Shown here piece by piece: positions 1 to 64,000 of a stretch of 64,000 nt of DNA. A program made the translations under genes and the position numbers. How positions within the stretch are numbered: the stretch's first letter is position 1; each line of letters opens with the position of its first letter. This stretch comes from Alphaproteobacteria bacterium (lineage in GTDB: Bacteria > Pseudomonadota > Alphaproteobacteria > Micavibrionales > Micavibrionaceae). The notes beneath the pieces are model-generated. The model worked only from the letters and a program-made list of their open reading frames with translations, ran no database searches and was not told the origin of the DNA. The stretch covers positions 5,476-69,475 of the forward strand of contig JALEGH010000038.1 in the NCBI GenBank assembly GCA_022763065.1, written 5' to 3'.

Positions 1-1452
1 ATTGACAGGGATAAGTGTAATTCTTGAGCCTATGGGTAAATTATTGGCGCGGAATTGCAGGATAAAGCTGATCGGGTTTTTTTGTCCGGGCCACTGGGCA
101 GTAATCAATGGCAGCCCCTCAGGTGTTATGCCTGTGACTTGCGCAGGGATATGAGGCGCACTTCTTTGCGTGGTTACGGTAGGGCCAAACTGCGTCAAAG
201 ACGGAATGGGAGGAGGCGTTTGCTGCGTTCCTTGAGTGAGCGGGGTAATCGAGGGTTTGACGTTTGTATTAACCTGTACAATAAAAGCATCAAATTTTTG
301 GTTGAGAACGGGTGTAAAGTCTATACGCGGGACGATAGAGTTTTGCGTAGGTGTGAAAGTTATAGGGTTTCCCGGTGAATGAGAAGACGTAGGAATGGAA
401 GCAGGAATTTTTCCTCCTCTGATTTGGGAAATGATATTTTCAAATTTGTGGATCGGTGTGATTTGTTCCGGCGTAATAATTTGCGCGAGTGCGGTAGCGG
501 GTGGTAAAGCCTGCACAGTTTGTGAAGAAAGAGCTTTTAGAGGCGTCACAATGTTTTGTTCTGTGCTTAGTGAAAAGGTTTGTAAAATTTGTGTTTGAGG
601 TGTTTGCAGAACATTGTTAAGTGGTAAGGAAACAGGTGGGGAAGACGAAGAAATTTTGGGTAGAGTTGTTATATTTCCTAAGGTTTTTGATAACGTATGG
701 AACAGGTTTTTTAAATTTTGCTGTGATGTCAGGGTAATGGTTTGTGCCTGACCCGGATTAATTTGAATGGCGCGTACTAAGTTTCCATTTTGCAAAGGGC
801 GCTCTACGGGCTGGGTTTTTAACGCCTGTGACCTTAGATTTTCAAGGATATCGGAAGAGCTTCTGACCAGAGTTTCAGACAGGACTTTGGTATTGTGCTG
901 TACCAGATTTTCCGGTGAAGGGAGAACGGATTTTGGAACGGTATTGGCAGAAGGTTGGGTAGGGCCTTGCGCCGAAGCTTGTGTAAGAGGTGCGGCATTT
1001 TGAGCAGGCTGAGATGTTGTGTTTTGTGTTTGGGGCACAGACGTCGACTTAACCGCAGGTGTAGACACAGTTTGTCTGGCTTGTGCCGGGTCTGGGGTGG
1101 TAGAGGGTTGAACCTTGATCGTAGCTTGAGTTATTTGAGGGGCGGACGTTTTAGCGGAATTTTGTCGGGGAGGCGGAATATCAATGTCGACCTTTTGACC
1201 TGTTTGGGGGAGCGGCTTACCTTTGATCTGAACCTGAATGTCGCCTTGCGGTGTGGCGATGCGTGCCTGTCCATTTGCCTTGACGTCGGTAAATTGACCT
1301 TCCAGCCGAATAGTTTTCGCGGATTTTAGAGCGCTATTTTGTAAGCCTTGTGGTAGTTGGATAATTTGAACAAGCTGTCTTGCGCCGCTCCGTTGCCCCG
1401 AAGAGGAGATTTTAGATTGTGCTGGGATATGTCCAAAACCAGATCCGTCCAT
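1..1452 (-). CDS. hypothetical Gln/Thr/Pro-rich protein, N-terminal 484 codons only (continues past the window edge)
   Basis: Hand translation of the minus strand from the ATG at 1452..1450 (MDGSGFGHIPAQSK...) stays open for 484 codons to position 1 (...SRITLIPVN). The Arg-rich + strand ORFs at 55-1329 are its antisense shadows. It lies directly downstream of flhG. Confidence 0.7.
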   Translation of the reverse strand, partial: MDGSGFGHIPAQSKISSSGQRSGARQLVQIIQLPQGLQNSALKSAKTIRLEGQFTDVKANGQARIATPQGDIQVQIKGKPLPQTGQKVDIDIPPPRQNSAKTSAPQITQATIKVQPSTTPDPAQARQTVSTPAVKSTSVPQTQNTTSQPAQNAAPLTQASAQGPTQPSANTVPKSVLPSPENLVQHNTKVLSETLVRSSSDILENLRSQALKTQPVERPLQNGNLVRAIQINPGQAQTITLTSQQNLKNLFHTLSKTLGNITTLPKISSSSPPVSLPLNNVLQTPQTQILQTFSLSTEQNIVTPLKALSSQTVQALPPATALAQIITPEQITPIHKFENIISQIRGGKIPASIPTSSHSPGNPITFTPTQNSIVPRIDFTPVLNQKFDAFIVQVNTNVKPSITPLTQGTQQTPPPIPSLTQFGPTVTTQRSAPHIPAQVTGITPEGLPLITAQWPGQKNPISFILQFRANNLPIGSRITLIPVN

Positions 1453-1514
1453 CCCCTCAATTATGACACAAAGAGGTTAAAGTAAGCAGAATAAAATATA
1501 AATTATGTTTTAAG

Positions 1515-2363
1515 TCAGGACGCGGCCGAGGCTTTTGTTTGCGCAGATTTCTTTGCCAAGTCCTTGATCACGAATTTGGCGATTTTTTCAACATCCTCCG
1601 AGGCTTCCGCATTAGGGGAGCGCATGAGGATCGGCGACTGGTGGCGAATGGAATCCTTAACGCGGGGGTCATGGCGGACCATACCGATCAAAGGGGGGGT
1701 CAGTCGCAAGAAATTTTCGCAGGCTTTCAAAAGAGTTTTGTAAGTTTTCTGTCCTTCGCTGGAGTTGCTGGCCTGATTAACCACAACGCCAACATTTTTG
1801 GACGTACCGGCGGCACTTCCCAATTTTATGAAAGCATAAGCATCGGTCAGAGACGTTGGCTCATCCGTTGTGACAAGCAGCGTACGGATGGCAGAGGCCG
1901 AAAGCATACGTACAATTCGGTCTACACCAGCGCCAAGGTCCAAAATCACAACGTCGTATTCATGTGCAACTTCAATCAATTGATCCCGCAGCATGGTGAG
2001 GCGTTGCGCAGGAAGGGCGGATAAAGATGCCTGACCGGAGCGCCCGGCAATAATGTCAAAGCCGCCATCTGCAAAAGGCTGAATCACTTTACGCAGGCCC
2101 AAACGGCCCCGTATCACATCATTCAGGTCACGTTTGGGCATGAGACCCAGTTGCACATCGACATTGGCAAGGCCCAAATCCCCATCAAAGAGCAGAACTT
2201 TTTTACCTGAATTGGCCAGCGCATGTGACAGCGTGATCGAAAACCATGTCTTGCCAACACCGCCCTTACCACTGGCTACAGCGATAATATTTGTCCCCTT
2301 CGGAGGGGAGGGAGGCGTTGTTTTCTTTGTTTGCTCTGTTTTATCAGCTAGTGCTTCTGACAT
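1515..2363 (-). CDS. flhG: MinD/ParA-family ATPase FlhG (FleN), flagellar number regulator
   Basis: Deviant Walker A motif SGKGGVGKT, MinD-like layout, located immediately downstream of flhF. Confidence 0.85.
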   Translation of the reverse strand: MSEALADKTEQTKKTTPPSPPKGTNIIAVASGKGGVGKTWFSITLSHALANSGKKVLLFDGDLGLANVDVQLGLMPKRDLNDVIRGRLGLRKVIQPFADGGFDIIAGRSGQASLSALPAQRLTMLRDQLIEVAHEYDVVILDLGAGVDRIVRMLSASAIRTLLVTTDEPTSLTDAYAFIKLGSAAGTSKNVGVVVNQASNSSEGQKTYKTLLKACENFLRLTPPLIGMVRHDPRVKDSIRHQSPILMRSPNAEASEDVEKIAKFVIKDLAKKSAQTKASAAS

Positions 2364-2381
2364 AGTGTGATCCTGTTTCTC

Positions 2382-3527
2382 TTATCCCGTCGCCTGAGTG
2401 ATAGATTTGATAAATTCCGGCACCGCAAGAGAATCATCTGACTTCCCTTCCATTATAGGGGAGGTCGTGCGTCTTTGTGAATCCTTTATTTGGGATTTAT
2501 CCATGCTTGCCTTTTCTGCTTCCTTCACTTTTTGTGCTGCAGCCATATTGGCGCGCGGCATCAAAAGCTGAGTTAGTCTTTTGGCATCAAGGGGAGACAG
2601 ACCGCCTGCGACTTTGGCGCTGGTGCCGATATCCGTGAGGGTCATATTGCCATAGTGTGCAGCAGATAGCAGACTTCCCAAACGTCTTGCAACATCAATG
2701 CGGGTGGAAAGGAGCTTCTTGGCCCCAAGGGAGGCAAAAATTCGGGCAATATCTCCGGCTTCACCCGCATCATATCCGGTTGGCATAACGAGAATCGGCT
2801 CTATCGTGCCAGCGCTGATGAAACGGGCCAACTGTTTGATGTGATCGGAGTCGAAAGGGTTGGCTCCGGCAGTATCAATGATAATTTGATCGGAATCTAA
2901 AATTTCCGGGCTGTCCAACAGAGTTTTCAGATTTTGAGGTGTGGCAGCCAGATGAAGCTCCGTTTCCATGAGATTTGTAAAAGCCTCAAGCTGTTCCTGA
3001 CCACCGGCGCGCTGTGTATCTGTGGTGATAACACTCACATTTAGGCCGCTCATCACACTGCGTGCGGCCACTTTGGCAACGGCGAGTGTCTTTCCCGCAC
3101 CCGGAGGCCCTACCATGATAAGCGGCTTTTTCTCCGGCGCTGTTGGAAGATTTGCAAATTTGAACAAATTCTCAATCGTGGATAGAAGCGCCAATCTTGG
3201 CTCCGTATGGTCCATCACACTCGCGTAAGAAATTACCTGATCCAGAATGTCTTCCGGTACACCGTGACCCAGTAAATTGTCAGTCAGGAACTCCACCACT
3301 TGCGCTTCATCGCTGTCATCCTCGTAGAGCCAGCTTTCTGAGGCGTCACCCTGCGCGATATCAGAAGCCGTGTCTTTTTCTATGGCTGCCGTCAGTTGCA
3401 CCTGCGTCTTGCCATTGGCGCCCTTTTCCTCACGGGTGGCGACAATAATGGCCTCCTCCCCCAATGCGTCACGAACCATATCCATGGCCTGCCTCATTGT
3501 ATCTGCTGTGAACGACTTAAGCCGCAT
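2382..3527 (-). CDS. flhF: flagellar biosynthesis SRP-type GTPase FlhF
   Basis: GPPGAGKT P-loop, DTAG motif, and a TRID-type G4-like motif. The pairing with flhG supports the call. Confidence 0.85.
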   Translation of the reverse strand: MRLKSFTADTMRQAMDMVRDALGEEAIIVATREEKGANGKTQVQLTAAIEKDTASDIAQGDASESWLYEDDSDEAQVVEFLTDNLLGHGVPEDILDQVISYASVMDHTEPRLALLSTIENLFKFANLPTAPEKKPLIMVGPPGAGKTLAVAKVAARSVMSGLNVSVITTDTQRAGGQEQLEAFTNLMETELHLAATPQNLKTLLDSPEILDSDQIIIDTAGANPFDSDHIKQLARFISAGTIEPILVMPTGYDAGEAGDIARIFASLGAKKLLSTRIDVARRLGSLLSAAHYGNMTLTDIGTSAKVAGGLSPLDAKRLTQLLMPRANMAAAQKVKEAEKASMDKSQIKDSQRRTTSPIMEGKSDDSLAVPEFIKSITQATG

Positions 3528-3652
3528 GTATTTTCGAATCGTTTCATTATGGATTTATTATAGGATGCAAAGAATCCTCAGATAAATACATTATGGCGTA
3601 TCTTCCCCCTTTATGTCCACAGCTTGGGGATAAGTTTACGTGCGAAAATAGC

Positions 3653-3681
3653 TTGACTTTTGAATATAAAAGGATTATATT
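3653..3681 (+). promoter_or_regulatory. near-consensus sigma-70 promoter (TTGACT-N17-TATATT) upstream of the island-1 effector gene
   Basis: TTGACT at 3653-3658, a 17-nt spacer, and TATATT at 3676-3681. The -10 sits inside an AGGATTATATTCCT box that recurs upstream of the island-2 effector. Confidence 0.55.
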
Positions 3682-3695
3682 CCTATTTAAATATA

Positions 3696-3750
3696 AAACC
3701 GCTTTTGCGCTCCTGAAAAATCAGGGATCTCGCGCTAAAGCGGTTTTTTT
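3696..3750 (+). terminator. terminator-like leader hairpin plus T7 run between the promoter and the effector start codon (attenuator or short RNA candidate)
   Basis: AAAACCGCTTT (3696-3705) pairs with AAAGCGGTTTT (3738-3748). Inner pairs are GCGC/GCGC and TCCTGA/TCAGGGA. TTTTTTT follows at 3744-3750, and the ATG is at 3779. Confidence 0.5.
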
Positions 3751-3778
3751 GTGAAGAAAAAGAGCGGAGCGCGGCGTT

Positions 3779-4711
3779 ATGAGCGTAGAAATTGAACAGA
3801 GCATAAACCTGCAAAAGCAGGCCAACGTTAAAACGAGCGCCAAAACGGGGGCAAAAACCGGCATAAAATCCGGAGCAAAAGAGGCAGCGCGCGATGTCCG
3901 GGCGGTAAAAACCGCACTCAATAAGCTGGGATTTTATCACCCCGTAAAGGGGCGGGGCGTGACAGGAGATATAGGGCCAGATTTTTTAAAAGCCGTGCAA
4001 AATTTTCAACGCGCGCATTTCATTCCCGTGCGGAAGAGTTTGGTTCCTGGTGATATAACGATGGAGCGTTTAAACGCGGAGCTGGATAACCCCGTCAATT
4101 TTCAGCTTTTCAAAAGCAAATATATCTGGCGCACAGTAGGGGATGGAAATGTCCGCCACACACATTCCGCGCGGGAGGGACGGACTTTCTCATGGGACAC
4201 TCCACCCGAAGGCGGCCATCCGGGCGAAGATTTTGGCTGCCGTTGCTGGGCAGAGCCCATCGTGCCCTTCACACCCAAAGGGTTGAATAATTCACAAACC
4301 GACCTCTTTGATAAAAGCATTCCATTAGACGCGATTGAAAGTTCCGCCAGTCCGTTGGACTTTCTGGGCGGTGGTGTTGCGCTTCTTCAGGGAGGAAAAA
4401 TACGAATTGGTCAAAGTACTTTCGATATATTAAAAAATATTTTTAAGGGAAATATAAAATTAACAGGAGCGCAAACAAAAAATTTGGTACGTTTTACTAA
4501 GAAAGTACCGGCGAATGCTAAACAATCTATCGAAGTTGTTCAGTCCAAGAGAGGTAATATAACGTTCAAGGCTACTTCTCCCGGGAAAATATTTGGATCA
4601 AGGGCTGTCTATGAAAAAACGGTTGATGCAAAAGGGAATACGATAAAATATATAAAAACAACATACGATTCTAAAGGGAAGATTATTCATATAAAAAACA
4701 AATTGAAGTAG
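3779..4711 (+). CDS. polymorphic-toxin-like protein with a disordered N-terminus, a PG_binding_1-like domain, a phage MuF (SPP1 gp7) core motif, a conserved linker and a variable C-terminal domain
   Basis: aa 38-100 (VRAVKTALNKLGFY...AVQNFQRAHF...PGDITMERL) resemble a peptidoglycan-binding domain. aa 115-160 (YIWRTVGDGNVRHTHSAREGRTFSWDTPPEGGHPGEDFGCRCWAEP) match the MuF signature D-x-x-VR-x-x-H...G...P...CRC. The DNA for aa 140-200 is repeated downstream. The C-terminal ~110 aa are A+T-rich and unique. There is no Sec signal peptide. Confidence 0.75.
   Translation: MSVEIEQSINLQKQANVKTSAKTGAKTGIKSGAKEAARDVRAVKTALNKLGFYHPVKGRGVTGDIGPDFLKAVQNFQRAHFIPVRKSLVPGDITMERLNAELDNPVNFQLFKSKYIWRTVGDGNVRHTHSAREGRTFSWDTPPEGGHPGEDFGCRCWAEPIVPFTPKGLNNSQTDLFDKSIPLDAIESSASPLDFLGGGVALLQGGKIRIGQSTFDILKNIFKGNIKLTGAQTKNLVRFTKKVPANAKQSIEVVQSKRGNITFKATSPGKIFGSRAVYEKTVDAKGNTIKYIKTTYDSKGKIIHIKNKLK
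4196..4378 (+). repeat. homology arm copy A (coding, aa 140-200 of the effector)
   Basis: gacactccacccgaaggcggccatccgggcgaagatttt...gacgcgattgaa recurs at 6101-6246. Its 3' part (4301-4378) recurs at 7003-7080. Confidence 0.85.
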
Positions 4712-4715
4712 GAAA

Positions 4716-5075
4716 ATGACGATGCTTAAAGATGAAAAACGAAAAAAGATGCTTGGAAATTTTATTAATTTTGAAGGTGATTTGCAGCAGATTTCGAAAC
4801 AAATATTAGAGCATGGATGGGATTATGAAGGGGATCCTGTCATCATTACAAAAGAAAATGTTAGAAATGTTTTGCAAAATTACATTGAAGGTAAAATAAC
4901 GTCTGAAGATGTTCAGAAATGGGCTGATTTTTTGGAAGTGCGTGAAGATGTTGATTATTTTGAGCATGACGAAGATGTTCTATCTCAAATTATTCATGAG
5001 TTGGCAAATCCTGATATCGAGGGCGTGTTGTCTTTAGATAGAGCGAAGAATGTATTGAAAAGTAAAACGATCTGA
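4716..5075 (+). CDS. candidate cognate immunity protein (small acidic cytoplasmic protein)
   Basis: 119 aa. It starts 5 nt after the effector stop with AGGAAA upstream, is acidic, and has no signal peptide or TM segment. The assignment is from position only. Confidence 0.5.
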   Translation: MTMLKDEKRKKMLGNFINFEGDLQQISKQILEHGWDYEGDPVIITKENVRNVLQNYIEGKITSEDVQKWADFLEVREDVDYFEHDEDVLSQIIHELANPDIEGVLSLDRAKNVLKSKTI

Positions 5076-5091
5076 GGAAAAAGATTAAAAG

Positions 5092-5292
5092 ATGAATAAT
5101 ATAATACACAAAAAAGGTAACACGGTACGTGCATCAATAGAGTTTGAAAAAGATATAGGATACTACTTGTATATTTTTGATCCAAATTCAAAAGAGATCA
5201 CTCATGATTTTATCGAAGATACATTAGAAAATGCCAAGCAAAAAGCAAAAGAAGATTTTGGATTAGAGATTGAAGAATGGATTGAAAATTAA
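5092..5292 (+). CDS. small acidic hypothetical protein (possible second or orphan immunity gene)
   Basis: 66-aa ORF in the same orientation as its neighbours, A+T-rich like them. No motif recognised. Confidence 0.35.
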   Translation: MNNIIHKKGNTVRASIEFEKDIGYYLYIFDPNSKEITHDFIEDTLENAKQKAKEDFGLEIEEWIEN

Positions 5293-5399
5293 AACAGTTC
5301 TTTTGATATAGTGGTGTTGCCATTGTTCAGGGCGGGCGCGTCCTTATCGGTTCATTTGCTTCAGGCACCAGCAGCAAGTTAATTTTTCAACAAACCCGC

Positions 5400-5765
5400 G
5401 TGATAACAGGACGCGCAGCCGCTTTATTGACCAGCCGTTTCCGCAGTACGAAGTGGCTTGATGATACGCCGAGGCGTCAAATTCAGCGTAAGTTTATTCA
5501 TGCTAGAGCTTTAGGTGTTAAAGGCAATCAAAATAATAAAAATTTAAAGAAATTCAGACAAGCGCTCAAAGACCATGTAAAATCCAAAGATACTATTGTG
5601 ATTAAGGGGAGTTATCATAGACAGCCTACGACACACTATTATAACACAAAGACAAAAATTAATGTCATGAAAGATTCTGAAGGTAAGCTACGGTCTGCTT
5701 GGGAATTAACAGATGGGCAAGTAGAAAATATTTTAAGGAGTGGAAATTTAGGAGGCAGTAAATGA
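5400..5765 (+). CDS. orphan colicin-D-like tRNase toxin C-terminal module (no delivery domain)
   Basis: AALLTSRFRSTKW...RKFIHA...VIKGSYHRQPTTHYYNTKTKINVMKDSEGKLRSAWEL fits my recollection of the colicin D nuclease domain (K-x-x-H, G-[TS]-Y-[RH], HYYN-x-x-T, S-x-W). The ORF starts at a GTG. In-frame homology to the linker of cassette 3 extends upstream to a stop at 5304-5306. Confidence 0.6.
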   Translation: MITGRAAALLTSRFRSTKWLDDTPRRQIQRKFIHARALGVKGNQNNKNLKKFRQALKDHVKSKDTIVIKGSYHRQPTTHYYNTKTKINVMKDSEGKLRSAWELTDGQVENILRSGNLGGSK

Positions 5766-6088
5766 TAGATGACCCACACGATTATATTCCTTTAATTGAA
5801 GGTTTTTTAGAAAAAAAAATACCACCTAAAGATTTCCAACTAAAATTTTTTGAAAAAATTGGAACAGATAGATACTTGTATAAAAATAACGAAGACTATT
5901 TTGAACTTATAGACAGCCTTTGCTACTACGTCGATGCTTATGTGGACGAAGACGTTTTTACGCGTATAGATGGCCGATTATTTGATATAGAAGGTGAGCC
6001 GGTTGAGCCAGATGAACATGATCTGGACGAAGACCAGTTGCGTGAAGTTGTCACAAAAATATATAACGAAATTAAAGCATTAAAATAA
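5762..6088 (+). CDS. colicin-D-immunity-like (ImmD family) protein
   Basis: 108 aa. The N-terminal LIEGFLEKKIPPKDFQLKFF and the acidic middle are typical of ImmD-like immunity proteins. Its ATG overlaps the toxin stop (ATGA). It is paralogous to 6735..7001. Confidence 0.6.
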   Translation: MIDDPHDYIPLIEGFLEKKIPPKDFQLKFFEKIGTDRYLYKNNEDYFELIDSLCYYVDAYVDEDVFTRIDGRLFDIEGEPVEPDEHDLDEDQLREVVTKIYNEIKALK

Positions 6089-6098
6089 TTTTCCCCGT

Positions 6099-6246
6099 GA
6101 GACACTCCACCCGAAGGCGGCCATCCGGGCGAAGATTTCGGCTGTCGTTGTTGGGCGGAGCCTATCGTTCCCTTCACACCCAAAGGGTTGAATGTTTCAC
6201 AAACCGATCTTTTTGATAAAAGCACTCCACTAGACGCGATTGAACA
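6099..6246 (+). repeat. homology arm copy B
   Basis: Near-identical by eye to 4196-4343, encoding DTPPEGGHPGEDFGCRCWAEPIVPFTPKGLNVSQTDLFDKSTPLDAIE. It begins directly after the stop of the preceding immunity gene. Confidence 0.85.
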
Positions 6247-6721
6247 GGCAGTGAGTCCATTGGATGTGATTGGAGGAAGCATTACGATTATTCGGGGTGG
6301 CGCTGTTCTCACTGGTCAATATATTGTTGGTAATGGCGGTAAGCTTGTTTAAAAACAAGCTTCTCGTTTCACTGACCAAACAGCCGCACTTCTTACCAGC
6401 CGTTTCCGAGACACAAAATGGATTGATAAAGTACCTAAAAAGAGACTAAACAAAAAATTTGATAAACACGCCGGAATTTTTAATATAAAAGGAAACCGGA
6501 ACAACAAAACTCTTGGAGAATTTACAAAGGCTATTGAGAGGCATGTTAAATCGCCAGACACGATAGTGATCAAAGGAACATACCGCCGACAGCCCGCAAC
6601 GCATTACTATAATCCTAAAACAGGAATTAATCTGATGCGCGATGGTCAAGGAAATTTCTGGTCAGCGTGGAAATTGGGACAAGAACAAGCAAAAAATATA
6701 TTAAAAAGAGGAAGTTTATAA
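6101..6721 (+). pseudogene. silent orphan cassette: homology arm, linker, in-frame TAA, then a colicin-D-like toxin domain
   Basis: There is no start codon, since a TGA sits at 6098-6100 immediately upstream in frame. An in-frame TAA lies at 6350-6352. After it the frame reads KQASRFTDQTAALLTSRFRDTKWIDKVPKKRLNKKFDKHAGIFNIKGN...VIKGTYRRQPATHYYNPKTGINLMRDGQGNFWSAWKL, which is homologous to 5400..5765. The terminal stop is at 6719-6721. Confidence 0.7.
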
Positions 6722-6734
6722 TAAGGGGAACGAA

Positions 6735-7001
6735 ATGGATTTACGCGGCTACGATATATTGATTGAAAGCTTTTTGGAAAAAAAGATTACAGTTGAGGAG
6801 TTTGAAAGAACCTATTTGGATAAGTTTGTAGAGGAAGATATACTGGGTGATGATCTTTATCAGCCCCTTCAATGGCTTTTTTCTGAAGTGGATGAATACA
6901 CCTCGCCAGAGTTTTATCCTTTGGAAGAAGGCGATGTTGATGAAGCGCAACTTCGTAAAACTGCGGCAGAAATTCTGGAACAAATCCGCGCGTTGAAGTA
7001 A
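6735..7001 (+). CDS. colicin-D-immunity-like (ImmD family) protein
   Basis: 88 aa, with LIESFLEKKITVEEFERTYLDKF and a C-terminal ...EILEQIRALK. Paralog of 5762..6088. AAGGGGAA lies upstream of the ATG. Confidence 0.6.
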   Translation: MDLRGYDILIESFLEKKITVEEFERTYLDKFVEEDILGDDLYQPLQWLFSEVDEYTSPEFYPLEEGDVDEAQLRKTAAEILEQIRALK

Positions 7002-7002
7002 C

Positions 7003-7094
7003 TCTCTTTTTGATGAAGACATTCCACTAGATGCGATTGAAAGTTCTGCCAGTCCGTTGGACTTTCTGGGCGGCGGTGTTACTTTTCTCTCTTA
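7003..7094 (+). repeat. homology arm copy C, a truncated remnant at the right island border
   Basis: ctctttttgatgaagacattccactagatgcgattgaaagttctgccagtccgttggactttctgggcggcggtgtt matches 4301-4378. It reads LFDEDIPLDAIESSASPLDFLGGGVTFLS then a stop, with no toxin domain following. Confidence 0.8.
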
Positions 7095-8189
7095 GAATGG
7101 AGTTCGGTGGACCTGAGGGAGTTTTGGCGGCAAGTGGGGTGGATTTTGAATAACATTTTGAATTTGTAACATTACCGCATCTGTCAGTTTTGCAGGTGTA
7201 TCGAAGCCATCCCCGCAAGCTTGTTTGGCAGAGATCGGAGGAAGGTAATATACATCAAGTTCAATCCCGCCCCTAAAACTTGTCGGGATGATATTTTTAA
7301 GCATGTGCAGCCCTTGATTTGGCGCGCCGTCCCCATAATAGGCGAATTGATCACATAATGGATCACCCGCTTTAACATCCTGCCCCTGCACACGTCGTAT
7401 GATCATAGCAACCGGCTGTACGGCAGCTTCGTCTTCTGGACCTGTAATTTCTCCATTATCATCTTGCGTGAATAAGGTACGAAAAATTGTTCGTGTTGGT
7501 TTGACTATAATTTCTTTTCCGGGGGACATTGTTCCTTCTGGGAACAAAAGAAGTCCGTTTCCATCTGGATCATGAACAAGCTCTTTGGATTGATTGTAAA
7601 CAGCAATACGGTTTGCCATTTTTTTGTCTTCCGGGGTTGCATCACCCATGTCTTGGTTGCGCTTCACAGGCATGAGAGCGACATTCGAGAAAGCCTTTCC
7701 GATCAGTGGAGTTTTTTCTACGCCTTGCATAGCAACAACAGGTGCCTTGGTACGGACAAAATGCACGAAACCATCAAGCCAAGAAATGTGGTTAGAAGCG
7801 TATAGTACCTTTTTGTGTCCCAATTCTTTTGCGGTTTGCCCATAGTAATTAACTTTGATGCCGGCATCTTCAAAGGCTTGTGCGACAAAATCAGCACCCA
7901 TTTGAATTTGTGTTTGCTTTTCTCTTTGCGTTTTTGCAGGTTGTTTTAGCGCCCTTACAGTTTTGCTGTGTGTCCAGAGCAAATATTTCAGAATTTTGTA
8001 TCCGTTATAAAAGCTTTTTAAAACCCCAATATTGTTTAGAGGTTGCATCCTGTATTGCTTATACAGACTTCTATCCTCAGGCCATATAGGAACGCCTTTG
8101 GGAAGTGTCAGAATTGCAACGCGCTCAGGTAATGGACGAATTGTTGCTTTGAAGTTCGGATGATCGTTCTTTTTCAGTTTGGTTGCCAT
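7092..8189 (-). CDS. PlsC-family lysophospholipid acyltransferase
   Basis: NHISWLD (H-x4-D) and FPEGT acyltransferase motifs. 365 aa. Confidence 0.75.
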   Translation of the reverse strand: MATKLKKNDHPNFKATIRPLPERVAILTLPKGVPIWPEDRSLYKQYRMQPLNNIGVLKSFYNGYKILKYLLWTHSKTVRALKQPAKTQREKQTQIQMGADFVAQAFEDAGIKVNYYGQTAKELGHKKVLYASNHISWLDGFVHFVRTKAPVVAMQGVEKTPLIGKAFSNVALMPVKRNQDMGDATPEDKKMANRIAVYNQSKELVHDPDGNGLLLFPEGTMSPGKEIIVKPTRTIFRTLFTQDDNGEITGPEDEAAVQPVAMIIRRVQGQDVKAGDPLCDQFAYYGDGAPNQGLHMLKNIIPTSFRGGIELDVYYLPPISAKQACGDGFDTPAKLTDAVMLQIQNVIQNPPHLPPKLPQVHRTPF

Positions 8190-8212
8190 TTTGATTATTC
8201 CTTTTTGTTAAC

Positions 8213-8564
8213 TTACATTGCGACGGTTGGGTTATGTGATCGCGGCATATCTTGCACATCTACAACAGGTGGAAGATGGGGTGGGTTTTGAATGACATTT
8301 TGGATTTGTAACATGGAGGCATCACACACTTTGGAAGGCGTATTAAAACCTTGCTCATAAGCTTGCTTAACAGAAATAGGTGGCAGGTAATAAACATCTA
8401 ATTCAATTCCGCCTCGGTAACTTGTTGGGATAAGGTGTTTTATGACGTGGCCAATTGGGAGTTTCTCTTGGTAATGCAAGATTTTTCAGCTCTGTAGGTA
8501 GATCACGAATTTGAGCCGTGAAATCCGGATGTTTTTTAGATTTTTTTCTTACAGATTGAGACAT
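8213..8564 (-). pseudogene. internal-deletion remnant of a paralog of the 7092..8189 acyltransferase
   Basis: From the ATG at 8564 it reads MSQSVRKKSKKHPDFTAQIRDLPTELKNLALPRETPNWP, which matches the N-terminus of the intact gene. It then jumps out of frame to ...GHVIKHLIPTSYRGGIELDVYYLPPISVKQ...QNVIQNPPHLPP, which matches the last ~70 aa. The catalytic middle is missing. Confidence 0.75.
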
Positions 8565-8651
8565 AGCTACACACTCACCATATTTTTACTATTGTGGTGA
8601 GATTTCTAAAGGCTTGTTTGATTTATGTCAACAAAAAATAAGGGGGCTGAC

Positions 8652-10772
8652 TTACACCTGCCCCAAGGTTTTGATCTTGGCCTTGGGGTGGATTTCGTTT
8701 TGGGACATGACGGTGGTTTGGGAGCGGAAACGCTCAATCACTGATCTGACATAGGGACGCACGGGTGGGGAAGTGAGAAGCACGGGGCTTTCGCCTTCTT
8801 GTGCGAATTCGTCATAGATCTTGCGCACATCATTGATGAAATCCTGCAATTGTGTTGGTGCCATGGCGAGTTGTTTTTCTTCGCCTTCTGCGCCAATAAG
8901 GGCTTCGGCAAAGGCTTGCTCCCATTCTGGTGAGAGTGTGACAAGCGGAACAAAGCCGTTCACATTCACATGTTGGTCACAAATCTGACGGGATAGGCGA
9001 GTACGCACATGCTCGGTAATATGGGCGAAGTTTTTGGTATACACGCTGGCCTCGGCAATGCCTTCTAAAATAGTGGGCAAATCGCGGATGGACACGCGCT
9101 CAGCCACCAGATTTTGCAAAATACGCTGCAACCCGCCTACGGAAATTTGGGCCGGGATCACATCACCGACCAGCTTTTGATATTCCGGCGGTAATTCGTC
9201 GAGAAGTTTTTGGGTTTCGGCGTAAGACAACAGGTCGGACATATTATCCTTCACGATCTCGGTAATATGGGTTGTGATCACGGTTGGCGCGTCTACAACC
9301 GTGTAGCCCTTGAAATGTGCTTCTTCGCGGTGTTGTTCATCAATCCACATGGCGGGCAGGCCAAAGGTTGGCTCGGTCGTGCTTTCGCCGGGAAGGGTGA
9401 TTGCTTCGCCTGTGGGGTCCATACACATGAGCATGCCGGGGCGTACATCTCCGCGTCCCGATTCGATTTCCTTGATCCGTACAGTATAGGTATTGGCGGG
9501 AAGCTGGAGATTATCCTGAATCCGGATGGCTGGTAGAATATAGCCCATATCTTCGGCGAGCTGACGGCGCAGACCTTTAATTTGATCTGTGACCTTATTA
9601 TTGCCTTCTCCTTGAACAAGCGGGAGGAGGCCATACCCCAATTCAAGACGTATCGTATCCATAGCTAGGGCGCGCGAAATGGGTTCTTCCGCCGGTTGAG
9701 CCGCAGGCGAACCATCGGGAGCCGTAGCGGCCTCCAATTGCAAGAGCTCTTCTTTTTCCTCTTGCTTGCGCCAAGCGAAATAGGCAATGGCACCAAAGGC
9801 AAGCGCCAAAAATCCGAAAGGTGCCAAAGGGATGCCGGGAACTAACCCCAAGACCATCATCAAGGCGGCTGTGATGGCAATGGCTTTAGGACGCTTGGAA
9901 AACTGCCCTAGAAGCGCTTGATCGGCCGCACCCTCAACCCCGGCTTTGGAGACCAATAAACCGGCACCAATGGATATGATCAGGGCTGGAATCTGGCTCA
10001 CGAGGCCATCCCCAATGGTCAGGATCGTATAGGTTTCGGCGGCTTCGGCCATATTCATGCCCTTTTGGGCCGTGCCAATGACGATTCCGCCGATAATGTT
10101 GATGAAAACGATCAAAAGTCCGGCAATTGCGTCTCCGCGTACAAACTTGGCCGCACCATCCATCGCACCGAAGAAATTGCTTTCCTGCTCTAATTCGCGC
10201 CGCTTATCCTTGGCTTCTTCTTCGGTGATAATGCCTGAGGATAAATCGGAATCAATCGCCATTTGCTTGCCGGGCATGGCATCAAGGGTAAAACGGGCGG
10301 CCACTTCGGCAATCCGGCCAGAGCCCTTGGTAATAACCACAAAATTCACAATGACCAAAATCGCGAATACGATCCCGCCGACAACATAGCTTCCTTGAAT
10401 GATCAACCCGCCAAAGGCTTCAATAATATGACCCGCAGCGTCCTGTCCGTTATGACCTTCACCTAAAATCAGGCGGGTGGAGGCGACATTTAGACCCAGC
10501 CGAAGAGAAGTGGCGATCAGCAATACGGTTGGAAAGGTTGAAAATTCCAAAGGTTTTTGCAGCGATAAAACCAGCATAAGGATGAACACGGAAAATAAAA
10601 TCGACACAGACAGCCCAATATCCAGAACCCATGTTGGAATCGGGATGAGCATAAACACAAGAATGGCAATAATGCCCACAGAAAGCACCACATCACCGCG
10701 CAAAATCCCGCCGAGCGCGGATTTGAGCTGTGCTGCGCTGTTACTACCGGAATTTGCTGCTTGTTCTGCCAT
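8652..10772 (-). CDS. flhA: flagellar type III export gate protein FlhA
   Basis: 706 aa with an N-terminal polytopic membrane domain, the FHIPEP-type motif ...FVRGDAIAG..., and a large cytoplasmic C-domain. Confidence 0.95.
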   Translation of the reverse strand: MAEQAANSGSNSAAQLKSALGGILRGDVVLSVGIIAILVFMLIPIPTWVLDIGLSVSILFSVFILMLVLSLQKPLEFSTFPTVLLIATSLRLGLNVASTRLILGEGHNGQDAAGHIIEAFGGLIIQGSYVVGGIVFAILVIVNFVVITKGSGRIAEVAARFTLDAMPGKQMAIDSDLSSGIITEEEAKDKRRELEQESNFFGAMDGAAKFVRGDAIAGLLIVFINIIGGIVIGTAQKGMNMAEAAETYTILTIGDGLVSQIPALIISIGAGLLVSKAGVEGAADQALLGQFSKRPKAIAITAALMMVLGLVPGIPLAPFGFLALAFGAIAYFAWRKQEEKEELLQLEAATAPDGSPAAQPAEEPISRALAMDTIRLELGYGLLPLVQGEGNNKVTDQIKGLRRQLAEDMGYILPAIRIQDNLQLPANTYTVRIKEIESGRGDVRPGMLMCMDPTGEAITLPGESTTEPTFGLPAMWIDEQHREEAHFKGYTVVDAPTVITTHITEIVKDNMSDLLSYAETQKLLDELPPEYQKLVGDVIPAQISVGGLQRILQNLVAERVSIRDLPTILEGIAEASVYTKNFAHITEHVRTRLSRQICDQHVNVNGFVPLVTLSPEWEQAFAEALIGAEGEEKQLAMAPTQLQDFINDVRKIYDEFAQEGESPVLLTSPPVRPYVRSVIERFRSQTTVMSQNEIHPKAKIKTLGQV

Positions 10773-10965
10773 AAATGCTGTTTATATGGAATTTGATTTT
10801 GTGTGACGGTGTGTGGTTAAATGTAAAGGGATAAAATAACATTGTATCATATTAATTTTACTGTGCCTTGGTATAAACTGTAAACAAAATTGACCATTTA
10901 GGATGATATTTGTGTTATATTATGGCTAAGTGGTGGTTTGATAGAGGTAAAATAGGGGGTAATTT

Positions 10966-11844
10966 ATGCGAAAGCATGTTCGAAATAAAATCTCACTTTT
11001 ATCTGTTATGGTGATTGGCCTATCTTTGGGCGCTTGTGATCACTATTCCAATGACTTGGCGGCTCTTAAAACAACAGATAGTTATCAGAGCGCTTCGGTG
11101 CAGCATGTCACGGATATTGCGCCGGCGGCTGGGCCGGGAGCGTCATCTGTTATTGATCCCGCTCCATTTTCTGAGCATTTGGCGCGGGAATATACCCGTT
11201 TGGCGTTGAGCGAGCAAGAAGCGTACGACTACCGCGCGGCGAAATATTATACGGCTAAGGCAAAATCATTACGTTCGGGGAAAATGGTGGCTCCGGCTAT
11301 GATGAAAGCAGATGACATTAAGGATCAGGGCATTTTGTCCGAATTGCAGGAGGCACGAAAGCAGTTGGTTGGTGCGATGCACCATTACAATATACCTGAA
11401 AATCGAGGGTCTTTGGCGCGCGCGCAATCGCATTTTGATTGTTGGGTCGATCAGGCGGCAGAGGGAAAAGAGGATAGTCAGTGTAGGTCCGTTTTTGAGA
11501 CATCTATGGCGGCGCTCCAATTTCCGGAAGGTTACGTGAAGTCGATTCCGATTTTGTTTGGTGGTGCTGACGGGCAAATGGCTTCCGTTTCTTACAAAGG
11601 AATGAAGGAGGTTATTGGTTTTTGGAAGCAATATGGTCAGAGCGGTTTGTTTGATTTAACGATTTTAGCGCCTGCTTCTTTTTCACCGGAAACGGTTGAT
11701 TCTCAAGTGGCATCCATTCGCAGTATCTTGAAATATAACGGCGTGTTTGAACCTGTTGAAGTGCAGTTAGGTGAAACTGTGCAAGAGCCTGCCATTCAAA
11801 TTCGTAAAAAAGATAGCGTTTCCGAAGAGCTAGGCTCTATTTAG
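10966..11844 (+). CDS. hypothetical lipoprotein
   Basis: Signal peptide with lipobox LSLGAC. 292 aa. No catalytic motif recognised. Confidence 0.6.
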   Translation: MRKHVRNKISLLSVMVIGLSLGACDHYSNDLAALKTTDSYQSASVQHVTDIAPAAGPGASSVIDPAPFSEHLAREYTRLALSEQEAYDYRAAKYYTAKAKSLRSGKMVAPAMMKADDIKDQGILSELQEARKQLVGAMHHYNIPENRGSLARAQSHFDCWVDQAAEGKEDSQCRSVFETSMAALQFPEGYVKSIPILFGGADGQMASVSYKGMKEVIGFWKQYGQSGLFDLTILAPASFSPETVDSQVASIRSILKYNGVFEPVEVQLGETVQEPAIQIRKKDSVSEELGSI

Positions 11845-13241
11845 CTCGCTTGCGGGATATCCATCCCGTCATCTTTGTATTGATTGAGTTTATTACGGAG
11901 CGTTCTGATTGAAATTCCTAATATTTTAGCGGCGTGTGTCCGGTTCCCCAAACAGTGGTCAAGCGTGTTTAAAATCATATCACGTTCAACTTCTGAAATT
12001 GTTTTACCGATCAACCCTTCGACGCCTTCCGGATTTTCGAGGGGCGAAGAGGCTGGACTTTCTTGCGCACCCGCTCCAGATACACCGGCAGGGTCCGGAG
12101 TTTGCGCAGCAGCAGCGCTACCCGCAACTTTTCCGGCGAATGCACTATCGGACAGGAAGATCGCATCAGCCTCAATTTCATTTTGCGCAGACATTAAAAT
12201 TGCGCGGTGCATGGTGTTTTCTAGTTCCCGAATATTGCCGCGCCATCCATAGGCTTCGAGTTTGGCAATTGCCTCAGAAGAAAGTGGTTTTTTCTCCATC
12301 GCATTATCTTCGGCGAATTTATCACAGAAAAACTGCGCCAGCGCTTTGATATCTCTGGGCCGTTCACGCAGCGCAGGAAGCGGGATATTCACGACATTCA
12401 GGCGGAAATAAAGGTCTTCCCGAAATTCACCTTTTTGAACAGAATCTTCCAAATTCCGGTTGGAGGTTGCAATGATGCGCACATTTACCTTTACAGCGTC
12501 ATTGCTTCCCACACGGGTAATCTCTTTTTCCTGAATGGCGCGTAAGAGCTTGGCTTGCAGACTTGGATGCATTTCCGAAATTTCATCGAGCAGCAATGTG
12601 CCGCCGCTAGCTTCTTCAAATTTTCCAATGCGCCGTCCGGTTGCCCCTGTGAAGGCTCCTTTCTCATGGCCAAAAAGCTCTGATTCCAAAAGGTTTTCAG
12701 GAATGGCGGCGCAATTCACCGCAATAAAGCTTGCGTCTTTGCGCTTGGATTTTTGATGAATGTAGCGTGACATGACTTCCTTGCCTGTTCCTGATTCTCC
12801 GGTAATCAGAATTGTGGCTTCGGACGGGGCAATTTTATCAGCCATTTGAACGACAGATTGCATCGCCGGATCACCTGCGATCATGGTGTTATTTTCTTCC
12901 GTGACGGCTTCTAAAACGGCAGCGATGAGGTCGGCATCAGGAGGCAAGGGAATGTATTCCTTTGCCCCATCCTGAATGGCTTTGACGGCCGCCCGTGATT
13001 CCGTGCCAATACCGCAGGCTACGACGGGCACATGAATGCGCTCCTTTTCCAAATCCTTAATCAGCTTGCCGATTTTTTGTTTTATATCGCACATGACGAT
13101 ATCGGCGCCTTTTCCATTGCGAAGGGCACCAATGGCTTCCACGATATCTTCACAGTGGATGACCTTCGCGCCGCGCTGCAGGGCAATTTTTCCAGCGGCA
13201 CTGATGTGACCTTCCAACTGACCAACAATCATCAATCTCAT
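11841..13241 (-). CDS. flbD: sigma-54-dependent flagellar transcriptional activator (FlbD/FleR type)
   Basis: Receiver-like N-domain, AAA+ motifs GESGTGKE and ESELFGHEKGAFTGA, and a C-terminal Fis-type HTH. The ATG at 13241 gives the MRLMIVG start. The ORF track extends to a GTG at 13286. Confidence 0.8.
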   Translation of the reverse strand: MRLMIVGQLEGHISAAGKIALQRGAKVIHCEDIVEAIGALRNGKGADIVMCDIKQKIGKLIKDLEKERIHVPVVACGIGTESRAAVKAIQDGAKEYIPLPPDADLIAAVLEAVTEENNTMIAGDPAMQSVVQMADKIAPSEATILITGESGTGKEVMSRYIHQKSKRKDASFIAVNCAAIPENLLESELFGHEKGAFTGATGRRIGKFEEASGGTLLLDEISEMHPSLQAKLLRAIQEKEITRVGSNDAVKVNVRIIATSNRNLEDSVQKGEFREDLYFRLNVVNIPLPALRERPRDIKALAQFFCDKFAEDNAMEKKPLSSEAIAKLEAYGWRGNIRELENTMHRAILMSAQNEIEADAIFLSDSAFAGKVAGSAAAAQTPDPAGVSGAGAQESPASSPLENPEGVEGLIGKTISEVERDMILNTLDHCLGNRTHAAKILGISIRTLRNKLNQYKDDGMDIPQAS

Positions 13242-13390
13242 TTTATAGCTATTCCCATTTTCATTTGTGCGTTGTTGCTGCGTCACTCATGTAGCTTACC
13301 TACATTTCGCTCCTTGCGCCTAGCACAAATAAAAAGCGAAACAGCTCTAAAGAATTGCAACAACAAGTTATTCTTTTTCAAAAACCTTCG

Positions 13391-14227
13391 TTAATCAAAA
13401 TAATTAATCTGTTCATTTGGCGGTAACTCACTATTGAGAAGCATTTCCAGCCGTCTGGGGTTATCCTGTCTTGCAATGGATGTCATGGCAATCAGGATCA
13501 GCGTTCTGATTTTTGCTTCATCATTGGAGTTACGCTCCAGCTTAGCTGCCATAGGAGAGAGCACGGCTGTACCCAAAATGGCACCGTAAAAAGTGGTCAA
13601 AAGAGCAACCGCCATTGCTGGACCAATCGTTTCGGGGTCCTGCAAATTGGCCAGCATCTGGACCAAGCCAATCAAGGTTCCGATCAAGCCCATTGCCGGG
13701 GAGATGTCGGCGGCACGGCGCAAAATGCTGGCTGACCTTCTATGGCGCTCCACAAGGGAGTCAATATCTTGGGACAGAATACGTTCAATATCATTGGCAT
13801 TATAGCCGTCTGTCACAATTTGAACGGCCTTGAAAAGTTGTTTGTCTTTTTTGAGCTCATTTTCCAGCTTGGCAAGTGCGAGGAAGCCATGTTTTTTTCC
13901 GATAATGGCAATATCCATCAATTGTCTGGCCATCGTTTGGGCCTTTTGACGTTGTACGAATAGAGAGTTTCCGATCACCTTGCCAGCATTTGAAAATTCT
14001 TCCCAGCTAAAAGAAACGCTGGTCACAGAGATCGTTCCCAACACCACGATCAGGAAGGAGGGAAGGTTGAAGAAGTTCGCATCACTCTTACCGATCCAGA
14101 TGGCAATGCTGATAAGAACGAATGTAAAGACGATGCCAAATATTGTTGTAAAATCAACTGTTGCCCTCTTTCCGGCAATACGGATATTCAAATCATTCGG
14201 ATTATCAGGGGAGGTAGCATCAGCCAT
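13391..14227 (-). CDS. motA: flagellar stator protein MotA
   Basis: MotA/TolQ/ExbB proton-channel topology with a conserved C-terminal TM pair (...GLIGTLIGLVQM...ALLTTFYGAILG). Confidence 0.85.
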   Translation of the reverse strand: MADATSPDNPNDLNIRIAGKRATVDFTTIFGIVFTFVLISIAIWIGKSDANFFNLPSFLIVVLGTISVTSVSFSWEEFSNAGKVIGNSLFVQRQKAQTMARQLMDIAIIGKKHGFLALAKLENELKKDKQLFKAVQIVTDGYNANDIERILSQDIDSLVERHRRSASILRRAADISPAMGLIGTLIGLVQMLANLQDPETIGPAMAVALLTTFYGAILGTAVLSPMAAKLERNSNDEAKIRTLILIAMTSIARQDNPRRLEMLLNSELPPNEQINYFD

Positions 14228-14269
14228 TTTATTATACCGCTTATTATTCTAAATGGTTATTCGCTGCAC

Positions 14270-14674
14270 CTAGCTTTTATCCGATTTCACAATTTCGGTC
14301 ATCGTAATGCCAAGTTTGTCTTCGACTACCACCACTTCACCACGTGCGACAAGACGGTTATTGACGTAGATATCAATGGCCTCTCCGACTTTACGGTCCA
14401 GCTCCACAACTGCACCTCGTCCTAGTTTCAGGAGTTGACTAACCTGCATACTGGAGCGGCCTAAAACAGCCGAGATTTGTACAGGAATATCATAAATGGC
14501 GGTCACGTCATTGGCCATAGCTTCGCCCATTTCCCATTCTTTTTCGGCTGGAATAGTGGCGGAATCAGCTTCTATTTCATCATAAGCAACGCCAGCCTCA
14601 CTGGGCGTGGAATCAGGTGCGGCACTTGCCGCTTCATCTGGTTCTTTTATCTCTTTTTTGTCATCGTCGCTCAT
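14270..14674 (-). CDS. fliN: flagellar motor switch protein FliN
   Basis: Acidic N-terminus and a SpoA-type C-domain (...VELDRKVGEAIDIYVNNRLVARGEVVVVEDKLGI...). Confidence 0.9.
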   Translation of the reverse strand: MSDDDKKEIKEPDEAASAAPDSTPSEAGVAYDEIEADSATIPAEKEWEMGEAMANDVTAIYDIPVQISAVLGRSSMQVSQLLKLGRGAVVELDRKVGEAIDIYVNNRLVARGEVVVVEDKLGITMTEIVKSDKS

Positions 14675-14717
14675 TTCATTTCTCCATTTTGGCGCTTGAA
14701 TTATTGGTTAGGCGCGC

Positions 14718-15467
14718 CTAGCCATTTGATTCTTCATCTTCTTTTATAGCATTATTTGAGCCCGGCGTAAGGTCCGAGTTGCTTTTTGACATGACTTGTT
14801 CAACAAGCAATTGCTCAATTATCTCTTTTATGTCATTTACGCTTTGATTTGGATCGCGGATCATACCGCCATCTTGCCATGATAGGGCGCACGCACCACT
14901 ATCCAGAGTACTATCTGCCACAACTTTATAACGTGGGGCATCTTCGGGATCAGGCCAGATTTGCGCAATAAGCGCATCAATATCAGACGCCGTATCGGGA
15001 TGGACCTCAATGCGGATTTCGGATTGACCTGATTGATTTTGTAAAACTTTCAGCAAGGCATCCCGCAGCGCTTCTTTGCCCAAACGGTTCTGAAGTGAAG
15101 GCGCCACAAGTGACAGAATTTCAAGAGCAAGCTTAAGAGATTCTTCCTCATATTGCCGCTCACGGTAAATTTCATTGGCAAAAAGAGTAGAAAAGTTCTC
15201 GGCGATATTTTTCAGGATATCGGTAACATATTGCTCCCGACTTTCTTTTTCTTCCTGAACGCCTTTGCGCCGTCCGGTTTCAAAGGAAACTGTTTTGGCC
15301 GCATCCAACTCTTCTTCGCTGAAAGTTGGAGGAGGCGGGGGGAGATCCTCTTCAACTTCTTCCTCTTCTTCCACTTCCGGGGTGTCGGGTTCGTCGAAGT
15401 TATTCAGGTCAAAGAGAAATTTTTTCTTTGGATCGTGATTGGAATTATTATGATTATGGCTTTGCAT
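14718..15467 (-). CDS. fliH: FliH-like flagellar export protein (position of Caulobacter flbE)
   Basis: Located between fliG and fliN. Acidic Glu-rich N-terminus, coiled-coil middle, and a FliH-like C-terminus. Assigned mainly by synteny. Confidence 0.5.
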   Translation of the reverse strand: MQSHNHNNSNHDPKKKFLFDLNNFDEPDTPEVEEEEEVEEDLPPPPPTFSEEELDAAKTVSFETGRRKGVQEEKESREQYVTDILKNIAENFSTLFANEIYRERQYEEESLKLALEILSLVAPSLQNRLGKEALRDALLKVLQNQSGQSEIRIEVHPDTASDIDALIAQIWPDPEDAPRYKVVADSTLDSGACALSWQDGGMIRDPNQSVNDIKEIIEQLLVEQVMSKSNSDLTPGSNNAIKEDEESNG

Positions 15468-15478
15468 GCAATGTATAA

Positions 15479-16498
15479 TTAATAGATAAGCTCATCTTCT
15501 TCGGCACCGCTTGAGATTGTGATTTCTCCTCGGGCTTCAAGTTCTTTGGCAATACCGACAATATATTGCTGCGACTCTTCAACATCTTTTAAACGGACCG
15601 GTCCCATGGCAGCCATATCTTCTTTCATAATCTTGGCGGCGCGCTCTGACATATTGGAAAAGAAAAGATCGCGCACTGTTTCCGTTGCGCCTTTTAGGGC
15701 TGTGGGCATTTTTTCCTTATCACAAGCCCGGATGAGGGTCTGGATGGAACCTGGATCGAGACGTTGAAGATCCTCAAAGGTGAACATAAGGCTGCGAATT
15801 TTTTCTGCAGATTCCGGCACTGTTTTTTCCAGCATTTCCATGAAACTTTGTTCGGCCGCACGGTCGAAGTTATTGAAGATGTTGGCCATGACCTCGTGAC
15901 TGTCCTGACGGGCGGTTCTGGCGAGGTTGGACATGAATTCGGTACGAAGTGTTTTTTCAACATCATCAAGCACATCGCGTTGAACTGCTTCCATGCGTAG
16001 CATTCGGTGAATGACCTCAAGTGCAAAATTATCAGGCAGTAGCGATAAAACCCGTGCGGCGTGATCGGTTGAAATTTTAGACAAAACTACGGCTACCGTT
16101 TGCGGATATTCTTTTTGCAGGAAGTTTGCCAGAATTTCTTCATTCACATTGGTGAGCTTCTCCCACATGGTGCGTCCGGCAGGCCCGCGTATCTCCTCCA
16201 TGATGCTTTCGATTTTTTCAGGACTCATCCCCGCCTTGGCGAGCAGACGCTCGGTACTTTCCTGTGTACCAACGAGGGAATTGGCGGAGCTCATTTGTTC
16301 GGCAAATTCAACAAAAAGGCGCTCTACCACGTTGGCGTCAATTTTCCCCAGCACAGCCATTGTTTGGGAGATTTCTAAAATCTCTTCATCATCCATATGC
16401 TCGAATATTTTGGCGGTATATTCCTCGCCAAGGGCCAGCATAAAAATGGCTGCTTTCTCAGGGCCGCTCAATGTTCTATAATCATCACGTATGCGCAT
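15479..16498 (-). CDS. fliG: flagellar motor switch protein FliG
   Basis: 339 aa with [17 protein letters not shown] at the N-terminus and a MFTFEDL motif. Confidence 0.95.
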
Positions 16499-16534
16499 AT
16501 CAGATCTCTATTATAGCATTATAACCTTGATATT

Positions 16535-18208
16535 TTAATCTTCCGTCATCCAGCTTCTAATCACCGAAACGGTTTCATCTGGATAATTATCAACAATATC
16601 TTCCACTTTCTTGACGCTGGAAGCTTTCACTTTACCTTGAACGCTTTGAACGTCAATCATTCCTTCATTGATTGTCTCATCGTCAAGTTGGGTCGGTTCA
16701 AATTCTCCATTTTCATTTACGGTACCTCCTGTCTCACCCGCAGGACCTTCTAAAGCAGGTTTCAACCCGCCATCTGTTAGGAGCTCGGTCTCCAGATCCC
16801 GCTCTTCATCTTTTTCACCATCAGGGTTGAGAAGACGTCCAATCATGGGTTGGATGACCAACAAGACGACCAGAATAATCATAATGGCTACGGTAATAAT
16901 TTCTGCCGTATCAAGCAGTTTGTTTTTATCAAATCCGAAGAGCGTATTGTCAAACGGTGTGTCGGAGACCTCAATTTCTGCGAACTGCATATTGACCACT
17001 TCAAGCGTATCACCGCGGTTGGCGTCATATCCAATGGCCGAGCGTACAAGGGCGGCAATCTGATCCAGCTCCGCATCACTTCGCGGCTGATAATTCTGAT
17101 TGCCTTCTTCATCTGCTGCGTAAGTGCCATCGACTAAAACAGCGACGGATAAACGCCGAACCTCCCCCACTTCACGAATGAGGCTGCGTGTTGTTTTACT
17201 GATCTCAAAATTTGTTGTTTCTTCCAAACGGCTAGATTCAAGGCTTGGAGCGGCATCGAAGAATAAATCATTCCCAACGGCGGGTAGATTATTTTCAACC
17301 GAAACATTTTCCTCATTGGCATCGCGCTCAATATTGCTTTCCTCAATGGTCTGAAGGGAGCGCGCAATCTGGCTTTCCGGATCAAACAATTCTTCATTGG
17401 TGCTCACGCGGTCGAAATTTAAGTCCGCTGTGACATTGGCACGCACCTTGCCGTAGCCGACAATCCGGCCTACCAGATCTTCGACGGCGCGGGTAAGGCG
17501 CTGCTCATATTTTAGGCGCATCTCATCAGCCTTGAGACTGGCGAGGCTTTCTTGCTCTTCACCACCACGGGCGAGCAGATTACCCGCCTGATCAATAAGG
17601 GAGACATTTTCAGGTTTAAGTTGTGGTACGGCAGAAGCAATCAAGGATTGGACCGCCATGACCTGATCGTTGTTGAGCTGTGACCCCGGACGCAGTCCAA
17701 TAGCAACGCTGGCGCTGGCAGGCTGGCTTTCACGGCTGAAAAGTTCCCGTCTGGGGAGAACCAAATGCACACGGGCACTGCGTACCGGGTCCAAAGAACT
17801 AATTGTGCGTGAAAGCTCTCCTTCCAGGGCGCGTACCTTGTTGAGATTAACAACCTCATTCGTGGTGCCAAAGCCTGATTGATTGTCAAAGAGTTCATAG
17901 CCCATGGAGCCACCGTTTGGAAGTCCCGCTTCGGCCAACAGCATACGTGCCCGTCCAACGTCATTATCTGGAACCGTCACGCGAGAGCCGTCTTCTGACA
18001 CCTGATAAGGAATTTGCACTTCTTCAAGTTTAGCGGCAATCGCGCTGGAATCCGTGGAGGCCAGATCATTATAAAGCAGGCTGTAATCCGGGGAGGAGGC
18101 CCGCATTGAAATAAAAATGAAAAAAGTCAGCAGGAGGAGTAAAATTCCACCCATAATGCCCAAACGCGTTGGACCTAGCTGTTTGATTGTGTCAAAAAAA
18201 CTATTCAT
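16535..18208 (-). CDS. fliF: flagellar MS-ring protein FliF
   Basis: 557 aa with an N-terminal TM segment, a YscJ/FliF-type periplasmic domain, a second TM segment, and an acidic C-terminus. Confidence 0.95.
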   Translation of the reverse strand: MNSFFDTIKQLGPTRLGIMGGILLLLLTFFIFISMRASSPDYSLLYNDLASTDSSAIAAKLEEVQIPYQVSEDGSRVTVPDNDVGRARMLLAEAGLPNGGSMGYELFDNQSGFGTTNEVVNLNKVRALEGELSRTISSLDPVRSARVHLVLPRRELFSRESQPASASVAIGLRPGSQLNNDQVMAVQSLIASAVPQLKPENVSLIDQAGNLLARGGEEQESLASLKADEMRLKYEQRLTRAVEDLVGRIVGYGKVRANVTADLNFDRVSTNEELFDPESQIARSLQTIEESNIERDANEENVSVENNLPAVGNDLFFDAAPSLESSRLEETTNFEISKTTRSLIREVGEVRRLSVAVLVDGTYAADEEGNQNYQPRSDAELDQIAALVRSAIGYDANRGDTLEVVNMQFAEIEVSDTPFDNTLFGFDKNKLLDTAEIITVAIMIILVVLLVIQPMIGRLLNPDGEKDEERDLETELLTDGGLKPALEGPAGETGGTVNENGEFEPTQLDDETINEGMIDVQSVQGKVKASSVKKVEDIVDNYPDETVSVIRSWMTED

Positions 18209-18316
18209 TTATCACACTACACCCCATTTTATGCGCGTTTATAGCGATCTATGCAAAAAGTGAACCAAGTGCCGTTATTTTCTTTCATTACGGAGCCAAA
18301 AGAAAAGGCAAATTGG

Positions 18317-18332
18317 GTTAAAGGACGGTTAA
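18317..18332 (-). promoter_or_regulatory. CtrA-box consensus (TTAA-N7-TTAAC) upstream of fliF
   Basis: The minus strand reads TTAAccgtcctTTAAC, ending 108 nt upstream of the fliF ATG. Confidence 0.4.
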
Positions 18333-18583
18333 GCTAGGCGCAAATCGACTAACTTATTCATATTATACCCTTTTTTTTACAAAAATCCTATGGGGACAGG
18401 GGTGTTTTTTTCAAAAAAACGAAAGGGATACAAAACCCCTTGAATTCGTTAAAAAACTGTTAAGAATCAATATGATAAATATAAGCTCAACTATCGAAAA
18501 AACTTGACTGTGGTAACAAAATTTGGTACCATGACAATAGGGTGTAGTGCAAGTAGAGCACAGTAGTAACTAGGGAGAGTAAT

Positions 18584-18973
18584 ATGATTGAAGCAGTCAA
18601 TTCAGTTATAGCAAATTCTTCGGTGGCGCGTGCGCCGGCAGAACAGCAAAGCACAGCCAGGTCGTTAAGTGCCAATCCAGATAAAGTTCAGGAGGTGGCT
18701 GAGGCACCTTATGTGAGTCCTTACATCTCAATTGATCGTAGTTCGAGCAGGGCGATTTTGCAAATCAGGGATTCGGACACAGGAGATGTGCTTCGACAGT
18801 TTCCAACGGAAGGTCAGCTTAAGGCTTACAGAACGGCGCAGGAGGCAACGCGGCGTGAAGAACGTGCGGAAGCTCTCGCAGGGCAGACCGCTCAGCAACC
18901 TTCTCCTGTTTCAGATGCGGGAAGTGACTTTGCTCCAGCGCAAGAGGTTCCATCTATTGAGACAGAGGCATAA
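18584..18973 (+). CDS. flaG: FlaG-family flagellar protein
   Basis: ...ISIDRSSSRAILQIRDSDTGDVLRQFPTEGQLKAY resembles the FlaG signature (d..tgevirqiP.ee.l). Confidence 0.6.
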   Translation: MIEAVNSVIANSSVARAPAEQQSTARSLSANPDKVQEVAEAPYVSPYISIDRSSSRAILQIRDSDTGDVLRQFPTEGQLKAYRTAQEATRREERAEALAGQTAQQPSPVSDAGSDFAPAQEVPSIETEA

Positions 18974-19000
18974 CTAGGTCACATAGATAGAAGGCATAGT

Positions 19001-19027
19001 AAGGGCGTCTAGGGCGCCCTTTTTTTG
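19001..19027 (+). terminator. Rho-independent terminator after flaG
   Basis: AAGGGCG...CGCCCTT stem followed by a T run. Confidence 0.6.
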
Positions 19028-19108
19028 ATCTGCTATTTTTTCACCACGAAGTGACACAAAGTTTAAACAAAGTTTTTTAATATTCTTTCTTTTAAAGCTT
19101 TCCTTCCT

Positions 19109-19178
19109 GTCATTCCGACCGAACGTAAGAGAGTGGAGGAATCTTAAAAGATCCCGCAGACTCCGCTCGGGATGAAGG
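19109..19178. repeat. REP-like palindromic element
   Basis: gtcattccgacc...ggaggaatc, then ATCCCGcagactccgctCGGGATGAAGG. It is related to the GGATCCCCGCtttcGCGGGGATGACGG element at 31095-31121. Confidence 0.35.
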
Positions 19179-19193
19179 AGGGGAGAAGACCCT

Positions 19194-19622
19194 TTATTTC
19201 TCTACCGGTTTTTCGCTGGCCATGAGACCGGCGGCGATTTCACGGTTGATGTTAATCAGGATATCCAGTTTATCTTTCGATGGGTTAGATATAATTTCAA
19301 GTTCGCGTTTGAAAATAAAATTGGCCAAATTGACAATATTGGATCGTAAATCATTGGGGCGGTTTTCTTCAGGATTTTCAATCGCGGTGTCATAAAAAAT
19401 CATCCAGACTTGGCGGTTATATTTGAGTGTTTCTTCTAGCATTTCCGGGGTGACATCATCCCAATTATTTTGAATATCTTGCAGGAACTTGGCCGATTTA
19501 ATAAGAACATGTGCTTCCAGTTCTCTCTGATCGGGCGTATTTTTTTGAACATTACTGCTATAAGCACCTGCCGCAGCAGCATGCTTGTTTGGTACGTTGG
19601 GATCTTTATTCGGCGGTTGCAT
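19194..19622 (-). CDS. flaF: flagellin synthesis regulator FlaF
   Basis: QRELEAHVLIKSAKFLQ...LKYNRQVWMIFYD fits the FlaF family pattern. It is paired with flbT. Confidence 0.75.
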   Translation of the reverse strand: MQPPNKDPNVPNKHAAAAGAYSSNVQKNTPDQRELEAHVLIKSAKFLQDIQNNWDDVTPEMLEETLKYNRQVWMIFYDTAIENPEENRPNDLRSNIVNLANFIFKRELEIISNPSKDKLDILININREIAAGLMASEKPVEK

Positions 19623-19998
19623 GTGTAATAAGCTCCTCTTCCAGCTTGATAAGCTCTTTGGCTTCCTTCATGGCCTTATAGTAATGGCCTTCAATAATTT
19701 TTTCGTTGATGCTTAAGAAAAAGAAAGACAGGCGTGGAACGGCATGCTGGATTTCTTTGATCGTTTCAAAATATTTTTCGTGATACATTCGGGGATTGCG
19801 GGCCATATACATACATTGAATGAAAAAATAAGCTGTTTTACACGGGGTATTGGCTTCTTCTTCTTTCATCACGTCTTTTTCGCGCAAGATGGGTGTGTTG
19901 CCGGATATGTGAAGACGCGTGCGCTGGGTATCGTTTGTGATAACGGCATCACCAATTAAAATTTTTTCATTGGGTTTGAGATCAATTACAAGAGCCAT
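19606..19998 (-). CDS. flbT: flagellin translational repressor FlbT
   Basis: MALVIDLKPNEKILIGDAVITNDTQRTRLHISGNTPILREKDVM fits the FlbT N-terminus. The ATG at 19998 is preceded by AAGGAAGAAG. The ORF track extends to 20058. Confidence 0.8.
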   Translation of the reverse strand: MALVIDLKPNEKILIGDAVITNDTQRTRLHISGNTPILREKDVMKEEEANTPCKTAYFFIQCMYMARNPRMYHEKYFETIKEIQHAVPRLSFFFLSINEKIIEGHYYKAMKEAKELIKLEEELITHATAE

Positions 19999-20121
19999 GG
20001 ACTTCTTCCTTTGCTTCGTTTGGTAGACAAGAGTAACTTTCTTTACTTCTTCTACCACTATAGCATGAAATGGCTTAGCAATCAGTTAAAATTGATTTTT
20101 TTCAAGTAGATATAATCAAAA

Positions 20122-20155
20122 GAAAAACCGGCGAATTTTCTCCGCCGGTTTTATT
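20122..20155 (-). terminator. bidirectional Rho-independent terminator downstream of flagellin
   Basis: ACCGGCG-loop-CGCCGGT, flanked by an A run and a T run. Confidence 0.6.
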
Positions 20156-20220
20156 TTATTGGGCCTGCTGCCCCTTAGATTGTTTATCCTAACCGTGAGG
20201 TCTCTAAAGCCCGCCAGTGA

Positions 20221-21870
20221 TTAGAACAATCTTAGGACTGCTTGTTGTGACTGTGCAGCCAAGGATAGGGAAGTTGTTCCCAAAGCTTGACGTGTTTGCA
20301 GAGCCAGGAGGTTCGCACCTTCTTCGTTCTGATCTGCGACAACAAGGTCATCAGCACCTGATTGCAACGTGTTGATCGTTTGCTCCGTGAAGTCACGACG
20401 GAACTGAACAATCGATAAGTCATTGGCAATAGACTGACCAAAGTTTCTGACGTCGGAAACCGCACTACGGATTGAGTCCAAGGACTGCTGAACGTTCGCA
20501 GCATTGGTGAAGTCACCAATCTCAATTCCTAATCCAAGAGCCGTAAAGTCTACACCTTCTGTTGTAAGGGTGTTGTCACGATCTTCATTGAAAAAGGTTG
20601 TGAGGTTGTCGTCCGATAGAAGGTTAATACCACGATAATTGGCATCTTCAACCAACTGGTCAATTTGCTCACGTAGATTGTTGAAGTCTTCTTCAAACTG
20701 GTCAACATCCGGGTTAACACCATCAAATGTAACCAATTCACTGATAGAGTTACCAGCACCGACAGCGGTACCTGTAGGCTCTCCTGATCCAAATCCGAAA
20801 TCAGCCTGAGAAGCCGCGTTGTTACTGTCATACTGAAGCTCAACCTGACCAACGGTCTCATCAAATTCAATTTCGATTTGACCTGTGTCAACATTGAAGC
20901 TTGCGCTAACAGTTGATGGACCATTGTTATTGATGGCATCAATAACATCCTGAATGGTGTCTGCTCCTGTAATCGGTGTACCATTTGTGATGTCCGAAGG
21001 TGTACCATCAAGGGTAAACTGGATATCAAAGCTGTCACCAACGGCGTTCAGGTACCCTGCGGTAACAAGGTCTGCACTTGCTTCATAAACACCACCGACT
21101 GTACCAGCGGCAGAAGTCGCAGAAAACAAGGTGTTTCCTGCAATGGCTGTACCACCTTGTTGTGTACCACCGGCACCGTCATCTTCAACACCAACGACTG
21201 TATCCAGACCCAGCGCGGCAAAACCGGCTGCGGATACAGAGTTCGCACCACCTTCGATACGAATGGCGGCATTCTCAACGTCCGAGGCAATCTCAAGGTA
21301 ACCGGCCTCTGTAACACGGGCCGTACCAACTGCTGCAAAGTTTGCGTCAGAATTCAGGTCAGACACGATGTCATAGACAGTTTCACCTGCGTCAATGTCA
21401 ATACTGACCGTTGTTGTTGTCCCATCAGATTCGATGACGGAAACATCAAATTGATCATCAACACCGTCGTTGATGATACCACCACCACCGATATTGATAA
21501 GATCAATAACTTCCGAGATATCTTCATTACCGCGAGCACGGGTGAAGCCCTCAGAGGCACGAATTTCTGACTGTGCTTCCAAAGCAACGGATTCAGCTTG
21601 ATCAAGAAGTTGTGACAAAGTCTCAACACCTGTGTTGGCTTGCTCAATCGTTCTAATGGATTGTGAAATTCCATCCAGAAGACGTGTAAGGTCGCTAGCA
21701 CGGTTGTTCAGCGCTTTGGCTGTAAAAAAGTTTTGTGGATTATCAAGTGCAGAATTCACTTTCAAACCAGTCGCCAACCGCAACTGGGTTGTATCAATGT
21801 TTCTTTGTGTATTCTGAAGTGATAAGAGGTTATTCCGCAATGCGGCTGATAATACGATATCTCCTGACAT
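20221..21870 (-). CDS. flagellin (rhizobial-type N-terminus)
   Basis: The N-terminal ...TQLRLATGLKVNSALDNPQNFF and the C-terminal ...ANLLALQTRQALGTTSLSLAAQSQQAVLRLF are flagellin D0/D1 signatures. It has a long Gly/Asp/Thr-rich variable middle, its own promoter and terminator, and lies next to flbT/flaF. Confidence 0.8.
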   Translation of the reverse strand: MSGDIVLSAALRNNLLSLQNTQRNIDTTQLRLATGLKVNSALDNPQNFFTAKALNNRASDLTRLLDGISQSIRTIEQANTGVETLSQLLDQAESVALEAQSEIRASEGFTRARGNEDISEVIDLINIGGGGIINDGVDDQFDVSVIESDGTTTTVSIDIDAGETVYDIVSDLNSDANFAAVGTARVTEAGYLEIASDVENAAIRIEGGANSVSAAGFAALGLDTVVGVEDDGAGGTQQGGTAIAGNTLFSATSAAGTVGGVYEASADLVTAGYLNAVGDSFDIQFTLDGTPSDITNGTPITGADTIQDVIDAINNNGPSTVSASFNVDTGQIEIEFDETVGQVELQYDSNNAASQADFGFGSGEPTGTAVGAGNSISELVTFDGVNPDVDQFEEDFNNLREQIDQLVEDANYRGINLLSDDNLTTFFNEDRDNTLTTEGVDFTALGLGIEIGDFTNAANVQQSLDSIRSAVSDVRNFGQSIANDLSIVQFRRDFTEQTINTLQSGADDLVVADQNEEGANLLALQTRQALGTTSLSLAAQSQQAVLRLF

Positions 21871-21898
21871 CTTTTTTCTCCTTTACTAGGTTATATGT

Positions 21899-21914
21899 TT
21901 GCATACTGCAATCC
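21899..21914 (-). promoter_or_regulatory. weak sigma-54-type promoter candidate for flagellin
   Basis: The minus strand reads cGGattgcagtaTGCAaa, with GG-N10-GC spacing and a TGCA at -12, about 35 nt upstream of the ATG. The -24 hexamer is poor. Confidence 0.3.
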
Positions 21915-22175
21915 GCTCGCTACTCGAGTGAATAATATAATATTATAACAGATTTACTAACGAAGTGTTAATTTTGGGTATTTTTATGTAAGAACTTACA
22001 CAGCAAAGACACTATTCAAGTTCCTAGTTTATATACTAAAACCACTATCTTTGCAAAAGATAGATGGGTTTTTATTCCATAATTTTGAAATTCGGATAAA
22101 AAATACCCCGGAATGACTATTTAAAGCCAAACCGGGATATTAAATATTGCCAAGAACGTCTAGCTTAGCGATTTT

Positions 22176-23942
22176 CTATCGCAGTCTCAGCAAATCTTCT
22201 GTCATCTGGTCAACGGTATTGATGACCTTCGTATTCGCGGAATAAGCGCGTTGTGTGACGATTAATTTTGTAAATTCGTCCGCAATATCCACATTTGATT
22301 GCTCAATGGAGGCGCTTTCCAGCCATCCGGCCTGTGACACACCTGCTTCCTGTAGAAGTGGCGTACCGGATTCTGCGCTTTCAACATAAGATGTCGTTGA
22401 AATTTCTTGCAGATTTGTCGGGCTCGGGAAGGTTGTAATAGGCAATTTGTAAAGCCTTGAAAGCGTTCCGTTTGTGAAACGGGCGCTCACATAACCTTCA
22501 CGGTCAATCTCAACACCTGTTTTCAAACCAAGCTCAGCACCGTTCTGACTGGCCACACTCACATTATAAAGTCCTGCAAACTGGCTGAGGCCATCAATGT
22601 TGATGTCAATATCTTGCAACTCAGAGCCGTTACCCCAATCAAGGTCACGTAATTCAATGTCTACGTTACCGTCAAGATCGGCAAGAGCGTTCAATGATCC
22701 ATCTGCGTTAAAGTTCAGTAGACCTTGGTTGATTGGTATAGGTCCATTCGGTCCAATAATATTGACCTGCCACCAGCCGCGTGCGTTATATGAACCGGCA
22801 GTTGGTGTCACATATGGATCTACTGAAAACTGCGGGAAAACAGAATCCGTAAATGGTGGAACAATTTGGTTGTCTGTTGGCGCAACACCTGTTGTGGCAA
22901 GGTTCACCGGTGTTGCCTGACCAAAGTCAGCCAATAGACCGCCAGTATCCGTGATATCCAATGTATGTGTGGGGTCAACGGCGCTAATTACTAATTGGCC
23001 ATCATCATTGAGGTAAGCTTCTGCTAGCCCGCCACCACCAATGGCGTTAATTTCTGCGATAAGGTCATAAACGGTTGTGACATTGTCAACAGAACCGGCA
23101 GCCGGAACCACGACCGGGCCACCACCGTTGATCTCAACACTAAATTCATTCCCGGCAGTTGCCGTAATGGGGGCGTCACTCAAGAAATCACCTGGCTCTA
23201 AATCGGCAACCGGCAAAATTGCAGCAGCCTGCGGACCTAGAACTTTGATGAATTCAAAGGTTAAATCCTGTGCAGAACCAAGAGAGTCATACACACGTAG
23301 TGTTCTGGTGTAGTCTGTCTGGCTTGGATAAGGCACAAGCTGATCAGCCGGGAGTACTGCGGTGTAATCCACGGCCTTCGAAATTTCATCCGCATCAAGG
23401 TTAATACCCAAGGTCCCTTCTGTTGTTTGACGAGATTGCCCGGCAGCTAAGCTAACGTCAATTGGTACGAGGGCGCTCACATCTGCGTTGTATGTTGTTT
23501 GGTCAGGACCAACATTTGGGTCTGAGTAGGCATCATCCACGGGCCAGCCATAAAGGTACATACCTGCAGAATTTTGCAAGATGCCTTCTTCATCTTCGTT
23601 GAATTGACCGTTACGTGTGTATTTGAAATCACCAACAAGGTCGAGGGAGTTTTCGGCACGCACAGTGAAGAAACCATCACCGGCAATAGAGACATCAGTC
23701 ATGGAGCCTGTTTGTGTGATTTGTCCTTGTTGGTCAATTTGTTGCAAGCGATTTACTGTCACCGCACCGGGTGAGTAACGTGCGGCTGCAGATTCCACTG
23801 TCACAAGGGCTGCGAACGTGGCTTCTGAGCGTTTGAAGCCTGTTGTGTTGACGTTGGCGATGTTGTTCGAAATGATCGCTGTGGCTTGTGACTGGGCGGT
23901 AAGGCCCGAAACACTTGTATATAAAGATCCGAATAAGCTCAT
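22176..23942 (-). CDS. flgE: flagellar hook protein FlgE
   Basis: N-terminal MSLFGSLYTSVSGLTAQS...NNIANVNTTGFKR and C-terminal ...LIVTQRAYSANTKVINTVDQM. Confidence 0.95.
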   Translation of the reverse strand: MSLFGSLYTSVSGLTAQSQATAIISNNIANVNTTGFKRSEATFAALVTVESAAARYSPGAVTVNRLQQIDQQGQITQTGSMTDVSIAGDGFFTVRAENSLDLVGDFKYTRNGQFNEDEEGILQNSAGMYLYGWPVDDAYSDPNVGPDQTTYNADVSALVPIDVSLAAGQSRQTTEGTLGINLDADEISKAVDYTAVLPADQLVPYPSQTDYTRTLRVYDSLGSAQDLTFEFIKVLGPQAAAILPVADLEPGDFLSDAPITATAGNEFSVEINGGGPVVVPAAGSVDNVTTVYDLIAEINAIGGGGLAEAYLNDDGQLVISAVDPTHTLDITDTGGLLADFGQATPVNLATTGVAPTDNQIVPPFTDSVFPQFSVDPYVTPTAGSYNARGWWQVNIIGPNGPIPINQGLLNFNADGSLNALADLDGNVDIELRDLDWGNGSELQDIDINIDGLSQFAGLYNVSVASQNGAELGLKTGVEIDREGYVSARFTNGTLSRLYKLPITTFPSPTNLQEISTTSYVESAESGTPLLQEAGVSQAGWLESASIEQSNVDIADEFTKLIVTQRAYSANTKVINTVDQMTEDLLRLR

Positions 23943-24051
23943 AATTACCTCCTATAAAATAATGTCGTAAAAGCTAAAATTTTTAAGTTTGTTGTCTTTG
24001 TTTGTCTTGTTGTTAAAAAGAACTTGTTTGTGGTGTCATGTTGTTCACCAT

Positions 24052-24756
24052 TTATGTTGTGGGGCCATCGACACCTCCATCATTTGTCTGTTCCGGTATA
24101 ACCGCATTTAAAATGGAACCGATCGGAACGGCGCGTTCACCCACAAGGGCGAAGACATTGCCGTCTTGTTGCTCAATACCGCGTACGCGCGCTGTGACAA
24201 CGGACGTTGTATTAACCGGGTTTTCTTCGATGTCTACGGCATCTATGCTAACGACATATGTGCCTGAGGGTAAATCGTTGCCCAATAGGTCTTTTCCGTT
24301 CCATTCGAATTCATGAGCGCCAACGGTCCCTTCAATATCGCCGGAAAAGACCAACTCATTACCTTCTGTAAAAATATTGATCTTGGAAACGGCCGCCGGT
24401 CTGTCTAATGAATATTTAATTGTGGTTCCTTGACCTTCTTCTAGGGCAATTTCTGCACTCACATAAGAAACATCAAGACCGACATAGCCTAAGGCAGAAG
24501 TTGCCGCGTTATTTAATTGTAGTGCGACCAAATCATCCAATTTTGTATTGGTGTTAATGGCCTGTTCAACTTGTGAGAATTGAACTAGTTGTTCTGTGAA
24601 TTGGTTTGAATCCAGTGGACTTAAAGGGTCCTGGTTTTGTAACTGAGTGGTCAGCAGGTTTAGGAACTGTGAAAAATCCTCAGCCAGTGTGACAGACTGC
24701 TGCTGTGTTTGCTGTGCTTGAGCGGCTTGTCCTGAAAATGTTACATCTGATACCAT
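24052..24756 (-). CDS. flgD: hook capping/assembly protein FlgD
   Basis: The motif FLNLLTTQLQNQDPLSPLD. Confidence 0.9.
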   Translation of the reverse strand: MVSDVTFSGQAAQAQQTQQQSVTLAEDFSQFLNLLTTQLQNQDPLSPLDSNQFTEQLVQFSQVEQAINTNTKLDDLVALQLNNAATSALGYVGLDVSYVSAEIALEEGQGTTIKYSLDRPAAVSKINIFTEGNELVFSGDIEGTVGAHEFEWNGKDLLGNDLPSGTYVVSIDAVDIEENPVNTTSVVTARVRGIEQQDGNVFALVGERAVPIGSILNAVIPEQTNDGGVDGPTT

Positions 24757-24789
24757 TTTTCTTTTCCTTTTATCCAGTTTTTACCTTTG

Positions 24790-26625
24790 TTATGCCAATA
24801 TGCTGTAGCGGACATGTCCTGTTGCAGGGTCAACATTCCATGTCATTGTTGATTCAATAATCGTGCCAGTTTCATCTTCTGGCTCTCCGGTGTCTGATTT
24901 TGAGGCATGATTTTCGCCACTATGACTGTCTTTTCCGGCGAAGAAATCTTTTCCTTCTTGCGCCATGTCAAAGGTTAGGGAGCTGTGATCCGTATCAAAA
25001 CCGGAGTCCTGTAAGGTACGTTCCAGCGAAGAAGCATCGCGTTGTAGCAATAAATATGTTTCCGGTTTTTCGGCAACAATATGTGCTTTAATCATTTTGT
25101 CATGACCAAATTCAATCTTAATCTCGACCCGTCCTAATTCCGGTGGGTCAAGTTGTAAGATCATTTGTTGATCGCCGCCTTGTTTGACGGCTTTTGATAA
25201 TTTGGCAGACACCATCTGTGTTGCCGGATGTGTATGGCCGGCGTGATGGGTTGAGAGCGTTGTTAGATGCGCGGCTTGTCCGGTTTGCGAAAAAGGAAGC
25301 CCTGTTTCAATGTCGAAGTTAAATCCGGAGAAATCCAGGCTGTCGAAATTAAATGCTGCAAGGGCGTCTATATCGTTTGAGGATAGAGCGCCTGTTTGAG
25401 CCGGAATATTTGCCAGAGGGGTTGCATGTGCTGCCGCTGCTTGTGTGTTATTCTTCAAGGTGCTTAGAGCGTGCCCAGTTTTTTGAGCTATGTTTTGGGA
25501 AGGCCCCTGATTTATTTGAACGCCATCACGCCCTACAATGTTTGCGTGGTGAAGCATATGTGTCAGTGTTGCGTGTAATGACTCCTCTTCGCTAAAGCGG
25601 GGAGGAGTAGAAAGGTTTTGCGCAGGTGTAAGCTCTGCTTTTTCCAAAGGTAAATCAGTAGAGCTGTCTTTGGGGCTGTTATGGTGGTGTGCTCTTGAAA
25701 CCAAATTCGAAATTTCAAGGAAATCAGAATCCGAAGAGTTGACAGCATCGTTTGTGCCCGCATTCGTATCCGTATCCAGCGTTTCTTTTGTCAGGTTTTG
25801 GATCGCTTCTTTTTGCTGCTCCGGCTTTAAAACAATTTCGCTGATCAAAGCGTAAGCTTCAACCGCACCAAATTCTTCTGCGTTGTCCGGGTCATTTTTT
25901 TGGAAAGGGATAATATTTCCAACACCCGCGATGATATCTTCCAGCGTCAACTCTCTACCCAGTTTGGTCTCAACCTCTTCAATGCGGCTTGTGATATCGG
26001 TGAGTTGAGAGGGGTTCAATCCGGTCGCAATAAGGACCTGAAAGGGTGAGTCAGGGCTGTCAATATCGCCTGAGCGCAAGGAGTCCAATTTGGCTTCCAA
26101 TTTTTCCAGCCGCTTTTGCAAATTATCAATCAGATGTTTGACGGATTGTTCGGAATGACGCCCCTCTGGCAGGCCGGAGGTTAAAAACTGAATAAATTTC
26201 TCCAGGCTTTCGGCGCGGTTGTTCAAACGTTTTGTGACATTTTCAATGGCCAGATTAGAAATTTTATCTTCTAATGATTGGTTAGGATCTTGCCCCATAA
26301 GGGCCAGTTTCAAAAGCTCCAGATCCAGCTTTTCCGATGTAATCTTGTCATTGGCAGCAGCTTCATCAGAGAAGAGTGCCGTTTCGGGCAGGATTGCCTC
26401 CTTTTTACCAGCCAAATTTTCGTTTGATTCCTTGCTTATATCTTCCGATACAAGCTTGTTGATAATGTTATCAATGAAACGCTGCGTCTGTCTGGACGCC
26501 GGGTCAAGAGTTTTCACTTCTTCCCCTTCTGCGATTCCCGCTTTTGCGAACAGCGCGTTATGGGAGGCGTTTACCTTATTGTCTGTATGTATAAGCTGTG
26601 TTGCGAATAGGGTTAAATCAACCAT
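24790..26625 (-). CDS. fliK: hook-length control protein FliK
   Basis: C-terminal Flg_hook-type domain (MILQLDPPELGRVEIKIEF...AHIVAEKPETYLLLQRD) and position upstream of flgD. Confidence 0.8.
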   Translation of the reverse strand: MVDLTLFATQLIHTDNKVNASHNALFAKAGIAEGEEVKTLDPASRQTQRFIDNIINKLVSEDISKESNENLAGKKEAILPETALFSDEAAANDKITSEKLDLELLKLALMGQDPNQSLEDKISNLAIENVTKRLNNRAESLEKFIQFLTSGLPEGRHSEQSVKHLIDNLQKRLEKLEAKLDSLRSGDIDSPDSPFQVLIATGLNPSQLTDITSRIEEVETKLGRELTLEDIIAGVGNIIPFQKNDPDNAEEFGAVEAYALISEIVLKPEQQKEAIQNLTKETLDTDTNAGTNDAVNSSDSDFLEISNLVSRAHHHNSPKDSSTDLPLEKAELTPAQNLSTPPRFSEEESLHATLTHMLHHANIVGRDGVQINQGPSQNIAQKTGHALSTLKNNTQAAAAHATPLANIPAQTGALSSNDIDALAAFNFDSLDFSGFNFDIETGLPFSQTGQAAHLTTLSTHHAGHTHPATQMVSAKLSKAVKQGGDQQMILQLDPPELGRVEIKIEFGHDKMIKAHIVAEKPETYLLLQRDASSLERTLQDSGFDTDHSSLTFDMAQEGKDFFAGKDSHSGENHASKSDTGEPEDETGTIIESTMTWNVDPATGHVRYSILA

Positions 26626-26670
26626 GTTATTTCCTTAGTCTTTTTTGATTTTTGTTTTTATTGTTCCTTG

Positions 26671-27177
26671 TTAAACGGATTCATTAACGCCGATGCTGGC
26701 TTTAAGGCCTTGCTTCATATGCCCCGAAGCGCCGTAAATGATTTGTTTTTCTTTTTTTGCGGCCTCTTTGGCCTTTTCCATGATCCGCTCGCCCAGGCGC
26801 TTCATACCGTTTTGCATGCGTTGAAGAGCTGCGTGATTTTCATGGGCAATATCGGCAAAATCCTTTCTCATTTCTTCCAGGCGTTTTTTTAGCTTGGGGT
26901 CTGCGCTTTTAAGCTCGTCTTTGCGGGCAAGAAGCTGGCTCATTCCTTCCAGATAATCACCGGCAATGTGGAGCTTATTATCTTGCAGGCTCATGAAGGT
27001 CTGCGTGTCGGCCTCATTGAGGGCGTTTGTTTCTTCAACCAAAGAATTTCTTAAAGCATCAATCGTGACCATCATTTCATTGATGGCTTTATTAGGGTCG
27101 CGTGACAGGCGCAACGCCTTGGGCGCGGGAGGGGCTGTTGTGGATTCTGTCGATGGAGTGTGCGTTTGGTTTTGCAT
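26671..27177 (-). CDS. FlgN-like/FlbY-position flagellar protein (putative chaperone)
   Basis: 168 aa and helical, located downstream of flgI-cheL as flbY is in Caulobacter. Assigned by synteny and a loose FlgN-like pattern. Confidence 0.4.
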   Translation of the reverse strand: MQNQTHTPSTESTTAPPAPKALRLSRDPNKAINEMMVTIDALRNSLVEETNALNEADTQTFMSLQDNKLHIAGDYLEGMSQLLARKDELKSADPKLKKRLEEMRKDFADIAHENHAALQRMQNGMKRLGERIMEKAKEAAKKEKQIIYGASGHMKQGLKASIGVNESV

Positions 27178-27572
27178 TATTTGTCTCCCTGTGGTGTTAA
27201 ATTCTGGGCTTCGCCCTGCATACGGATCAGCTCCGTTTTCACCATATCGGCAATGCCGAGCTGTCCGGTCTCTGCCATCATTTTGGTGTATTCCTGCAAT
27301 AAAAGACCTTTGAAAATTTCTTCACCTTTACCGCCGCCAAAGCGCGCATCAGGTTTGATCGAATTAAAAACAGGTTTCATCATCTCGGCCATGAACATTG
27401 CTTCAAAATCTTTTGCTACAGCATTGAGCTGCGCGTTCTCTTTATCGCTTAATCCGTTTTCTGTGGCCTGTTTTTTAAGCGCTGAAGCTTTCGCCGAGAC
27501 ATCAGCTTGTGATGCCTGCATAAGGGCAAGTGACGTATCAGCGGTTAAATTATGGGAGGTCAAAGTGTTCAT
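27177..27572 (-). CDS. flgJ: rod-binding protein (FlgJ N-domain only / CheL)
   Basis: AKDFEAMFMAEMMKPVF rod-binding motif. It is 131 aa with no muramidase domain. Confidence 0.8.
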   Translation of the reverse strand: MNTLTSHNLTADTSLALMQASQADVSAKASALKKQATENGLSDKENAQLNAVAKDFEAMFMAEMMKPVFNSIKPDARFGGGKGEEIFKGLLLQEYTKMMAETGQLGIADMVKTELIRMQGEAQNLTPQGDK

Positions 27573-28747
27573 TATAATGTCTCGATCTCTGCTTGTAGGG
27601 CGCCGGCGGCTTTGATGGCTTGAAGAATGGTGATCACATCACGTGGTGCCACGCCCAGCCTGTTCAAACCTGTGACAAGGTCTTGAAGCGTCACACCTGT
27701 TTCCACGACAGCCAGTTTTGCATCTGGTCCGGTATTAATTTCTATATCTGTACGTGGCACAGTCACGGTTTGCCCTTGCGCGGCGAAGGGGTTGGGTTGG
27801 GAGACTTGAGGGGTCTCGGTAATTTTAACGGTTAGATTTGCTTGCGCGATGGCAACTGTTGAGATACGCACGTCCGAGCCCATGACAATCACGCCGGATC
27901 TTTCATCAATCACCACACGTGCGATTTGATCCGGCTGCACGGGGAGCTGTTCGATATCCGTGATCAGATCAACAATATTACCCTTATAGTTGTTGGGCAG
28001 GCGCAGCACCACACTGGCAGAATTTTCGGCCTTTGACACTTTGTCTGATGTGAAACCGTTAATGGCTTGGGAAATTCTGCGCGCGGTGGTGAAATCCGGA
28101 TTGCGCAGCGCCAGGCGCACTTCCTGTAAATCCGCCAGTTGGAACTCTATTTCACGCTCAACAATCGCACCTTCGGGAATGCGTCCGGCGGTCGGGATGT
28201 TTTGCACCACGCTGCCCGATTGTCCTTCTACGGTAAAGCCGGAAATAATCACAGGTCCTTGCGCAACGGCATAAATTTCTCCATCTGCGGCCATAAGCGG
28301 CGTGACCAAGAGCGTTCCACCCTGAAGGCTTTCGGCATCTCCCAGCGCAGAAATATTGACATCAATTTCTGCGCCCTGATTGGTAAAGGGGGGGAGGGTG
28401 GCCGTCACCATCACGGCGGCGACGTTACCGGTGTTCAAATTTTGTCCCCGGATGCTCACGCCTAGGCGCTCCAACATGGCAATCAGGCTTTGCTCGGTAA
28501 AGGGGGAGTTATTTAGGGAATCTCCTGTACCGTTGAGGCCCACGACCAGACCGTACCCTACGAGCTGGTTATCACGCACCCCTTCAAAATCAACAATGTC
28601 TTTGATACGGGTGGTTTTGGCCACAGCAGAAGTTGAAAAAGCTGCCACGAACAAAGACGCGATCAAGACCAGCATGACAATCCCCGCCATAAAATGAAGG
28701 GAATGGATGATGAAGGCTTTGTCTTTGCGTGCTCTTATATATGGCAT
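27572..28747 (-). CDS. flgI: flagellar P-ring protein FlgI
   Basis: Signal peptide, then RIKDIVDFEGVRDNQLVGYGLVVGLNGTGD. Confidence 0.95.
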   Translation of the reverse strand: MPYIRARKDKAFIIHSLHFMAGIVMLVLIASLFVAAFSTSAVAKTTRIKDIVDFEGVRDNQLVGYGLVVGLNGTGDSLNNSPFTEQSLIAMLERLGVSIRGQNLNTGNVAAVMVTATLPPFTNQGAEIDVNISALGDAESLQGGTLLVTPLMAADGEIYAVAQGPVIISGFTVEGQSGSVVQNIPTAGRIPEGAIVEREIEFQLADLQEVRLALRNPDFTTARRISQAINGFTSDKVSKAENSASVVLRLPNNYKGNIVDLITDIEQLPVQPDQIARVVIDERSGVIVMGSDVRISTVAIAQANLTVKITETPQVSQPNPFAAQGQTVTVPRTDIEINTGPDAKLAVVETGVTLQDLVTGLNRLGVAPRDVITILQAIKAAGALQAEIETL

Positions 28748-28786
28748 AGCGTTAGTCTTTCGGTACTTATGTTCGTCTTTTATCTA

Positions 28787-28802
28787 TGCGAAAGCTGTGC
28801 CA
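28787..28802 (-). promoter_or_regulatory. sigma-54 promoter of the flgI operon
   Basis: The minus strand reads TGGCACagcttTCGCA, matching 10 of 11 positions of TGGCAC-N5-TTGCA, 39 nt upstream of the flgI ATG. Confidence 0.6.
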
Positions 28803-28994
28803 GTTGTAATTTTGTTTTATTTCAAATGGTTAGATGAGGTTTGGGCCTGCGATTATGACATGAGGTAGGACAGGAATTGCCCTTTTACGGTTAGGCGCAA
28901 AAAACATACGGCAAATTTTGCCGCCTTGATTTTTGGGGAGGCTCAGGGGAGAATGAAAGAAGGGAAAAACATTACATTTAAGTGGAATGAATTC

Positions 28995-29432
28995 ATGGAA
29001 ATTAAAGGTCCGTCCAAAACCGGAGAAACCAAGAAGGCTGGCAAGGCCAAAAAGGCGGCGAAATCTGACGGATCGTTCGGCGCAATGGTGGCGGACAGTG
29101 TGAAAGAAACCGCGGGAACGGCTGCTACCAGCGCGATAGCCAAGGTTGACGCGTTGCTTGCGGTGCAAGGGGTGGAAAGTGCGACGGAAGGCAAAACCCG
29201 GCGCAAAATGCATGAGCGCGGGGAGAAAATTCTCCGTCAAATGGACCATTTACGTTTGGCCATTTTGACAGGAAATCTATCGGTAGGGCACATCGTGGAT
29301 ATTGCTGATGTTGTGGCTTCTCACCGTGAAAAAATCACCGATCCGGATTTGAGCGCGGTACTGGATGAGGTGGATTTGCGCGCGCAAATTGAGCTCGCCA
29401 AAATCAAAAAAGCACTAGCAGATAAGGTTTGA
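28995..29432 (+). CDS. fliX: flagellar assembly regulator FliX
   Basis: ...VDALLAVQGVE...RRKMHERGEKILRQMDHLRLAILTGNL...ITDPDLSAVLDEVDLRAQIELAKI parallels Caulobacter FliX. It is divergent from flgI, as in Caulobacter. The ATG at 28995 (MEIKG) is preferred. The ORF track starts at 28926. Confidence 0.7.
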   Translation: MEIKGPSKTGETKKAGKAKKAAKSDGSFGAMVADSVKETAGTAATSAIAKVDALLAVQGVESATEGKTRRKMHERGEKILRQMDHLRLAILTGNLSVGHIVDIADVVASHREKITDPDLSAVLDEVDLRAQIELAKIKKALADKV

Positions 29433-29564
29433 TGACATAACTCACTCCAATGTATGTCTGGGGAGCCTTTTGGGCATTACGTCTTGCCAAGAAGGGTAGA
29501 GCTGATCTATATTTCTCCCCTGTTTTAAACCATATGATATGAACGAAAGTGGGTTGGAATTATC

Positions 29565-30062
29565 ATGGCAAATGCAAAACCTGCGGCAAAAACTGCTGCA
29601 AAGAAGAAAGTGTCCAAAAAGGCGCCCAAAAAAACGCTTAAGGAAGTCTCGATTCCCAAAAATTATGATCCTTTGAAGGATAAAAAGGGATATATGAATC
29701 CGGTCATGCTTGAGTATTTCAAGCAAAAGCTTATTGATTGGCGCACGGAGCTGCTTAAAGAATCTTCCGAAACAATTCAAAACACATTGCAGGAAACAGA
29801 GCTACAAAAACCTGATCTGGCTGACCGTGCTTCGGCAGAAACAGACCATGCGTTAGAGCTTCGTACCCGCGATCGGGAGCGTAAACTGATTAACAAGATT
29901 AATTCGGCGCTGGGGCGTATCGAAGAAGATGAATATGGTTACTGTGAAGAAACAGGTGACGAGATTGGTGTGGCGCGGTTAGAGGCTCGCCCTGTGGCTA
30001 CCTTGAGTTTAGAAGCGCAGGAAATGCATGAGCGTAATGAGAAGGTGCACCGCGAGGAGTAG
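29565..30062 (+). CDS. dksA: RNA polymerase-binding transcription factor DksA
   Basis: DRASAETDHALELRTRDRERKLI coiled-coil tip and C-terminal YGYCEETGDEIGVARLEARP. Confidence 0.85.
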   Translation: MANAKPAAKTAAKKKVSKKAPKKTLKEVSIPKNYDPLKDKKGYMNPVMLEYFKQKLIDWRTELLKESSETIQNTLQETELQKPDLADRASAETDHALELRTRDRERKLINKINSALGRIEEDEYGYCEETGDEIGVARLEARPVATLSLEAQEMHERNEKVHREE

Positions 30063-30092
30063 CTGAGTTTTCTAAAATGTGGAGAATAAAAA

Positions 30093-30118
30093 AACCGGCT
30101 TATGAAGGCCGGTTTTTT
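30093..30118 (+). terminator. bidirectional Rho-independent terminator between dksA and the convergent gene
   Basis: AACCGGCT-tatgaa-GGCCGGTT with a flanking A run and T run. Confidence 0.65.
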
Positions 30119-30136
30119 GTTGCGGTTTGTATTGTC

Positions 30137-30643
30137 TTAGTTGTGAAGATGTGAAGGCTCAGGAGGGACACGGCTGGCTCTATCTATTTGCTTATCCAAC
30201 ATTTCCGAGGTGAGAGAATTTAATTTTGGATCAACACGCTCAGTCACTTCGATTCCAAATATTGATTTTTCAAAATGTTGATCCATTAGTCTATTAAATT
30301 CGGCAGAGTTTTTGTCGGTCTTTAATGCCTCAAGTTTCGATACTGTTTCTGCTGTCAACCCTGCTGCTTGTGATGCGCACTCTATGAGTGCTTCATCTTC
30401 AATGCTATCAATTTTTTTAAATTGGGATTTTAACTGTTCCAGTGTTTGAGTTTTTGGAGAGGGAAGAGTCTTCAGATAATCGTTGAGTTGATCCGTGACA
30501 CAAACAGCTAATTTTTCTGTATTTTGTACTCTTTCAATATTCATCTCCAACAGGCTTGGAATTTCCTGTGCATTTGCAGCAGGCGCAAAAGCAACCATGA
30601 GAGGCAAAATAGCGCTTGCGGCGACTGTTGATAGTTTACTCAT
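30137..30643 (-). CDS. hypothetical secreted protein
   Basis: Sec signal peptide MSKLSTVAASAILPLMVAFAPAANA-QE. 168 aa. No motif recognised. Confidence 0.55.
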   Translation of the reverse strand: MSKLSTVAASAILPLMVAFAPAANAQEIPSLLEMNIERVQNTEKLAVCVTDQLNDYLKTLPSPKTQTLEQLKSQFKKIDSIEDEALIECASQAAGLTAETVSKLEALKTDKNSAEFNRLMDQHFEKSIFGIEVTERVDPKLNSLTSEMLDKQIDRASRVPPEPSHLHN

Positions 30644-30658
30644 TTTTAATTTCCTTTT

Positions 30659-30838
30659 TTATAGCCAATTTGGCGCTGGAGCCTGTTTTCTGGGGGCCTG
30701 TTTTTCAAGGTGCTTTTCGAGTTGTTTTCCAATTTTTTCAAACACAGATTCCATGATCTCGATCATACCTTTGTTTATCTCTTGCTCGAATGTTTCCTTA
30801 TCTACATGCGATTGTAGAAGTTGATCAAAATCTTCCAT
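30659..30838 (-). CDS. small hypothetical protein (59 aa, below the ORF-track cutoff)
   Basis: Hand translation gives MEDFDQLLQSHVDKETFEQEINKGMIEIMESVFEKIGKQLEKHLEKQAPRKQAPAPNWL. It has the same orientation as its neighbours. There is no other support. Confidence 0.25.
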   Translation of the reverse strand: MEDFDQLLQSHVDKETFEQEINKGMIEIMESVFEKIGKQLEKHLEKQAPRKQAPAPNWL

Positions 30839-31094
30839 TTTCTGTAGAAAGGCTTGAAATTCTTATTCTGTTTTTGGCAGTTGCTCAGGAATTTGAGGAA
30901 TTTGATCTGCTGAAATATCTGTTGCGCTTATAATACATTTGGTGGTCATCTCATTCATTTGCTTTAGAGAAGGTTTTTCTTGCGGAGCCAGACTTTCTTC
31001 TTGTGGGCCGAGCATAGATTTTTTTATGTAAGATATAGGGCTAGCACTGCAAAATAGTTCTGTCAAATAAAAATTTTCTAGATTTAAAAATGCC

Positions 31095-31121
31095 GGATCC
31101 CCGCTTTCGCGGGGATGACGG
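31095..31121. repeat. REP-like perfect palindrome
   Basis: ATCCCCGC-tttc-GCGGGGAT is an 8-bp perfect stem. The flanks resemble the element at 19151-19178. Confidence 0.4.
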
Positions 31122-31171
31122 TGAGAAGAATAATTCGCGTTTATGCGTGTCCATTCGTGGTTCAAATAGGC

Positions 31172-31939
31172 CTAAAACGGGAAGAGGATGTCATAGACCT
31201 GATGGCCGTAGCGGGGTTGCTGAACATCCGTGATTTGACCTTTGCCGCCGTAAGAAATTCTTGCCTCGGCAATTTTCTCGTAAGAAATGGCATTATCCAC
31301 TGTGATATCTTCGGGGCGGATGACGCCGGCGAGCTCCAAAATACGCTTTTCAAAATTCACGCGTACTTCTTGGCGTCCCTGAATAAGCATATTACCGTTG
31401 GGTAGAACTTGCGTGACAGTGGCGGCGAGCTTCATGCGCACTTCTTCTTCGCGCTCCGTGCTGCCGCTTCCCCGGCTGGAAGAGGTCGAGTTGGCATCTA
31501 CCAAATCTGCATTGTTAATACCTTCTGAGAGGATATCGGGCAGGTCCAGCTCATACCCTAAAAAGGAATCAAGTCCTGCGCCTTCATTGGCACTTCTACT
31601 GCGTTGTGATTCATTTTCAAGCTCGGCTTCATCGTCGATATCAATCATGACGGTGAGGATGTCACCGACTTGATGGGCGCGCTGGTCCTTAAAGAAGGTT
31701 TGCTTATCGCCGCCCCATAGGGAATTTTTTTGCGGTTTCACTTCGGCGATTTGGGGCATGGGCATGGAAACGGTTTTATATTGCCCGTTTTCTGCCGGGT
31801 TCTTGATGGGGGCTAAATCTGGTGCTTTACCAACATTGGCGAGGCGTTCGGGCATACTACATGCGCCAAGCGATAGACTTAAAATCGCAGCAGTGGAGAT
31901 GAGAAGTTTTCTATAGTTGAATGTTGAATGGCTAGACAT
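31172..31939 (-). CDS. flgH: flagellar L-ring lipoprotein FlgH
   Basis: Lipobox LSLGAC and the FlgH core ...GDILTVMIDIDD... Confidence 0.9.
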   Translation of the reverse strand: MSSHSTFNYRKLLISTAAILSLSLGACSMPERLANVGKAPDLAPIKNPAENGQYKTVSMPMPQIAEVKPQKNSLWGGDKQTFFKDQRAHQVGDILTVMIDIDDEAELENESQRSRSANEGAGLDSFLGYELDLPDILSEGINNADLVDANSTSSSRGSGSTEREEEVRMKLAATVTQVLPNGNMLIQGRQEVRVNFEKRILELAGVIRPEDITVDNAISYEKIAEARISYGGKGQITDVQQPRYGHQVYDILFPF

Positions 31940-31968
31940 TTTTTATACTCCTTATTTTGTTTATTGCA

Positions 31969-32937
31969 CTATTGCACGACGACCAGATTTTCACCGGTAA
32001 CGAGCGCGTCGATATTGCGGCTGCTGTTTAAATTACTAATGCGGACCAGATCGCCTTTGGCGCCTGATTGCAGGGCGCGGCCCTTGGCGGTGAGTGTGAG
32101 GGGTCCGCTTTTATAAATAATATTCACACGCTCGCCACGTTCAACCAGTTGCGGGCGCTCCAACTGTCCGGCCATAATAAATTTTCCGGCGTAAGCCATG
32201 CGGCGCGGTGTCATACCGATCAGGTCTTTGGCATCCAGAATGATATTATGTTGCAGTTGTTTTTGCGGCACTTGCATGAGATCAATATCGTTCTTACCAA
32301 TGATGTCGCCGTTGCGTAGATTGCTACGCAAGACAGGCACCTCTACCAAACGCTCAACCATACCGCTCACACTTATTTTTTTGAGCGGGTTGTCGAGAGA
32401 AGGCGACACGATCTGCGCGATGAAATAGTCCTTTTGCGGGTTAAAGCTCATGGATTTTATTTCTGCGCTTTGGGGTAAGTCGTTGGGCAAGGTTAGGCTG
32501 GGCTTGCCGTTATTGAGCGCTACGCTGAAATTTCCGCTCACCCCTTTTTCGTTTAGCGCGGATTTAAGGCTTTGTTCAATCACCTCATAAGGAACAATAG
32601 TGGCTTCACGACGGATGATAACGTGGTCACCATTGCTTTTGGGTTTCCAGGGTAGGTCAAGTGCAACGGCAATGCGGTAAAGGGTCCGAGCGTTTAAGAC
32701 CATATCCTCTCCTGGTTGTGGTGCAACGCCAATCACATAGTCCGCGTTGCGGGAGAGGTTGTCGAATAAGTCGCCCAGCTTTAGCGTGTCCTCATGAACA
32801 ACACTCACATTTTTAAGGCTGGCAGCCGTTGAGATTTCAACGCTGAGCATGAAGGAGATAAAAAACACCCAAAAAGAGACAAAAAGAATTGTAACCTTTG
32901 AGACAAATCTTATGCTGTTCCAGAATGTTTTGATCAT
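31969..32937 (-). CDS. flgA: P-ring assembly chaperone FlgA
   Basis: Signal/TM N-terminus, a SAF-like C-terminus (GDLVRISNLNSSRNIDALV), and position between flgG and flgH. Confidence 0.8.
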   Translation of the reverse strand: MIKTFWNSIRFVSKVTILFVSFWVFFISFMLSVEISTAASLKNVSVVHEDTLKLGDLFDNLSRNADYVIGVAPQPGEDMVLNARTLYRIAVALDLPWKPKSNGDHVIIRREATIVPYEVIEQSLKSALNEKGVSGNFSVALNNGKPSLTLPNDLPQSAEIKSMSFNPQKDYFIAQIVSPSLDNPLKKISVSGMVERLVEVPVLRSNLRNGDIIGKNDIDLMQVPQKQLQHNIILDAKDLIGMTPRRMAYAGKFIMAGQLERPQLVERGERVNIIYKSGPLTLTAKGRALQSGAKGDLVRISNLNSSRNIDALVTGENLVVVQ

Positions 32938-32980
32938 TTCATACTCCTTATTATTTAATTACTTACTTGCTTTTTACCAT

Positions 32981-33772
32981 CTATCTAATCTGTGTGATGG
33001 TTTGCAGCATCTCATCACTTGTGGTGATGACGTTTGAATTCATTTCATAGGCACGTTGTGCGGCGATCAGATTGGTGATTTCCTCAACAATATTGACGTT
33101 GGAATTCTCAATCGCGCCTTGACGAATTGTTCCATATTCTTCCGTACCTGGTGTACCGGTTTGAACATCGCCGGAGGCCGGTGTTTCCAAGAACATTGTA
33201 TCGCCAATAGCTTCTAGGCCTGCCGGGTTGACGAAAGTTGCTAGCTCAATTTGGCCAATATTGTTGTATTCAACCTGATCGGGAATTTTAACCAGCACTT
33301 CACCGGAATTATTGACAATAATATCAAGCGCGTCCTGAGGAACAGTGAGGCCCGGCTGTAATCTGTATCCTTGCGGCGTTACGATTTCACCATTTTCATT
33401 AAGCTGAAAAACACTGGCTCTTGTATAGGCGGTTTCGCCGTCAGGGAGTTCAATCTGGTAGTAACCTTCACCAGTGATGGCCAAATCCAGCTCATTTTCT
33501 GTGAGCTGAATGGTGCCTTGTTCATGCAAGCGGTAGATCGCACCAAGGCTGACCCCCAGACCAAACTGCATTCCGGAGGGAACGGTTGTATCCGCATCAG
33601 ATGATGTGGCGCCGGGGCGTAATTTATTTTGATAAATCAGATCATGAAACTCGGCGCGTTGACGCTTAAAGCCGGTCGTTGTCATGTTGGCGATGTTGTT
33701 GGAGATTACATCCACATTTTGCTGTTGGGCGAGCATTCCCGTTGCGCCGATATCCAAAGAGCGTGTTACCAT
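32981..33772 (-). CDS. flgG: distal rod protein FlgG
   Basis: N-terminal ...NNIANMTTTGFKR and C-terminal ...LIAAQRAYEMNSNVITTSDEM. Confidence 0.95.
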   Translation of the reverse strand: MVTRSLDIGATGMLAQQQNVDVISNNIANMTTTGFKRQRAEFHDLIYQNKLRPGATSSDADTTVPSGMQFGLGVSLGAIYRLHEQGTIQLTENELDLAITGEGYYQIELPDGETAYTRASVFQLNENGEIVTPQGYRLQPGLTVPQDALDIIVNNSGEVLVKIPDQVEYNNIGQIELATFVNPAGLEAIGDTMFLETPASGDVQTGTPGTEEYGTIRQGAIENSNVNIVEEITNLIAAQRAYEMNSNVITTSDEMLQTITQIR

Positions 33773-33810
33773 TTTTATTTCTCCTTATTATTTTTTGTTA
33801 CCTAAATTCT

Positions 33811-34536
33811 TTAAGCTTGCGTTTTCGCCAGTCTTTGCGTCATGGTTCTGAGGCGTTCATGCTCTGACTGCATCATATTTTGCACGGCCTGATATTCGCG
33901 GTGCACATCAATCATGCGGGTCATTTCGACAACGGCTTGCACATTGGAGCCTTCGATCTTCCCTTGAAGCACAGTTGTCTTTTCGGCTGGGATGGCAGGA
34001 GCTTCAGTCACATAAAGACCGTTACCGGCGGGGTTGAGCTCTTGAGTGTTTTCAAATTCAACCACCATGAGTTGGCCTATCTGACCCTGATCAGTGGAGA
34101 CCACGCCTTTTTTATCAATGGCGATATATTTTGCATCTGCGGGAATAGTGATATCTCCGCCGCCCACACTGGCTACAGCCATGCCGCGTGCATTACGCAG
34201 CACACCTTCGGCATCCATGCTGAGATTTCCGGCTCGTGTATATTGCACACCCTCAGGGGTTTGAATGCCTAAAAATCCGTTTCCCACAAGCGCGATATCA
34301 AGCGGATTACCAGTATCTTTAATGCTGCCCGGATCGGTCATTTGATATTGCCCGTAATCCAGAACAAGCGAGATGTCTTCTTTCATATATCGGGGGTCTT
34401 CAATATATTCGGAGAAGATCATGTTTTGCCCCCGAAAGCCCGGCGTGTTGAGGTTCGCCACATTATTGGCAATAATGCTCATATTTTCCCGCAGGACAAC
34501 TTGTTTGGATAGGCCGATATAGAGTGAATTTTCCAT
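33811..34536 (-). CDS. flgF: proximal rod protein FlgF
   Basis: N-terminal ...NNVANLNTPGFR and C-terminal ...MIDVHREYQAV. It lies upstream of flgG. Confidence 0.9.
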   Translation of the reverse strand: MENSLYIGLSKQVVLRENMSIIANNVANLNTPGFRGQNMIFSEYIEDPRYMKEDISLVLDYGQYQMTDPGSIKDTGNPLDIALVGNGFLGIQTPEGVQYTRAGNLSMDAEGVLRNARGMAVASVGGGDITIPADAKYIAIDKKGVVSTDQGQIGQLMVVEFENTQELNPAGNGLYVTEAPAIPAEKTTVLQGKIEGSNVQAVVEMTRMIDVHREYQAVQNMMQSEHERLRTMTQRLAKTQA

Positions 34537-34590
34537 TTTAAGTTTTCGTTCCTTTTAGGCTTTTGGTTGGTTTAACTCACTCCTGATCAA

Positions 34591-34606
34591 TGCAGTTGCC
34601 GTGCCA
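34591..34606 (-). promoter_or_regulatory. sigma-54 promoter of the flgFGAH operon
   Basis: The minus strand reads TGGCACggcaaCTGCA, matching 10 of 11 consensus positions, ~55 nt upstream of the flgF ATG. Confidence 0.6.
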
Positions 34607-34909
34607 TAACATTAAGTTGTTGTTTTTAAATAATATTTTTTGGTATGGGGCGGGGTGAAGTAGGAAGAATAAAGGTTTTTCCTAGGTATGGATGGGGCAA
34701 AACAGGCAAGTTTTTCCGTTTTATGTTCGTTTGTGTCGCAGGGGGGATGGACTGACATATACTGTGGGCTGTTGGTAAAAGCTGCTGGTCAGATAGGTCG
34801 TATTTTTCTTATAATTAATTCGGTGTTGATGAAGCTATGTTATTCTTAAAATTCAATAAGTTATAAAATTTGCCGGAAAGCTCTTAGGTGGAACCTAGAG
34901 GCTTAAAAA

Positions 34910-35476
34910 ATGAGAGGTGTCTTGAATATGGCCGAAGGACAGGTAAACGCGTCGCTGGATGTGGAAGATGAAAGTGAAGAAGAGGATGAGGGCGGTGGAC
35001 TAGACGCCAAGAAGCTCATCCTTTTTGCGGTCATACCGCTTCTAATTATTGGAGCGGGGGCTGGTGCCTATTTTATGGGTGTCTTTGATAAAGGCGATGA
35101 AACGCAGCAGCATGCGGGTGCTGATGCTCATGGCGGGGAGAAAGATAAGCATGGCGGAGATGCTCACGCTGGCACGGCTTTTCTCGAAATTCCTGACATG
35201 ATTGTGAATTTAAGCAGTAGTGACGGACAACCCAGATATTTGAGGCTCAAGGTTCAGTTGGAGCTTAAAGATGAAATGGAAAAAGCGTCAGTGGAAAAAG
35301 TTATGCCGCGTGTGGTGGACCAGTTTCAGACTTATTTGCGTGAGCTCCGGGTACGTGATTTGCGTGGTTCTGCAGGAATTTACAGGTTGCAGATGGAGTT
35401 GCTTTCGCGTGTGAATGCGGCGGCCTATCCGGTCGAGGTGCAAGATGTATTGTTTCAGGAAATTCTGATACAATAA
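34910..35476 (+). CDS. fliL: flagellar basal-body-associated protein FliL
   Basis: Single TM segment (LILFAVIPLLIIGAGAGAYF) and the FliL C-domain (...LRLKVQLELKD...). An alternative start lies at 34928 (MAEGQ). Confidence 0.85.
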   Translation: MRGVLNMAEGQVNASLDVEDESEEEDEGGGLDAKKLILFAVIPLLIIGAGAGAYFMGVFDKGDETQQHAGADAHGGEKDKHGGDAHAGTAFLEIPDMIVNLSSSDGQPRYLRLKVQLELKDEMEKASVEKVMPRVVDQFQTYLRELRVRDLRGSAGIYRLQMELLSRVNAAAYPVEVQDVLFQEILIQ

Positions 35477-35547
35477 GAATGAATTTTTATGCGAAAAAAG
35501 AATGATCCGTTAATTCATCTGTTAATTTAAAAGGCTAAACAGAATAA

Positions 35548-36639
35548 ATGAGCGAAGCTGGCACAGAAGAAATCGAAAAGACACAAGACCCTGCTTTGGA
35601 AGAAGAAAGAGCAGATGGTGCATCTGATCTTGATGGAGATGTGGATTTCGATGCAGAAGATAGTGAATCGCGCATTCTGGATCAGGACGAAATTGATTCT
35701 CTCCTAGGATTTGATGATGATGTGGAAGGGCTGGCTGAAAACGCAGGCGTGATGGCGCTTATTAATTCGGCGATGGTCAATTATGAACGCCTGCCGATGC
35801 TTGACATTGTCTTTGACCGGCTTGTCCGCCTTATGTCGACGAGTTTGCGGAATTTAACCTCTGACAACGTTGAGGTATCACTCGATCAGGTCTCTACAGT
35901 GCGCTTTGGCGATTATATGAATTCTATTCCTTTGCCGGCGATGCTTTCTGTCTTTAAGGCTGAAGAGTGGGATAATCAGGGGCTGATGGTCACTGATAGT
36001 GCGCTGATTTACTCCATTGTGGATGTGTTGCTGGGCGGAAGAAAGGGAACACCGGCCATACGTATTGAGGGACGCCCCTATACCACGATTGAGACCAAGC
36101 TTGTGGAGCGCATGGTACAGGTCACACTAAGCGATTTGTCTTCTGCTTTTGACCCGCTTTCTCCGGTGAGTTTTAATCTGGACCGGATGGAAACCAACCC
36201 CCGTTTTGCCACCATTACGCAGGCTGGCAATGCCTGTGTGCTCGCGCGTCTTCGGGTGGATATGGGGGACCGCGGCGGGCGGATTGAAACCCTGATCCCT
36301 TATGCGACGCTGGAGCCCATTCGTGAATTGTTGCTTCAAATGTTTATGGGGGAGAAGTTTGGGCGTGATTCCATTTGGGAAAATCACCTCACGCAGGAGC
36401 TGTATCAAACCGATGTGCAGTTGCAAGCCGTTTTGGGTGAAAAAGTTTTGACACTGGATGAGCTGCTCAAGTGGAAGGTGGGCACTCAAGTGACCTTTAA
36501 CACTTTTGTGGATGAAGAGCTGGAGCTGCGTTGCGGTGATGTGCCGATGTTTCGCGGGCCCGTGGGGCAAAAGCTTGGCAATATCGCGGTCAAAATTGAT
36601 CAATATATCCAAAAAAGCGATGAGGATGACGAGTTATGA
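35548..36639 (+). CDS. fliM: flagellar motor switch protein FliM
   Basis: LDQDEIDSLLGF CheY-binding-type N-terminus, the FliM middle domain and a SpoA C-domain. Confidence 0.9.
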   Translation: MSEAGTEEIEKTQDPALEEERADGASDLDGDVDFDAEDSESRILDQDEIDSLLGFDDDVEGLAENAGVMALINSAMVNYERLPMLDIVFDRLVRLMSTSLRNLTSDNVEVSLDQVSTVRFGDYMNSIPLPAMLSVFKAEEWDNQGLMVTDSALIYSIVDVLLGGRKGTPAIRIEGRPYTTIETKLVERMVQVTLSDLSSAFDPLSPVSFNLDRMETNPRFATITQAGNACVLARLRVDMGDRGGRIETLIPYATLEPIRELLLQMFMGEKFGRDSIWENHLTQELYQTDVQLQAVLGEKVLTLDELLKWKVGTQVTFNTFVDEELELRCGDVPMFRGPVGQKLGNIAVKIDQYIQKSDEDDEL

Positions 36640-37412
36640 GCTATGATATCTCAATTCTCATTGATGGTCTTATCCTTGTTTTTTTGAGCGTGACGATTTT
36701 TTATGCGGCGCGGCTTTCGTTGTTTTTGAAAAGCTTTCGTGAAGGTAAGGAAGGCATTCAATTGCTCATCCGTGATTTAAACGCGGCGATTGATAAATCA
36801 CAACAGGCAATTGGAGGCATGAAAAAAGATGTTGCCAATCACGCTGAGGCGCTTGAGGAAGTCATTAATGAAGCCAAGTTCTTATCAGACGAGCTAAGAT
36901 TTATGAATGAATCAGGTGATAGTTTAGCGGATCGTTTGGGAAAGCTGGCGGACCGAAACCGGGAGCTTGTTGACCTCATCGAAAATGCTGGAGGATTGGG
37001 TCACGATGCGGTGGCAATGGCGGATGTGCAGAAAAGCCTACCAAAAGCGGAGCAGAAAATATCTGGCCGTGTGTCATCCGATGGTATTGATGATATATTT
37101 GAGATCAGTGATTTCGATATAGATGAAGATGATGAGAAAGATTTTTGGGCGCTCAGTGATGGGACATACCGCGCAGAACAAAAGCCGATATCTCCGTCTT
37201 CCCCTTCTCCTAAAACCAGCGCCGGTTTTACGATTTTTGATAAGGAACTCATGGAGGTGGCTGAGAAGGAATTGGAGGAGGCTTATTTTTCCATTCAGGC
37301 TAATGATGTGCCCGATGATGGGCTGGAATTTACATCTCAGGCAGAGCGCGATCTTTACGAAGCCTTACAGCGCAAAAAGCGCTCCAAAAGGCAGGTGAGT
37401 GAGCTCTCATGA
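36636..37412 (+). CDS. hypothetical membrane-anchored coiled-coil protein of the fliLM operon
   Basis: N-terminal TM segment (ILIDGLILVFLSVTIFYAA), a coiled-coil middle and an acidic C-terminus. It overlaps the fliM stop and the next gene's start (ATGA-type coupling). Confidence 0.6.
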   Translation: MSYDISILIDGLILVFLSVTIFYAARLSLFLKSFREGKEGIQLLIRDLNAAIDKSQQAIGGMKKDVANHAEALEEVINEAKFLSDELRFMNESGDSLADRLGKLADRNRELVDLIENAGGLGHDAVAMADVQKSLPKAEQKISGRVSSDGIDDIFEISDFDIDEDDEKDFWALSDGTYRAEQKPISPSSPSPKTSAGFTIFDKELMEVAEKELEEAYFSIQANDVPDDGLEFTSQAERDLYEALQRKKRSKRQVSELS

Positions 37413-38200
37413 ATCGAGCCGCACTAAACCTCAAACCAAAGCGCAAAAGATCGGATTGGGCATATCACTTGCGTGTCATGCCTTTACTTGTGATTGTGGC
37501 GGCATTGTCTTTTGGTATTCGTTTCGGGGAGTTTGTTACCGGTGTTTCCTCCATGCCGGGTTCGGCGCAGGCTGAAAGCCCTGTTGAGGTCGCGCAGCCG
37601 GATTTGCCGGACAAAGATGCCCAAGCCATGATAGATCAGGAGAGCGGAGAGCTCCATGACATGACGGACGGAGATGAAACTACTGAGCTTGGAGAAGGGC
37701 CTAAAATTACTGCTTCAAATAGTGTGAAAAACGCCAAGGAATGGCGCGATTCCAGTGATACGGATTTTGAGTTTTCTGAAATGCGTATGGAGCTCTTTGA
37801 AGATTTGGCTGCGCGGCGTCAAGCCTTGGAGGAGCAAAGCAGAGAGCTGGAGGTGCGTGAAGCGCTTTTAAAAGCGGCGGAACAAGAGCTTAATCAGAAA
37901 TATAAGGAGTTGATATCTCTGCGTTCGGAAATTCAGGATTTGCTCAAAGAACAATCGGAAGAAGAAAAGGCGCGTACCGCCAGTCTGGTTAAAATCTATG
38001 AGGGGATGAAACCCAAAGACGCGGCGCGGATTTTTAATACGCTTGATCTGGATATTTTGTTGAGCGTTGTGTCCCAAATGTCGGAGCGTAAATCTGCGCC
38101 TATCATTGCTTCGATGGATCCGGCAAGGGCGCGGACGCTGACTATGATGCTTATGGAGCAAAAATCACTTCCCAAAATTTCTGAGGGCTTTATTCAGTAA
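37409..38200 (+). CDS. motE: MotE-like protein (MgtE_N-type domain)
   Basis: The C-terminal ...IYEGMKPKDAARIFNTLDLDILLSVVSQMSERKSAPIIASMDPARA resembles MgtE_N/MotE. Confidence 0.55.
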   Translation: MNRAALNLKPKRKRSDWAYHLRVMPLLVIVAALSFGIRFGEFVTGVSSMPGSAQAESPVEVAQPDLPDKDAQAMIDQESGELHDMTDGDETTELGEGPKITASNSVKNAKEWRDSSDTDFEFSEMRMELFEDLAARRQALEEQSRELEVREALLKAAEQELNQKYKELISLRSEIQDLLKEQSEEEKARTASLVKIYEGMKPKDAARIFNTLDLDILLSVVSQMSERKSAPIIASMDPARARTLTMMLMEQKSLPKISEGFIQ

Positions 38201-38204
38201 CAAA

Positions 38205-38927
38205 ATGCTCCGCCGTAAACGCCGCAAAATTGAACAAGCAGGGGGAGGCTCCAACACCGGGCAAATGATGAACTTGTCTTTGTTCATTATGTTGCTGGCC
38301 TTCTTTATTGTTTTGAATTCTCTTTCCTCTTACGAAGAAATTAAAACCGAGAAGGTGAAAAGGAGTATTGAGTTGGCATTTGCCAAGGATGCGCGGCAGG
38401 ACGATTATAGCCCTTCTGTGCGCGAAGATCCTGTGAAATCCGTTAATCAAGGTGATACGTTTGAGCGTTTGGAGGCCCTGTTTGAATCGCAAATTGCGTC
38501 CTATGAAGTGGTCAAAAGCAAAAGCCGGGGGGTGATGATGGTCACTCTGCCTTATGAACAATTTAAACGTGCAGTGATGGCGGTGGGGCAAAAGGACCTA
38601 ACACAATACCCCTCGCGCCGGGCAATTGCGGGGAATTTCTTTTTGCCGACACTTGTTTCCTTGATGCGCGCCAATATTGACGGCGCACCGACGCGCATGG
38701 AGATTTTATTACACGCACCTGAAAATCCGGCGCAAACACAAAACCGCGCGCCGGATAAAATGGCGGCGCTGATTAATCAGGTCGGGACTTTCTCACGGCG
38801 TTTGGAAAAACAAGGGATCCCTCAAAAAATGCTCAATATCGGGGTATCGCGCGGCGATCCTGAAACGGTGGATCTGGTGTTTCGCAAATATGTACCTTTT
38901 TCTCCGGTGGAGGTGACGGCCCCATGA
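38205..38927 (+). CDS. MotB-like membrane protein lacking the OmpA-like domain and the conserved TM-proximal Asp
   Basis: The TM segment MMNLSLFIMLLAFFIVLNSLS resembles the MotB TM helix (compare SFTDVMALMLTFFVMLFAMS in the next gene) but contains no Asp. There is no NWELS.../R..V OmpA-type C-terminus. Confidence 0.5.
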   Translation: MLRRKRRKIEQAGGGSNTGQMMNLSLFIMLLAFFIVLNSLSSYEEIKTEKVKRSIELAFAKDARQDDYSPSVREDPVKSVNQGDTFERLEALFESQIASYEVVKSKSRGVMMVTLPYEQFKRAVMAVGQKDLTQYPSRRAIAGNFFLPTLVSLMRANIDGAPTRMEILLHAPENPAQTQNRAPDKMAALINQVGTFSRRLEKQGIPQKMLNIGVSRGDPETVDLVFRKYVPFSPVEVTAP

Positions 38928-39757
38928 GTAATGATCCTGTGAGTGACGATAAAACACAAAAACAGATGCCCAAGCAAAAGCAGCAGGATATCTCTCCTCC
39001 ATCTTACAGGCGACGATATGGTCGACGGATGGGCGATGATGCTGGTGGGGCAACAAGTGTCTGGCTGATTTCCTTTACGGATGTGATGGCCTTGATGTTG
39101 ACCTTTTTTGTGATGCTCTTTGCCATGTCAAATCCAAAGCAAGAAGACTGGGCAGAGTTTACCCAAAATCTTCAGGAAAATTTTAACCGTTTTTACGGTC
39201 GGCCTTTAAACCGTGCGCAGGAAGATGCCGTAAATATCGATAAGGTCAACTTTTCGCAGGCCTTGGATCTAAATTATTTGAAAGCTATTATAGCCAAGCT
39301 GATGGAGCAGGAAGTCAGTCTTCAAAGCGCCCGGCTGATTGATACGGGTAAGAGCCTGATTATCTCATTGCCGCAGGATCTACTGTTTCAATCCGGGCAA
39401 GCTACCGTTAAATCACAGGCCAATCAGGCGCTTTTTACTTTGGCCGGAGCGCTGGGACGGATTAAAAACCGGGTCGAAATTGTGGGGCACACGGATCCGC
39501 GCCCTGTGAGTGGTGGCTCCTATCCATCCAACTGGGAATTATCTCTGGCGCGTGCGACCAATGTCGCGGCGGTGCTTGAAAATGTTGGATATGAACAGGA
39601 TGTCGTTGTGCGCGGGCAGGCCAGTGGACGTTATGATGATTTGCCGGATACGGTAAGTGCGACGGATCGCCTAGATTTATCGCGGCGGGTGGATATTGTC
39701 GTTATGGAAGATGATGGGCGCCGGAGTTTAACATCCGATTTATCGATTTTGAATTGA
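38924..39757 (+). CDS. motB: flagellar stator protein MotB
   Basis: WLISFTDVMALMLTFFVMLF with the conserved Asp, and an OmpA-like C-domain (VEIVGHTDPRP...NWELSLARATNVAAVL...RRVDIVV). Confidence 0.85.
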   Translation: MSNDPVSDDKTQKQMPKQKQQDISPPSYRRRYGRRMGDDAGGATSVWLISFTDVMALMLTFFVMLFAMSNPKQEDWAEFTQNLQENFNRFYGRPLNRAQEDAVNIDKVNFSQALDLNYLKAIIAKLMEQEVSLQSARLIDTGKSLIISLPQDLLFQSGQATVKSQANQALFTLAGALGRIKNRVEIVGHTDPRPVSGGSYPSNWELSLARATNVAAVLENVGYEQDVVVRGQASGRYDDLPDTVSATDRLDLSRRVDIVVMEDDGRRSLTSDLSILN

Positions 39758-39863
39758 TCCCTTTTTTGCTGTTGTTTGGCATCCCGCTCCCTTCAATATC
39801 TTGCGTAGAACCTTGTGGCGTAACTTGTTCTTTGAAGCCTCTTGTGGCAGGCTTTGATAGGTT

Positions 39864-42821
39864 ATGAAATTTTTATCTTATAGATTGTTTTTATTGATTT
39901 TTTTGATGATTGCACCGCTTTGTTTCGGGGCGGGGGTAAGTCATGGCGAAACGGTAAAAATCAGAGGGGGGGACCATGCCGGATATACCCGCTTGGTGAT
40001 TGAGTGGCCCTCGAAAGCTGGTTATGAGATTGATGATCGTGCAGCTAGCTTGTCTGTCATATTTGATAAAAATGCAGATATTGATACGAGCGCGGTGAAT
40101 GCTCAGTCTTTGCGTAATATCGGGACGGTGAATGTGAGCTCACCGGAGGGGCAGCCTCTTAAGCTCGACATTAGTAAGGCGAGCGGCGCAAAAATTCGTG
40201 ATTTTCGAATTGGTAGCCGTGTGGTGATTGATGTCTATGACGGTGGCGGGGAGGTGAGTTCATCTGCGCCGACTTCGGTTCGAACTTCATCAGCCCGAAC
40301 CTCAGAACCAATCGAAACAAAGCAGGCTGCTCCGGCACCTGCGGTTGAGAAGCTTACTTTTTCCGGGGTTCAGCCCCATGTGATTACGATCAGTACGACC
40401 AAAAATATTGGTGTGAGCGTTTTTGAGCGTTTGGGATATTTATGGATTGTGATGGATGATCCGGAGATTAGGGTGCGTCCGGTTTTGGCGGGGCCTCGGA
40501 AAGAGGATTTCCCCGATTTCGAAGAAATTTCTATGGGTGGCGGGAAAGCCTACCGGATGCAATTACCTGTTGGAATGGAAGCCAATAAAAAATCAGCCCT
40601 TGAAAATCCATCCCTTGGCGGTTCAGAATTTGGTGGTTTGGACGGGTATAAAATTTATGCTGAAGGTGGCGGGTTGTTATGGCGTATCATTGTAACGCCT
40701 AATCCGCGCCGTGTGATGCCTGTGAAACCGGAAGTTAAAGAAACAAATATTGCCGGGGAGAGCGGCTATAATTTGCTTTGGCCCTTGACGTCGGTGCGTA
40801 AAGTTCTTTCTCTTATTGATCCTGTGGTGGGTGATGAAATCCGGATTGTAACGGTTGAGGATTCTTCCCAATATGGCGGAGAGGCGCGCCGGTTTGTGGA
40901 GGTGGAGACGCTCAACTCTATCGTAGGTCTGGCAGCTTTACCCAAAGCGGATGATATACGTATGGCCCAATCTTCTGACGGGGTGCTGGTCACACGGCCC
41001 GGCGGTCTGGCGGTGTCTTCCAAGAGCGATACGGCAGCGCTTGTCCTCAAAGATGATGTACAAAAGGAGGAAGAGGAGATTAGTGCTGAAGAAAAGCAAA
41101 AACGCCTGAGCCGTATTTTTGATTTTGAGCGCTGGGAGATGGGTGGGACCCGCGCGCTGGAGGAAAACCGGCGGGTTATCATGGTCGGGATGGGGCCGAA
41201 GGAAGGTCATGCCAAGGTCGAGGATTTAATGACGCTGGCGAAATTGAATATAGCCAATAATCGCGGGGCGGAAGCACTGGGGCTGTTGCGTGTGGCGATG
41301 CAGGAATTACCGGGGATTGAAGAAGGCGCGGAATTTATCGCCTTGCGCGGGGCGGCTGGTGCCTTAGCCGGACAATCTGATTTGGCGATTGAAGATTTGG
41401 CAAGCCCTTCAATCCAGCAATATGATGAGGTTGGTTACTGGAAAGCTTATGGCTTGGCGCAGCTGGAAGATTGGCGTCAAGCGGATTCCGTGATGCCGAA
41501 AGATTTTGATTTACTGTTTGAGTATCCTCCTCAAATTCGCGGGCCCTTGGCGCTGTCTATGGCGGAGATTGCTTTGCGCTCTGCCAAAATAGATGTGGCG
41601 CAGGCGCTTTTGGTCTCGCTTGAACTCGGTCTGGATCAGATGGAGCCCAGCCAAAAGGCCGCGTGGAAATATTTAAGCGGTGAGCTGGCAAGGCAAATGA
41701 AAGAGGATGATAGGGCTTTTGAGTTGTGGAAGGAGCTCGTTGATAAGGGCGATGATTATTACCGAGCCAAGGCGGGGTTGTCTCTCACGCGGCTACAATT
41801 GGAGCGTCAAAAAATCACGCCGGAAAAAGCCATTGATCGCTTAGAGGGCTTGCGTTATGCGTGGCGCGGGGATGAACTGGAAACGCTCATCAATTTCCGT
41901 CTTGGAGAGGTCTATCTGCAAAATGGTGATTATTTGAAAGGCTTGGGAACGCTACGCAATGCAATTTCTTTATCTCCTGATTCCATTATGGCGCAGGAAG
42001 TTACTGAGTATATGACGGGGACATTCCGTGATCTTTTTAGTAGCGATAAATTAAAAGAGGTTTCTCCTCTTGATGCTGTAAGTATTTATGATGAGTTTAA
42101 AGAGCTTACCCCGATTGGAGAGGAGGGGGATGTGTTCGTTCAGCAACTGGCAGAACGTCTTGTCGATGTTGACCTTTTGGGTCGGGCCAGCACCTTGTTG
42201 GAGCACCAGATTAACCATAGACTGTCGGACAAAAATAAAATTCCAGTAGCCATTCGCTTGGCAGCTATTCGTTTGCTTGACGATAAGCCGGAAGGGGCGT
42301 TGCGTTCTTTGGATGTAGCACAAAGCGAACTCCGAAAGGCCGGAGGAGATACCGCGCAGCAGCGTGAAATTAACCTTCTTCGCGCGCGCGCGCTATCCAA
42401 GACCGATCAGGTGGATGATGCGCTGGATATTCTTGATAAGATGGGAAGTGATCTTGATGTGGCGCGGTTGAAGGCTGATATTGCGTGGGGCGGTAAAAAA
42501 TGGGCGGACGCTGCTACGGCTTTTCAGGATCTCATTTCTGATGAAAATATATCCATGACCCGTCCTTTAACGGAGTATCAGGCTAACTTGATTTTAAATC
42601 GTTCTATTGCATTGAATTTGGCAGGCAATAGATTGGCGCTTACCAATATACGGGAGCGTTATGGTGATTTGATGTTGCAAACAGAAAAATCAAGATTGTT
42701 CGATTTGGTAACACGCCCGCGTCAATTAGGGCTTTTAGGTAGCCGGGACTCTGTTTCTTCTCTCATTTCTGAAGTGGATATGTTCGGTGAGTTTCTGGAT
42801 AATTACCGCAAGATGAAATGA
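39864..42821 (+). CDS. large secreted protein with an AMIN-like N-domain and a TPR-like helical-repeat C-region (flagellar-cluster associated, function unknown)
   Basis: Signal peptide, then VKIRGGDHAGYTRLVIEWPS...RIGSRVVIDVYD (AMIN-like beta domain). The long C-terminal region has repeated A/L/Y/W-rich helical hairpins. 985 aa, directly after motB. Confidence 0.6.
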   Translation: MKFLSYRLFLLIFLMIAPLCFGAGVSHGETVKIRGGDHAGYTRLVIEWPSKAGYEIDDRAASLSVIFDKNADIDTSAVNAQSLRNIGTVNVSSPEGQPLKLDISKASGAKIRDFRIGSRVVIDVYDGGGEVSSSAPTSVRTSSARTSEPIETKQAAPAPAVEKLTFSGVQPHVITISTTKNIGVSVFERLGYLWIVMDDPEIRVRPVLAGPRKEDFPDFEEISMGGGKAYRMQLPVGMEANKKSALENPSLGGSEFGGLDGYKIYAEGGGLLWRIIVTPNPRRVMPVKPEVKETNIAGESGYNLLWPLTSVRKVLSLIDPVVGDEIRIVTVEDSSQYGGEARRFVEVETLNSIVGLAALPKADDIRMAQSSDGVLVTRPGGLAVSSKSDTAALVLKDDVQKEEEEISAEEKQKRLSRIFDFERWEMGGTRALEENRRVIMVGMGPKEGHAKVEDLMTLAKLNIANNRGAEALGLLRVAMQELPGIEEGAEFIALRGAAGALAGQSDLAIEDLASPSIQQYDEVGYWKAYGLAQLEDWRQADSVMPKDFDLLFEYPPQIRGPLALSMAEIALRSAKIDVAQALLVSLELGLDQMEPSQKAAWKYLSGELARQMKEDDRAFELWKELVDKGDDYYRAKAGLSLTRLQLERQKITPEKAIDRLEGLRYAWRGDELETLINFRLGEVYLQNGDYLKGLGTLRNAISLSPDSIMAQEVTEYMTGTFRDLFSSDKLKEVSPLDAVSIYDEFKELTPIGEEGDVFVQQLAERLVDVDLLGRASTLLEHQINHRLSDKNKIPVAIRLAAIRLLDDKPEGALRSLDVAQSELRKAGGDTAQQREINLLRARALSKTDQVDDALDILDKMGSDLDVARLKADIAWGGKKWADAATAFQDLISDENISMTRPLTEYQANLILNRSIALNLAGNRLALTNIRERYGDLMLQTEKSRLFDLVTRPRQLGLLGSRDSVSSLISEVDMFGEFLDNYRKMK

Positions 42822-42823
42822 CG

Positions 42824-43663
42824 TTACCCTCCACCAACAACAGATGTTGTTGTGGGCCCGAAGCTCTGAATGAGAGAACCGGAGATCAGGTACCAGCCAT
42901 CCACCAACACAAAGAAGATGATTTTAAACGGTAGCGATATCATAACAGGCGGGAGCATCATCATCCCCATCGACATGAGGATCGAGGCTGTGACCATATC
43001 AATAATCAGGAAGGGTAAAAACAGCATAAAGCCGATTTCAAAGGCGCGCCGGAGCTCTGAAATCATAAAGGCTGGTATCAAAACTTGAATAGGAGTATCA
43101 AGCGGTTCGGCCACGTCTTTTGTGCCGCTCAACTCCATGAAGAGCTCAAGGTCTGCTTCACGCACATGGAGCAGCATGAATTCTTTGAAAGGCTCGACGC
43201 CTTGTTCGAAGGCGGTGACTTCGTTAATCTCTTCATTAATGAGTGGGGCCAGACCATTCTCATAGGCTTTTTGAAAGGTCGGAGCCATGATGAAAAAAGT
43301 CAGGAAAAGGGCGAGCGAAATCATCACCGTATTGGGTGGTGTTTGCTGAATTCCGATGGCGGTTCGCAGGAAAGAAAGCACTACGATAATCCGTGTGAAG
43401 GAGGTCATCATGATGAGGATAGAAGGGGCAAGCGAGAGAATTGTTAAAATAGCAACGAGTTGAACGACACGGCCTGTTACAGTGCCGCCATCACCACTTT
43501 GTCCCAGATCAAAGGTAATGGCCTGCGCCCATGCGGGGTTTTGAAGAAGTGCCAAGAGAGTGCCGCCGCACAAAATGGTAATAACCAAGTTAATGAGCGC
43601 CATTTTTTCCCATGGGAATTTGGCATGGGAAAATTTGGTGGGCGTTTTATTTTTTGCTGTCAT
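42824..43663 (-). CDS. fliP: flagellar export apparatus protein FliP
   Basis: Signal-like N-terminus and the FliP core (...ILIMMTSFTRIIVVLSFLRTAIG...). The ORF track extends to 43720, overlapping fliO. Starts at 43663 or 43603 are more plausible. Confidence 0.9.
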   Translation of the reverse strand: MTAKNKTPTKFSHAKFPWEKMALINLVITILCGGTLLALLQNPAWAQAITFDLGQSGDGGTVTGRVVQLVAILTILSLAPSILIMMTSFTRIIVVLSFLRTAIGIQQTPPNTVMISLALFLTFFIMAPTFQKAYENGLAPLINEEINEVTAFEQGVEPFKEFMLLHVREADLELFMELSGTKDVAEPLDTPIQVLIPAFMISELRRAFEIGFMLFLPFLIIDMVTASILMSMGMMMLPPVMISLPFKIIFFVLVDGWYLISGSLIQSFGPTTTSVVGGG

Positions 43664-43946
43664 TATTTGCTTTATTGCTTGATTGTTGCTTGAGGTTATT
43701 GTCAACGACGAGTTCGCCATTTGGTCCTAAAAGGATGAGATGTTGTTTCTCATCACATTCAATTATGACGGCCTTGCGTCTTGCGTCAAGGGGCAGGACC
43801 TCGATGAGCTTCAGGCGTTTATTTTTACCCATATTAAGGCCGGTTTGTGCATACCCCAAACGTTTGAGGATAAAGGCCAACCCGCCCATAAGCCCAAGGA
43901 CGAGGATAAGGGCGGCAAAAAATTTGAGGTAATCCGTATAGTCCAT
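43647..43946 (-). CDS. fliO: flagellar export protein FliO
   Basis: 99 aa with a single TM segment (FFAALILVLGLMGGLAFIL), then ...RLKLIEVLPLDARRKAVIIE. It lies upstream of fliP. Confidence 0.75.
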   Translation of the reverse strand: MDYTDYLKFFAALILVLGLMGGLAFILKRLGYAQTGLNMGKNKRLKLIEVLPLDARRKAVIIECDEKQHLILLGPNGELVVDNNLKQQSSNKANNDSKK

Positions 43947-43954
43947 GAATTAAG

Positions 43955-44242
43955 TTAGCTCTTCGTTTTTTCTTTTGTTACTTTTTCTTCCAGATTGCTT
44001 TTGAAGTCTTTAAGCGCAAGGCCCAGTGTTTCAAGCTTGCCGATCATTTCCGCCATGACAGGTTGAATTTTGAGCGCTTCTTGCGCAGGCAGTTTAAGCG
44101 TTTGATCACACAGCGTGGCAACCTCTTGATCAAGGCGGGACAGGTCCGTAACAGCGCCTTGCGTCACTTCACTTTGCGCTTGTTCAATAAAGCGCGTGAG
44201 TTCCTGCATGCGTTCAATAATCTGGTCCGTTGCGTCGTTCAT
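43955..44242 (-). CDS. hypothetical coiled-coil protein in the fliOP operon
   Basis: The ATG at 44242 (MNDATDQIIERMQEL...) lies 4 nt after the upstream gene's stop. The ORF track's 5' extension to 44326 overlaps that gene. Confidence 0.45.
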   Translation of the reverse strand: MNDATDQIIERMQELTRFIEQAQSEVTQGAVTDLSRLDQEVATLCDQTLKLPAQEALKIQPVMAEMIGKLETLGLALKDFKSNLEEKVTKEKTKS

Positions 44243-44246
44243 GTAT

Positions 44247-44636
44247 CTAATCCATATCATCTTTTGGCGCGTCCTCATAGAGGACAGCATCAAAGGGGTT
44301 CGGCTCTCCATTTGCGCGGTAGACATAAGAAAGAATTTCAGCTACCGCCATGAAGGCTTCACCGGGGATGGGGCTTTCCAGTTCAATCTTAGCCAGAATT
44401 TCTGCTAAATCCGCGTCGGAGCGAACCTTGATATCGTTATCATAGGCCAGTTGCAGGATTTGCTCGGCAATTTTTCCCCGCCCGGCAGCCGAAATAACCG
44501 GAATATCGCCCTTTTCGCTTCCGTCTTTGAGTGCAACGGCGGTCAGGCGATCTGGTTTTTCCTTTATATTTAAAGGCTTTAGGTCGTTTTTGTCACCTTT
44601 TTTGAAGCCGTCATCAAACTCATCGCTCATTGGCAT
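44247..44636 (-). CDS. FhlB-domain protein (small FlhB C-terminal-like, YlqH type)
   Basis: ...AVALKDGSEKGDIPVISAAGRGKIAEQILQLAYDNDIKVRSDADLAEIL...PIPGEAFMAVAEILSYVY matches the FlhB/EscU cytoplasmic-domain pattern. The likely start is MPMSDEF at 44636. Confidence 0.7.
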   Translation of the reverse strand: MPMSDEFDDGFKKGDKNDLKPLNIKEKPDRLTAVALKDGSEKGDIPVISAAGRGKIAEQILQLAYDNDIKVRSDADLAEILAKIELESPIPGEAFMAVAEILSYVYRANGEPNPFDAVLYEDAPKDDMD

Positions 44637-44704
44637 GGTTCCTGCAGTTTTTACCTTGGAAATACGGTTTTTACACGTTTTGACATGAGCCAAAGGGTAA
44701 CGAA

Positions 44705-45121
44705 ATGGACATTAAAAATATAGCATTATTCCACGCTATGGGCGCGAAAATGAATTATTTGAACCAGCGTCAGGGGGTTTTAGCGCAAAATATAGCCAAT
44801 TCTGATACGCCGGAATATCGTCCGCGTGACCTCACGAAAGTTGATTTTGGCGCGGTTTTAAAAGATGTCACGGGTTCCCAAAAAATTAGAATGGAGCGCA
44901 CCGCGCCGGGCCATATGGGACCGGGGGCGAATTTACACAGCCCGGATTCCAGAAAAACTCGTACGCCTTATGAGGTTGCTCCCGCCGATAACTCCGTGAT
45001 TATTGAGGAGCAGATGGTGAAGGCAGCCAAGACAAATATGGATTACAACCTCATGACCAATTTGATGCGCAAGAATGTCGGCATGATTCAGACCGCCCTT
45101 GGGCGTGGTGCAGGACAGTAA
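44705..45121 (+). CDS. flgB: proximal rod protein FlgB
   Basis: ...RQGVLAQNIANSDTPEYRPRD. Confidence 0.9.
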   Translation: MDIKNIALFHAMGAKMNYLNQRQGVLAQNIANSDTPEYRPRDLTKVDFGAVLKDVTGSQKIRMERTAPGHMGPGANLHSPDSRKTRTPYEVAPADNSVIIEEQMVKAAKTNMDYNLMTNLMRKNVGMIQTALGRGAGQ

Positions 45122-45149
45122 AAGTAGAGAAAATTTAAGGAGATAGGAT

Positions 45150-45563
45150 ATGACAGATATGTTTGATGCGATGACGATTTCTTCCTACGGCATGCGCGCC
45201 CAAGGGGAGCGCACGCGGATTATCTCGGAAAATATTGCCAATGCGAACACGGCAGCCCTGACACCCGAAGGGGAGCCCTTCGCGCGTAAAGTGATTACGT
45301 TTGAAAATGAAATGGACCGGAGTCGTGGTCACAGGGTGGTGAAGGTTGAAGATATCACTGACGACCGGCGCGGCGAATTTCCGCTTAAATATATGCCTGA
45401 TCATCCGGGCGCGAATGAGGCAGGCTATGTGAAAATGCCCAATGTGAATTTACTGATTGAAATGAATGACATGCGCGAGGCGCAAAGAAGTTATGAAGCC
45501 AATTTAGGCATGATCGAACAATCACGCAGCATGACGCTCAGAACAATTGATTTGTTACGTTAA
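45150..45563 (+). CDS. flgC: proximal rod protein FlgC
   Basis: ...ISSYGMRAQGERTRIISENIANANT and the C-terminal ...MREAQRSYEANL. Confidence 0.95.
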   Translation: MTDMFDAMTISSYGMRAQGERTRIISENIANANTAALTPEGEPFARKVITFENEMDRSRGHRVVKVEDITDDRRGEFPLKYMPDHPGANEAGYVKMPNVNLLIEMNDMREAQRSYEANLGMIEQSRSMTLRTIDLLR

Positions 45564-45606
45564 GGCTATTTTTGTGCTACAATGGGTGCGTATAAAGGAA
45601 AGAAAC

Positions 45607-45918
45607 ATGGTTGATAAAATAGTGAACCCCGCCGCGATTAACGCTTACGCCAATACATCAAAGGCCGCCAATGTGGCGGGCTTGAACGCACCGCAAAAAG
45701 GGGAGAGCTTTGGCGATATTCTTAAAAGCACAGCGATGAGAACGCTGGACACTTTGCGCGGTGGAGAGGTTGCTTCGGCCAAGGCCGTATCGGGTGAGGC
45801 ATCATTGCCTGAGGTCGTACAAGCCATCACGGCAGCGGAAGTGACGCTTCAAACTGTCGTAGCCGTGCGTGACCGTTTGGTTGGTGCGTATCAGGAAATC
45901 ATGCGCATGCCGGTTTAG
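45607..45918 (+). CDS. fliE: hook-basal body complex protein FliE
   Basis: The C-terminal ...AEVTLQTVVAVRDRLVGAYQEIMRMPV. The ATG at 45607 (MVDKIV) is preferred. The ORF track starts at 45547. Confidence 0.85.
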   Translation: MVDKIVNPAAINAYANTSKAANVAGLNAPQKGESFGDILKSTAMRTLDTLRGGEVASAKAVSGEASLPEVVQAITAAEVTLQTVVAVRDRLVGAYQEIMRMPV

Positions 45919-46433
45919 GGCGCTTTCTCTTCCATATCATTATATGGCCAGTCTTTGGGATTTTCGTGAGACAGGAGGATTTCAAGGATTTTTTTGCCTG
46001 TGGCTTGTTGCAAACGTTTGCGTTCAAAAAGAATCGTATCCTCATCGTCGCTGGGTAATGGAATATGGGTTATTTTTCGTCTTTTTTCGCTTGGAAATGG
46101 TGATTCAATATCAAACCGAATTCCTTTAGCTTCTTGATAATCCTGAATCGAAAGTACAGCCAAAGGATTTTCAAAATAATTAGAAAAAGTGCTTTGGTAA
46201 ATGCTCCAGCCAATTTTTTCACAAAATTCATAGTTATCCAGAATTTCGGAGAATGTTAATTCGGGTAGGTTTTTGTGAGTATAAATTAAACGATTTTTTC
46301 GCCAATAATGGGGTTCCTGTTCAATTTGCAAAACAGGCTCCCCATCATAATATTACAAAGAGAGAATCAGCGTCTCTTTGCCGCTCAATTCATATCCGGG
46401 TTGTTGCTCAATCAATTCTGTAATGGTCCCCAT
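45915..46433 (-). pseudogene. nonsense-disrupted paralog of the 46904..47401 immunity-like gene
   Basis: From the ATG at 46433 it reads MGTITELIEQQPGYELSGKETLILSL, then a TAA at 46355..46353 where the intact paralog has Gln (SLQYYDG), then YYDGEPVLQIEQEPHYWRK... The termini are conserved and the middle is divergent. Confidence 0.75.
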
Positions 46434-46870
46434 TTTTCCTTGATTTCTTTGCTCTCTAACTCAAATAGGTGTCCCAGAACACGTTTGCCGATTTGGTAGC
46501 ATAGCTTTTCATCGGAGTGCCATTCAACGTCGTTTGGGAGAGGTATTGTATCAATTAATTGACGTTGGCGAGTTGGATCGTATTCTTCTTCATCTTGGCA
46601 TATTGCAGAGAAGTTTGTTTCATCCAAAATGTATATAAGAGAAGAGTTTTGAAATTTACTTTTGAATCGTTTTAATAGTAAAAAAAGCCAAAAGCCAATA
46701 CCAAAAATAAATTCACATATTTCATCTTCTGCATCGCCTAAACTATTAATGTTACTACTACTGAGTGGACAAGCTCTCTTAAAATTTTCAGCCTCAATAA
46801 TAAGTGATACTTCATCATCTTTTTTTGAAGATGAATTGTAAGCATCCTTTGTGGTGGTTTTTTTATTTCT
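46412..46870 (-). pseudogene. start-less, diverged third paralog of the immunity-like family
   Basis: A 152-codon open frame with no ATG/GTG/TTG before the TTG at 46627. The C-terminal ...IDTIPLPNDVEWHSDEKLCYQIGKRVLGHLFELESKEIKEKW aligns with ...ITHIPLPSDDKDTILHESNRLLHATGKKVLEILLSHENPKDW of 46904..47401. It shows the same 22-nt overlap with the next start as seen at the effector/immunity junction. Confidence 0.5.
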
Positions 46871-46903
46871 TTAGGTCTTCCCATTCATTCCTCGGTTTCC
46901 CGG

Positions 46904-47401
46904 CTAGGCATTGTTGTACGGCCAATCTTTAGGATTTTCGTGAGATAGGAGGATTTCAAGGACTTTTTTGCCGGTAGCATGAAGCAGGCGGTTACTCTCG
47001 TGCAGGATGGTGTCTTTATCATCGCTGGGGAGAGGAATATGGGTTATTTTGCGTCTTTTTTCGCTTGGAAATGGTCGTTCAGCGTCAAATCGAATGCCTT
47101 TTTCTTGTTCATAATCTTGAATTGAGAGTAAGTTCAGTTGATTGGTGAAATAAGGGATAGTAATGCCTAGGTAAATGCTCCATCCAATATCCCAGCAAAA
47201 CTGATAATCATCTAAAGTATGAGAAAAAGTTTTTTCAGGAAAGGCCCGATGAGTGACAAAGAGGCGGTGCTTTCGCCAATAATGGGGTTCCTGTTCAATT
47301 TGTAAAACAGGCTCCCCATCATAATATTGCAGAGACAAAAGAAGCATTTCTTTACCGCTATAATCTAGAGTATTTTGTTCTAATCTCTCAAAGGTCCCCA
47401 T
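46904..47401 (-). CDS. candidate immunity protein (intact copy of a three-member tandem family)
   Basis: The ATG at 47401 (MGTFERLEQ...) overlaps the stop of the upstream effector by 22 nt. 165 aa, cytoplasmic. There are two decayed paralogs downstream. Confidence 0.55.
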   Translation of the reverse strand: MGTFERLEQNTLDYSGKEMLLLSLQYYDGEPVLQIEQEPHYWRKHRLFVTHRAFPEKTFSHTLDDYQFCWDIGWSIYLGITIPYFTNQLNLLSIQDYEQEKGIRFDAERPFPSEKRRKITHIPLPSDDKDTILHESNRLLHATGKKVLEILLSHENPKDWPYNNA

Positions 47402-48003
47402 TGATCCTCCGGTTTTCCTGCTCGGCAATTGCCGTAACGGTTAGAAGCTGATGCATGACAGATAGCACCAGCTCTTTTGCCTCGAGTATTTGTTGTTTCA
47501 TTGCACCGTTTTGTTTCACTTTCATAAATAGCATCACAATCAGGGCCTTGATTGTCAAGCTCTTTGTTCTTGTTTTGTGCTCCATTTTTGTGGCGGTCTT
47601 CTATCCATTTTTGCATGGACATCGCTGTGATCCCGGCAAGGGGCAAAAGGCGTGCGCCCAAGGCAGTTGCGGCGGCGGCACCGGCACCACCACCGGCCAT
47701 TTTTATATTTTCTTCTTCCTTTCGCTCTCTTTCTTTCTCCTTTTCTTTGACTTTTTTGTTCAATGTGCGTTCCGTCTCACCACCCGGATTCATAAATCCA
47801 TCGGGTTTGAGCTTTTCTTTCCGCTGGAAGCCCCATATGGCATCGTCCAGCTCCCGATCGATGTAGCCATTGTTAATCTCGTCATTATAACGGCCAATGG
47901 TTTTGAATTTTTTCTTTGTTCGGATGACGTCATCCGGGTCATTTTCCATGTTGTTGCCGACGGATTTGGAAATAGGTTTGAATAGATCATCAAAAAAGCT
48001 CAT
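47380..48003 (-). CDS. PG_binding-like-domain protein with a Gly/Ala-rich hydrophobic segment and a 4-Cys C-terminal module (candidate toxin/effector)
   Basis: It starts at the ATG at 48003 (MSFFDDLF...). aa 25-82 (DVIRTKKKFKTIGRYNDEINNGYIDRELDDAIWGFQRKEKLKPDGFMNPGGETERTL) align with aa 39-99 of the island-1 effector. After a KE-rich linker comes MAGGGAGAAAATALGARLLPLAGITAM, then C-x10-C-x14-C-x10-C. The 5' 119 codons of the ORF-track entry are antisense to fliQ and are rejected. Confidence 0.65.
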   Translation of the reverse strand: MSFFDDLFKPISKSVGNNMENDPDDVIRTKKKFKTIGRYNDEINNGYIDRELDDAIWGFQRKEKLKPDGFMNPGGETERTLNKKVKEKEKERERKEEENIKMAGGGAGAAAATALGARLLPLAGITAMSMQKWIEDRHKNGAQNKNKELDNQGPDCDAIYESETKRCNETTNTRGKRAGAICHASASNRYGNCRAGKPEDQWGPLRD

Positions 48004-48043
48004 GTCATTTATTCCTTTCTGGTTCGTGTTTTGTTTTGCGCAT

Positions 48044-48071
48044 AAAAAAACCGCCCTGATGAAGGCGGTTT
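48044..48071 (-). terminator. terminator-like leader hairpin plus T7 run between the promoter and the island-2 effector start
   Basis: The minus strand reads AAACCGCCttcatcagGGCGGTTTTTTT. The 3' half (ATCAGGG..GCGGTTTTTTT) resembles the island-1 leader. A second small hairpin, AAATGCGtccGCATTT, lies just upstream. Confidence 0.5.
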
Positions 48072-48109
48072 GGTGAAATGCGGACGCATTTGGGGTGTTA
48101 TTGAATATG

Positions 48110-48138
48110 AATATATTCCTAAAATTCGCTTTTGTCAA
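48110..48138 (-). promoter_or_regulatory. consensus sigma-70 promoter (TTGACA-N17-TATATT) of the island-2 effector
   Basis: The minus strand has TTGACA (48138..48133), a 17-nt spacer and TATATT (48115..48110), within an AGGAATATATTCATATT box (compare AGGATTATATTCCTATT at 3671-3687). Confidence 0.55.
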
Positions 48139-48187
48139 GTGATATCTCTTCTTGTCGGAAAGGAGGCTGGGCGGTACAATTACCTTT

Positions 48188-48454
48188 ATGAACCAGAACG
48201 AGATCATTGATATTGCCCGTGAAGCTATCCTTCTGATCATCCAAATCGGTATGCCGGTGATGGTTGTGGGGCTTGTGGTCGGGGTGGCGATTGCGCTGGT
48301 GCAGGCGTTGACGCAGGTGCAGGAAATTACGCTCGTTTTCGTACCCAAAATCCTTTCCATCTTTCTGGCGATTTTTATTTTTCTGCCCGGTTTTGCGGCG
48401 ATTATGATTTCCTTTATGGATTCAATCGCCGATAAAATAATTGGTATCGGGTAA
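48188..48454 (+). CDS. fliQ: flagellar export apparatus protein FliQ
   Basis: 88 aa from the ATG at 48188 (MNQNEIIDIAREAI...), with two TM segments typical of FliQ. Confidence 0.9.
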   Translation: MNQNEIIDIAREAILLIIQIGMPVMVVGLVVGVAIALVQALTQVQEITLVFVPKILSIFLAIFIFLPGFAAIMISFMDSIADKIIGIG

Positions 48455-48464
48455 GTTTATCTCA

Positions 48465-49238
48465 ATGCTTTCTATCGAAGAGTTTTTAGTCACCGGCGTT
48501 TTTGCCTTCATGCTGATTTTTATCCGCATGGGTACGGCGATGATGATTATGCCGGGGGTGGGGGATTCCTTCGTGCCGCAAAATATCCGGCTTTTTATTG
48601 CTCTTGGGATGGCGTTTGTCCTCATGCCGGTGGTACAAAAATTTGTGCCTTCTCCACTGCCGTCCTTTCCGGTTATCTTTTCGCTCTTGCTGATGGAATT
48701 TGTGGTCGGACTTTTTATCGGTACGATTGCGCGGATTTTTATGGCGGCTCTTGATGTGGCGGGTATGCTGATCTCTACCACCTCAGGTCTGGCCAACGCG
48801 CAAGTTTTTAATCCTTCCTTGGCGACGCAGGGCTCCATTACCGGTGCTTTTTTATCCGTGGTGGGGGTGACGCTTTTATTTGTGACCAATCTTCATCATT
48901 TACTGATTTATGGGTTGGTGGAGAGCTATCACCTTTTTCCTGTAGGTTCTGTGCCCGATAGCGGCTCTATGGCGCAATTAATGGTGCAGGCATTTTCTGC
49001 CAGTTTTAAAATTGGCTTTCAAATAGCCGTTCCCTTTATTGTTGTGGCGCTTTTGCTTTATATCGGGATGGGAGTTTTGTCGCGCCTGATGCCGCAGGTG
49101 CAGGTCTTTATTTTGGCGCTGCCAGTACAAATTATGCTCTCCATGCTAACCATGTCGATTGTATTGTCGAGTGCGATGCTCTTTTGGCTCAGCCGTTTTG
49201 AAGAGGGAATGGTCTTTTTCTTGAGTAATGGGGGCTAA
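48465..49238 (+). CDS. fliR: flagellar export apparatus protein FliR
   Basis: Polytopic membrane protein after fliQ with MLSIEEFLVTGVFAFMLIFIRMG at the N-terminus. The ORF track starts at a TTG at 48441. Confidence 0.9.
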   Translation: MLSIEEFLVTGVFAFMLIFIRMGTAMMIMPGVGDSFVPQNIRLFIALGMAFVLMPVVQKFVPSPLPSFPVIFSLLLMEFVVGLFIGTIARIFMAALDVAGMLISTTSGLANAQVFNPSLATQGSITGAFLSVVGVTLLFVTNLHHLLIYGLVESYHLFPVGSVPDSGSMAQLMVQAFSASFKIGFQIAVPFIVVALLLYIGMGVLSRLMPQVQVFILALPVQIMLSMLTMSIVLSSAMLFWLSRFEEGMVFFLSNGG

Positions 49239-49266
49239 AGCGGAGCTTTTGTGATAAAATAGAGCT

Positions 49267-50355
49267 ATGGCCGAAGAAAACCAAAGCGACGATTCCCAGA
49301 AAACCGAAGAACCCACCCCGAAAAAGATCGAGGAAAGCCGTAAAAAAGGGCAGGTGGCCCTTAGTCGGGAGATCAATAACTGGGTGATGCTCTTAACGGG
49401 AACAATTGTTGTGCTGGCTATTGGGCCGGGCACGCTTTCGAATCTAAGTGCTCACATGCAAAATTATATCGCCAAAGCGCACTTGTTGCCTTCTGCGCCG
49501 CACGGTGTGGGTATGGTTTTGGGGGAGAGTTTTTGGTCGGTGCTCGGGTTTTTGATTTTGCCGCTTTTGGTGCTTATCGGGGCTGCTTTTTTAGGACCTT
49601 TTTTACAAGTGGGCCCCTTATTTGCGCCGGAGGTGATTAAGCCTGATTTAAGTAAAATTTCACCGCTTAAAGGCTTTCAACGCCTTTTTTCGATGCGCTC
49701 CATCATGGAGTTTGTCAAAGGGATCTTAAAAATCGGGATTATTGGGGTGGTTGGGGTAATTTTGCTTTATCCTTTTTATGGCACGATTGACCATATGATT
49801 GGTTTACCCTTGCCAACTATGCTAGATGAGCTGCAAGGGCTTGTTATTCGCTTGATGGCGGGCATTTTGGTGGTGCTGCTGGTCGTGGCGGTGATTGATC
49901 TGGTTTATCAGCGATATGAGCATTACAAGAAAATGCGCATGACCAAGCAGGAGCTCAAAGATGAATATAAGCAAACTGAGGGAGATCCGCATGTGCGCGC
50001 CAAACTGAAACAGTTGCGTCAGGAAAAGGCAAGGCAGCGCATGATGCAAGCCGTACCGGAAGCCGATGTGGTCATTACAAACCCGACGCATTATTCCATT
50101 GCGCTTAAATATGATCCGGAAGAAATGGATGCTCCCGTTCTTGTTGCGAAAGGATTGGATGATCTGGCCATGCGGATCAGGGAAGTGGCCAAGGAAAATG
50201 ATATTCCGCTTTATGAGAACAAGCCGCTTGCCCGTGCGCTTTATGATACGGTTGAGCTGGATGATGTGATCCCGACCGAGCATTATCAGGCCGTCGCCGA
50301 AGTGATTTCCTACGTCTTTCAACTTAAAGGTAAGCTGCATCCTGCTTCAGGTTAG
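49267..50355 (+). CDS. flhB: flagellar export switch protein FlhB
   Basis: N-terminal ...QKTEEPTPKKIEESRKKGQV and the NPTH autocleavage motif (VVITNPTHYSIAL). Confidence 0.95.
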   Translation: MAEENQSDDSQKTEEPTPKKIEESRKKGQVALSREINNWVMLLTGTIVVLAIGPGTLSNLSAHMQNYIAKAHLLPSAPHGVGMVLGESFWSVLGFLILPLLVLIGAAFLGPFLQVGPLFAPEVIKPDLSKISPLKGFQRLFSMRSIMEFVKGILKIGIIGVVGVILLYPFYGTIDHMIGLPLPTMLDELQGLVIRLMAGILVVLLVVAVIDLVYQRYEHYKKMRMTKQELKDEYKQTEGDPHVRAKLKQLRQEKARQRMMQAVPEADVVITNPTHYSIALKYDPEEMDAPVLVAKGLDDLAMRIREVAKENDIPLYENKPLARALYDTVELDDVIPTEHYQAVAEVISYVFQLKGKLHPASG

Positions 50356-50436
50356 GCCCTGGGCTTAAGGCCCGGAGTTTTGAAAAATTATCATGGTTTT
50401 GGTAGGTATAAACGTCTGGTCAAGGTGGCATGATCT

Positions 50437-52980
50437 ATGGCAAAATGGGTCGCTATGAGCGTTGATCTTGACCATACCCAATTCATCGAAAGCCAAAAAA
50501 AAGCCTTGGACCCGCCGGAGGACATGCATTCTTTCCGGCGGAATTTGTTCATCGCAATATTTTTTATCCTTTTTTACGTTCTGGCCTGTGTCGCGGTGGC
50601 TGTTGCGACGGGAGGGGATAAGGTTAGCTTTGTGCTGGCAGGTCTTCTTTTCATTATTGCCGGTATTTTGGCGTTTTGGTTCCAAAAATGTTTTCGTGGC
50701 CGTAAAAAAAATGAAAAAGAGCTTTATCTGATCCGTGAGGTGCTGGAAGGGAGTCGCGGTGCGCGGCTGATTACGGATGGCGCCGATAACGCTGTCTACT
50801 ATAATGAAAAATTCAGGGTGCTGTGTGAGGGGACGGGCGAAACCACGCTGGATGGGTTGTCGCAGCTTTTTATCAATGATGCGCAGGCCTATAACCTCTT
50901 TCAAAATCTGGCAGAAAAGGCGCAAAAAGGACTTACCGACTCGCTTGAGCTTTGTTCCGGAACGGGAGCAACGGAGCGTTGGTTTCAGGTCACGGCTCAA
51001 CCTGTTTCGGGATGGGCGGGATATGTTCACTGGCGTATTGATGATGTGACCAATCAGCGGGATCTGGATCGCTCCGTGCGGGCGGAACGTGCCAAGCTCA
51101 TTGATTTTACGGACAATGCGCCTGTGGGGTTTTTCTCTGTTGATGAGGAGGGACGCTTTATTTTTGTCAATGCGACACTCGCCAGATGGCTTGGCAATGA
51201 TATTCAAAGCCTGCTTAGTCATGAATATCTGCACACTTATTTGGATACACCACCGGTAAATGCCGCGCCTTATGATATTATTGAAGGCGGCGGGGTCAGG
51301 CAGTTGGCTGAAGTTCAGATGAAAGGACCGGGAGGCAAGACATTTTTGGCGAGCGTCAATCAGGCCGTGGTGCAAGAAGATGAAGGACGCGTGCGCACAA
51401 GGGGTGTGGTTTATGATCTGACATCCGAGCGGGAGATGAGGAAGGCTCTTAAGGCTTCGGAAGACCGGTTCCAACGGTTCTTTGATGAGGCGCCCGTAGG
51501 TGTCGTTCTTGTAGATTCGGGGGGGCAGATCGAAGATTGTAATATGGCGTTTGCCAATATTTTGGGAAAGCAGCCCAAAGATATTGAAAAACATCATTTA
51601 AAGGACTTTTTGGCGGAAAATGACCGGGAGCCGATTGTTGCGGCTGTTGGCGGGATGGAGCAGGGAAAACGCTTGCCAGCCCCGATGGAGATTGGATTGA
51701 TTGCCGGAAACGGTAAAAAAATGGTGGTAAGTATGCATGCAAGGCGCTTTACCAATAGTGACAATATCGTGCTTCACTTCATTGATTTGACAGGTCAAAA
51801 AGAGCTGGAGGTCCAATTTGTCCAGTCGCAAAAAATGCAGGCCATTGGGCAACTGGCCGGTGGGATCGCGCACGACTTTAATAATCTGCTTACGGCCATC
51901 ATCGGCTTTTGTGATTTGCTCTTATTGCGTCATAAGCCGGGTGACCCATCATTCGGCGATATCATGCAGATCAAACAAAACTCCAACCGAGCGGCCAATC
52001 TGGTGCGTCAGCTTTTGGCATTTTCGCGTCAGCAAACCTTGCGTCCGCGTATCCATGATGTGGGAGAAATTCTGACCGAGCTATCTTACCTCATGCGTCG
52101 CTTGATCGGAACGAATATCGAGCTTGAGGTTATTCATGGTTCGAATTTGGGGCTTGTAAAAATTGATGTTGGCCAGATGGAGCAGGTTCTTATTAATCTG
52201 GCTGTGAATGCGCGTGATGCGATTGAAGAGGTTAGTGGTGAGAATAGCGGTAAGCTGACCATCACGACCGATAATTTTGAAAATGATCAAAATATAAAAT
52301 GTTGTGAGGATGATATGCCGCCGGGACAATGGGTTTCGATTGCGGTCAGTGATACGGGGTGCGGTATTTCACCGGAAAATCTGGCCCGCGTGTTGGAGCC
52401 GTTTTTTACCACCAAAGATGTGGGGCAGGGAACGGGCTTGGGGCTGGCGACTGTCTATGGGATTATCCGGCAAACGGGCGGGTATCTTCATGTGGATAGT
52501 GAAATCGGTAAAGGTACGACATTTACGATTTATCTCCCGCGTTTGAGCGAAGAAGAAATCAAAGAAGGTCAGACAGAAGACCAAAAAGACAGTGAGGAAG
52601 TAAGTGGTGATTTGACCGGCACAGCCACAATTCTTTTGGTCGAAGATGAAGACGCGGTCAGGACATTTAGTACCCGTGCGCTGACGAATAAGGGCTATGA
52701 GGTGCTTTCTGCTGAAAACGGTCAGGCGGCGGTAAATCTGCTGGAGGAAAATGATACGCCGATTGATTTGCTCATTACCGATGTCATGATGCCGGATATG
52801 GACGGGCCGACCTTGGCCAAACATATGCGTGAGAACAACCCGAAGCTCAAAATCATTTTCATTTCCGGCTATACGGAAGAAAAGCTCAAAGATCATATGG
52901 GGGACAATATTTACTTCCTGCCTAAACCTTTCACACTCAAAAAATTAGCTTCAAAGGTTAAAGAAGCCTTAGAGGAGTAG
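50437..52980 (+). CDS. cckA: hybrid sensor histidine kinase/response regulator with PAS domains (CckA-like)
   Basis: Two N-terminal TM segments, PAS-like repeats, H-box [16 protein letters not shown]-boxes DTGCG and GTGLGL, and a C-terminal receiver ([14 protein letters not shown]). This architecture and H-box resemble CckA. Confidence 0.6.
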
Positions 52981-52984
52981 TTTT

Positions 52985-53947
52985 GTGAAACAAGTAGAGA
53001 TACATATCCTTAAAGAAAAATTATTCAATTTTTTGATGCAATATTTTGATGAGAAAGCTGTGCAGGATTGTGTGGATGTTATCTTATATGCGGAACTCTG
53101 CAATAAAACCGGGCAGGGTTTGTTGAAGCTTTTAGGAACGGAACCTTTGCAGGGCATAAAACCGGAAAAATCTGTTGAGATTTTTGAACGTACAAAACTA
53201 TCAGCTCTCATTTCAGGCAATAAAAATCCCAGCTTTCATATTGCTCAAACGGCAATGCGACTTTGTATTGATAAAGCCAAAGAATATGGGTTTGGTATTG
53301 TTGGTGCGAACGGAATTTTTAGTAGTACAGGAGCGCTAGGGTTTTATGCAGAGAAGGCCGCACAGGAAGGTCTAATAGCCTATGCTTGCGCTCGTTCGCC
53401 GGGGGCAACTGCTCCTTTTGGTTTAAGTGCGCCTTTATTTGGTACAAACCCTTTTTCATGGGCTTTTCCCACTTTGGAGGAACCTGTTGTCTTTGACATG
53501 GCGACTTCGGCCATTACATTTTATGAACTGGTTTTGGCAAAAATGGCGGGGAAAAAGATTCCTGAAGATGTCGCTATCGACCGCGAGGGAGAAATAACGA
53601 CTGACCCAAGTGAGGCTATGAAGGGAGGGATTTTGCCTTTTGATAAGGGGTATAAAGGGTCGGCACTTTCTATGATGGTAGAAACATTAAGCGGCCCTTT
53701 GGTCGGTGCATCATATTGTGATTATGAAACCTTTGACAAAGATTGGGGGTTTTTAGTTTTTGCTTTCGATCCAGAATTGCTGATAGATGCACAAAAATTC
53801 AGGAAAGAGGCGGATAATCTTGTGACGATCATCCGTCAAAATGGAGGCGTTGTCCCGGGGGATAATAGTCGTCAGTATGAAAAAGCTGCCCGACATTCGG
53901 GAAATATCACGGTTGAGAAATCTGCAGCTGAGTTATTGGGATTATAA
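52985..53947 (+). CDS. Ldh_2-family (malate/L-lactate dehydrogenase-like) oxidoreductase
   Basis: ...LPFDKGYKGSALSMMVETLSGPLVGA resembles the Ldh_2 family core. GTG start. Confidence 0.55.
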   Translation: MKQVEIHILKEKLFNFLMQYFDEKAVQDCVDVILYAELCNKTGQGLLKLLGTEPLQGIKPEKSVEIFERTKLSALISGNKNPSFHIAQTAMRLCIDKAKEYGFGIVGANGIFSSTGALGFYAEKAAQEGLIAYACARSPGATAPFGLSAPLFGTNPFSWAFPTLEEPVVFDMATSAITFYELVLAKMAGKKIPEDVAIDREGEITTDPSEAMKGGILPFDKGYKGSALSMMVETLSGPLVGASYCDYETFDKDWGFLVFAFDPELLIDAQKFRKEADNLVTIIRQNGGVVPGDNSRQYEKAARHSGNITVEKSAAELLGL

Positions 53948-53950
53948 ATC

Positions 53951-54561
53951 ATGGACCAATATTTATTCTTTGCCGTTGCGGCGGTGTTGCTGGCGACTTT
54001 TCGTTACGGCACTTACTTCTATACGATCTATCTGGGGGAGACCAAACCTCACGCCTTTAGCTGGCTGTTATGGGGAGTTGTTACAGGCGTTGGTGCGCTG
54101 GCACAATTTGATCTGGAATCGGGCCCTTCCGCCTGGGCGTTGGCGTTTGTTTCGGTAAGCTGTTTGCTCATCGCTTTTTTAGCCTTTTTTATCGGAGAAA
54201 GGGAGACTATACCAAAAGTGACTGGGCTGCGCTCCTTATTGCTATTGCCGCGATTCCGGTCTGGAAAGCGACACAGAACCCCTTGGCGGCTGTGTTGATT
54301 GTCATGGTCATTGACGCGTTGACCTATTATCCGACGATTCGCAAATCTTTTCACAAACCGGAAACGGAGCCGCCCGTTTCTTATGGTTTTGCAGGCTTGC
54401 GCTACTTTTTGATGCTATTCGCCGTGCCGGACCCGACATGGGAAAATTTGCTCTATCCTTTTTTCCTGATGATCACAGATTGGGGATTTGCAGTTTTCAT
54501 CATAGTCAGGCGGGCGCAACTCGGCTTGTCTTTGACAGAGTATTCGAAAAAATCTGTATAA
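53951..54561 (+). pseudogene. frameshifted small polytopic membrane protein
   Basis: The two ORFs 53951..54298 and 54283..54561 are joined by a +1/-1 shift near 54195-54205. The shifted frame reads ...GDYTKSDWAALLIAIAAIPVWKATQNPLAAVLIVMVIDALTYYP, continuous with ORF 2, whereas the frame-1 tail is Arg-rich nonsense. Confidence 0.55.
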
Positions 54562-54707
54562 AAATGTTCTTTTTTTGTTCTTTTTGCTTTACAAGAAGAA
54601 CAAAGCATGTACATATTGGTGTCATCATTAGCTGTGCGAAAATTGCACTAAGCCCATGAGTGAGTATTGAAGCATTATTGAACCTATGTCAGAAAGGAAG
54701 AAAGCAT

Positions 54708-55832
54708 ATGTCTGTAACCTCAATGAAAAAAGATGAAAAAATGACCAAAAGTAATGATGAAAAGGCTAAGGCGTTAGACGCGGCGCTCTCGCAGATTGAA
54801 CGGGCTTTCGGTAAAGGCTCGGTGATGAAGCTGTCGGCAGATCACAACCCGATGGAAGTGGCTTCGGTTTCGACGGGGTCTCTAGGGCTTGATATTGGTT
54901 TAGGGATTGGCGGCGTACCGCGTGGGCGGATTGTGGAAATTTATGGGCCTGAAAGTTCCGGTAAAACAACATTGGCGCTGCATATTATTGCGGAGGCACA
55001 AAAGGCCGGAGGGCAATGCGCGATTGTGGATGCGGAGCACGCGCTGGATCCATCTTATGCGCGTAAACTTGGTTGTGATGTGGATGAGCTGCTAATCTCT
55101 CAACCTGATGCAGGAGAACAAGCGCTTGAAATTACGGATACTCTGGTGCGCTCCGGTGCGCTGGATGTTGTAGTTGTTGACTCTGTTGCGGCTTTGGTGC
55201 CTCGGGCGGAGTTGGAAGGTGAGATGGGCGATACCCATGTGGGATTGCAGGCCAGATTGATGTCGCAGGCTTTGCGGAAACTGACAGGCTCCATTTCGCG
55301 CTCAAATACGGTCGTGATCTTTATTAACCAGATCAGGATGAAGATCGGGGTGATGTTCGGTTCTCCTGAAACCACAACAGGGGGGAATGCACTTAAATAC
55401 TATTCTTCTGAGCGATAGGATATCCGACGGATTGGAGCAATCAAAGACCGCGATCAGGTCGTTGGAAACCAGACACGGGTGAAGGTTGTAAAGAATAAAA
55501 TGGCGCCCCCATTCCGTCTGGTGGAATTTTATATTATGTATGGTCAGGGGATTTCAAAAACCGGTGAAATATTGGATCTTGGGGTGCAAGGCGGGTTCGT
55601 TGAAAAATCTGGCTCTTGGTTTTCCGCCGAAGGAGAGCGCATTGGTCAGGGGCGTGAAAACGCCAAGCAATATTTGCTGGATCATCCTGATATGATGCAA
55701 AAGCTTGAAAATAAAATACGGGAAAATGCAGGCCTCATGTCAGATGCCATGCTCGTTGGTCCGGAAGATGAGAGCGGACCGGATCTGGAAGTTGTAGAAG
55801 AGAAAAAACCAGCCTCAAAGAAGACGAGTTAA
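54708..55832 (+). pseudogene. recA: recA interrupted by one in-frame TAG
   Basis: GPESSGKTT Walker A and all other RecA motifs are present. A TAG at 55416-55418 replaces the conserved Leu of ...KFYASVRLDIRR (here KYYSSER*DIRRIG). The same frame continues through ...[12 protein letters not shown]... to 55832. AGGAAG lies upstream of the ATG at 54708. Confidence 0.8.
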
Positions 55833-55865
55833 GTTTTTATCAGCTTTATGCTGGTTAATTTTTCT

Positions 55866-55940
55866 AAACCACTAAGACGCCAAGGCACCAAGAGATTGAA
55901 CTTATAAAGAAAACTTGGTGTCTTCGTGCCTTGGTGGTTT
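55866..55940. repeat. long imperfect palindrome (27-nt arms) between convergent recA and smpB; terminator and/or REP-like element
   Basis: AAACCACTAAGACGCCAAGGCACCAAG, a 21-nt loop, then CTTGGTGTCTTCGTGCCTTGGTGGTTT. A partial relative (caccacgaagtgacacaaag) lies at ~19043-19062. Confidence 0.5.
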
Positions 55941-55993
55941 AAAACGAAATAGTTTAAAAATATCCGGTTTTTAATGGGAAGCACTATAGTGTT

Positions 55994-56494
55994 TTATCCT
56001 TTTTCACGTAAAATGCGTTGCTTGTCTCTATTCCAATCGCGCTTTTTTGCGGTTTCGCGTTTGTCGTGCAGTTTCTTACCTTTAGCCAAGGCAATTTCCA
56101 GTTTTGCCATGCCACGACTATCGAAATAGAGTTTTAAAGGGATAATACTAAACCCCTGACGGGTAACGGCGCCGGAAAGTTTGTCAATTTCACGTTTTTT
56201 TAATAACAGTTTGCGTGGGCGCTTTGGGTCATGTTGCAAATGGGGGCTGGCCTGTTGATATTCAGGGATGTGAGCGTTGAGAAGAAATAGTCCTTCTTCG
56301 TTATTGCGGGTGCTAATATGGGACTCGGCGATCATTGCCTGCCCGTGGCGCAAGGATTTCACTTCTGTTCCTGTGAGCACCAATCCGGCTTCAAATTTTT
56401 CATCAATCTCGTAATCAAAGCGCGCACGGCGGTTATCGGCGACCGTTTGGCTCGTCGAGATTAATCCACCTTTTTTGTTGTTTTTCTTCGCCAT
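55994..56494 (-). CDS. smpB: SsrA-binding protein SmpB
   Basis: ...[29 protein letters not shown]... Confidence 0.95.
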
Positions 56495-56514
56495 AGTTTT
56501 GGTGCGCCTTGAAA

Positions 56515-57423
56515 TTATCCATGTGCGGATAAGGGGGTAGAGGTGTTTTCTAAAATACCAGCTTGAAGGAGCGCGTCATCAACGGTTTTTTGACAAGATG
56601 TTGAAGCGCTCACAAGAGGAAGCCGTACATATGGTTCACATAGTCCCATTTTATGAAGGGCGTATTTTACAGGCACGGGCGAAGATTCGCAGAATAGGGC
56701 AGAGTGCACAGGCGCCAATTGATCACGTAATTTTGCCATTGTGGGTATATCTTGATTCCGCCATGCTTCATGCATTTTTGCGCAAAGACTAGGTGCGATA
56801 TTAGATGTCACAGAAATACAGCCATGTCCGCCTTGTGCCAAAAATCCTGTCACGGTGGCATCTTCGCCAGAGAGTTGACAGAAATCATCTCCCAAACGAT
56901 TGCGCAATTCAAGCGGCCGTGCGAGATCGGCTGTTGCGTCTTTCACACCGGTAATGCGCGGTAATTCGGCCAAGCGGCACATCGTATCGATACTCATATC
57001 AATAACGCACCGTCCCGGAATGTTATATATGATGATGGGAAGCGCTGTTTCGTCATGGAGTTTTTTGAAGTGCTGGAACAGCCCCTCTTGCGTCGGTTTG
57101 TTGTAATATGGCGTAACGATAAGCAGAGCGTCCGCGCCGTCTCTTTGTGCACGCAAAGAAAGCTCTAGCGCTTCGTCTGTGCTATTCGACCCACTACCGG
57201 CAATCACGGGGATACGCTTATCCACAATCTCAACGCAGCGTTTCACGATCGCATGGTGTTCCTCATGTGTGAGAGTGGGAGACTCTCCTGTTGTACCGCA
57301 AGGGACAAGACCGTGCGTGCCTTGATCTATTTGCCATTCCACTAGCTTATCAAAGGCAGGCCAGTCAACTTCACCATTTTGGGTAAAGGGGGTGACAAGG
57401 GCAGTGATAGAGCCGTAAAACAT
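56515..57423 (-). CDS. dapA: 4-hydroxy-tetrahydrodipicolinate synthase
   Basis: ...[10 protein letters not shown]...[14 protein letters not shown]...YNKPTQEGL... Confidence 0.95.
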
Positions 57424-57503
57424 GATGATTATCTTCCGAAATTTCTTGAAAATATGCCCCCACCCTATAGATTTGAGCTATTCCTTGCAAGAGAAACAGG
57501 TGC

Positions 57504-59531
57504 ATGAATATAAATCGTCTTATCATTGTGGTTGGCTTAATTTGGGTGGTTTTGGGAACAGCTTTTCCAACACAGACCCACGCGAGTTCTCCTTTACAGG
57601 TCATAAAGCAAACAGAAAATAAATCCGAAACCGCCCGGATTGTTGAGGCGCTTAGACTGGCGGACCGTGGCAACTGGCAGGCGGCACATGCCAAGGCACG
57701 GGGGCTTGCTTCTAGCCACGCAAAATCACTGATTCAATGGCTGGCGATTAGTGGTGGAGAGGGAGGTTCAAGCTTCTCTCAAGTAACAGCCTTTATAAAA
57801 GCCCATTCCGATTGGCCTTTTCAAGGGAAGCTCAAGCTTCAGGCTGAAAAAGTTTTGACGGATAACGAGCCTGATCTTCAGGTGATTGAATGGTTTCGCA
57901 GATTCCCTCCATTAACAGGAGCGGGGATGACACGCTATGCCAAGGCCTTGAAGGGGCGCGGACAGGATAAGGAGTTGCGCCGTGTTTTGAATGAGTGGTG
58001 GCAGAACTCTGATTTAACGCGGGAACAGCAAAAAGCTTTTTTCGCGGAATATGGCACTTTACTTAACCGCTCCAGCCATTTGAAACGCCTAGAGCATCTT
58101 TTAGAGCGTAAAAGCTATGCGAATGCGTTAGCGATTGCGCGCTTGCTGGAACAAGGCGGACGGCAAGGAGCGGGTTACGTCGTACTGGTTCAGGCGCATC
58201 AAGCGCTGACTCAGGATTTGGGGAATGTAGATGCAAAAGTAGAGGCGGTGCCAGTTTCTTTGAAAAACCATGCCTCTTTGTTATTAGCGCGTATCCAATG
58301 GCGGCGGAAGAAAGATTTGAATGCAGGTGCGATAGCGTTATTGCGTAAGGCGCCGCAGGTACGTGATATGAAATCTCCTAAAGCGTGGTGGACGGAGCGT
58401 CATATTCTGGCGCGGCGTTTGATGGAGGAGAAAAAATATGAACAGGCTTATAAGCTGGTGGCAGCGCACCGGCAAAAAGAAGGCTTTCCGATGGCGCAGG
58501 CCCAGTGGATGTCGGGGTGGCTTGCGCTTCGCTTTGTTAATAAGCCTTGGCGGGCCTTCGAGCATTTTGAAAAGCTTTACAAGAATGTGAAAAGCCCGAT
58601 TAGCCGCTCTAGAGGTGCCTATTGGTCGGGGCGGGCGAGTGAAGCATTAGGGCATTCCGATGTGGCACGTCAATGGTATAGCGTTGCGGCGCAATATAAC
58701 CAGACTTATTACGGGCAGTTGGCGGTGGAGAAGTTAGGGCGTCCTCATCAGATTTATCCAAGCACAACTTATCCGGTTTCAATGAACGCGCAGCAGGGTT
58801 TTGCAAATAGCGGTTTGGTCAAGGCCGCTTACTGGCTTCATAAGGCTGGCATGGATAAAGAGGCTGATATTTTTCTGCTGCGTCTTTTATCCGCGAGCGA
58901 AACGGTGGAAGAGGTTAAGCTTTTGGCTGATTTATCGAACGCTTTAAAACGTCGGGCAGTCACGATCAAGGCTGCCAATAAGGCGATGAATGATTTTGGA
59001 TTAAATCTCGTGTCGTATCTTTATCCGACTATTCCTTCTTCTTATGGGGGGAGTCAGTATGTGGAACGTTCCCTTGTGCATGGTGTCATCCGACAGGAAA
59101 GCCGTTTTGATGAAAATGTTGTGAGTCCGGCAGGAGCCAGAGGGTTGATGCAGCTCATGCCCGCAACGGCGAAGGAAGTAGCGCGTAAAAAAGGGTTGTC
59201 TCATCAAACTTCATGGCTCACGAGCCGGCCCAGCCACAATATTCGTTTGGGATCTTCTTACATGAAGAAATTATTGGACCGCTTTGATGGCCACTATGCT
59301 TTGGCCGTGGCGGCTTATAATGCAGGTCCTAATAGGGTGGCCAGATGGTTGGGAGAGTTTGGTGATCCGCGCTCAAACGAGGTTGATCTTATTGACTGGG
59401 TAGAAAGCTTGCCGATCTATGAAACCCGCAACTATGTACAACGCGTGTTGGAGGCCACATATGTGTATCGTCATGTGCTCAAGGAACCTTATAGGGGTGG
59501 CCAAAGCCAACTTCATTTAGCTGCAAAATGA
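57504..59531 (+). CDS. slt: soluble lytic murein transglycosylase (Slt70 family)
   Basis: Signal peptide, a superhelical N-region and the SLT catalytic motif (IRQESRFDENVVSPAGARGLMQLMPATA...AYNAGP). Confidence 0.9.
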   Translation: MNINRLIIVVGLIWVVLGTAFPTQTHASSPLQVIKQTENKSETARIVEALRLADRGNWQAAHAKARGLASSHAKSLIQWLAISGGEGGSSFSQVTAFIKAHSDWPFQGKLKLQAEKVLTDNEPDLQVIEWFRRFPPLTGAGMTRYAKALKGRGQDKELRRVLNEWWQNSDLTREQQKAFFAEYGTLLNRSSHLKRLEHLLERKSYANALAIARLLEQGGRQGAGYVVLVQAHQALTQDLGNVDAKVEAVPVSLKNHASLLLARIQWRRKKDLNAGAIALLRKAPQVRDMKSPKAWWTERHILARRLMEEKKYEQAYKLVAAHRQKEGFPMAQAQWMSGWLALRFVNKPWRAFEHFEKLYKNVKSPISRSRGAYWSGRASEALGHSDVARQWYSVAAQYNQTYYGQLAVEKLGRPHQIYPSTTYPVSMNAQQGFANSGLVKAAYWLHKAGMDKEADIFLLRLLSASETVEEVKLLADLSNALKRRAVTIKAANKAMNDFGLNLVSYLYPTIPSSYGGSQYVERSLVHGVIRQESRFDENVVSPAGARGLMQLMPATAKEVARKKGLSHQTSWLTSRPSHNIRLGSSYMKKLLDRFDGHYALAVAAYNAGPNRVARWLGEFGDPRSNEVDLIDWVESLPIYETRNYVQRVLEATYVYRHVLKEPYRGGQSQLHLAAK

Positions 59532-59623
59532 AAATTTTTTGCTTTTCTCTCTCTTATCCTATTGTTTTTGTTGACCTTTTATTTGGCATCCATATTGCTC
59601 CATCATGTTGAGGAGAGGACAAT

Positions 59624-60151
59624 GTGGTGCGGATATTATTCTTAAACTCAAATCCGGTGATGCGGGAGGTTATAACGCGATTTTTTCGGTATCAGCCGGA
59701 GATTGAATGCCACGTTTCTGACCGGCTTGAGGATATCACGGAAAATCATGACGTGGTTGTTATAGATGAGGGGTTGATACGAAATTGGCGATCTTTCAAG
59801 CGGCGGTATAATCCTAAAACGCCCGTATTTTTGTGGGGGAGTAACGGAAAATCTGGTTATGCCGGGTTTAGTGGCTTTTTTTCAAAAAATATGCCGTTGA
59901 ATGATATGGTTGGTATGGTTTTGCTGATGAAGGGAATGCATGTTTCCAAAAAAACGCTGGCAACGCGCAAGAGAAGTTTGATCGAAAGTCAAATACTACG
60001 TGCCCTTTTGCAAGGGGCGAGCAACAAGGAAATTGCCCATCAACTTCATAAATCTATTTATTGCATTAAATATCATGCGGCGAAACTTTATCAGGAATTT
60101 GACGTCGGAGGACGTAAGGAGCTTATAAGAAAAGTAAATATTCCATTGTGA
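59624..60151 (+). CDS. LuxR-family HTH regulator with a degenerate receiver-like N-domain
   Basis: C-terminal LuxR-type HTH (ESQILRALLQGASNKEIAHQLHKSIYCIKYHAAKLY). GTG start. Confidence 0.65.
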   Translation: MVRILFLNSNPVMREVITRFFRYQPEIECHVSDRLEDITENHDVVVIDEGLIRNWRSFKRRYNPKTPVFLWGSNGKSGYAGFSGFFSKNMPLNDMVGMVLLMKGMHVSKKTLATRKRSLIESQILRALLQGASNKEIAHQLHKSIYCIKYHAAKLYQEFDVGGRKELIRKVNIPL

Positions 60152-60186
60152 ATAATGGCTTGCTCCCCGTATAATTCGAAGTTGAG

Positions 60187-61371
60187 ATGACATCTGTTTT
60201 AAAATCAGCCCTAAAAATTGATCCGCCGGAATGGATGAGAGACCTGAGCGTTCTGCGGGTCATGGATTTGTTGAACGGCAAAGAAGAAACACAAGCCTTG
60301 TTTGTGGGCGGATGTGTGCGCAATACACTCATGAGAAGAGATGTAGAGGATATTGATATCGCCACGAAGTTAACGCCGGATCAGGTCATAGAGATTTGTA
60401 ATCAGGCGCAGGTTAAAGTTGTTCCCACCGGCATTAAGCACGGTACAGTGACGATTGTAATAGAAGGGAGACCGTTTGAGGTGACGACGCTGCGCCATGA
60501 TGTGAATACCGATGGACGGCATGCGGAAGTTACTTTTACAAATAGTTGGCACGAAGACATTAAACGCCGCGATTTCACGATGAATAGCTTGCTCGCCGAT
60601 TTATCAGGAAACATCTATGATTTGACGGGGCGCGGCATTGAGGATTTGCAGGCTGGAAAAGTCATATTTGTCGGTGATCCAACCAAGCGCATCGCAGAAG
60701 ATTATTTGCGTATTCTGCGCTTTTTCCGTTTTCATGCACATTATGGGCAAGGGGAGCCGGATAAAGAAGCGTTGGAGGCTTGTTTTGTGGCGGCAGATAA
60801 AATGCAGAGCCTGTCGAAGGAACGCATTACACAGGAATTTTTAAAAATACTGAGCAGTGCGCAAGTGCCTAAGATATTGGAAACGATGTTTGAGGGTGGT
60901 GTTTTGTTTTCTTTAGCGGGGGCGGAATATTCTTTTTCGTTTGCGCAAAAATTTTGTGCATTGCAGGAGAAATATAATGCGCCTGATGTGATGGCGCGGC
61001 TTTTTATTGTTGCGGGGTGTAAGGCGCGCTTGTTTGAAAATTCTTTGAGACTTTCTCATGCACAGAAAAATTTTTTGATAAAGCTGGATATGGTAGCAGG
61101 AAGTGTTTTTCATCAAGATCAAGATGAAAAGGCCGTTAAAAAAGCAATTTTTTATCATGGGAACGAGATGATTTTGCAAGGCTATCTTGTGATGGTGGCA
61201 AAGGGAGCACTGAAAGAGGATGAAAACATCATAGATATTCTCAAAAAATGGCAAGCACCAACTTGTCCGATTACAGGACAGGACTTAATCGCCGAAGGCT
61301 ACGAAACAGGACCTGAGTTAGGGCAGGAATTAGCGCGTCGTCAGGAAGAATGGTTAGAGAATAACCTGTAA
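60187..61371 (+). CDS. cca: CCA-adding tRNA nucleotidyltransferase / poly(A) polymerase family protein
   Basis: FVGGCVRNTLM...DIDIAT and RRDFTMNSL motifs. Confidence 0.85.
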   Translation: MTSVLKSALKIDPPEWMRDLSVLRVMDLLNGKEETQALFVGGCVRNTLMRRDVEDIDIATKLTPDQVIEICNQAQVKVVPTGIKHGTVTIVIEGRPFEVTTLRHDVNTDGRHAEVTFTNSWHEDIKRRDFTMNSLLADLSGNIYDLTGRGIEDLQAGKVIFVGDPTKRIAEDYLRILRFFRFHAHYGQGEPDKEALEACFVAADKMQSLSKERITQEFLKILSSAQVPKILETMFEGGVLFSLAGAEYSFSFAQKFCALQEKYNAPDVMARLFIVAGCKARLFENSLRLSHAQKNFLIKLDMVAGSVFHQDQDEKAVKKAIFYHGNEMILQGYLVMVAKGALKEDENIIDILKKWQAPTCPITGQDLIAEGYETGPELGQELARRQEEWLENNL

Positions 61372-61457
61372 TTCCTGTGTTTGAGTAAAGCTAACCCAAA
61401 AAGCAGTCATTCTTATCATGCTTATATTTCATGATGTCGGTCATGGTGCGGCGCATC

Positions 61458-61616
61458 CTAGCTTTTCCGAAAGGGCAGTTCACAAAATCTATCGGCGAGC
61501 TCTTCGGGAGTGTCTCGTCCCAGAAGATTTCCGGCCTCTGCCATCCTTGTGTAGTACGCCGCTATCTGTCGACGGTCTTCTTCCAGTAACTCTGCCAAGG
61601 GCCTTTTGTCTGCCAT
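61458..61616 (-). CDS. small hypothetical protein (52 aa, below the ORF-track cutoff)
   Basis: Hand translation gives MADKRPLAELLEEDRRQIAAYYTRMAEAGNLLGRDTPEELADRFCELPFRKS. The listed + ORF 61418..61618 looks like its antisense shadow. Support is weak. Confidence 0.3.
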   Translation of the reverse strand: MADKRPLAELLEEDRRQIAAYYTRMAEAGNLLGRDTPEELADRFCELPFRKS

Positions 61617-61702
61617 AATAAAACCTCATCTATGATGCTTGAATAGATGGTATTTTCTACATATCAAATCGTCTTGCGTCAATATGTAATACAAAAGGTT
61701 TC

Positions 61703-62653
61703 TTAAGGCCATTTTACTTCCGGTGGCATGGACATCAATATGGCCTCGGTATTGCCGCCGGTTTTCAGGCCAAATTGCGTGCCACGATCATAAAGGAGAT
61801 TATATTCTACATAGCGTCCGCGTTTGATGAGTTGTGCTTCGCGTTGCTCCGCCGTCCAATCCTCATTCATGTGACGCCGGACAATTTCCGGATAAATATC
61901 GGCGAATGTCTTACCGACATCTTGTGTAAAGGCGAAATCATCTGACCAGTCTTTGGTTGAATCCGCATTATCGCAGGAGTTCAGGTAGTCATAGAAAATG
62001 CCGCCAATGCCGCGTGGTTCATTACGGTGCGGTAAAAAGAAGTAGAGATCACACCACTCTTTAAATTCCGGATAATAATCCGGATCGTGAGTGTCACAAC
62101 ATCCTTTAAAGGCGGCGTGGAAATCTTTAGTGTCCTTATCATCCGGAAATATAGGGGTGAGGTCCGCTCCGCCGCCAAACCATCCGCGAGAAGTCACAAT
62201 CATCCGTGTATTCATATGGACTGCTGGGACAAGCGGTGATTGCATATGGGCGACGAGGGATACACCACTTGCCCAGAATTCACCATCGCTTTCCTGTGCG
62301 CCGGGGATTTTGGCGCGGAACTCTTCACTAAATGTGCCGTGAACGGTTGAAATATTGACACCGACTTTTTCAAATACACGCCCGCGCATGATGGAAATTT
62401 CGCCGCCGCCATTCAGGACGGAGCCGCTCTCATTCGGATTTTTACTAGGCTCGCGCTCCCACGCTTTGCGTTCAAAACGACCCGGCTCCATATTTGTTTT
62501 GGGGCCTGCGCTTAACTCATCTTCCAAAGCTTCAAAGCGGGTGCAAATATCATCACGCAAAGTTTGAAACCAGCCGGAAGCTTTTTCTTTGCGTTCACTC
62601 CAATCAATATTGTCCATTTTGCTTAAATCCTGAATATGTATTGCATGTCCCAT
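61703..62653 (-). CDS. hemF: oxygen-dependent coproporphyrinogen III oxidase
   Basis: ...[11 protein letters not shown]...GIGGIFYD...[20 protein letters not shown]... Confidence 0.95.
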
Positions 62654-62677
62654 TTTTATACCCTTTTTTGCTGTGAT

Positions 62678-63121
62678 TTATGGTATCTGGCGTAGAGCTT
62701 CTCCCGCAATGATCGCAGTGGCATTAATAACGTTCAAAGACCTCGCCTGAGCGCTTAAGGGTATGGTGATGTGATGGGGAATTCCTTGATGAATGTCAAG
62801 TGGAACGCCGGCGCTTTCGCGGCCCGCAACTAAGATGTCATCTGGTGAAAACTCAAACTCGGTATAGATTTGATCCGTTTTGGTGGTCATGAGGACCAGG
62901 CGCTTATGCGGGTAGGCTTTCAAAAAAGAACCCCATGAGGCATGACGGTGTAAGTTCACTAGATCAATATAATCCATAGCGGAGCGCCTGATTTTATGTT
63001 TATCCCAAGGGAAGCCACAAGGCTCTATAATATCAAGAGTTAAGCCCAGACAGGCGCATAGGCGGATAGCGGCCCCGACATTTTGCGGGATATCAGGTTG
63101 GTACAGGGCAATATGTATCAT
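62678..63121 (-). CDS. trmL: SpoU/TrmL-type tRNA 2'-O-methyltransferase
   Basis: 147 aa with ...YQPDIPQNVGAAIRLC...GRESAGV...SLNV.... Confidence 0.8.
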   Translation of the reverse strand: MIHIALYQPDIPQNVGAAIRLCACLGLTLDIIEPCGFPWDKHKIRRSAMDYIDLVNLHRHASWGSFLKAYPHKRLVLMTTKTDQIYTEFEFSPDDILVAGRESAGVPLDIHQGIPHHITIPLSAQARSLNVINATAIIAGEALRQIP

Positions 63122-63262
63122 AGTGGAACGGAAAATACGCTTTTTTTGGTGGGAAGGCTAGAATTCTTATCTTGTTTTATTTTATAATCTGGGGCAGTTT
63201 CTAAATCGGAAAAATACTTCCTTAAATTTGGATGAAGTCAATATGAAGATGGTAGTAAGTTT

Positions 63263-63820
63263 ATGAGCACAAAACCAACTCCCGCAAATGATCAAGCAGA
63301 TGAGCCAACCCGGCGCGATTTCCTTTATTTAACCGCTGCGGCCTTTGGTGTGGTGGGAGCGGGGAGCGTGGCTTGGCCCTTGATTGATCAGATGAACCCG
63401 GCGGCAGATACGCTGGCGCTTTCAACGACTGAGGTGGATTTAAGTCCGATTGAGGAAGGACAGGCCATTACGGTGATGTGGCGTGGAAAGCCGGTTTTCA
63501 TTCGCCACCGCACGGCCAAGGAAATTGAAGAGGCTAAAGCAGATGACAGCGCTGATCTGCGTGACCCGCAGACAGATGCCGAGCGTGTGAAAGAAGGACA
63601 TGAAAAGTGGCTTGTGATGGTTGGGATTTGCACGCATCTGGGCTGTGTGCCTTTGGGACAAAAAGATACAGACGTGAAGGGGGAATATGATGGCTGGTTT
63701 TGTCCTTGTCACGGGTCGCATTATGATTCTTCAGGACGTATTCGCAAAGGTCCGGCCCCTACAAATCTGGCGGTGCCGGAATACACGTTTTTGAACGAGA
63801 CAACAATCAAGATTGGCTAA
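63263..63820 (+). CDS. petA: ubiquinol-cytochrome c reductase Rieske iron-sulfur subunit
   Basis: Tat-like RRDFL N-terminus, with CTHLGC and CPCHGS Rieske boxes. Confidence 0.95.
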   Translation: MSTKPTPANDQADEPTRRDFLYLTAAAFGVVGAGSVAWPLIDQMNPAADTLALSTTEVDLSPIEEGQAITVMWRGKPVFIRHRTAKEIEEAKADDSADLRDPQTDAERVKEGHEKWLVMVGICTHLGCVPLGQKDTDVKGEYDGWFCPCHGSHYDSSGRIRKGPAPTNLAVPEYTFLNETTIKIG

Positions 63821-63838
63821 ATAATTGGGACGAAGCTT

Positions 63839-64000
63839 ATGGGTAGCGGCAATAGAGAAAAATTTGATAATCCGGTAGTGGAATGGGTGGATTCTCGCCT
63901 TCCCGTTTTCACTCTCATGCAGAAGGAATATGGTGTTTTTCCGACACCGAAAAATTTCAATTATTTCTGGAATTTCGGTGCGATTGCAATGGTGATGCTG
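63839..64000 (+). CDS. petB: cytochrome b (N-terminal fragment, continues past the window)
   Basis: From the ATG at 63839 it reads MGSGNREKFDNPVVEWVDSRLPVFTLMQKEYGVFPTPKNFNYFWNFGAIAMVML, a typical cytochrome b N-terminus. It lies downstream of petA. Confidence 0.85.
   Translation, partial: MGSGNREKFDNPVVEWVDSRLPVFTLMQKEYGVFPTPKNFNYFWNFGAIAMVML

Follow-up and report, generated by a model that had tools for sequence, protein, structure and literature searches.

A chromosomal polymorphic toxin/immunity island built on a peptidoglycan-binding MuF protein in a Micavibrio-like alphaproteobacterium

Toxins of the MuF type are, as published, carried by prophages. Jamet 2017 (PMC5576092) found 96% of bacterial muf genes within prophages or their remnants, and Zhang 2012 (PMC3482391) counted colicin D-like domains (ColD) among the toxins trafficked by MuF, there in prophage remnants that also hold terminase and portal genes. 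The gp7 protein of phage SPP1 is a portal-binding protein located in the capsid (Jamet 2017, PMC5576092). In these phage toxins (PMC5576092, PMC3482391) a MuF-derived N-terminal part is followed by a C-terminal toxin that varies, with a small immunity ORF downstream, and the nuclease tips include ColD and ColE5-like domains. All of these features recur in the family described here, whose members carry a peptidoglycan-binding domain and a MuF core (PGB-MuF). On the other hand, PGB-MuF proteins keep the C-terminal half of the MuF profile alone, with PG_binding_1 in front, and their genes are short (250-350 aa) and chromosomal, with several copies per genome and no portal, terminase or capsid genes nearby. 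They also have orphan cassette arrays, a DAI..P..GG junction motif and a dedicated promoter and leader, and they are found in Micavibrio-like and other Alphaproteobacteria, whereas the phage MuF toxins belong mostly to Firmicutes prophages.

The locus lies in a window of 64 kb, the whole stretch of DNA analysed, which consists of a flagellar gene cluster of about 50 kb plus housekeeping genes. The ORFs and motifs of the original prediction were found at the positions given, all on the forward strand, and the Pfam families predicted for them scored in every case above the curated gathering cut-offs. The full-length toxin gene (3779..4711; 310 aa, pI 10.0) encodes, in this order, PG_binding_1, the C-terminal half of Phage_Mu_F, a disordered linker and a basic toxin domain. 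PG_binding_1 (3893..4030, aa 39-84) scores 30.9 bits against a cut-off of 23 and is also matched structurally by PDB 4xxt (rmsd 2.0 A over 62 columns, 31% identity) as well as by the peptidoglycan-binding domains of phage lysozymes. The MuF core (YIWRTVGD...HPGEDFGCRCWAEP; 4112..4258, aa 112-160) scores 38.6 bits at aa 112-157 against a cut-off of 29.6, in a match that covers only profile positions 64-110 of 112, and has as invariant residues Y115, W117, D122, R126, H129, P148, G149, C154, R155, C156 and W157. Its closest relatives in structure and sequence are phage minor capsid proteins encoded beside portal genes, which also give the best BFVD matches (E = 1.8e-5). The linker (4259..4411) bears the conserved junction motif PLDAIE..SPLDFLGGG, present in 31 of 83 proteins with both PGB and MuF and in only 3 of 119 MuF-core proteins lacking PGB; the end of the MuF core and this linker make up a homology arm (4186-4350). 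In the structure model the N-domain and the tip are confident, and the linker is disordered (pLDDT < 50 at aa 169-211). This is one expressed gene, whose conserved N-terminal module is joined by a disordered linker to an exchangeable C-terminal toxin.

The primary tip, CT1 (4412..4708, aa 212-310, pI 10.4), folds as three helices followed by five strands when modelled alone (pLDDT 92, pTM 0.82), but has no Pfam family, no significant PDB match and no detectable fold relative. The original prediction had called it unique and A+T-rich; the composition was borne out (GC 31%), but not the uniqueness, since homologs make up 510 cluster representatives, C-terminal in every one, in proteins carrying RHS repeats, SpvB/TcdB, DUF6443, PT-TG or Fil_haemagg_2. 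CT1 is a widespread toxin domain without family assignment, common to Rhs, CdiA-like and Tc-like toxins. Like the ColD tips, it probably attacks nucleic acid, which is a guess because no fold relative is detectable. The next gene (4716..5075; 119 aa, pI 4.7) shows by Pfam nothing beyond a weak match to DUF7073, below cut-off, and its homologs lie directly downstream of CT1 homologs in two other family loci, L018 (41% identity) and L060 (36%), so that it is the candidate cognate immunity gene and its product would protect against the installed CT1 toxin. GC content drops from 52% in the N-domain to 28-34% across the CT1 tip, its immunity gene and a 66-aa acidic ORF (5092..5292). The latter has no family match and no homolog in any family locus compared, so that, of the five small same-strand genes predicted to follow the toxin gene, this one is unsupported.

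The remainder of the island is made up of two cassettes and a stub. Orphan cassette A (5297..5765) is an open frame from 5297 in which a 25-nt junction remnant (GGVAIVQGG, 5311-5335) precedes a ColD-type tRNase ORF (5400-5765; Colicin_D, 47.6 bits; 1TFO, E = 4e-11), and is followed by an ImmD-like immunity gene (5762..6088; 108 aa, pI 4.3; Colicin_immun, 28.3 bits, cut-off 22) 48-54% identical to the immunity genes of the related locus L005. Orphan cassette B (6089..6721) consists of an arm of MuF end and linker (6091-6349), an in-frame TAA (6350-6352), in keeping with its description as silent, and a tRNase domain (6353-6718; Colicin_D, 68.3 bits; 1V74, E = 7e-14); its ImmD-like immunity gene (6735..7001; 88 aa, pI 4.1) scores 47.3 bits with Colicin_immun, over profile positions 3-87 of 88. 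Both orphan toxins align with colicin D (1V74, 1TFO; PF11429) across the whole tRNase domain, keep K608, H611, S677 and W679, and are followed by an acidic protein of the ImmD profile (PF09204). In cassette A, K607 is replaced by R, K610 by I and D614 by A; cassette B keeps the KK..KH and S.W positions and has I for D614. Aspartate 614, listed as essential in colicin D, is conserved in neither. The ColD tips would cleave tRNA anticodon loops. Unlike colicin D, the island toxins have no receptor-binding or translocation domains and are not plasmid-borne, and the two immunity proteins, only 31% identical to each other, match the Pfam profile but not ImmD itself in pairwise searches. Across the island, basic toxin parts (pI 10.4-10.8) are paired with acidic partner proteins (pI 4.1-4.7).

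The predicted repetition of linker DNA was recovered at both places. Positions 4186-4427 are 78% identical to 6091-6332 (about 90% in the first 160 nt or so, including perfectly matching stretches of 38 and 24 nt), and the identity of 3779-4711 to cassette B collapses right past the junction motif. At the right edge of the island, adjoining the 3' end of an acyltransferase gene, a terminal linker stub (SLFDEDIPLDAIESSASPLDFLGGGVTFLS*; 7006..7090) is 87% identical over 7006-7088 to 4304-4386, with an exact run of 26 nt. Both ColD/ImmD pairs are displaced, promoterless orphans, each preceded by a remnant of the MuF end or the linker. In CDI (cdiA-CT/cdiI), Rhs and MafB loci, too, a conserved delivery part ends its homology at a short conserved junction, displaced promoterless CT/immunity pairs downstream keep a piece of the upstream homology, and tips differ between related strains at one locus. 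The delivery part here, however, is unrelated to theirs, lacking TPS, filamentous haemagglutinin, RHS shell and MafB N-domain alike; the junction motif is distinct from VENN and PxxxxDPxGL, and the proteins are ten-fold smaller. We infer that tips are exchanged by homologous recombination within the arm, and that here an imported AT-rich tip, together with its immunity gene, took the place of an ancestral ColD tip. Neither cassette is swap-ready as it stands, since B has a stop just past the arm and A keeps only the 25-nt remnant.

At least 491 proteins belong to the family; most come from Micavibrio-like alphaproteobacteria, and the tips are of ColD, ColE5, ColE3, GH24 lysozyme and GH108 types. 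The slot between flhF and flhA is shared by the window and the loci L005, L006 and L007, and is polymorphic rather than invariant: the tip is CT1 in the window, ColD in L005 and L006, which have their own orphan ColD/ImmD cassettes (orphan cassettes also occur in L010), and ColE3 ("Cytotoxic", 87 bits) in L007. CT/immunity swapping behind a constant 5' part had been anticipated; tips do differ between the relatives, but the 5' part is conserved in kind rather than constant, because N-domains at this slot are only 46-53% identical, against 81-86% for FlhA. It could be argued that a muf gene has survived here by chance, with no present function, in a decaying prophage remnant, as the truncated MuF domain, the stop codon in cassette B and the foreign look of the AT-rich segments might suggest. 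This is extremely improbable given 18 invariant N-domain positions across those proteins, several intact copies per genome, intact toxin-immunity pairs, a conserved dedicated promoter and leader, and no other phage gene nearby.

The PGB-MuF genes have a sigma-70-type promoter of their own, with a palindrome over the -10 and a terminator-like leader hairpin. In the window the family-specific promoter-like element (3653..3684) has a -35 TTGACT, a 17-nt spacer and a -10 TATATT (10 of 12 consensus matches), the palindrome being AGGATTATATTCCT (3671-3684); TAGGA.T.T is invariant across 21 aligned loci. Of 24 strict matches to the element in 1.28 Mb, 22 are directly upstream of PGB-MuF genes, and the window contains two where none is expected by chance. 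Between promoter and start codon, a hairpin followed by a T-run (3695..3750), shaped like an intrinsic terminator, has a dG of -27.5 kcal/mol (z -6.1; none of 200 shuffles folds as well) and matches no Rfam family. The leaders fold likewise in 19 of 20 family members, with stems of different sequence. A second PG-binding gene of the window, next to fliR, has the same promoter and leader. Units such as lambda PR'-QBE-tR', Pseudomonas aeruginosa AlpA/ABE and Caulobacter GafZ/ZBE (PMC11150451) similarly combine a strong promoter with an embedded conserved DNA element and an intrinsic terminator that comes a few tens of nucleotides later, before the coding region. The resemblance is one of layout, which suggests control by antitermination, and the palindrome, overlapping the -10, could equally be a repressor operator. 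Expression would be kept off until derepression or antitermination.

The original prediction placed the locus inside a flagellar regulon, and its position fits in the window's clade, but not its promoter or the rest of the family. One conceivable route is secretion of the toxin by the flagellar type III export apparatus, a coupling that its place in the flagellar cluster would reflect; Zhang 2012 (PMC3482391) had already put this idea forward for a BECR RNase encoded in flagellar operons of Firmicutes. The window's toxin lacks a Sec signal; besides the four loci at flhF-flhA and the gene next to fliR, one family member (L011) adjoins fliI/fliJ at another slot and another (L041) is beside a flagellar sigma-54 activator and fliN; and M. 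aeruginosavorus ARL-13 is reported to have no T3SS or T4SS, the flagellum excepted. Nevertheless, flagellar genes are absent within 10 kb of 29 other PGB-MuF loci, whose 144 neighbours show no recurring flagellar family. The flagellar-linked cases are one clade (flagellar proteins 73-86% identical) and do not count as independent. The gene and the upstream flhF are divergent, six loci showed no sigma-54, sigma-28 or CtrA motif in their 300 nt of upstream sequence, and the first 10 residues are modelled within a folded domain (pLDDT 91), not as a free N-terminal signal. Flagellar export is accordingly very unlikely, and the flagellar location is a trait of the window's clade, not of the family.

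Among the export routes, delivery by a capsid is our best guess, although a tentative one. On this view the MuF core would still dock the toxin into a capsid, phage- or GTA-like, whose genes would lie elsewhere in the genome, leaving the PG-binding domain to act on the wall of the target cell. This guess draws on the portal-associated minor capsid relatives of the core, on the behaviour of SPP1 gp7, on the resemblance of the module's peptidoglycan-hydrolase fusions to ejected virion proteins, and on the match in layout to control by lambda Q, AlpA and, in Caulobacter, GafZ. The Caulobacter regulator has scattered accessory genes of a capsid-forming element among its targets, with GafY binding about 18 dispersed accessory GTA promoters as well (PMC11150451), and the gene table of ARL-13 lists a silent module of the terminase/gp7 family (GMV_556-563). 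Against it stand the C-terminal half only of the MuF profile, the absence of capsid, portal and terminase genes from the window and their lack of recurrence near the 29 other loci, and the reported absence of large GTA clusters from Micavibrio (PMC5721377). It can also be proposed that the toxin is not exported and works as an intracellular toxin-antitoxin or abortive-infection module, in which the MuF core, derived from a portal-binding protein, senses or decoys the portal of an invading phage. With no signal peptide, no secretion genes nearby, tight transcriptional control, and AbiEii toxins and integrases next to some loci, such a role has points in its favour. It is very unlikely all the same, for the architecture, with its orphan cassettes, homology arms and junction motif, is that of exported polymorphic toxins, the tips are common to Rhs, CdiA-like and Tc toxins, and the PG-binding domain, like the fusions of this module to lysozymes, would be of use only outside the cytoplasm.

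The locus is a chromosomal polymorphic toxin/immunity island, and to the explanation as a whole, within which capsid delivery is no more than a tentative guess, we give a probability of about 0.8. That no prophage surrounds it holds across the whole window, where no phage gene was found among the scanned ORFs of at least 150 aa, and around the 29 other family loci, among whose 144 neighbours no portal, terminase, capsid or secretion-system family recurs (Pfam, PHROGs). Jamet 2017 (PMC5576092) does not mention peptidoglycan, orphan cassettes or Alphaproteobacteria, and the searchable literature gave nothing relevant on MuF with peptidoglycan binding, or on Micavibrio with polymorphic toxins, which is consistent with the suggestion that this combination may be undescribed. 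The chromosomal, phage-free setting of the island runs counter to the published rule of prophage-borne MuF toxins.

The toxin island at 3779-7094 is real and the interpretation put forward in the original prediction is supported, its ORFs, motifs and repeats being found at the positions named there. The two domains foreseen for the 310-aa protein (3779-4711, plus strand) were both recovered above the Pfam gathering cut-offs, PG_binding_1 at aa 39-84 (30.9 bits, cut-off 23) and Phage_Mu_F (PF04233) at aa 112-157 (38.6 bits, cut-off 29.6). As had also been proposed, the MuF part is cut down to its core: the match is limited to positions 64-110 of the 112 of the PF04233 profile, whereas genuine phage MuF proteins match positions 3-110, and the score against TIGR01641 (33.3 bits) is under its cut-off of 39.65. 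The best structural matches of this core in BFVD are phage minor capsid proteins. In the AlphaFold model of the protein, residues 1-165 and 212-310 form confidently predicted N- and C-terminal domains, and the linker between them (aa 169-211, pLDDT<50) is disordered. The PG-binding domain is predicted to have the three-helix fold of PF01471 (rmsd 2.0 Å to PDB 4xxt over 62 columns, 31% identity), and its structural comparison with the PG-binding domains of phage lysozymes rendered rmsd values of 1.5-2.5 Å. An alignment of 19 diverse family members identified 18 invariant positions in the N-domain, among them H129, C154 and C156, which may constitute a zinc site.

The DNA for the MuF-core end plus linker (4186-4427) is repeated at 6091-6332. 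Identity is ca. 90% over the first ~160 nt, with perfectly matching stretches of 38 and 24 nt, and breaks down directly past the peptide motif PLDAIE. A stub with 87% identity to the linker (7006-7088) is found where the island ends, and a 25-nt junction remnant (5311-5335) precedes the first colicin D-like (ColD) cassette, cassette A (toxin 5400-5765, immunity gene 5762-6088). In cassette B (arm 6091-6349, toxin 6353-6718, immunity gene 6735-7001) the arm is separated from the toxin domain by an in-frame TAA (6350-6352). This TAA is also the centre of a near-perfect palindrome, AAGCTTGTTTAAAAACAAGCTT (6341-6362), with two HindIII sites as its 10-nt arms. Of the small genes listed downstream of the 310-aa protein gene, those of the two ColD toxin/immunity pairs and of a 119-aa protein (4716-5075) stand, and the 66-aa ORF (5092-5292) falls away, support for it as a gene being found nowhere. 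The island has the generic features of a polymorphic toxin system with orphan cassettes as defined by Zhang et al. (2012, PMC3482391), namely a conserved N-part, a junction, variable tips, and promoterless tip/immunity cassettes that keep upstream homology. The GC content is 52% in the N-domain, as in the flanking genes, and 28-34% in the primary tip of the 310-aa protein (CT1, residues 212-310), the gene that follows it (4716-5075) and the 66-aa ORF. The AT-rich unit of tip and immunity gene would have been imported, displacing an ancestral ColD tip, and tip exchange probably proceeds by recombination. Beyond the island, the acyltransferase gene (7092-8189) has a duplicate of its C-terminal part (7126-7307 vs 8268-8449, 73% identity), and short ORFs at 8213-8479 and 8403-8564 (minus strand) resemble the C- and N-termini of the acyltransferase. 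This looks like a degraded acyltransferase paralog between the island and flhA, so that the flhF-flhA interval seems to be rearrangement-prone.

Both cassettes carry the families that had been assigned to them. Colicin_D (PF11429, cut-off 25) scores 47.6 bits on 5400-5765 and 68.3 bits on 6353-6718, and both modules align with the solved tRNase domain of colicin D over the whole catalytic domain (cassette B, 1V74, E=7e-14; cassette A, 1TFO, E=4e-11). Residues K607, K608, H611, D614 and S677 of colicin D have been tabulated as essential (Zhang et al., 2012, PMC3482391). K608, H611 and S677, as well as W679, are retained in cassettes A and B; K607 is lysine in cassette B and arginine in cassette A, and D614 is replaced by isoleucine and alanine, respectively. 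The ColD tips probably are tRNases, which would cleave tRNA-Arg in the anticodon loop. Colicin_immun (PF09204, cut-off 22) scores 28.3 bits on 5762-6088 and 47.3 bits on 6735-7001, in ImmD-like genes that overlap or abut the toxin ORFs directly at their 3' side; a pairwise search of both proteins against the ImmD chains in PDB gave no match, so that they match the Pfam profile only. In the island, pI values are 10.4-10.8 for the toxin parts, which are basic, and 4.1-4.7 for their acidic partners.

The primary tip matched no Pfam family. A word-index search with the tip alone as query rendered no homologs, and an exhaustive HMMER search was needed, which found 510 cluster representatives. The domain is located at the extreme C-terminus in all 510, in carrier proteins of 88 to 4,649 aa, and the carriers sampled contain RHS repeats, SpvB/TcdB, DUF6443, PT-TG or filamentous-haemagglutinin repeats. 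This invariable position on such carriers indicates that it is a genuine shared toxin tip. The structure of the tip alone was modelled with confidence (pLDDT 92, pTM 0.82), and a PDB search with this model gave no significant neighbour (best E=0.12, TM<0.5). An identity as BECR-fold RNase was rejected, since the confident model is without a significant PDB neighbour, and no RNase is found among the top PDB hits; the likeness to that fold (barnase, EndoU, ColE5, ColD, RelE) is in the order of secondary-structure elements only. Because homologs of the acidic 119-aa protein are encoded directly downstream of a CT1-type tip in two loci of other genomes (L018 and L060), this protein is likely the cognate immunity protein of the primary tip. 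The two together represent a widespread, probable toxin/immunity pair, with 510 clusters, that has neither a Pfam family nor a known fold.

Searches with the N-terminal module (PGB-MuF) rendered 127 proteins at first and 491 in a second search at E<=1e-10, and a scan of one genome per species identified 379 relatives; a cluster-member lookup added a single accession, MCI5060219.1. Most full-length matches, with both PG-binding domain and MuF core, are from MAGs that carry the label Micavibrio, 'Pseudobdellovibrionaceae' or Alphaproteobacteria, and several genomes have more than one locus. One carrier is cultured, Azospirillum rugosum IMMIB AFH-6 (locus L054), whose protein combines PG_binding_1, Phage_Mu_F and Colicin_E5 and is followed by two small genes resembling the immunity gene of another family locus, L011. 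The tips found in the family include ColD, ColE5, ColE3 ('Cytotoxic'), the unclassified CT1 type, coiled-coil/glycine-rich tails, GH24 lysozyme and GH108. A junction motif, DAI..P..[DE]..G, is present past the core in 31 of 83 proteins with PG-binding domain and MuF core, compared to 3 of 119 MuF-core proteins lacking the PG-binding domain.

The swapping of tips and immunity genes predicted for related genomes is seen at the flhF-adjacent slot, which is shared by four genomes with differing tips: CT1 in the window, ColD with one orphan ColD/ImmD cassette starting in the linker in L005, ColD with an orphan starting at 'HRCWAEAY' and a stub in L006, and ColE3 with an immunity gene in L007. At another location, L010 has ColE3, a stub and an orphan ColD/ImmD cassette. 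The 5' part behind which the swapping had been expected is conserved in kind, but it is not constant, the N-domains at the shared slot being 46-53% identical, as compared to 81-86% for FlhA. Some PGB-MuF-core proteins, in L041 (1342-2268), L016, L020 and L022, end in a domain resembling lytic transglycosylases; for the tips of the L041/L020 type this identity could not be upheld (SLT 18.7 bits, cut-off 21.3) and is a suggestion only. GH24 lysozyme or GH108 is found on family members P0327, P0333, P0351 and P0363. Together, the SLT-like, GH24 and GH108 fusions indicate that the module also carries cell-wall-degrading payloads.

No phage gene is found in the 64-kb window, as the original prediction had stated for the surroundings of the locus. 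Among 144 neighbours of 29 loci analysed with Pfam and PHROGs, no recurrent phage head, packaging or secretion-system family was detected. The whole N-terminal module (at least 80% coverage) was found in no phage or plasmid record, and the phage matches to it are ordinary MuF proteins adjoining portal genes. To our knowledge, MuF toxins are the only large polymorphic-toxin class without a demonstrated delivery, and they have been defined as exclusively prophage-borne. The system of the window is a polymorphic toxin of the MuF type whose N-terminal architecture is new; it has orphan arrays and a regulatory leader of its own, and no prophage accompanies it. With the MuF polymorphic toxins (Jamet et al., 2017; Zhang et al., 2012) it shares the variable C-terminal toxin and the small immunity ORF, whereas those are sited in the head-morphogenesis/packaging module beside portal and terminase genes, a context that the PGB-MuF loci do not have. 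Since this prophage-context feature was absent on testing, the system lies outside the phage-borne MuF toxin class as defined. Of the bacterial muf genes, 96% are located in prophages or their remnants (Jamet et al., 2017, PMC5576092), a rule from which the PGB-MuF family, with its loci devoid of phage genes, departs. Rhodobacterales have MuF-core-only proteins of ~286 aa (loci L052, L061, L066 and L072), in which the tail 'W..RDF..HYY.GNGR.VTVRETGHL' is conserved, as are the neighbours. They are encoded on high-coverage contigs of ~6 kb and on the 5.8-kb Roseobacter denitrificans plasmid NC_008389 (H28), a further setting of the MuF core outside phages.

Nearly all PGB-MuF genes examined have upstream, in a fixed order, a -35 TTGAC, a palindrome, AGGAaTATAnTCCT, that overlies the -10 (with a spacing of 13 nt in the clade of the window and of 16 nt elsewhere), and a GC-rich hairpin with a U-run, 25-45 nt ahead of the start codon. 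Nineteen of 20 leaders fold (dG -11 to -35 kcal/mol, z-scores -2.9 to -6.2), and the stem sequences vary among loci with their pairing kept. As the upstream genes are divergent, the hairpin is not the terminator of another gene. The strict promoter/palindrome pattern occurs 24 times in 1.28 Mb of locus sequence, 22 of them directly upstream of family genes, and the window-type pattern occurs twice in the window (0 expected), once at 3653 and once at 48138 on the minus strand. The minus-strand copy (47380-48138) has TTGACA at 48138 and AGGAATATATTCA at 48120-48108; its hairpins, at 48091-48044, are accompanied by a T-run. The gene behind it (48003..47380, minus strand) encodes a protein of 207 aa. 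The N-terminus of this protein resembles PG-binding domains (21.9 bits, just below cut-off), a Gly/Ala-rich hydrophobic stretch and a Cys-rich C-terminus are present, and the MuF core is missing; a 147-aa ORF follows the gene. Rfam recognized no family in the island and leader, the sole hit being a chance snoRNA (E=0.94). A search of viral contigs for the promoter/palindrome gave at least 120 hits, all compatible with chance and none with a MuF homolog or a hairpin. Units under antitermination by lambda Q, AlpA and Caulobacter GafZ are likewise built from an element inside the promoter and a terminator in front of the gene. The parallel is in layout only, and no candidate gene for a cognate antiterminator was found in the window or the loci. 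As judged from these upstream regions, expression of the PGB-MuF genes is probably tightly controlled.

The window is a flagellar gene cluster of ~50 kb (flhG, flhF, island, acyltransferase, flhA, sigma-54 activator, motA, fliG, fliF, flbT, flagellin, flgE, flgD, fliK, flgI, fliX, flgH, flgA, flgG, flgF, fliL, fliM, motB, fliP, fliR and flhB) followed by housekeeping genes. The recA ORF (54660-55418) has only 252 aa and matches positions 1-215 of the 262 of Pfam RecA, perhaps owing to a frameshift or to misassembly of the MAG. The proposed setting in a flagellar regulon holds for the window, at the flhF-flhA slot, and not for the family, since no flagellar gene lies within 10 kb of 29 PGB-class loci. 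Linkage is confined to the clade of the window, but at more than one slot: a family member adjoins fliI in L011 and the sigma-54 activator in L041, and the 207-aa gene adjoins fliR. This is suggestive at most, and no enrichment in flagellar clusters can be claimed, because the linked cases belong to a single clade and the window is not a random sample. A lipoprotein without Pfam family is encoded in the interval between flhA and the sigma-54 activator (10966-11844), likewise in L005 and L006; its homologs in L020 (8090-9004) and L022 (87-1001) are 1-2 kb from PGB-MuF genes with SLT-like tips, with no flagellar genes nearby. Export of the toxin by the flagellar type III apparatus, which such linkage could bring to mind, is unlikely, given that the linkage is clade-specific and that the gene has its own sigma-70-type promoter, no sigma-54, sigma-28 or CtrA box being found upstream of six loci.

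Loading of the MuF-core toxin into a capsid encoded elsewhere in the genome is weakly favoured, as a tentative reading. The closest relatives of the core are capsid-internal, portal-binding proteins, the lysozyme fusions of the module resemble ejected virion proteins, and the regulatory layout is similar to that of late genes. In addition, the gene table of Micavibrio aeruginosavorus ARL-13 contains a terminase/gp7-family module (GMV_556-563) that is nearly silent in both life phases (Supplement 4, PMC3189940), and the text of that paper reports no phage. Against capsid loading, only half of the MuF domain is left, there are no linked capsid genes, and Micavibrio has been reported to be without large GTA clusters (PMC5721377). 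ARL-13 also encodes a 311-aa 'peptidoglycan binding domain protein', GMV_1126 (GEI 8.3 in attack, 4.0 in attachment; PMC3189940), which may be a PGB-MuF family member; no ARL-13 entries are among the family homologs. An intracellular role in abortive infection is slightly less likely than flagellar export, and a functionless remnant is very improbable.

Caulobacter GafY also binds ~18 dispersed accessory GTA promoters (PMC11150451). A reading that combines co-regulation with capsid loading, to which we assign a probability of about 0.25, is that the dispersed PGB-MuF-core genes are satellite cargo serving a capsid-forming element elsewhere in the genome. The late regulator of that element would act at the shared palindromic promoter and read through the leader terminator, and the MuF core would load the proteins into capsids, so that a phage- or GTA-like particle would serve to deliver toxins. 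The host chromosome would be the place where payloads are stored and exchanged, perhaps for use in predation or in rivalry among Micavibrio-like bacteria. If the genomes turned out to be without any capsid, the PG-binding and MuF-core module would be a delivery route of a new kind.

With hundreds of short members on chromosomes, without phage genes around them and at several copies per genome, the family separates the MuF core from the phage and raises the question of what this core actually does, which the cultured A. rugosum makes open to experiment. The family-specific promoter, palindrome and leader terminator provide a direct handle on the regulator and thereby on the partner machinery. 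As the family is concentrated in Micavibrio-like predators, it may have a part in predation or in the rivalry of predators with one another.

Follow-up and report, generated by a model that had tools for sequence, protein, structure and literature searches.

What is encoded by a block of minus-strand genes that interrupts a bacterial flagellar operon? In the window (the whole stretch of 64,000 nt that was analyzed), an insert of 2.2 kb separates two flagellar genes, fliE and fliQ, and carries a gene for a 207-aa protein followed by three paralogous partner genes. A reading of this DNA made from its letters alone (hereafter, the sequence-only reading) had proposed an effector with an array of immunity genes. 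We find it likely that a polymorphic toxin/immunity module has been inserted here, on the strand opposite to a flgB-flgC-fliE-fliQ-fliR-flhB operon that was ancestrally contiguous. The proposed assignment gains comparative support from the occurrence of the 207-aa protein's C-terminal domain on other scaffolds, from partner genes that co-vary with this domain, from tandem and orphan partners, and from an empty junction in a relative. The locus would add a new case to the polymorphic toxin systems, a familiar type of bacterial weapon locus.

An opposite-strand block at the fliE-fliQ junction

The coordinates confirm that the minus-strand block is bounded by fliE (45607..45918, +) and fliQ (48188..48454, +), as first proposed. 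fliE is 70% identical to a gene annotated as FliE by Pfam in a related genome (locus L009), and fliQ heads fliQ-fliR-flhB, which the insert separates from flgB-flgC-fliE. Upstream of the 207-aa gene lies a promoter-like site (TTGACA-17-TATATT, 11/12 matches; 48110..48138, −), and its motif block (ACTTGACAAAA...TTTAGGA.TATATTC) is also kept 5′ of the lone partner gene in L009. Between promoter and start codon, the leader contains a terminator-like G+C-rich hairpin (48048..48071, −) with a 10-bp stem followed by TTTTTTT, which has no counterpart in L009. An Rfam search of the leader returned no credible leader or riboswitch; Phe_leader scored 23.6 bits, where the gathering score is 55. The paralog array has a G+C content of 36–41% compared to 47–49% in the flanks, a base composition foreign relative to its surroundings.

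Comparison with relatives agrees with the accessory character that the sequence-only reading had ascribed to the block. In a Terasakiella locus (L019), fliE and fliQ are contiguous and co-directional with 18 nt between them; this empty junction indicates that the block is accessory. L009 carries a lone partner gene without the toxin candidate at the same junction, and the insertion, being common to a sister lineage, is not strain-specific. The flagellar export operon tolerates, as it would seem from these genomes, splitting by an opposite-strand putative weapon cassette, and the arrangement persists across related lineages.

The position in a flagellar export operon, common to the window and L009, could instead point to lineage-specific flagellar accessory proteins, that is, a peptidoglycan (PG)-binding wall anchor or remodeler around the basal body with dedicated chaperones. 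Genes sharing the N-terminal domain of the 207-aa protein also occur near flhA/flhF (in another island of the window, island 1), near fliP (L019) and 4 kb from motAB (L006). Nevertheless, we regard this explanation as extremely improbable: most homologous modules lie far from flagellar genes, beside serA, leuS, pheT or an acyl-CoA-ligase-like gene; the PG-binding gene is missing from L009 and the Terasakiella junction is empty; and the block is on the opposite strand, is low in G+C and has two of its three paralogs broken. Searches of Pfam and NCBIfam and a structural comparison of the partner model likewise revealed no similarity to flagellar families or T3SS chaperones.

Domain structure of the 207-aa protein

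The 207-aa protein (47380..48003, −; hypothetical protein MRY79_04275 in the NCBI annotation) consists of an N-domain, an Ala/Gly-rich hydrophobic linker and a C-domain with four cysteines. The N-domain (residues 1–99; 47707..48003, −) is predicted to bind peptidoglycan. PG_binding_1 (PF01471) scores 21.9 bits on the protein, with a gathering cut-off of 23, and 25–48 bits on its homologs, while an HMM of the N-domain itself matches with E=1.8e-45. Foldseek matches the AF2 model of the N-domain to PG-binding domains from CtpB, SleB and phiKZ gp144 (prob 0.99–1.0), including a match to 6tci with prob 1.0 and TM 0.75. The linker is borderline hydrophobic, with a Kyte-Doolittle 19-residue maximum of about 1.4.

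By inspection, the protein has no signal peptide, its N-terminus (MSFFDDLFKPISKS...) being acidic and without a hydrophobic core. Pfam and NCBIfam recognized PG_binding_1 alone: no secretion or trafficking domain, no MuF domain (PF04233), and no YD/Rhs repeats or Rhs core. The missing trafficking determinant makes us less sure of the delivery route, not of the resemblance to polymorphic toxins.

The C-domain is a helical hairpin (residues 156–194; 47422..47538, −) with the spacing C-x10-C-x14-C-x10-C, and C156, C167, C182 and C193 are invariant in our alignments. AF2 places the two helices at residues 156–174 and 176–194 (pLDDT 85–90), an arrangement that would allow two cross-helix disulfides between the cysteines, C167-C182 and C156-C193. 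The hairpin has no match in Pfam, NCBIfam, PHROGs, PADLOC or PDB, no relative in BFVD and no catalytic signature. We consider the 207-aa protein to be a small candidate toxin, probably antibacterial. A point against this assignment is that the putative warhead is very small, ~45 residues, and lacks a catalytic signature; should it really be about this size and not an enzyme, it would rank as unusually small for an interbacterial toxin.

The C-domain and N-domain in other contexts

We collected homologous loci by searching with the toxin alignment; the 165-aa partner family (described below) lacks a sufficiently conserved stretch. The C-domain with its four invariant cysteines was found on PG-binding scaffolds in Micavibrio aeruginosavorus HCB189, where the homolog has 227 aa (L015 5998..6681), in Micavibrio MAGs and in others. 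A scan of IMG/VR found no relatives. In L035, an orphan Rhs-core tail, '...WLYVESDPIGLAGGSYSTYAYAFSNPLSNIDQTG' (DPIGL...), immediately precedes the C-domain. This tail aligns to positions 45–75 of 76 in TIGR03696 with E=1e-5 and 26 bits, below the cut-off of 32.5 because only the last ~30 positions are present, so that the Rhs link consists of one sub-threshold match on a short 2.5-kb contig. Copies of the C-domain that lack the N-domain are encoded on a phage-like contig (L032), by the upstream ORF of L033/L034, and as P0041, a protein of 90 aa whose N-terminus is hydrophobic. These contexts suggest that the hairpin, whose toxin role is putative, behaves as a mobile toxin cassette.

The N-domain is joined to different C-terminal domains. 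Proteins matched by its HMM end in the four-cysteine domain, MuF plus an unknown domain, Tlde1, DUF6973, coiled coils or other unknown domains. With Tlde1, and with a MuF tail in island 1, the N-domain bears known antibacterial modules elsewhere, and other alphaproteobacterial toxins thus have it in common with the 207-aa protein. The sequence-only reading had described this N-domain as common to the 207-aa protein and a protein of island 1 (3779..4711), which holds at the domain level (HMM E=3e-5), although BLAST finds nothing. The island-1 protein scores 30.9 bits with PG_binding_1 and 38.6 bits with the MuF head-morphogenesis motif (PF04233), and the same island also holds orphan colicin-D cassettes with ImmD. 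A 437-aa PG_binding_1 protein in L006, initially a candidate member of the N-domain family, proved to be a generic CHAP-like wall enzyme.

Candidate immunity partners accompany the C-domain

The gene immediately downstream of the toxin candidate encodes an intact 165-aa protein (copy 1; 46904..47401, −), whose ATG overlaps the 207-aa stop by exactly the 22 nt originally noted. A word-index search matched this protein to the window's own two proteins only, giving the impression of an orphan; an exhaustive HMMER search overturned this and recovered about 23 cluster representatives. The protein has a pI of 5.7, no TM segment and no signal, and its AF2 model (pLDDT 86, pTM 0.82) has an alpha/beta fold. 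Pfam did not match it, Foldseek against PDB and BFVD returned nothing with TM above 0.26, and profile searches of PDB sequences were empty. We dropped the possibility of an Eag-type or T3SS chaperone based on the lack of a structural match, the downstream position of the gene, the arrays and a surviving orphan copy.

The C-domain is followed by the 165-aa family in the window and in L001, L008, L010, L012, L015, L032, L036 and L037, and lies beside DUF6968-like partners in L005, L011, L024, L033 and L035. Altogether, a gene of one or the other kind adjoins ~14 of ~15 distinct four-cysteine loci with readable flanks, and the 165-aa family is missing from all 12 loci whose N-domain proteins end in other C-termini. 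As judged by these associations, the partner gene co-varies with the C-domain and not with the PG-binding N-domain. The two partner families are unrelated, with an hhalign probability of 0.1% for the alignment of the 165-aa family to the DUF6968-like family (DUF6968, PF22302). The L011 and L005 partners, insignificant to each other by BLASTP, are linked by profile-profile comparison (hhalign 98.9%); the L011 gene is convergent rather than downstream. A literature search yielded no description of DUF6968. Tandem partner paralogs are present in at least five loci (the window, L008, L015, L024 and L036), and L008 has two 22-nt overlaps of its own.

In the toxin/immunity interpretation, the paralogs would be cognate immunity proteins that bind and neutralize the toxin directly in the cytoplasm, and copy 1 would be translationally coupled to the toxin through the conserved overlap. 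The cytosolic nature of both partner families makes this compartment the most likely site of the toxin's neutralization and the probable site of its action. The four invariant cysteines suggest disulfides and hence an extracytoplasmic folded state, which counts against cytosolic partners without export signals. This conflict might be reconciled by analogy with colicin-immunity complexes. The toxin itself may work without enzymatic activity, as a small binder or inhibitor whose hydrophobic segment aids membrane passage; alternatively, it may act by perturbing membranes. A spanin or holin reading of the hairpin as membrane-proximal was dropped, as no lysis genes lie alongside and the partner lacks the character of a lipoprotein.

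A tight two-gene unit with translational coupling and a cytosolic, acidic partner could also be an intracellular toxin-antitoxin or abortive-infection pair, in which a small membrane-associated toxin is held by its antitoxin and no export to other cells takes place. The borderline hydrophobic segment and the presence on phage-like contigs would fit such a pair. We consider it very unlikely, however, since only an extracytoplasmic location makes sense of a PG-binding domain together with four cysteines that probably form disulfides, the association with an Rhs core tail suggests export, and divergent partner arrays and orphans typically mark immunity between cells and not antitoxins. Moreover, PADLOC has no family for the 207-aa or the 165-aa protein.

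Phage contexts and possible delivery routes

Several homologs lie in phage structural modules. In L036, a tail-tubular-B-like gene (632 aa; phrog_376, E=5e-155) directly precedes the homologous gene; L007 has an N-domain protein amid major head, tail-tubular-A-like and tail-tubular-B-like genes; and in L032, terminase, endolysin-like and tail-spike genes are beside the C-domain/partner pair. Together with the MuF motif of the island-1 protein, these contexts raise the possibility that the block is what remained of a structural module after prophage decay, the PG-binding protein being an internal virion (pilot or ejection) protein that eases passage of DNA across the wall and the 165-aa proteins chaperones, assembly factors or superinfection-exclusion genes. 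This origin appears unlikely to us. We found no phage genes near the window's island, nor are they near most other loci; the IMG/VR scan gave no relative; and PHROGs has no family for either protein. Divergent tandem partners, a selected orphan partner and an Rhs-linked copy also suit immunity better than assembly. Phage-packaged toxins are a recognized class, and the phage explanation is therefore partly compatible with a toxin.

For delivery of the putative toxin, carriage in a phage particle as a pilot or ejection protein is the best lead. For MuF-type polymorphic toxins, packaging inside phage heads has been predicted (Zhang et al. 2012). Island 1 (3779..4711) resembles these in combining an N-domain of this kind with a MuF motif beside orphan colicin-D/ImmD, and the 207-aa homologs resemble them in occurring within podovirus-like structural modules, with cytosolic immunity-like proteins. 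Unlike MuF toxins, the 207-aa protein lacks a MuF domain and flanking phage genes, and its packaging in particles is conjecture.

The flagellar apparatus could offer a second route. Insertions by export-gate genes (flhF/flhA and fliQ here; fliP in Terasakiella) may reflect co-regulation or use of the apparatus. The Pectobacterium bacteriocins carocin S1 and S3 are reported to exit through the flagellar type III apparatus (PMC8672553). Our locus is similar in pairing a candidate antibacterial protein with an immunity partner and in a possible dependence on flagellar export, a link that is positional only here; it differs in showing no sequence relationship to the carocins and in that most homologous modules are not near flagellar genes. 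We see only a slim chance for the broader idea that the signal-less PG-binding N-domain identifies a toxin family of alphaproteobacteria, including predatory Micavibrio, that is delivered unconventionally, either loaded into phage- or GTA-like particles or exported by flagellar type III secretion, with the hairpin forming a new, minimal and non-enzymatic class of warhead.

Comparison with polymorphic toxin systems

Polymorphic toxin systems combine C-terminal toxin cassettes with adjacent immunity genes, and PGB1 is a known accessory domain among them (Zhang, Aravind et al. 2012, PMC3482391). Like such toxins, including the Rhs-CT/RhsI and CdiA-CT/CdiI loci and their orphan cassettes, the module studied here combines a common N-terminal part with an exchangeable C-terminal domain, the latter also on an Rhs-core tail. 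An immunity-like gene follows immediately downstream and co-varies with the C-domain, two alternative candidate immunity families serve one putative toxin domain, immunity-like genes occur in tandem and as orphans, and the base composition is foreign to the flanks. In contrast to known systems, the C-domain and its 165-aa partner belong to no curated family, the scaffold has a PG-binding domain only (no signal peptide, repeats, PAAR, VgrG, LXG or TPS), and the candidate toxin is only 207 aa long with a warhead of about 45 aa.

The analysis defines two uncurated families, a four-cysteine hairpin as putative toxin domain and a ~160-aa partner without a structural neighbor. As these families occur in the cultured predator Micavibrio aeruginosavorus HCB189, the toxin/immunity prediction is directly testable. 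The PG-binding scaffold without a known export signal may be a lead to a delivery route uncatalogued for polymorphic toxins.

The three-paralog array

Orphan and arrayed immunity genes occur with contact-dependent weapons such as the T6SS. The block resembles T6SS orphan immunity arrays in having several divergent paralogs in tandem, and a relative (L009) does so in keeping an immunity-like gene without the toxin; unlike those arrays, the block is linked to no T6SS or other apparatus, and two of its three copies have fresh inactivating lesions. The extra paralogs, of which copy 2 is very divergent and copy 3 is 70% identical to copy 1, might widen protection against variant toxins of neighbors.

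Copy 2 (46412..46884, −) includes a 152-codon open frame (46412..46870) whose stop shares an overlap of the same 22 nt with the ATG that follows (46433), as had been pointed out; the sequences at the two overlap junctions are cAATGGGGACC and aAATGGGGACC. Its proposed homology to the 165-aa family was borne out by an HMM built from non-window homologs only (E=2.7e-20). The frame had been called start-less, but an ATG preceded by GAGGAA is present at 46884 in another frame, and one extra A in the A7 run at 46858..46864 gives back an ORF of 157 aa. NCBI leaves copy 2 unannotated, its locus tags 04265, 04270 and 04275 running in steps of five.

Copy 3 (45915..46433, −) is full length apart from a single nonsense TAA (46353..46355), is 70% identical to copy 1 (tblastn E=6e-74), and converges on fliE with the 4-nt overlap at 45915..45918 reported earlier. 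NCBI annotates it only as a 138-aa TTG restart (45915..46331, MRY79_04265). The TAA is at codon 27 (46355..46353) as the sequence-only reading stated; the corresponding codon of the intact copy reads CAA rather than CAG, making the lesion a single C>T change.

Between copies 1 and 3, dN/dS is 0.156 at a dS of about 1.4, a ratio (0.16) which indicates that the lesions are recent. Two copies are indeed broken, but to call them decayed overstates a single lesion in each. We infer that copies 2 and 3 were each very recently disabled by one mutation, or that the MAG consensus is wrong; given the MAG origin, the two lesions may be artefacts.

The paralogs had also been described as having conserved ends and a divergent middle. 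The pattern is instead a mosaic: the first ~20 codons are divergent, and blocks around codons 21–50, 100–130 and 145–165 have 82–88% DNA identity. Patchy gene conversion accompanies any birth-and-death process in the array. A 57-nt stretch contains just one mismatch, and the 32-nt perfect run within it was equaled in 4 of 10,000 shuffles.

Organization of the block between fliE and fliQ

The contig comes from a MAG that carries the name "Alphaproteobacteria bacterium" (NCBI locus tags MRY79_04265-04275), and the window holds a large flagellar cluster with flhF, flhA, motB-like genes, fliP, flgB, flgC, fliE, fliQ, fliR, and flhB. Between fliE (45607..45918) and fliQ (48188..48454), both on the plus strand, lies a 2.2-kb minus-strand block, in which the paralog array has a G+C content of 36-41%, compared to 47-49% in the flanks. 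The 207-aa ORF (47380..48003, −) comes first. Next is a 165-aa ORF (copy 1; 46904..47401, −), with a 22-nt overlap between its ATG and the stop of the 207-aa ORF; an overlap of the same length joins the stop of the middle copy (copy 2; open frame 46412..46870, −) to the ATG of copy 3 (45915..46433, −). Copy 3 has a TAA at 46353..46355 and overlaps the fliE stop by 4 nt. A previous sequence-only reading had given these ORF coordinates, both 22-nt overlaps, and the 4-nt overlap accurately. Comparative sequence features suggest that the module is probably a toxin/immunity pair.

A strong terminator-like hairpin (48048..48071, −) lies between a promoter-like site and the toxin start codon and is absent in the related locus L009. 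It could be an attenuator of toxin expression or a leftover element boundary.

A partner family in three copies

The three genes downstream of the 207-aa ORF belong to one family. Copies 1 and 3 share 70% identity, and the middle copy shows 28-31% identity over its whole length and matches an HMM built without any window sequence (E=2.7e-20). The apparent orphan status of the family in a word-index search did not hold up: when 1.84 billion cluster representatives were searched exhaustively with HMMER, 23 members of 140-172 aa emerged. The family matches none in Pfam, NCBIfam, PHROGs, or PADLOC, and profile-based searching of PDB sequences gave no hits. An AlphaFold model of the 165-aa protein (24 sequences) is a confident alpha/beta fold (pLDDT 86, pTM 0.82) with no structural neighbour in PDB or BFVD. 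The proteins are acidic (pI about 5) and, because they have neither a hydrophobic segment nor a signal, we consider them cytosolic.

Purifying selection acts on the partner paralogs. Copies 1 and 3 differ with a dN of 0.22 and a dS of about 1.4 (dN/dS 0.16, Nei-Gojobori); these values imply an old duplication, with both copies encoding functional proteins over almost the entire interval since then. The nonsense codon of copy 3 must be very recent or an error; at this position, codon 27, the intact copy has CAA instead of the CAG given by the sequence-only reading. That reading also described conserved ends and a divergent middle, whereas copies 1 and 3 form a mosaic in which near-identical blocks alternate with divergent ones. 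One 57-nt stretch contains a single mismatch and a 32-nt perfect run, a length that 4 of 10,000 shuffles attained; this points to patchy gene conversion. The middle copy, previously called start-less, has an ATG at 46884 behind GAGGAA. It has kept a 152-codon open frame in AT-rich DNA with one homopolymer frameshift, a pattern that speaks for a recent loss of function, for phase variation, or for an error in the consensus; one A added to its A7 run (46858..46864) restores a 157-aa ORF.

The 207-aa protein

A PG_binding_1-type domain (the N-domain) spans residues ~20-85; it scores 21.9 bits in Pfam against a cut-off of 23 and exceeds the cut-off in homologues. In the AlphaFold model, it resembles the PG-binding domains of CtpB, SleB, and phiKZ gp144. 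Residues ~103-135 are Ala/Gly-rich with a central Arg, have low model confidence, and are borderline hydrophobic (Kyte-Doolittle 19-residue maximum about 1.4). Residues 156-194, in the C-domain, form two antiparallel helices with four invariant cysteines in a C-x10-C-x14-C-x10-C arrangement. From this spacing, we infer that C167 faces C182 and C156 faces C193, as in disulfide-stapled hairpins. The C-domain has no match in curated families or solved structures, and so small a cysteine-stapled warhead suggests a non-enzymatic inhibitor or membrane-active peptide.

No signal peptide is present in the 207-aa protein. An intracellular TA-like pair is a reading that we consider very unlikely. In the favored toxin/immunity pair, this domain would tether or guide the protein at the wall, and the C-terminal half would be toxic to cells without the partner. 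The partner would neutralise the toxin by cytoplasmic binding, the more likely site given that the partners are cytosolic, and additional paralogs may widen protection to variant toxins.

Settings of the C-domain and linkage to its partners

We scanned loci from genomes and metagenomes with three HMMs, for the N-domain, the C-domain, and the partner family. Proteins with the PG-binding scaffold carry the C-domain in Micavibrio aeruginosavorus HCB189 (L015), Micavibrio MAGs (L011, L012), other alphaproteobacterial MAGs (L010), and several metagenome contigs. Copies of the C-domain that lack the N-domain come from L033/L034, from the phage-like contig L032, and from P0041, a 90-aa protein with a hydrophobic N-terminus. 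In L035, the C-domain directly follows the Rhs-core hallmark end '...WLYVESDPIGLAGGSYSTYAYAFSNPLSNIDQTG'; this tail matches positions 45-75 of 76 of NCBIfam TIGR03696 (E=1e-5). Like orphan Rhs cassettes, L035 has the tail alone, which puts the score under the cut-off.

The 165-aa family lies 3′ of the C-domain in nine distinct loci (window, L001, L008, L010, L012, L015, L032, L036, and L037) and is absent from all loci whose N-domain proteins bear other C-termini (12/12). A different small cytosolic family replaces it in five loci (L005, L011, L024, L033, and L035). This alternative family is DUF6968-like (Pfam E=1.7e-11, L011 gene), with sub-groups joined at 98.9% hhalign probability, and shows no relationship to the 165-aa family. 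The 207-aa protein has a modular architecture, and its C-domain shows cassette behaviour and strict linkage to two alternative cytosolic partner families. Tandem partner paralogs are also present in L008, L015, L024, and L036.

Overlaps of 22 nt also occur twice in L008, around caATGGCCACC; this arrangement explains the '...QWPP...' ends of toxins and many partners as well as the 'MAT...' starts of many partners. The conserved overlap probably couples the genes translationally, and the junction may serve this coupling, cassette recombination, or both. The lone gene of L009 retains a vestigial start, caATGGCCACC, in its '...QWPP...' tail (6500..6538), with nothing downstream.

In combination, the comparative features of the module are hallmarks of polymorphic toxin cassettes paired with their immunity genes (PMC3482391). 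The module would work as those systems do and resembles them in genomic behavior. Its predicted toxin domain and main immunity family are uncurated, and its scaffold is without a known export determinant.

The insertion is accessory to the flagellar operon

L009 shares 79% (FlhB), 79% (FliR), 82% (FlgC), and 88% (FliQ) protein identity with the window. Its fliE-fliQ junction carries an opposite-strand insert with one 164-aa partner gene (P0012) but without the toxin, and both loci share the conserved promoter-like block upstream of the insert genes. In a Terasakiella MAG, 18 nt separate the co-directional fliE and fliQ. Given this orphan insert and the near-contiguous Terasakiella junction, the insertion does not belong to the core flagellar operon, and it is older than the divergence of the two lineages, one of which keeps just the orphan immunity-type gene. 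A flagellar accessory role would fit the location in the window, but most homologous modules adjoin unrelated housekeeping genes (serA, leuS, pheT) and not flagellar genes, which argues against a flagellar function; we regard this role as extremely improbable.

Elsewhere in the window, an Ldh_2-family dehydrogenase gene (52985..53947) separates the hybrid histidine kinase gene from recA. L009 is otherwise syntenic but contains no match to it, so this gene represents another small indel between the lineages. A stand-alone 148-aa ORF upstream of flgB (44247..44693, −) matches the C-terminal part of FlhB alone (Bac_export_2, profile positions 262-335) and is conserved in the Terasakiella locus.

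The N-domain on other proteins and links to phages

The N-domain is a scaffold common to several toxins. It heads a 310-aa MuF-motif protein in island 1, the accessory island between flhF and flhA; a Tlde1-domain protein that neighbours fliP in the Terasakiella MAG and has a membrane ORF behind it; and, elsewhere, a DUF6973 protein as well as several of unknown type.

In L036, a PG-binding/4-Cys gene lies directly 3′ of a tail-tubular-B-like gene, and in L007 an N-domain protein lies within a podovirus-like head-tail module. T7-like phages encode internal virion proteins at these positions. Between them, the modules (L036, 809..4228; L007, 284..6854) contain major head, tail-tubular-A-like, and 632-aa tail-tubular-B-like (phrog_376) genes; that of L036 adjoins a bacterial YgjV-like gene, suggesting a remnant. 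These settings provide a lead for delivery as a virion pilot/ejection protein, in line with the 'MuF phage-capsid-like' class, but not proof, since no phage genes were found near the fliE-fliQ island of the window, and no relatives in IMG/VR. They would also suit a phage-structural relic, which we consider unlikely. For the toxin/immunity pair, delivery of a minimal warhead by an unconventional particle or flagellar route is quite unlikely. Type I and II systems, and no type III or IV, are reported for Micavibrio ARL-13 (PMC3189940).

Island 1 (3779..7080) is a classic orphan-cassette array that also contains two orphan colicin-D cassettes and two ImmD genes. The 310-aa PG_binding_1 protein with a Phage_Mu_F tail (3779..4711) is followed by a 119-aa ORF (4716..5075) and a stand-alone Colicin_D domain (5400..5765) overlapping a Colicin_immun gene (5762..6088). 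At the start of the second cassette (about 6098..6730), 147 nt of the MuF tail are repeated with 91% identity to 4193..4339; this cassette also contains a second colicin-D-like domain and an in-frame stop. Another Colicin_immun gene (6735..7001) and a third repeat fragment (7006..7080) follow.

In the Terasakiella MAG (L019, 6001..8035), the Tlde1-like domain of the N-domain fusion falls just under the Pfam cut-off (E=1.5e-6), a frameshift near 6195 splits the fusion, and a 159-aa hydrophobic ORF comes next. The fusion lies at the fliP-proximal end of a ~5.8-kb non-flagellar stretch (SDR, LysR, speD, speE) between a TPR protein and fliP of the flagellar cluster.
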